From the NCBI GenBank assembly GCA_050178385.1, contig JBFXGD010000043.1:1-22634 (forward strand): a stretch of DNA of 22,634 nt, given 5' to 3'. Of the stretch, positions 1-22,634 are shown piece after piece. Each line of letters starts with the position of its first letter. Position 1 is the stretch's first letter. A program made the translations under genes and the position numbers. The notes below the pieces were generated by a model that was not told the DNA's origin, searched no databases, and worked only from the letters and a program-made list of their open reading frames with translations. Source of the stretch: Calditrichaceae bacterium (lineage in GTDB: Bacteria > Calditrichota > Calditrichia > Calditrichales > JBFXGD01).

Positions 1-80
1 TCAAATCTTCGGGTCTCCGGCTGAAATACTGAACACTAATTTAATTTTTGGTTCATTATTATATTATACGGGAGAAAAAT

Positions 81-106
81 AAAAAAAAGGCGGTCAACTG
101 ACCGCC
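81..106 (-). terminator. Rho-independent terminator of the TPR gene
   Basis: Stem GGCGGTC(89-95)/GACCGCC(100-106) with a 4-nt loop. A8 at 81-88 is the U-tract on the minus strand. It lies just past the TPR gene stop at 113. Confidence 0.85.
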
Positions 107-112
107 GAAATA

Positions 113-874
113 TTATTTAAGGTCATCCAGGTATTTTTTAGCCTGAGCTTTATATTCAGGATCATCTGCATCGCTGTTGGCAAGCGAAAGGCAGGTTTCG
201 AATTCTTTTTTTGCCAACCCTTTTTCATCCATTTCTTTATAGGTAATACCCAGCTCAAGATGATGGTTTATATGTTCGGGATGAAGTTCAATCGCTTTTT
301 TAAAATTAAAAACCGCGTTATCATAAGAAGCTTCTTTTGGAACACCTCCCAAAAACAGATTAGCGAATTTTTTTTCGACCCAGCTTAAATTGGAAAGTTT
401 ACGATTCCAGCGTCCAAGTACATGATAAGCAATATCATTCTTCGGATCATATTTAATCGCAAGATCAACATGCTGTTTAATTTCTTTGGAAAGCCTTATT
501 CTCTCCTTTGCGCCGGCATCAAGAGCGACACGGCCGGTGGCAACACTGTAAAATAAATGCCCGTTACTTCCTTCGGGATTTAAAGCAATAGCTTTTTCAG
601 CAAATTCCTTCCCTTTTTTGTAGTTCTCGGCACGCTCATCACCTTCCAGTTTCTCACCGACATCGACAAAAGCGCGCGAACACTTCCATGCCGCTTCATA
701 GTTTGTTGTATCATTCTGAAAGGCTTTGAGGTAAAAATCGAGTGCTTTTTTGTTGTCAAGATTTTTATACGCCATGTCACCCTGTTGCACAAGTGTAGGC
801 GGGGGTGCTTCCTGGGCACTCGCAAAAATGATCATGCTAAACAGAAAAACAGACAAGAATTTCATTGTTTTCAT
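113..874 (-). CDS. Secreted TPR-repeat protein, RMDN/RMD1-3-like
   Basis: Signal peptide MKFLSVFLFSMIIFASA, repeated TPR motifs (KAIALNP, AIKYDP, KAIELHP), and GGAGG upstream of the ATG. Confidence 0.85.
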   Translation of the reverse strand: MKTMKFLSVFLFSMIIFASAQEAPPPTLVQQGDMAYKNLDNKKALDFYLKAFQNDTTNYEAAWKCSRAFVDVGEKLEGDERAENYKKGKEFAEKAIALNPEGSNGHLFYSVATGRVALDAGAKERIRLSKEIKQHVDLAIKYDPKNDIAYHVLGRWNRKLSNLSWVEKKFANLFLGGVPKEASYDNAVFNFKKAIELHPEHINHHLELGITYKEMDEKGLAKKEFETCLSLANSDADDPEYKAQAKKYLDDLK

Positions 875-921
875 CGGGCCTCCAATAGGATTGTGGTTGT
901 TGCGATTTATTATCTACGAAA

Positions 922-2910
922 TTAATGAACAGTATCTATACCGATAATTTTATCACCGGGTACGATTTGATCAATGATATCCAGGCCTTCAACAACCTGT
1001 CCGAATAGAGTGTAATTCCCATTGAGGTGAAATTGTTCCGACTGACAGATGAAAAACTGACATCCACCGGTATCCCATCCTGAAGTGGCGATCCCAACGC
1101 TTCCTCTTATAAAAGGCAGATCGCTGTGTTCAGAGGGAATCGTATACCCCGGACCTCCCCATCCGTTTCCCATCGGATCACCGCCCTGAATGACAAAATC
1201 TGTCACCATTCGATGAAAGGTTAAGTTATTATAGAATTTTTTATTTGCAAGAGTTAAAAAATTATGAACGGTTAAAGGCGCCATCTTTGGATATAATTCC
1301 ATGACCATTGCCCCCTTTTCAGTCCTGATGAGGATTTTTGGATTGGCGCTAAATCTGTTTAATGAGTCGGGGGAAAGGTATGCCGGAGATAAATTTGCCA
1401 GGCTGTCCGCCCGGTATTGATAATTATCATTTTTGCCACTTAAATCCATAAGCGCCTTAAGCACATGCTGGTGGCTGGCATTATCGGCAAGTATCTTTAA
1501 TTCATTTTCAGATAAATCGGCTTTTGTTTTTATAAGCAGCTTAATGATAACTAATTGCAGTTCAGACTCCGACGGTTGTCTGAATTTGGAATACAGTTCA
1601 AGAAGTTTATTAATTGCAACGGGTTGATTTCTATCAATTTTCCAGTCGATTGCCGTGGCGACCGAAGAGAATGATTCTGATTCAAGCAGGGCGATAAAAT
1701 CCGACTGATGAATATTATGCTTGTCCGCCAGAAGACCGAATGCTTTCTCGGCAAGAGCCGGAGACGCGACGTTTACAAACTGATGCAAAAGATCTGTTGC
1801 CAGAGGCATATCTAACAATGAAAGTGTTTCGAGCAGGGATTGTTTAAACGCATCATTCCCCTGATCAAGGTTTTGCATAACAGACCGATAAGCCATGTTT
1901 TTATTAATGCCCGCCATAATTTTTATTACTTCAGCCTTTAAATACATATCTTCTGTCTCATTGATTGTATTTAATAAAATCGCAATGCTTTTTTCCTCTG
2001 AAATTTTCGCCAGCGCCTGTAACGCGGCGAGTTTCAAATGAATATTTTCAGCAGAAGTATATTTTCTGACTAAACTCAGATCGGATGAATCTGCGACGAC
2101 CGGAAACAGGCGTAAAGCATAATATAAAGTTTGCCAGGGTGAGCCCGGCTTAAATGTGTTTGCCAGAGATGATTCAAAATTATTGAACTGAATGCTATCG
2201 GATCGAATGTGCGCGGTTACTAAATCCACATCTTTTGAATACCATCCATCAATTTTTTTATACAAATATTTAGCAGAGTGCACATCAGCATATTTGAGTT
2301 CAGATATCAGAAAATCTAAATCTCTTTGAGGAGTTGAATAAAAATAGAAATATGCCAATTCTTCTGAAACGGGATCTTGTTCATCAATCTCCTCTTTTAT
2401 GCCGAGAACAGAGATACCCCTTTTTGCCGATAGAGCGGCCGCGATAAAAACTTCCTTCTGAATATCAGGATCATTAAAATAGCGCTGAAATAACCGGACA
2501 GATTTTTCACCGCCAAAATTACCTAAAGTCAGCAAAATTGATTTCTTAACACTAATCGGAAGATTGGAAAAGGAAAGATTGCATAAAATATTCTCAGTTT
2601 CAGAATTTCCAATCTGTCCAAGAGAAAAAACGGCTTCTTTTAATAGATCAGGGTTTTTTTCTGTAATCAAAACTTCTTTTAAATGTGGGATAAAAAGTTC
2701 ATCTTTAACCCTTCCCATAGAGCGGATGGTTTCAATCTTTAAATCAATATCGCTTTCGCTATAGATTTTTATGAAGGCATTAATATCCCCGGAGCGGGAA
2801 AATTCAAGTTTTTTCAGGGCGGTCCAACTATCAGGTCGTTGATCATCATTTGATGAACAGCCAATCAAATAAAAAAAGCTCAATAAAACTATAAAATATT
2901 TCGATATCAT
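922..2910 (-). CDS. Lipoprotein with HEAT repeats and a C-terminal cyclophilin-type peptidyl-prolyl isomerase
   Basis: Lipobox LIG-C, HEAT-like repeats (EAVFSLGQIG, AALQALAKI), and cyclophilin motifs FHRMVTDFVIQGGDP, GGCQFFI, HLNGNYTLFGQV. Confidence 0.9.
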   Translation of the reverse strand: MISKYFIVLLSFFYLIGCSSNDDQRPDSWTALKKLEFSRSGDINAFIKIYSESDIDLKIETIRSMGRVKDELFIPHLKEVLITEKNPDLLKEAVFSLGQIGNSETENILCNLSFSNLPISVKKSILLTLGNFGGEKSVRLFQRYFNDPDIQKEVFIAAALSAKRGISVLGIKEEIDEQDPVSEELAYFYFYSTPQRDLDFLISELKYADVHSAKYLYKKIDGWYSKDVDLVTAHIRSDSIQFNNFESSLANTFKPGSPWQTLYYALRLFPVVADSSDLSLVRKYTSAENIHLKLAALQALAKISEEKSIAILLNTINETEDMYLKAEVIKIMAGINKNMAYRSVMQNLDQGNDAFKQSLLETLSLLDMPLATDLLHQFVNVASPALAEKAFGLLADKHNIHQSDFIALLESESFSSVATAIDWKIDRNQPVAINKLLELYSKFRQPSESELQLVIIKLLIKTKADLSENELKILADNASHQHVLKALMDLSGKNDNYQYRADSLANLSPAYLSPDSLNRFSANPKILIRTEKGAMVMELYPKMAPLTVHNFLTLANKKFYNNLTFHRMVTDFVIQGGDPMGNGWGGPGYTIPSEHSDLPFIRGSVGIATSGWDTGGCQFFICQSEQFHLNGNYTLFGQVVEGLDIIDQIVPGDKIIGIDTVH

Positions 2911-3062
2911 CTGAAGCGATTCTTCCCATAAATTGTTTACAAATAATGATTTGTAAATTATAGTGAAAAATAGTTATTTTTGCAATAGATTTTAGTTAGG
3001 GCTCTCTATTTGGAAGTTCTTATAATTACTTGTTTTATGGCATAAGTAGCGTTAAAAAAGGT

Positions 3063-3091
3063 TTGACATCCAAATTAGATTTGGTTAACTT
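3063..3091 (+). promoter_or_regulatory. Sigma70-type promoter for the pilin-like gene
   Basis: TTGACA (3063-3068), 17 nt, then TAACTT (3086-3091), about 70 nt upstream of ATG 3162. The gene has a GGAGG RBS. Confidence 0.6.
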
Positions 3092-3161
3092 GCAAATGTT
3101 TTTTTATACTTAAAATTGCTAAAGTCGCGCTTTTGAATAATATTAATTTGTTGGAGGAAGA

Positions 3162-4844
3162 ATGTCTAATACAGAAGGCAAGGGATCAATTCTTCTTAAA
3201 TTATTGATTCTCGTGTTATTTGTCTTGTTGATCGCGGTAATTATCATACCCGGAAGAATTTGGAATGAAGAAGAAAGCGAAAAAATAGAGGCTCAGAACA
3301 ATATGATGAGCATTTATGAAGCGGAAAGATTTTATCATCGTACAACCGGCGGATTTACCTCTGATCCGGCCGAATTATTAAGACTTGTGCATGATGATTC
3401 AACATTGGTAATGGCACAGACCACAGTGAATTATACACAGGAACTTGCTGGCCATATTGATGATTTCTTAAACATTGCTAAAATTAAAGCTGTGAACAAC
3501 ATTTCACAGAACTCTGCGAGTATTATTGAAGATTTTAATACCAATGCCCGATTCTTAATGACCAATGAAGAAATTAACAATGAAGCTGAAAATTTGAAAT
3601 TAAAATTATCAGTCCTGAATAACGACACGAAATATGAGAATTTTATCCTGACCGCAAACTATGTAGATTCGCTCATACAGCTCAGAAGGGATCTTTCCGA
3701 CTATACACTTCAGTCTGCCGCTTCAAGAGCAGTCGCAATCACGGATACTATCAACAAAATGATCTCAAGAGTAGAGTTTGATAATCTACAAAATGGATGG
3801 GCACCACTCTCATCAAGAATTAAAGATCTGGTAAAATCGATTAACCGTTCATCGATTAAAGATGTTTCCAATGTCTCTGACCGCGTAAAGGATTTTGATG
3901 CTAAGATAGATAAATCATTTTCCGAGATTTCAAAAACAAGCTCTGCTGGAGACACACAGAAAGTTCAGGAAATATCGGTAAAAATTGCTGCTACTTTTCA
4001 AAAATTCTTAATGGATTTCATCAACACGAGCAGAATTGCGCTCTACAGATTGTCGGAGGCCGATTCTATGGTCATGCATCTGACGGAGGCAAATTTTTAT
4101 AGTCCCGTGTCGCGCAAAATGTACTATATTACCATATTGGATGATTCCGGCGCCGTTAAAGTGGAAAGTCCGGAGTTGCTGGAAGATTTGAAATCTTTGA
4201 CCATGCCTATTGTTGAAAAGTCAAAAAGCCTACCAATTTTGCCGGCATTTAAAGCGTATGTGGATACGGTTAACGGCATCAAAAACAAATCCATGGCGGT
4301 GAAACAGGAAATTCGTAAGAACGTAGATATTTTTGTTAAAAACAGGCAAATTGAAGAACTTACAAATAAGCTTGCAGATCTGAGTGTGGTTAACTCATAT
4401 ACAGATCTGGACAAATTTGTAAAAGAAGTACCAAATTCAAACAGTTATAGTGACATCAAGCTTTATTCTGAAAATGCCCTCAGCAGCGTCCGGATATTCG
4501 ATCAGGTTTACACGGAAAATATTTTCGGGAACTTAGATTCACTTCACTCGGATCTGGTTAAGATTCTGGAAGAATATAATCAGCAGTTAAACGGAATTCG
4601 AAGGCTTCCGACCGGTGTAAAAAACTTTGATGAAGATATTGCGGCATTAAATAATTCATTTGGGAAGATTAAATCAATTTCCGGAGCTTCTGTTACCCCG
4701 ATCTTAAAATCGCTGGAGACTGAACTGGGAGAGGTGTATCTTTTTGCTTCTGAAGGTAAATCTGAAAATGAATACGGTCTGTTTAAGAAACAAATCGAGA
4801 ATTTCGGTTATATCTATAAAGACACCAAAAGCTGGGAAGAATAG
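3162..4844 (+). CDS. Large type IV pilin-like membrane-anchored protein with two internal helical repeats
   Basis: KG|SILLKLLILVLFVLLIAVIIIP resembles a class III signal with Pro at +22. It is followed by the pilin-like segment EAQNNMMSIYEAERFYHRTTGGFTSDPAEL. The CDS is well supported (GGAGG RBS); the product is inferred by eye. Confidence 0.6.
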   Translation: MSNTEGKGSILLKLLILVLFVLLIAVIIIPGRIWNEEESEKIEAQNNMMSIYEAERFYHRTTGGFTSDPAELLRLVHDDSTLVMAQTTVNYTQELAGHIDDFLNIAKIKAVNNISQNSASIIEDFNTNARFLMTNEEINNEAENLKLKLSVLNNDTKYENFILTANYVDSLIQLRRDLSDYTLQSAASRAVAITDTINKMISRVEFDNLQNGWAPLSSRIKDLVKSINRSSIKDVSNVSDRVKDFDAKIDKSFSEISKTSSAGDTQKVQEISVKIAATFQKFLMDFINTSRIALYRLSEADSMVMHLTEANFYSPVSRKMYYITILDDSGAVKVESPELLEDLKSLTMPIVEKSKSLPILPAFKAYVDTVNGIKNKSMAVKQEIRKNVDIFVKNRQIEELTNKLADLSVVNSYTDLDKFVKEVPNSNSYSDIKLYSENALSSVRIFDQVYTENIFGNLDSLHSDLVKILEEYNQQLNGIRRLPTGVKNFDEDIAALNNSFGKIKSISGASVTPILKSLETELGEVYLFASEGKSENEYGLFKKQIENFGYIYKDTKSWEE

Positions 4845-4870
4845 AAGTCTAATGTATAAAGAAATAAATG

Positions 4871-4897
4871 AAGGAGGGAATTTTCCCTCCTTTTTTT
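4871..4897 (+). terminator. Rho-independent terminator
   Basis: Stem GGAGGGA/TCCCTCC followed by T7 (4891-4897). Confidence 0.85.
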
Positions 4898-4913
4898 AAT
4901 TAGAAAACACATC

Positions 4914-5834
4914 ATGAAAAATATCTTTGGCATATCATTCTCAGACAACGGCATGCATCTGGTTCAATTCCGGACAGACGCCGGAGTTAGTCAATTTATA
5001 AAATCCAGCCACTTTCCCTATCCTTTCGATTTTCGCTTCGACAGTTTTATAAAAAAAGAAAATTTTAATAAATTAGCAGAATTAGTTTTAAAGGAAAAAA
5101 GCAGCCAGGCGTTTGATAATTTAGAGATTGATATCACCATTCCTTATAATTTCGCGTTTGTAAAAAAAGTGTCCCTTCCAAAGGAAATTATCGGAGATCT
5201 TCTGCGTGTTCAAATAGAATGGGAGTTAATTAATTATCTGCCGGATGACATCGCCAATTATAAAATTAACCTTGGGAATGAATTTGTTTTTGATGATTAC
5301 CGGGAGTTAATTGTAATTGCGATCAAAAGATCCGTAATCAGAGAATTAAATGAGTTTGCTCTTCAATGTGAAGGAAATCTTAGCTCATTGAGTCTGAATA
5401 ATTTCGCGGTTGAGAATTATCTCAATCGTCATGGCTTAAATGATCATCAAAAAAATCAGTTGATATTTAAGGTCAATCGTTACTCTATTGAAACACATTT
5501 TATGTTGAGTGGTGAATATTACACATCTTTTTTAGATAATATTAATACTTTAAGCGGACATCAAAATAAGGACCAAAAAGTTCTTGAGAAGATGGTAGAA
5601 CGGTTTAAGGAACTGGAAAATCTGTCCAATCAGTTATCGGCCGAAAGTCAAAGAGAGTTACAGGTTTATATCTATGGCCCCTCTGTTGTCGATTCAACGT
5701 TTGACCTTCTGCGGAAAAATTTTTCAATCGAGTTAAAAAGGATAGAAACGGATAAATATCCGGTTGATGTTCCAGACGGAATCAGTTATGTTGAAGCAAT
5801 CGGTTCTGTTCTTCGAAACTCGGATGATGCATAA
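4914..5834 (+). CDS. PilM-like (actin/FtsA-fold) protein, degenerate
   Basis: PilM-like pattern: FGISFSD, ITIPYNFAFVKKVSLP, QIEWELINYLP, LIVIAIKRSVI, LSLNNFAVENY, VYIYG, C-terminal YVEAIGSVLR. Confidence 0.65.
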   Translation: MKNIFGISFSDNGMHLVQFRTDAGVSQFIKSSHFPYPFDFRFDSFIKKENFNKLAELVLKEKSSQAFDNLEIDITIPYNFAFVKKVSLPKEIIGDLLRVQIEWELINYLPDDIANYKINLGNEFVFDDYRELIVIAIKRSVIRELNEFALQCEGNLSSLSLNNFAVENYLNRHGLNDHQKNQLIFKVNRYSIETHFMLSGEYYTSFLDNINTLSGHQNKDQKVLEKMVERFKELENLSNQLSAESQRELQVYIYGPSVVDSTFDLLRKNFSIELKRIETDKYPVDVPDGISYVEAIGSVLRNSDDA

Positions 5835-5848
5835 ATTTGGAGGTATGA

Positions 5849-6979
5849 ATGGGAAAGTACAATCTTTTGGAAGATGACGAACTGTTTTCATCGAAGAAAC
5901 CGGAAGACAAGGAGACAGACGACAATAAAAAGACGGAAAAGGATGAAATATATTATGATGCTCTTGAAAAAGACGAGCCGATAAATATTGATGAGAGCAA
6001 AGATAAAAATACAGACCGATTCGAGCGACGTGAGGTAATTGATCTTACCAATGATTCAGAAACGTCCGGAAGCTTGTTTGATATTGATCAGGATGATGCG
6101 GCCCCGACAGAACCAAAAATTTCCAGATTTGATGAAGAGCAGCCGCCGGTTATGAAAGAAAAAAAACCTTCTTTTATTCCGGATGAAAGCTTTTTTGATG
6201 AAAAACCGGATGCCATCAACTATAAGCCGATACTGATCGGAGCCGGAATAGTGGCTTTGCTCTTTATCGTTTATCTTGGATTAAACCAGTGGGTTTTTAA
6301 CGATGATACCGGCAAGAAGCCCGCGGCTGAAATTGTTGAAGAGCAACCGGTTGTTTCTCAGGAAGAATTAGAAAAAGCAAGATTTCTTGGATTACTGGCG
6401 GACAGAACAGGAAATGAGCTTTCTTTTATCGGCAATATCCTAAACTTTAGCGGTCCAAGTATCAATCTGTCCAGTATTCTTCTTTATGACAATTCATTTT
6501 TGTTTGAAGTCTTTGGTAAAAGCAGAGATGACCTGGCGAAACTCAGTCTTGATCTGAAAAATAAATACAGAGACAAAAAATTTATTATCCTGTCTTCAAG
6601 TCAACGGCCAGGAAAAAACGGAGGTATTTTCGGGTTATATACAGCGGAAATGAATGGATCGCCCCAGGCCAAACAGCTGAGTTTAGAATTAAACGGTGTT
6701 GATGACGCCAGCGCGTGGCTGGCGGATCTTACGCGCAAAAACGGCTTAAAGATGAATTCAATAAAGAGCGGGCCTGTTGTATCACAAAATAATTTCAGGG
6801 TATATGAACTGGACGCCGTGATCTCAGGTACTCTTGATGGGTGCAAGTCATTAATGAATTCAATCGGATCCTCCGCCAGCAATATTAAAATACACAAATT
6901 GACATTATCAGCAGCAGATCAAAAAACATTCAAACTCAGTAAATACCAGCTCAAACTGATTGTACAGGTTTTTGTTTAG
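5849..6979 (+). CDS. Bitopic membrane protein, putative PilN-PilO-like fusion
   Basis: GGAGG RBS; N-terminal YNLL; acidic low-complexity aa ~8-125; TM helix aa ~128-146; two alpha/beta domains with PilN-like (aa ~190-268) and PilO-like (aa ~285-376) patterning. Confidence 0.55.
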   Translation: MGKYNLLEDDELFSSKKPEDKETDDNKKTEKDEIYYDALEKDEPINIDESKDKNTDRFERREVIDLTNDSETSGSLFDIDQDDAAPTEPKISRFDEEQPPVMKEKKPSFIPDESFFDEKPDAINYKPILIGAGIVALLFIVYLGLNQWVFNDDTGKKPAAEIVEEQPVVSQEELEKARFLGLLADRTGNELSFIGNILNFSGPSINLSSILLYDNSFLFEVFGKSRDDLAKLSLDLKNKYRDKKFIILSSSQRPGKNGGIFGLYTAEMNGSPQAKQLSLELNGVDDASAWLADLTRKNGLKMNSIKSGPVVSQNNFRVYELDAVISGTLDGCKSLMNSIGSSASNIKIHKLTLSAADQKTFKLSKYQLKLIVQVFV

Positions 6980-6982
6980 AAA

Positions 6983-7540
6983 ATGAGAATTATTTCAGGG
7001 ATTTACAAGGGAAGGCGCTTAAGAAGCAGCGATGATCTTTCAATAAGACCGACAATGGACCGGGTAAAGGAAGATATATTTAACATTCTGCAGGATTTTC
7101 CGGTTGGGAAAAGTGTAATTGATTTGTTTGCCGGAAGTGGAAATCTGGGGCTGGAGGCGCTTAGCAGAGGGGCGGAAAAAATTTATTTTGTTGAGAAAGC
7201 TCCGTCTTCCATAAAAATTCTAACATCCAACCTTGAACATTTAAAGATCAGCCCTAATCAAAATGAAATCATCCGGAATGACGCGATTAATTTTGCGAAG
7301 TCCACAAACCTCTCGGTTGATCTTTGTTTAATGGACCCGCCGTTTGTTTATCCCCCGATTCAGGAATTGGTCGATACGCTTTTTAGCCGAAATGTCATAA
7401 GCCAAACAGGAATCCTTGTCCTGGAGCATGAAACGACAAATCCAATATTGATGGAATCTTTAAACTATAATATTCTGAAACAAAAGAGAGTTGGCAGGAG
7501 TTTATTATCATTTCTTGAAAAGAGGAAAAATAATGAGTGA
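6983..7540 (+). CDS. rsmD: 16S rRNA (guanine966-N2)-methyltransferase
   Basis: MRIISGIYKGRRL, IRPTMDRVKE, DLFAGSGNLGLEALSRGA, DPPF. Conserved adjacency to coaD. Confidence 0.95.
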   Translation: MRIISGIYKGRRLRSSDDLSIRPTMDRVKEDIFNILQDFPVGKSVIDLFAGSGNLGLEALSRGAEKIYFVEKAPSSIKILTSNLEHLKISPNQNEIIRNDAINFAKSTNLSVDLCLMDPPFVYPPIQELVDTLFSRNVISQTGILVLEHETTNPILMESLNYNILKQKRVGRSLLSFLEKRKNNE

Positions 7541-8036
7541 TTTGAAAGTCGCCATTTATCCGGGAACTTTTGATCCGATAACTCTCGGGCATATAGATAT
7601 CATTGAACGGGCCAGCCGTTTGTTCGATAAGGTGATCGTAACCCTGGCGATAAACCAGACAAAAGAACCGCTTTTTACTGAATCTGAACGGATCGATATG
7701 ATCGAAAACGCATGTCAAAATTTTTCCAATGTTTCAGTGGATAAGTTTGATGGATTATTAGTAAATTTCGCATTAGAACAGAAGGCAATAGGAATTATCA
7801 GAGGACTGCGAGCGGTGTCTGATTTCGAATATGAATTTCAGATGGCCCTAATGAACAGGCAATTGGCACACAATATAACAACCGTTTTTCTTATGCCGAA
7901 TGAGAAGTATACCTATTTAAATTCGACTATTGTAAAAGATGTCGCAAGATTTGGCGGAAATGTTGAAAAATTTGTAACTAAATATGTTTCTGATAAACTA
8001 TTAGATAAAATGAAAGTTAAAGGTATAGGACAATGA
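7533..8036 (+). CDS. coaD: Pantetheine-phosphate adenylyltransferase
   Basis: AIYPGTFDPITLGHIDII and IIRGLRAVSDFEYEFQMALMNR. Start moved from 7491 to ATG 7533, which has GAGG upstream and overlaps the rsmD stop. Confidence 0.97.
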   Translation: MSDLKVAIYPGTFDPITLGHIDIIERASRLFDKVIVTLAINQTKEPLFTESERIDMIENACQNFSNVSVDKFDGLLVNFALEQKAIGIIRGLRAVSDFEYEFQMALMNRQLAHNITTVFLMPNEKYTYLNSTIVKDVARFGGNVEKFVTKYVSDKLLDKMKVKGIGQ

Positions 8037-9013
8037 CCGAATTTGTGGTTAAAATAAGAGAAAATGCAAAGAAAAGGAATTCAAACAGGATCGTTTTGCC
8101 GGAGGGAGCTGAGCCGAGAGTTGTTAAGGCGGCGGTTTTTCTAAAGGAAAACAAACTGGTTGAACCAATCCTGCTTGGCAAGGATGAAATGATTCAAGCC
8201 GTCGCATTGGAAAACGGAGTTTCCCTGAACGGTATTACAATTATTGATCCAAAAATATCACCCCAAAAAAAGGCCTATGCAGAACAATATTATCAGTTAA
8301 GAAAACATAAAGGAATGACCCTGGATGAAGCGGAGACAATTCTTGAAAGTGAATTGTACTATGGGGCAATGATGGTTCGGAACGGAGAAGCCAAAGGCGC
8401 TGTTGCCGGATCGGTTAATACAACGGGTGATGTTCTCCGCGCGGCAATCCAGATAATCGGATTGGCGGAAGGTATCAAGGCGGTATCAAGCTCATTTGTG
8501 ATGATACTACCCGACGGAAGGGAACTCGTCTTCGGTGATTGCGCCGTGATTCCGAATCCGGATGTTGATCAGCTTACAAGTATTGCCGTAAGCAGCGCAA
8601 AAACATATGAACGACTGGTAGGAAAAGAGCCAAAGGTAGCGATGCTTTCATTCTCAACAAAAGGAAGCGCCGTACATGAGGACGTAGATAAAGTGCTGGC
8701 CGCAACGGAAAAAATCAGGGAAATTAAGCCGGATTTGAAAATCGATGGTGAATTGCAATTTGACGCGGCTATAATTGATTCAATAGGAAAGAGAAAGGCG
8801 CCGGGCAGTCCCGTGGCCGGAAATGCAAATGTGTTTATTTTCCCGGACTTAGATGCGGGAAATATTGGTTATAAGATTGCGGAACGACTTGCTGGCGCGG
8901 AAGCAATCGGGCCAGTTATTCAGGGGCTCGCAAAGCCATATAATGATCTTTCGCGTGGCTGCAGTGTGGATGATATCGTTAATGTGGCCTGTATTTGCAG
9001 CACGATGTCCTGA
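8033..9013 (+). CDS. pta: Phosphate acetyltransferase (short form)
   Basis: RIVLPEG, FGDCAVIPNP, VAMLSFSTKGSA, IDGELQFDAAI, FPDLDAGNIGYK, NDLSRGCS. ATGA overlap with coaD. Confidence 0.95.
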   Translation: MTEFVVKIRENAKKRNSNRIVLPEGAEPRVVKAAVFLKENKLVEPILLGKDEMIQAVALENGVSLNGITIIDPKISPQKKAYAEQYYQLRKHKGMTLDEAETILESELYYGAMMVRNGEAKGAVAGSVNTTGDVLRAAIQIIGLAEGIKAVSSSFVMILPDGRELVFGDCAVIPNPDVDQLTSIAVSSAKTYERLVGKEPKVAMLSFSTKGSAVHEDVDKVLAATEKIREIKPDLKIDGELQFDAAIIDSIGKRKAPGSPVAGNANVFIFPDLDAGNIGYKIAERLAGAEAIGPVIQGLAKPYNDLSRGCSVDDIVNVACICSTMS

Positions 9014-9047
9014 TGGATGGGAAAAAATAAAGGAGTGATTGATAAAG

Positions 9048-9272
9048 ATGCCTACTTATGATTATATTTGTGATAGTTGCGGGTACGAGTTTGAGAAATT
9101 TCATGGAATCAGCGCCGTACCTCCAAGAGTATGTCCAAAATGTGGCGGGCAGCTTCGCAGAAAAATCGGCGCAGGGGCGGGCTTGCTCTTTAAGGGGAGT
9201 GGATTTTATATAACGGATTATAAGAAGAACGGCGGATCGTCCAATAATAAATCGGGTGACTCATCAAAATAG
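9048..9272 (+). CDS. FmdB-family zinc-ribbon protein
   Basis: MPTYDYICDSCG...CPKCGG...FKGSGFYITDY. AGGAG at 9031-9035 favours ATG 9048 over TTG 9039. Confidence 0.9.
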   Translation: MPTYDYICDSCGYEFEKFHGISAVPPRVCPKCGGQLRRKIGAGAGLLFKGSGFYITDYKKNGGSSNNKSGDSSK

Positions 9273-9384
9273 GATTTTGATGCGGGGGATGCATCCGGGA
9301 TTTGCAGAAGAGTTTATTAAAAAACTTTGTGAAATACATCTCTAAATGTTGTTTTTTCTTATCCAATAAAGAAAGGATTAACAA

Positions 9385-10689
9385 ATGTCAAAACTCAAAG
9401 CAAAACTCGAAGAAAAAATTCCTGGTTACAGGGATCGAGTGACCAAGTTGGTCAAGGAGCATGGCGATGTTGTTGTCGACCAGGTTAAAATTAACCAGTT
9501 TTACGGCGGGATGCGAAGTTTAAAATCCCTCACAACCGATATTTCCTATTTGGATCCTGAGGAAGGTATCCGGTTCCGTGGATATACCATTCCGGAATGT
9601 CTTGAAAAACTCCCCAAACCGAAGGGTTCGGAAATGCCGTTTGTGGAAGGTCATTTTTATCTACTTCTTACAGGTGAAATCCCGACAAAAGATGACATCG
9701 CGGATGTGGTGGAAGAATTCAAGGGCAGAAGCCGTGTTCCGGAGTATGTTTTTGATATGTTGCGGGCTATGCCCAGGGATACTCATCCAATGACCATGTT
9801 TTCGGCTGCTGTTCTTTCTCTGCAGAGAGAATCAGTATTTGTGCAAAAATATAACGCCGGAATCAGCAAGATGGATTACTGGGATCCTACCTATGAAGAC
9901 TCAATGAATCTGCTGGCTAAATTACCTGAGATTGCCGCTTATATTTACAGAATGAAGTACAAAGCTGATTCACCGATTAAACCGGATCCAAGCCTGGATT
10001 TTGGAGCAAATTTCGCTCATATGATGGGAATCAAACATCCGTACGACGAAATTTCCCGCCTCTATTTTATTCTTCATAGTGATCATGAAAGCGGAAACGT
10101 AAGCGCCCATACTACTCATCTGGTTTCCTCTGCTTTGTCAGACGCTTATTATTCATTGTCTGCCGGACTTAATGGTCTTGCAGGGCCGCTTCATGGATTG
10201 GCAAATCAGGAAGTATTGCGCTGGATTCAACAGTTGATGAATCAACTTGGGAATAAGGTACCGACCAAGGAAGAACTGAAAAAGTTTGTATGGGATACTC
10301 TGCAATCCGGTCAGGTCATTCCAGGTTACGGACATGCCGTTCTGCGGAAAACAGATCCGCGCTATGCCGCGCAGCGTGATTTTTCATTGAAGTATCTGCC
10401 GAATGATCCAATTTTTAAACTGGTAAGTATGCTTTATGACGTTGTGCCTCCAATTCTTGTCGAACAAGGCAAAGCTAAGAATCCATGGCCAAATGTTGAT
10501 GCTCATTCAGGTGTTATTCAATGGCATTATGGTGTGACAGACTATGATTTCTATACAGTTATGTTTGGTGTAGGCCGGGCAATAGGCGTTCTCAGCAATA
10601 TCATCTGGGATCGCGCGCTTGGTCAGGCTCTGGAGCGTCCGAAATCATTGACAACCGCCATGCTTGAAAAAATCGCCGGGATCAAATAA
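9385..10689 (+). CDS. gltA: Citrate (Si)-synthase, eukaryotic type
   Basis: HSDHESGNVSAH, GLNGLAGPLHGLANQEVL, VIPGYGHAVLRKTDPRY, KNPWPNVDAHSG, ERPKS. Confidence 0.95.
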   Translation: MSKLKAKLEEKIPGYRDRVTKLVKEHGDVVVDQVKINQFYGGMRSLKSLTTDISYLDPEEGIRFRGYTIPECLEKLPKPKGSEMPFVEGHFYLLLTGEIPTKDDIADVVEEFKGRSRVPEYVFDMLRAMPRDTHPMTMFSAAVLSLQRESVFVQKYNAGISKMDYWDPTYEDSMNLLAKLPEIAAYIYRMKYKADSPIKPDPSLDFGANFAHMMGIKHPYDEISRLYFILHSDHESGNVSAHTTHLVSSALSDAYYSLSAGLNGLAGPLHGLANQEVLRWIQQLMNQLGNKVPTKEELKKFVWDTLQSGQVIPGYGHAVLRKTDPRYAAQRDFSLKYLPNDPIFKLVSMLYDVVPPILVEQGKAKNPWPNVDAHSGVIQWHYGVTDYDFYTVMFGVGRAIGVLSNIIWDRALGQALERPKSLTTAMLEKIAGIK

Positions 10690-10712
10690 CAATCAGGAAT
10701 TCAGGAAGGAAT

Positions 10713-10744
10713 AAAAAAAAGGCGTCCATGTGACGCCTTTTTTT
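10713..10744. terminator. Bidirectional Rho-independent terminator
   Basis: A8-GGCGTC-catgt-GACGCC-T7 between the convergent citrate synthase and MFS genes. Confidence 0.9.
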
Positions 10745-10784
10745 ATATGAAGATATGATTATGATTGATTGTTATATACTAAAA

Positions 10785-12386
10785 TTAAGAAGCTTTTTCC
10801 CTCATGCCTTTTGCCATCCAGTTTTTAGCAAGGAATAATGCAATCGGTGATGTGATAGCTATAATCGCGTAAAAGAGCCACATTTCCCCGGTTCTCATTT
10901 CCAGCCCTTCTTCCGGTTTTGGAATATAATTTGCGACAAAATATCCCGAATACGCGGCCGTTATCATTTTTGTTAAAAACCAGGGTAGTTGACCAATACC
11001 CATATATGAACCCGTTTTGCCTTCCGGCGCGATTTCGGCAATCCATTGAAGAAAACGAGGCTGCCACATGGCTTCACCGATCGTCATGAGAAGAATATAG
11101 GTCAGAAGCAATGCAGTGTTGGGGCCCAGGGCGAGTAAGAATGTCGGGGCGGCCATCACGAGCGTTCCGAGAATCATCATTTTGTAAACATTGGCGCGAG
11201 CGGTAACCGCGGCAATGGCCGGCGCGAATATAAAGATGAGAATTGGATTGAGGTTGGAAAAAAATTCAAAATACTCTCCAACAATACTGCCGGCAAACGC
11301 GCGATCTAAATAATACGGCAGGGTGAGCCAGTTATGCGCGAATAAGGTTTGTACCGGGATAAGCATAAAAATAAAAAATACAAAGCGAATATCCCTGAAA
11401 GGATGGTCCGGGCGAACTTTAAGGAACTGCCAGACGGAGATAATCCCGGTCACAACAAGGAGAATGTACTCAACATAATACGGCAAGGTTATTTTTCCCA
11501 TTTGAACCAAAATGATGAGAAAAGCCGATAAAATTACAAAAAAGAGTGAAGCAAAAAAGGCGTTATTGTTTATTTTTTCTGTTTTACCGGATTTTTCGGA
11601 GATTTCCTTTTTTGGTTTCCCGTCCAGCTCTTTTGACGCGTCAGTCTCTTTTTTTATTCTTGCTACGGCGGCAGAATCTGTTTTCTTTGTAAGGATCACA
11701 TAGGTCAAAAGAAGCGCGAGCAGAGTTAATCCACTATACACCCAGAATACAGCTGTTAAGCCATTCGGCGGGAAAACACTTTCAAATTTATGCCGGGTTA
11801 TCGGTGAAATGAAACCGGAGAAAAACGCGCCGAGATTCATTAAGGCGTAAATGACAGCATACCCGATTGCGGCAGTTTGAGGGTTTGTATACCGTTTGAC
11901 CCCTGCATAGGCCGCAGGCTGGTAAAGACCATAAGCGATTACCATAATCAGCAAGCCGAGTGACATCGTAATAAACATCGGAGAACCAATGCCGCTGCCC
12001 ATGGGAATAGTACCTGAAAGCGCGATCAGGAGCCGGCCTACAAACATCATTATAAAAGCAAGCGCCAAAGAATTTCGCACGCCGATTTTATCTGACACGC
12101 CCCCAAAGATCAACATGGCGAATGTAATGCCGCCGGTGACTCCTCCGTAAACCCATCCCGCGTGTATATCGCTTAACGCGACATTTTCGGAAGAATATTT
12201 TCCCAGGATAGTAAGGATCCCGAAATAAACCAGACCCTCTATCACATAGGGAATATTGATACCCCACAATGCCCTGGGAGCCTTAAAAAAGGCAACAAAA
12301 GTATCGACAAGCTCTTTCATGGAATCTTTTAATATTTGAGAGAAAGATTTTTTCTCTGTAACATCGTTTGCTAATTTTTCGCTCAT
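10785..12386 (-). CDS. MFS transporter, probably POT/oligopeptide-like
   Basis: Motif A GGVSDKIGVRNSL; AIGYAVIYALMNLGAFFSG; NLNPILI; IGEAMWQP...IAPEGKTGSYMG; about 14 hydrophobic segments; GGAG RBS. Confidence 0.88.
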   Translation of the reverse strand: MSEKLANDVTEKKSFSQILKDSMKELVDTFVAFFKAPRALWGINIPYVIEGLVYFGILTILGKYSSENVALSDIHAGWVYGGVTGGITFAMLIFGGVSDKIGVRNSLALAFIMMFVGRLLIALSGTIPMGSGIGSPMFITMSLGLLIMVIAYGLYQPAAYAGVKRYTNPQTAAIGYAVIYALMNLGAFFSGFISPITRHKFESVFPPNGLTAVFWVYSGLTLLALLLTYVILTKKTDSAAVARIKKETDASKELDGKPKKEISEKSGKTEKINNNAFFASLFFVILSAFLIILVQMGKITLPYYVEYILLVVTGIISVWQFLKVRPDHPFRDIRFVFFIFMLIPVQTLFAHNWLTLPYYLDRAFAGSIVGEYFEFFSNLNPILIFIFAPAIAAVTARANVYKMMILGTLVMAAPTFLLALGPNTALLLTYILLMTIGEAMWQPRFLQWIAEIAPEGKTGSYMGIGQLPWFLTKMITAAYSGYFVANYIPKPEEGLEMRTGEMWLFYAIIAITSPIALFLAKNWMAKGMREKAS

Positions 12387-12544
12387 GCATACTCCATGTT
12401 AGGATAAATCGTTAAATTAATAAAAGCCCGGCAAAATTAATGCTCCGTCTGAACAAAATGTTTAATATACAACTTCAAATAACCGCAATAAAGAAAAAAT
12501 TTTATTGAAAAATTAGAATCATAATATAATTAGTCAAAATTTAT

Positions 12545-14104
12545 TTATTCATTACGCCCCTGACGGTTCCATCTGAATATCGTGATACCTTTCCTTGTAC
12601 TGATCCACAGATCTTCACCGGAAACATCAATATGATAGACATGGTTATCAGCCAAACCATCATCGACAGTATAGAGATACCAATAATCTCTGGAGATGAC
12701 ATACTTTAATAATCCAGAATCAGATGCAAACCAAACATTCCCCGGAGTAAACGCGATATCATGAAAAACCATTTTGAGATCAAGATTTACCTGCGGAAAA
12801 GAAATCCAGTTTTTTGTCTTTGAATCGTATAATGTAATTCCATACCTCGAAGCAACCCAGAGTGAATCGTTGTTTACGCCAACCGCATTTATGTCAACAT
12901 CAAGGACGGCGGATTTTGTCGAGAAAAAGCTGATTTTGTCCTTTTGGGGATCATAACTATATAATCCAAAGCGGGTGGCTAATAATATTAACGAGTCAAG
13001 GGAAGTGATTTTAAGGACGGTAAAATTATCTAAGGTACGGTCAGACGATTCAAAAATAGTATCATAACCCTGGCTCATCCAGTTAAAACCGGCATCTGTG
13101 GCTATATATAAGACATCGCCATGAATATAAAGATCGTTAACCTTATTAGATTCCAAACCGTCTGAAACGGTATATGTCTTCCAACTGTTTTTACTTATAT
13201 TGTATCTGGCAAGCCCAAGATCCAATCCAAAAAATATATTATTTGTATGCGCGCTGATAACATTCACATCGTCTTTATTCAGGCCGTTTGTCAAAGGAGC
13301 CTCAAAATACTCCCATGTATTATTGTCTGTACGCCATAGACAAATTCCGGAAGGGGGAATACTACCGGATTTTCCTCCAATCCATACATCGCTCCCAAGA
13401 AATTCCATATCCCGTGGGCTAATGTTGGCGATAGAGGCCTGATAAAAAGAAATTTCTGACTGATAAAGCTTGCCCATGGCAACACCAAGTCCATTTGTTC
13501 CGGCCCAGAAGTTAAACCATTGATCGACAATTCTGTCCGTCAGCCGGAAGGACCGGTTATAGCGATCCAATATTTCTCCGTTGAGATGATATACATAATT
13601 GATGTCGGTGAAAAAATTTGGCAAAGCAGCTGTCGCGGGGCGAGAGTAGGCCGGGAATCGATAATCAGTGTAATCCGGTCTGTTATTGGTATTATTCTGA
13701 ATCGGCTCTCTGCGGGCAGGCATTTCATTGGTTAAGGCCGGCCTCCAATATTCGAAGCCTCGATTGTAAACATCAATACCCATGGGTGTTTTAGCGTAAA
13801 GCTGATGATCAATCGGATTAAAAACCAGCGCGAGTATTTTATTGCTTCTCAAGCCATTGCTTGTGGTAAACGGATATTCCCAGACATGTTCGTAAAGATG
13901 ATATCTCAGAATACCTCCATGCCTCGTTCCAAAATAGACATAGTCATCCCCGATATCCACCGTAAGAATGTCGGTGGAGGGAGCGTATGTGATCCAGTCA
14001 TCAACGTCATAATGAGAAAAACGATCAAAATATATCTGATGAACAACCTGACTGCCGGCGGATGAAATCAATAAAAAAAGAATAAAAAGCAATGTTTTCG
14101 GCAA
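12545..14104 (-). CDS. Secreted beta-propeller protein (Reg_prop-like repeats)
   Basis: Signal peptide and repeats TTSNGLRSNKI, TNGLNKDDV, TVSDGLESNKV, TVDDGLADNHV with LWVAS/VWFAS/LWIST-xxG strands. TTG start. Confidence 0.8.
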   Translation of the reverse strand: MPKTLLFILFLLISSAGSQVVHQIYFDRFSHYDVDDWITYAPSTDILTVDIGDDYVYFGTRHGGILRYHLYEHVWEYPFTTSNGLRSNKILALVFNPIDHQLYAKTPMGIDVYNRGFEYWRPALTNEMPARREPIQNNTNNRPDYTDYRFPAYSRPATAALPNFFTDINYVYHLNGEILDRYNRSFRLTDRIVDQWFNFWAGTNGLGVAMGKLYQSEISFYQASIANISPRDMEFLGSDVWIGGKSGSIPPSGICLWRTDNNTWEYFEAPLTNGLNKDDVNVISAHTNNIFFGLDLGLARYNISKNSWKTYTVSDGLESNKVNDLYIHGDVLYIATDAGFNWMSQGYDTIFESSDRTLDNFTVLKITSLDSLILLATRFGLYSYDPQKDKISFFSTKSAVLDVDINAVGVNNDSLWVASRYGITLYDSKTKNWISFPQVNLDLKMVFHDIAFTPGNVWFASDSGLLKYVISRDYWYLYTVDDGLADNHVYHIDVSGEDLWISTRKGITIFRWNRQGRNE

Positions 14105-14117
14105 AATTAAAATCCTG

Positions 14118-15407
14118 TCATTTATACTGGCTGGTAACTGCGTCTATCTTAGATTTATTTTCTCGCGGATATTTTATGGTCAGATAAATATACTCATCAT
14201 CAAAAGTCTTTTCCAGAACTCGCGCAAGCGGCCGGATGAGATATTCAGCGGATCCGGAATGGAAATTCAGACGAATTTGCTCCGTTTCAAATCCGGATTC
14301 AACAATTTCTCCAAGACGATCTTTTAAATTCTGAATTCCAATACCGCGCTTTCCGGACACAAAAATAGCCTCCGGGTATCTTGCCTTAATCTGGTTCAGA
14401 ATACCGTTCTGTTTAATCTGGTCAACTTTATTAAATACTAATAGCCGTTCTTTTTGAGATATTTTTAATTCAGTAAATAAATTGTTAACGACTTCGATAT
14501 GATCAGAAAAATGCGGATGCGAAATATCTACAACATGAACAAGCAAATCTGCGCCGGTCGTTTCGGCGAGAGTCGTCTTAAAAGACGCGACTAACTGATG
14601 AGGAAGTTTTCGGATAAAGCCGACCGTATCACTGAGCAAAAGAGTCGTTCCGGAATTCAGTTGAAGTCGCCTGATAGTGGTATCAAGAGTGGCGAACAAC
14701 TGATCTTCGACCAGAACTTCAGCGTCAGTGAGGGCGTTCATCAATGTCGATTTTCCGGCATTAGTATACCCAATCAACGCGGCGCGAAAGACAGATTCCC
14801 GCTGTACCCGCTGTGTAGAGTTTTGCTTTTCAATTCGTTTAAGATCCTGTTTAAGTCTGGCGATCCGCGTACGAATGAGTCGTCTGTCTGTTTCAAGCTG
14901 GGTTTCACCAGGACCTTTTGTTCCGATACCGCCGACCTGCCGTGATAAATGCTGCCACTGTCGGGTAAGTCTGGGCAGCAAATAGTTGAGCTGCGCCAGT
15001 TCAACCTGCGTTTTTGCTTCGCTTGATCTGGCGTGCAAAGCAAAAATATCAAGAATAAGCGCGGTCCGGTCTATGACTTTGACCGATAATGCCTTCTCAA
15101 GATTTCTTACTTGCGCCGGACTGAGTTCATCATCAAAAATAATGAGATTGACCGAATCCATTTCAACGCGCAGGGCTATTTCTTCTATTTTCCCCTTCCC
15201 AAGGAAATATGCCGGATCGGGTGAGTTTCTTTCCTGAATAACGGTATCCACAACTTCAGCGCCGGCAGTTTTTGCGAGAGCGGAAAGTTCATTAAGGTGT
15301 TCTTCAACCTCCCACCGGGTTTGATGATGCTGAACGATTCCGGCGAGCAGGCTTCGCTCAACTTTTATGGTGATGTCATTTGATTGAATTTCTATAATAG
15401 GCTCCAA
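14118..15407 (-). CDS. hflX: Ribosome-associated GTPase HflX
   Basis: VIDRTALILDIFA, GPGETQLETDRR, G1 GYTNAGKST, LFATLDTT, DTVGF, NKVD. The TTG start is approximate. Confidence 0.97.
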   Translation of the reverse strand: MEPIIEIQSNDITIKVERSLLAGIVQHHQTRWEVEEHLNELSALAKTAGAEVVDTVIQERNSPDPAYFLGKGKIEEIALRVEMDSVNLIIFDDELSPAQVRNLEKALSVKVIDRTALILDIFALHARSSEAKTQVELAQLNYLLPRLTRQWQHLSRQVGGIGTKGPGETQLETDRRLIRTRIARLKQDLKRIEKQNSTQRVQRESVFRAALIGYTNAGKSTLMNALTDAEVLVEDQLFATLDTTIRRLQLNSGTTLLLSDTVGFIRKLPHQLVASFKTTLAETTGADLLVHVVDISHPHFSDHIEVVNNLFTELKISQKERLLVFNKVDQIKQNGILNQIKARYPEAIFVSGKRGIGIQNLKDRLGEIVESGFETEQIRLNFHSGSAEYLIRPLARVLEKTFDDEYIYLTIKYPRENKSKIDAVTSQYK

Positions 15408-15440
15408 TAAATAATTTATATTTAAGTGTACTGCAAATAA

Positions 15441-17485
15441 TTAATGTTCCATTTTTTTTATTAAGATCATCTCTCCGGCTAAGGTTAACAAAGCTAAAGT
15501 TAAAAAAACATACCATAATTCGAATCCGCTTCTGGTATCAATTATCTGCTCATTTAAGGATTCATCTCCCTCAAATTTAAATACGCGCGATGTAATATTC
15601 TCAAAACTCTGAAAAGGACTTTGAAATTCTTTTGATGAAACATTAACCGCGAATGACTGAATAGGCTCATTGTCTGAAAACAAATGATAATGGCCGGGCT
15701 GATCAATATTTTCAAATTTAAATCTCAGGCCCGATGAAGTTTGTTCGGGCACGATATCAAGCTTATCCTTCCCCGGGGGTTGGACTGAATACGATTTCTG
15801 GAAAGAAAGATCAGGCCTCATTAAATAAAAGACATCCCCGGTATGCACCTGATCCACAGCATGCAGATCTTTTTGCGCTGCATAGTATAAGCTCCGGTAA
15901 AGCATCGGCACAAACAGACCCTTCACGGGAAAGTCAGTCCAGGACAAATCAAATAATGAACTAAAAAGAAATAATGAACCGGCCGCGGGGTCGGATAATA
16001 TTATTTCTGATAAAAAGGGATCCCCGTTTTTAAAACTCAATAACGTATTTCCACCGCTCTTTATTCTAAAGTACTGATATACTTTTGGCATATCTAACTC
16101 AGATGCATTTCCGGAAAAAAGGAGACTGAAAACAGGGTTTATAGTATCAACCGCACGTAATGAATAATATGATTCATTGATGTTTGTGGATTTAAAATCA
16201 ACAAAACAATTCTTTATTCCAAATATATTCATAACAGAATTTAATTCAGTGATTGTCATTTGATTGCCGGGGATAAGAACAATACTTTTCCCGTTCTTTA
16301 CAAAAGAAGCCAAACGTCCGGCGGTTTCATCGCGTATAAATCCGGGGTCATTCAGCACAATCAGATCAAATTTATCAAAATTCGCGCCCTGCCAGGCGGA
16401 ATAGCCAAGATGATCAATTTTGAATATTGTATTTTGAGAAAGCACATCCACCGCGTGGTTTAAGAAGGGAGTGGTCTGATTGTCAACAAAAAGGATGGAC
16501 AGGTTTTCAGGAACGTTTATAGAAAAATAGTAGTAATTATCAGCAGATAAATCATCATCTTCAAGTTCTACATGCAGAAGCTGCTGTCCGGTTGTGGTGG
16601 GTACAAAAGCCATCTCCACATTGTTAACTGCGGAAGGTTCCAGCTTTACCTGTTCCATTGCGACTCTTGTATTACCGGCATACAGGTTGACCGGCAAACT
16701 GATTCCGGCGTCATCGTTAAAATTATGCACACGGACGGTAAGATTGACGGGTTTGTCTCGTTCAAACAACTGATTTTGAACAATGACCGTATCAATACCG
16801 GCGTTTTCAAATGTATGGGTTGCGGATACGTCGATAAGAAAAGATCTTATGGTTTTATCACTGAAAAAGAATTGATGGAATCATGGAGCGCCTCCCGCGA
16901 AATTTGAAAATCACTGTATATGTATAATTCTTTGTTATAATTGGGATATTTTTCAAAAATTTCGGATGCGTTCCTTAAGACATTTGTGAAGTCGGGTGAT
17001 AAAAATGTCGGTTCCGCCAGTTGAGAGATCTCCTGAGTATTAACGTGAACAGGTGTGGTGATTTTTGCGGGCGTGATAAAAAATACACGATCGTCATGGC
17101 TAAACAAACTAATCTGCTCTTTCATATGAAGGAGCGCTTGTTCGAACCTTGTGGTTGAGCCGGCATAGCTGCGCATGCTGTACGAATCGTCCAGGATCAT
17201 AACCGCGGTAGTATTTGCCGGGGTTGTTATTGACGGGAGATCCCCGGTGATAGTCGGCCTTGTAAATGCTAAAACGATAAACAAAATAAATAAGGTTCTC
17301 AATATTATCAGTAAAATTTGATAAAGTTTAACCTGCCGAATTCTTTTACTTTCGAGAAGCTTAAGAAAGCGAAGAGAGCTGAATTCAATTTTTTTTGTCT
17401 TCTGCCGATTAAAAAAGTGGATTAACAGCGGAATAACCGCTGCAGCGAGCGCCGGTAATAGAATTGAGTTTAAAAAACTAATCAT
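15441..17485 (-). pseudogene. BatA-domain / vWA membrane protein split by a single frameshift (assembly error or true pseudogene)
   Basis: The 5' ORF 16847-17485 has a BatA N-terminus (IPLLIHFFNR...FSSLRFL...LAFTRP) and the MIDAS motif DDSYS. The frame of ORF 15441-16769 stays open up to 16880. One extra base within 16850-16880 joins them into a ~681-aa protein ending in a TM helix (ELWYVFLTLALL). Confidence 0.85.
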
Positions 17486-17683
17486 ATTGAGCTTGTACAG
17501 GCTCCATAAAACATTTTGTTTTAAAAAAAAATGATTTGGCTTGAATTTGAATAAAAAATTTCAATATATTCAAACTAAATCAATTTACAGTATTTTTAGG
17601 CGATTTCCCAAAAAAATGCTCAGACCTTCTCGTTTCCGCAAATTTCAAATTGTCTGTCCATATTAATTGTGTTAGAGTGTCAA

Positions 17684-18448
17684 ATGTTTAATGAGACAGA
17701 CAACCTCCGGGTTCCGCAATATTCGTACCTGGCTCGCTATTATGACAGAATAATGAATCATGTCGATTATAAGCAATGGGCAGGTTACCTCAAGCCATTA
17801 TTTTCTTACAGCGATCTGAACGTGAAATATATTGCTGATATTTCATGCGGTACGGGCAAGCTGCTTCCAAATTTAATTTCTGAGAACTGGAAAATTTACG
17901 GAGGTGATTTATCCGCATCCATGCTCAAAAGGGCAAAATCTAAAACCCGGACATCAGGATTTTTGTATTTCTGCAGTGATGCTTCTGCTGCGGGGATAAA
18001 AAAAAACAAATTTGATGTCGTTTTGATGTTGTATGATTCAATCAATTATTTTGTTGAAGAAGAAAAAATGGCGATGCTCTTTGATGAAGTTTTCAGAATA
18101 TTAAAGAAAGGCGGTTTGTTTATATTTGATGTTGTGACGCCTGATATTTGTATTCAGAATTTTTCTGATTACCATGAAAAAGATTCCTGGAATAATTCCG
18201 GTTATGAGCGGCACAGCTGGTATGAAAAAAAGACCGGCATCCAATATAATGAGTTTACCATATATGAAGGTAACGATAAGTACACGGAATTACATGCTCA
18301 AAAAATCAGATCAATCGCCGAATGGAAGAAAATGCTGATACCGGGTCCCTTCGAAATAATAGCCGTTTATGACAATTTTACTTATCGGGATGCGGATGAA
18401 CGCTCTGAACGGGTGCATTTTTTATGTAAAAAGAAAACAGAACAATGA
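17684..18448 (+). CDS. Class I SAM-dependent methyltransferase
   Basis: YSYLARYYD, motif I DISCGTG, GGDLSASML, DSINY, LKKGGLFIFD. The start is either GTG 17669 or ATG 17684. Confidence 0.9.
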   Translation: MFNETDNLRVPQYSYLARYYDRIMNHVDYKQWAGYLKPLFSYSDLNVKYIADISCGTGKLLPNLISENWKIYGGDLSASMLKRAKSKTRTSGFLYFCSDASAAGIKKNKFDVVLMLYDSINYFVEEEKMAMLFDEVFRILKKGGLFIFDVVTPDICIQNFSDYHEKDSWNNSGYERHSWYEKKTGIQYNEFTIYEGNDKYTELHAQKIRSIAEWKKMLIPGPFEIIAVYDNFTYRDADERSERVHFLCKKKTEQ

Positions 18449-19098
18449 TAGAATTCTATAATGTTGCCGTGGATATCGACGGGAAATCAATTTTAAAAAA
18501 TATAACATTCCGAATGCTTAAAGGTGAATTTGTTTACCTGGTTGGAGCAAGCGGAGCAGGTAAGTCAACTATTCTCAGATTGATCTATATGGATTTGTTT
18601 CCCAGTGAGGGAATGGTGGTTGTTGAAAATTTTAGTTCTGCTAAAATAAGGGAAAAAGAAATTCCATACCTTCGGAGAAAAGTCGGTGTTGTGTTTCAGG
18701 ACTTTAAACTGCTGCAGGACCGGAACGTATTTGATAATGTGGCCTTTGCACTGCGTGTTACAGGTGTAAAGGGCGCCGAGATTAAACGAAAAGTGATGCG
18801 CGTACTTGCAGAAGTAAATCTTGGGCATAAGCGAAACCATTATCCGGCTGAATTATCGGGTGGTGAGCAGCAACGGGTGGCTATTGCAAGGGCTATTGTA
18901 AATGATCCTATTATTGTTCTTGCCGACGAACCAACCGGTAATCTTGATGATCAGTCTTCGCTGGAGATTGTAAAGATACTTGAAAAAATAAATCACCAGG
19001 GCACGGCAGTACTGATGGCAACGCATGATAACAATATTGTCAGCCGTTTTCCGAATCGCACAATTAAAGCAGATAAAGGAATACTCAGACAGGAATGA
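18445..19098 (+). CDS. ftsE: Cell division ATP-binding protein FtsE
   Basis: Walker [51 protein letters not shown]. Followed by ftsX. Confidence 0.95.
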
Positions 19099-19952
19099 AT
19101 TTCTGGTTTACAATTAAAGAGGGACTCAAAGGGTTTAAAAGAGCCCGATTGTCTTCAACGATAACAATAACGTCGATAGCGTTTTCGCATGTATTAATCG
19201 GTGTATTCATTATTCTCTCACTAAATCTGGACCAATGGATAAGCGAATTCCGTTCAAAAATGGAGCTTGAAGTTTTCATAGAATCCGGGATGAGCGAAAA
19301 AAGCGGACTGTTGATCAAAGACGCCATAGCCGGCATTGAAGGTGTGGCTATGGTATCCTATATATCAAAAGATCAGGCCGCGCAAAGATTTAAAAAGGAA
19401 TTCGGTCGTGATATATTTGATGTTCTGGACACCAATCCACTGCCCGCATCATGCACCGTTACAGTCACGGATGGATACCGAACGGCGCGATCAATCAGAT
19501 CGATTTCTGATAAAATCGAACAGATCGACGGAGTGGATGAAGTGATATATCAGAAAGAACTACTGGCATTAATTGATCACTATTTGAAAATAATTTATTT
19601 AGGCGGAGGAATAATTGGTTTATTTTTAGTTGTTATTGCAATTATTTTGTTATATAATACGGTCAGATTGACCATTTATGCCAGAAGGGATATTATAGAG
19701 ATTATGAATCTGGTTGGGGCAACCGATGCATTTATCAGGCGGCCGTTTTTAGTAGAGGGATTTATTCAGGGCCTTTTAGGAGCTCTCCTTGCCAATGTTT
19801 TCATCTATCTCATCACTATCACAATAAAATCTTTTATTTATCCATATGTAGTTTTCAAGCCGGAAATATATGTTATGTTAGTAGTATTTGGAATTATGAT
19901 AGGGTTGTTCTCCAGCAGGATGAGCATCTCAAAACATTTAAAATACATTTAA
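19095..19952 (+). CDS. ftsX: Cell division permease FtsX
   Basis: YISKDQA, NPLPAS, NTVRLTIYARRDIIEIMNLVGATDAFIRRPFLVEG, four TM helices. ATGA overlap with ftsE. Confidence 0.95.
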   Translation: MNFWFTIKEGLKGFKRARLSSTITITSIAFSHVLIGVFIILSLNLDQWISEFRSKMELEVFIESGMSEKSGLLIKDAIAGIEGVAMVSYISKDQAAQRFKKEFGRDIFDVLDTNPLPASCTVTVTDGYRTARSIRSISDKIEQIDGVDEVIYQKELLALIDHYLKIIYLGGGIIGLFLVVIAIILLYNTVRLTIYARRDIIEIMNLVGATDAFIRRPFLVEGFIQGLLGALLANVFIYLITITIKSFIYPYVVFKPEIYVMLVVFGIMIGLFSSRMSISKHLKYI

Positions 19953-20005
19953 ATGCTGTTAGTGCCAACCAACGGCAAATGGTTCAATCATTACAGGAGA
20001 GAAAG

Positions 20006-20275
20006 ATGAAGACAATTTACGTGGGCAATCTGTCTTTTAGCGCGACCGAAGATGAACTGAGGGATTTGTTCGGTCAGCATGGAACGGTTCATTCGGTTAA
20101 ATTAATAACTGATCGTGAAACCGGCAGGCCGCGTGGTTTTGGTTTTGTTGAGATGGATGACAATGAAGCCGACACAGCGATTGAGGCTCTTGACGGTGCC
20201 GATATGGGTGGGCGTAATATCCGTGTTAATGAGGCAAAAGAAAAAAAGGCGCCGCATCAGGGACGCCGATATTAA
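20006..20275 (+). CDS. RRM-domain RNA-binding protein (copy 1)
   Basis: RNP2 IYVGNL and RNP1 RGFGFVEM. Start set at ATG 20006 from the AGGAG RBS and alignment with the paralogue. Confidence 0.95.
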   Translation: MKTIYVGNLSFSATEDELRDLFGQHGTVHSVKLITDRETGRPRGFGFVEMDDNEADTAIEALDGADMGGRNIRVNEAKEKKAPHQGRRY

Positions 20276-20344
20276 TTTAGTATTATTGGATAACGGAATT
20301 TTTTTTTGCCGGGTTTGATTTTATTCGGGAAGTGGAGTTCATAT

Positions 20345-20658
20345 TTGCATTCATCTCTTCGTCATCAATGCTGATTAAAAGATACCTCATTGGTTTTTCT
20401 TTTGATTTGGAATCCAGATAGATTTAGCGCCGAGTGATGAAGTATTTGGAGAACCTGTATATATTTATATCAGGTCTGAATGTAATCCCAAATTTTGCTG
20501 CGTAAATACCAACTTGGCAAAATGACGATTGAGACATAAAGAGAGTGTGTATGTTGAGTAATTCCGCGGAATTTTTGCCGCGGAAATGTTAGATGATTCA
20601 TTGGTTCGATTGGGCCGCACCGCGTTCGCATCCGGGCTGATGAGAAGTTATTACATTT
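20345..20658 (+). ncRNA. Candidate structured RNA (leader of RRM copy 2 or a standalone ncRNA)
   Basis: A series of nested helices with many G-U pairs found by eye, and no ORF in the track across it. Family not recognised. Confidence 0.5.
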
Positions 20659-20674
20659 ACAGGAGTTCAGAGTT

Positions 20675-20950
20675 ATGAAGACAATTTACGTTGGCAACCT
20701 GCCATTCAGCGCATCAGAAGATGATATCAAGGATTTATTCGCACAGCATGGCAAAGTTCTTTCAGTGAAACTGGTGACTGACCGGGAAACAGGCAGAGCC
20801 AGAGGATTCGGTTTTGTTGAAATGGACAAAGATGATGCTGATCAGGCAATTGAAGCATTGAATGACTTCGAGTTTGGCGGCAGGAACCTGCGCGTAAACG
20901 AAGCGAAGGAAAAAAAGGATGATCGCGGTGGCAGAGGCCGTCGTTACTAA
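20675..20950 (+). CDS. RRM-domain RNA-binding protein (copy 2)
   Basis: IYVGNL, RGFGFVEM, short RGG-type tail, AGGAG RBS at 20661-20665. Confidence 0.95.
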   Translation: MKTIYVGNLPFSASEDDIKDLFAQHGKVLSVKLVTDRETGRARGFGFVEMDKDDADQAIEALNDFEFGGRNLRVNEAKEKKDDRGGRGRRY

Positions 20951-20992
20951 AAAGAACGATTGAGTATTGCTGACAAAAATTGATCCAGAATC

Positions 20993-21062
20993 GTCTGCGG
21001 ATTTTTAGAATGTTTTACATTTTGAAATTCTGCAGACTTTCCTGATCTAAATAAAAGATCAG
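20993..21062 (+). terminator. Tandem hairpins after RRM copy 2 (terminator or mRNA stabiliser)
   Basis: A ~20-bp hairpin GTCTGCGGA...TCTGCAGAC (20993-21037) followed by TTT, then CTGATCT/AGATCAG (21042-21062) followed by ATTTTATT. Confidence 0.55.
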
Positions 21063-21187
21063 ATTTTATTCAGTCTATAATCTTCATTGCAATCTACCGC
21101 TGAAATGGATAAAATCCAGTTTGTCTTCATGGTAACATGCCGCCGACATGGTCTGTATCTTTGAAGTTATTCCGGAATCTAATAATC

Positions 21188-21216
21188 TTGACAGATCAGA
21201 TCATACATTTTATATT
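21188..21216 (+). promoter_or_regulatory. Sigma70-type promoter of hrcA
   Basis: TTGACA (21188-21193), 17 nt, then TATATT (21211-21216), 35 nt upstream of the ATG. Confidence 0.8.
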
Positions 21217-21251
21217 TACAGACTTATACAGATTAAATAAATGTCAGGATT

Positions 21252-22277
21252 ATGTCGTTAAAACTAAGAGAAAAATCCATCCTTCAATCGGTGATTCATG
21301 AATTTATCATGACCGCGAATCCGATAGGATCAAAAACGCTGGCGGAGAAAAGTGATACCGGGCTTGCGCCGGCGTCTATTCGTAAGATCATGGCTCAACT
21401 TGAAGATGAAGGTTATCTTGCGCATCCGCACACTTCCGCCGGAAGGATTCCGACGACTAAAGGATACAGGTTTTATGTGGATGAGATAATTCACCAGCGG
21501 CAGATCAGTAATGATCATAAGAATTTAATTCGAAGCGCCCTGGAGAATTTTAACGGCGATGTGGATCATCTGATGGAAGAGGTCGCGGGTATTCTGGCAG
21601 CCATATCGCGTCAATTAAGTATAGTGGTTACTCCGAAGTTTTATCAGGCGATATTCGAAAATATGCAGATTGTCCCCCTGTCATCGGATAAATGGCTGGT
21701 GATCATGACCGTCAGTTCTGGTCAGGTTAAGACAATACTTCTTGAGGTGAAGCAAAAAATAAAAAAAGAATCCATCAAACGCGTGCTTGTTAAAATCAAT
21801 CAGCGATTTTGCGGAAAGATGTTGTACGAGATTCGAAATTCTTTTGCCGCGGTGATGGAGGACTTTTACAATGAAGAAACCGGCCTGGTCAGACTTTTTA
21901 CCGAAAACGCTGACCGTCTGTTTGATTTTTCACGTTATGAGAATTATTCCATTGACGGGACGCGTAATATTATTAATCAGCCCGAATTTTCGGATATCAG
22001 CCGCTTCTCATCGCTTATTGAGATGATAGAAGATAAAGACATCATTATTCACTTTATGGGGAAACGCGAAGATCCCCCGGGGATAAAGATTACGATCGGT
22101 AATGAACACGCGGAAGAACAAATAAAAGACTGCAGCGTTATAACTTCAACATATCGCGTTGGTAATGTTTCAGGAGTTGTCGGTGTGATTGGTCCAACCA
22201 GGATGGCATATGGAAAAGTGATTCCTCTTGTCGATTATTTTGCGCTGGCAATCACGCAAAAACTAAATTTCGCGTAA
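21252..22277 (+). CDS. hrcA: Heat-inducible transcription repressor HrcA
   Basis: PIGSKTL, GYLAHPHTSAGRIPTTKGYRFYVD, ITIGNE, GVVGVIGPTRMAY. Followed by grpE. Confidence 0.95.
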   Translation: MSLKLREKSILQSVIHEFIMTANPIGSKTLAEKSDTGLAPASIRKIMAQLEDEGYLAHPHTSAGRIPTTKGYRFYVDEIIHQRQISNDHKNLIRSALENFNGDVDHLMEEVAGILAAISRQLSIVVTPKFYQAIFENMQIVPLSSDKWLVIMTVSSGQVKTILLEVKQKIKKESIKRVLVKINQRFCGKMLYEIRNSFAAVMEDFYNEETGLVRLFTENADRLFDFSRYENYSIDGTRNIINQPEFSDISRFSSLIEMIEDKDIIIHFMGKREDPPGIKITIGNEHAEEQIKDCSVITSTYRVGNVSGVVGVIGPTRMAYGKVIPLVDYFALAITQKLNFA

Positions 22278-22312
22278 TTTGAAAGTAAAAATTATTTGGA
22301 AAGATTAACCGG

Positions 22313-22344
22313 GGTTCATTTTTCTTTCAGAGTGAACCTTTTTT
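22313..22344 (+). terminator. Terminator-like hairpin between hrcA and grpE
   Basis: Stem GGTTCATTTT(22313-22322)/AGAGTGAACC(22329-22338) with two G-U pairs, followed by T6. Confidence 0.6.
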
Positions 22345-22366
22345 AATGATAAATATTGAGGGAAAA

Positions 22367-22634
22367 ATGTCAGGTAAAGATCAGAAAAAGGGAATAGATA
22401 TGGATACTGTTAAAGCGGATGAAAATCTTAAGCAAGGCGAATCCGTTGAGACCGAAGAAAAGGACGTAAAGAGCAAATCCAAAAAAACGAAGTCCAAAGA
22501 AGATAAAAAAATCGCCGAATTTGAATCACAAATAGAAAAACTTGGCGCGGAGAACAAAAAACTTGAAGAAGAAAATAAACAATTAAAAGATAAAATGTTG
22601 CGAATATCGGCCGAGTTTGAAAATTATAAAAACC
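22367..22634 (+). CDS. grpE: Nucleotide exchange factor GrpE (5' part, truncated by the window end)
   Basis: Hand translation MSGKDQKKG...LEEENKQLKDKMLRISAEFENYK matches the GrpE LRxxAEFENY motif. GAGGG RBS; downstream of hrcA. Confidence 0.9.
   Translation, partial: MSGKDQKKGIDMDTVKADENLKQGESVETEEKDVKSKSKKTKSKEDKKIAEFESQIEKLGAENKKLEEENKQLKDKMLRISAEFENYKN

Follow-up and report, generated by a model that had tools for sequence, protein, structure and literature searches.

What do three genes with the marks of a type IV pilus (T4P) do among housekeeping genes, where no pilus motor is encoded? PilM, PilN and PilO, like the pilins, are parts of ATPase-driven filament machines; together they form the inner-membrane alignment complex and are normally encoded with pilP and pilQ. 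In the window analyzed here, the whole 22,634-nucleotide stretch from a Calditrichaceae genome, gene A (3162..4844), gene B (4914..5834) and gene C (5849..6979) follow one another on the forward strand. A sequence-only reading had described their open reading frames (ORFs) as three consecutive genes with likeness to T4P proteins, in a window without T4P motor genes; both the ORFs and the homology were confirmed, and there is no motor gene among the window's ORFs. Genes for an assembly ATPase or an inner-membrane platform were found neither in the window nor in the neighborhoods of the relatives' loci examined. As described, C ends 3 nt ahead of rsmD (6983..7540; 16S rRNA methyltransferase family, PF03602), the constant downstream neighbor of the trio, which is followed on the same strand by coaD (7533..8036, cytidylyltransferase-like, with an ATG at 7533) and, by family match, pta (8033..9013). 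An ftsE-ftsX ... hrcA block (18445..22277, forward strand) lies approximately 11 kb downstream of the trio.

The three genes are probably not read as one uniform transcript, because a hairpin resembling an intrinsic terminator, with a run of seven T residues, is located in the gap between A and B (4871..4897, forward strand; -13.6 kcal/mol). A similar element is present in 16 of the 20 A-B gaps in loci from the same order, which suggests that in this order A is made in greater amount than B and C. The element is absent from the A-B gaps of more distant families, which mostly measure 6-20 nt.

Gene A encodes a giant pilin-like protein of 560 aa. Its leader ends at G8|S9, a hydrophobic stretch follows, P30 takes position +22, and position +5 is occupied by K. 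Of the class III-like signal and P22 noted earlier, G|S is present in 37 of 38 full-length orthologs and P at +22 in 37/37; at +5 the Calditrichota orthologs have K (23), E (13) or I (1; n = 37). The predicted model of A holds a pilin core, with a long alpha1 packed on an antiparallel beta sheet, a discontinuous pilin head (approximately residues 35-78, 313-337 and 533-560) and two helical-bundle inserts (approximately 80-305 and 340-531). The C-terminus carries a motif of its own, of the type NHG-x-I-x-x-G-x-x-SW. Foldseek with the whole model gave no match at E <= 0.001, no pilin family was among the 25 of 40 Pfam families listed for the A alignment, and single-sequence Pfam and NCBIfam scans of the trio's proteins returned sub-threshold matches only.

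Protein B (306 aa), previously read as PilM-like, is a PilM homolog: in profile comparison with Myxococcus PilM (3jc8) it gave E 5e-7, which a wider alignment improved to E 1e-11, a homology that rests on profiles, with B of the window alone below the Pfam cut-off. PilM_2 is matched by 22 of 35 B members at E <= 0.1, KSB1-type orthologs clear the PilM_2 cut-off, and B matches the PilMN fusion of the phylum's own T4aP at 97%. The phosphate-1 D-x-G motif is missing from B, as GLDIG of 3jc8 is aligned with GISFS, and the phosphate-1 (ATP-site) Asp is found in 0 of 55 B proteins; the T4aP PilMN fusions of the phylum also mostly lack D-x-G (3 of 22 have it by pattern).

An N-terminal INLLP-type motif is a feature of PilN. 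Protein C (376 aa), a bitopic PilN/PilO-like protein, has an N-terminal NLL, and NL[LI] is present at this place in 28 of 56 C proteins (54 of 56 in a looser form). Residues 1-120 are acidic, predicted with low confidence and likely disordered; a TM helix (126-150), a further helix (171-198) and two predicted alpha/beta domains (205-267 and 284-375) follow. The second domain, predicted to be periplasmic and ferredoxin-like, is a PilO homolog by its profile match (E 0.0036) and by hhalign against PilO (89.5%, E 2e-6), and its predicted secondary structure agrees. Comparison of the first domain with the PilN part of the phylum was not significant (hhalign 1.9%). The NLL motif, the TM helix and one of the two PilN/PilO-like domains ascribed to C thus stand, whereas the other, unmatched to PilN, appears PilN-like by motif and topology. 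When C (118-376) and A (9-560) were modeled together, the score was 0.00 in two runs with unfolded controls, a result that is neutral as to contact.

Throughout the phylum the trio lies ahead of rsmD-coaD, nearly always as a single copy. All 20 of the nearer loci carry B and C, and 19 carry A (the other is cut by a contig end, and in one of the 19 the gene is split). Synteny with rsmD-coaD in relatives, which had been put forward as a check, is kept, and 20 of 21 distant loci show the order A-B-C-rsmD. C was found in 38 of 41 genomes, A in 80 and B in 81 of 86. The trio is not strictly essential, because none of A, B and C was found in one genome (G020, 97% complete) and parts of the trio are lost in some lineages; A is cleanly gone from G044 and G045, which retain B and C.

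A separate T4aP cluster is located on contig C17 of the window's own genome, with pilB, pilD, pilC, a major and three minor pilin-like genes, a gene for a 597-aa PilMN fusion, pilO, a pilP-like gene, pilQ and pilT. In the four further genomes tested (G001, G002, G003 and G007) a single cluster likewise carries all of these genes. The complete cluster on C17, with its own PilMN, PilO, PilP-like and PilQ, rules out that the trio is simply the genome's only ordinary pilMNO. None of the outcomes that the sequence-only reading had named as refuting it was observed: A has a predicted pilin core, synteny is kept, and a second pilMNO set exists. T4P are also present in most carriers of the trio (PilC in 74 of the 86 phylum genomes).

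The generic model of a type IV filament comprises an ATPase, an inner-membrane platform and a major pilin (PMC6668835, accessible text). Ten genomes have A and no PilC match. In one family of ten genomes, which are kin, PilC is found in 3, A in 8 and B in all 10. Searches of G024, G025, G042, G046 and G048 (91-94% complete) found no PilC, no PilD, no secretin and no PilB over the cut-off, although these genomes are incomplete and related and T4aP is one locus, so that such absences may be assembly gaps. G024, G025 and G048 carry the trio intact, whereas its genes are frameshifted in G042 and G046; in G046 the frameshift is likely an assembly error, because the neighboring gltA is also broken. 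A small ComEA-like gene is kept in all five genomes checked (G024, G025, G042, G048 and G044). The sequence-only reading had left two options, a module using a motor encoded elsewhere or a repurposed envelope scaffold. The former is weakened by retention of the trio where motor, platform, peptidase and secretin were not found, and by Marinimicrobia-type A proteins without the cleavage glycine; the latter fits better. It is likely that the trio is a separate, motor-independent module.

That reading was blind to the reach of the module beyond the phylum and to its linkage with ComEA. A search with the A profile against 1.84 billion representatives gave 504 matches at E <= 0.001, and the best 150 of the 504, which were examined, have full-length members of 153-744 aa with a common signal, P22, W26 and the C-terminal motif. 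From a motif scan with at least 120 matches 80 were examined, most of them titled Neomarinimicrobiota, with KSB1, Calditrichota and a small number of other labels among the rest. Three loci without an A match and three lipoprotein-like ones without synteny were dropped and nine of Calditrichota size were counted apart, leaving 65 loci for the non-Calditrichota-type counts, the proportions of which are not unbiased, because a motif served to select the loci. Of these 65, 61 have B or a B-C fusion directly after A, 57 have rsmD, and 46 have a ComEA-like gene (HHH_3) directly upstream of A, within 900 nt.

The order A-B-C-rsmD is thus also found in KSB1- and Marinimicrobia-labelled genomes, where A starts from 168 aa and B and C are often fused; the full order in loci of this type is ftsE-ftsX-hrcA-grpE-dnaJ-comEA-A-B-C-rsmD-coaD (grpE and dnaJ named by inspection). 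In Marinimicrobia-type loci B and C are one protein, which gives matches to B (96.7%) as well as to C (83%). The Marinimicrobia-type A proteins have G, A or S at -1 in 0 of 44 and E at +5 in 43 of 44, and PilC is present in 5/5 Marinimicrobia/KSB1-type genomes tested. In four of the loci examined B-C is gone and A is retained; A and B-C have been lost separately in some genomes and loci, which speaks against an obligate unity. ComEA is missing from 19 of the 65 loci (3 of these 19 are incomplete), and comEA is not adjacent to A in the window or in the nine loci of Calditrichota size. The comEA gene may just travel with dnaJ, and ftsEX and the chaperone genes show equal linkage. The contig of the window ends in a grpE-like ORF, and contig C121 of the same genome opens with grpE-dnaJ-comEA-like genes. 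We infer that C121 continues the window's contig, with no overlap found between the two, and the window would appear to be a rearranged form of the ftsE-ftsX-hrcA-grpE-dnaJ-comEA operon seen upstream of A elsewhere.

Our preferred, though tentative, reading is that the trio forms an old, T4P-derived, motor-independent inner-membrane scaffold, most likely for DNA uptake alongside ComEA. The uptake role, which the gene neighborhood suggests, we regard as possible and somewhat short of an even chance, with close rivals. By analogy with the known PilM-PilN-PilO complex, B would bind the NLL tail of C in the cytoplasm, C would cross the inner membrane, and its periplasmic domains would hold A. Protein A would stay membrane-anchored or form at most a short stub and not a long fiber, because position +5 is often K in place of E, entire lineages have lost the cleavage glycine, and the head carries 400 insert residues. 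The inserts, which vary from approximately 0 to 600 residues across the family, may set periplasmic reach or partners.

Somewhat less probably, the same motor-independent scaffold could serve envelope upkeep or cell division, with B-C tethering A as a periplasmic helical arm in a core housekeeping role. Near-universal single-copy retention, the housekeeping neighbors (ftsEX, hrcA-grpE-dnaJ and rsmD-coaD-pta) and persistence of the trio where no T4P was found are consistent with this, as is the position of the DUF3822-RsmD block of Bacteroides in the conserved neighborhood of the cardiolipin synthase gene clsA, according to the accessible text of that source (10.1101/2025.05.12.653583). However, the immediate upstream neighbor is ComEA and not ftsX in those 46 of 65 loci examined, and the failure to find the trio in G020 and the loss of parts in some lineages argue against such a role. 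It is unlikely, and a shade more so, that the T4aP encoded elsewhere uses A as an accessory pilin and B-C as an alternative alignment complex, with A cut by a PilD common to both and then primed via B-C into the pilus or onto it. PilMN, PilO and PilP-like genes are already present in the T4aP cluster itself, the trio is retained in genomes without a detected motor, Marinimicrobia-type A lacks a cleavable -1 residue despite PilC, and the Bacteroidota-type homologs described below have no class III leader, even though G-1 is retained in 37 of 38 Calditrichota A proteins (most PilD-less ones included) and E+5 in 13 of 37, the terminator after A suggests an excess of A, PilC occurs in most carriers, and the sole ortholog without G|S comes from G025, in which PilD was not found. 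That these are relics of T4P genes carried along by a housekeeping operon, without any function in common, is highly improbable: independent losses of A or of B-C and identities of just 14-40% for B and C across the phylum would fit, but A keeps intact reading frames and invariant residues phylum-wide, gene order is kept over several phylum-level groups, and B-C fusions exist.

DNA uptake, the role that we prefer, may also bear on the Bacteroidota. Of 81 Bacteroidota-type rsmD loci, 31 have an A-related gene, usually immediately ahead of DUF3822, then rsmD. The profile of these A-like proteins, a set chosen by its match to the A profile, recovers A of the window (1.9e-6) together with 30 of 39 A-family proteins, and matched 0 of 65 canonical pilins. 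The likeness is limited to approximately 84 N-terminal columns, and the C-terminal halves (0.6%) are not significantly alike; the Bacteroidota-type A homologs have no class III leader, and no C homolog was seen in these loci. DUF3822 (BT_3980, PDB 3HRG) has a solved structure with an actin-like fold. Comparison of B with DUF3822 was not significant (hhalign 4%, E 0.01 over 232 columns; HMM 0/57), and DUF3822 (PF12864) has no match in the window's own genome at E <= 1. In the B. thetaiotaomicron control DUF3822 is present and secretin, T2SSE, T2SSF, A24 and N_methyl were not matched. The accessible text of a Riemerella competence screen (PMC8459023) does not name these genes. We consider it doubtful, if attractive, that an ancient FCB-lineage module of pilin, PilM and PilN/O, derived from T4P and without extension ATPase, platform, peptidase and secretin, persists in Bacteroidota as the A-like gene and DUF3822 before rsmD; there it would be the missing inner-membrane/periplasmic part of pilus-independent DNA uptake.

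No description of the A-B-C module was found in the full-text literature searched, subscription papers excepted, which included the accessible text of 10.1101/2025.05.12.653583, PMC8459023, PMC3984277 and PMC6668835. It consists of known T4P parts in an arrangement without a published description found there, and is conserved well beyond this genome. If our reading is right, a core, vertically kept copy has outlived its motor, with T4P parts doing a job on their own. The work also delineates an unannotated pilin family of 153-744 aa with swappable inserts, across Calditrichota and KSB1- and Marinimicrobia-labelled genomes, offers a testable lead to the function of DUF3822/BT_3980, whose structure is solved, and gives a lead on DNA uptake by Bacteroidota without recognizable pilus genes.

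Several known systems can be set beside the trio. The Bacteroidota locus (hypothetical - DUF3822 - rsmD) shares the place before rsmD(-coaD) and an upstream gene related to the N-terminal region of A, but differs in the lack of a C homolog and of a class III leader, and orthology of B and DUF3822 is unsupported by sequence. The GspL/GspM platform of the T2SS likewise combines an actin-like cytoplasmic domain with ferredoxin-like periplasmic domains, and the B-C fusion resembles the architecture of GspL; the matches are weak (T2SSL in 3 of 35 B members and T2SSM_b in 11 of 36 C members), and in contrast to the T2SS the locus has no GspE, GspF, GspD or pseudopilin set. With pilins and pseudopilins (PilE 4noa, PilA 8tj2, GspG 5wda) A shares the class III-like N-terminus, P22, the long alpha1 and a small beta head. 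It differs from them in its 560 aa, its two helical-bundle inserts, the frequent K at +5 and its own C-terminal motif, in the size range of its family, and in the loss of the cleavage site in some lineages; GspK/PilX-like large minor pilins are presumably further near relatives in kind. The closest counterpart of B and C is the PilM-PilN-PilO(-PilP) subcomplex of T4aP (Myxococcus, 3jc8), with a PilM homolog in B, a PilN-type NLL, one TM helix and a PilO-matching domain in C, and the same order, M then N/O. Unlike that subcomplex, the trio lacks pilP/pilQ and, in B, the phosphate-1 Asp, and is kept without a motor; in C, a single protein, a long acidic tail precedes both periplasmic domains, and the genome has a second, dedicated PilMN/PilO set in its T4aP cluster.

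Members of the trio have been lost separately in nature: two loci (L075 in genome G045 and L076 in G044) retain the genes for the PilM homologue and the PilN/PilO-like membrane protein and have lost that for the giant pilin-like protein A, and four (L115, L123, L125 and L161) retain A and have lost the other two genes. These are reciprocal natural deletions. Divergent from A, on the reverse strand, lie a lipoprotein-like gene with HEAT repeats and a cyclophilin PPIase and a TPR (RMD1-3-like) gene (window 113-2910); the HEAT-PPIase gene keeps this position in most loci of the window's order and of the Calditrichota family f6.

A small head similar to the A-family core, in two or three tandem copies, occurs in lipoprotein-like proteins of L120 (5997-6647; labelled Fermentibacteraceae), L159 (5092-6039; labelled Aegiribacteria) and L147. 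These proteins carry the NHG-x-I-x-x-G motif, and the pilin helix is absent from them.

Elsewhere in the window, two reverse-strand ORFs of 212 and 442 aa in different frames (15441-17485) look like a single split membrane protein, which we take to be of BatA/VWA type, the split reflecting a frameshift or an assembly error. Two similar tandem genes, named by inspection as RRM-type RNA-binding proteins (19979-20275 and 20675-20950, forward strand), sit between ftsX and hrcA.

On other contigs of this genome, a second small pilin locus (L047, C261) has a pair of pilin genes, after which come genes for an unknown protein of 226 aa and for an ABC ATPase. The T4aP cluster (L046, C17:8000-27999) encodes a PilM-PilN fusion, as found in 22 loci, and a response-regulator receiver domain (E 8e-30) lies at the C-terminus of its PilB.
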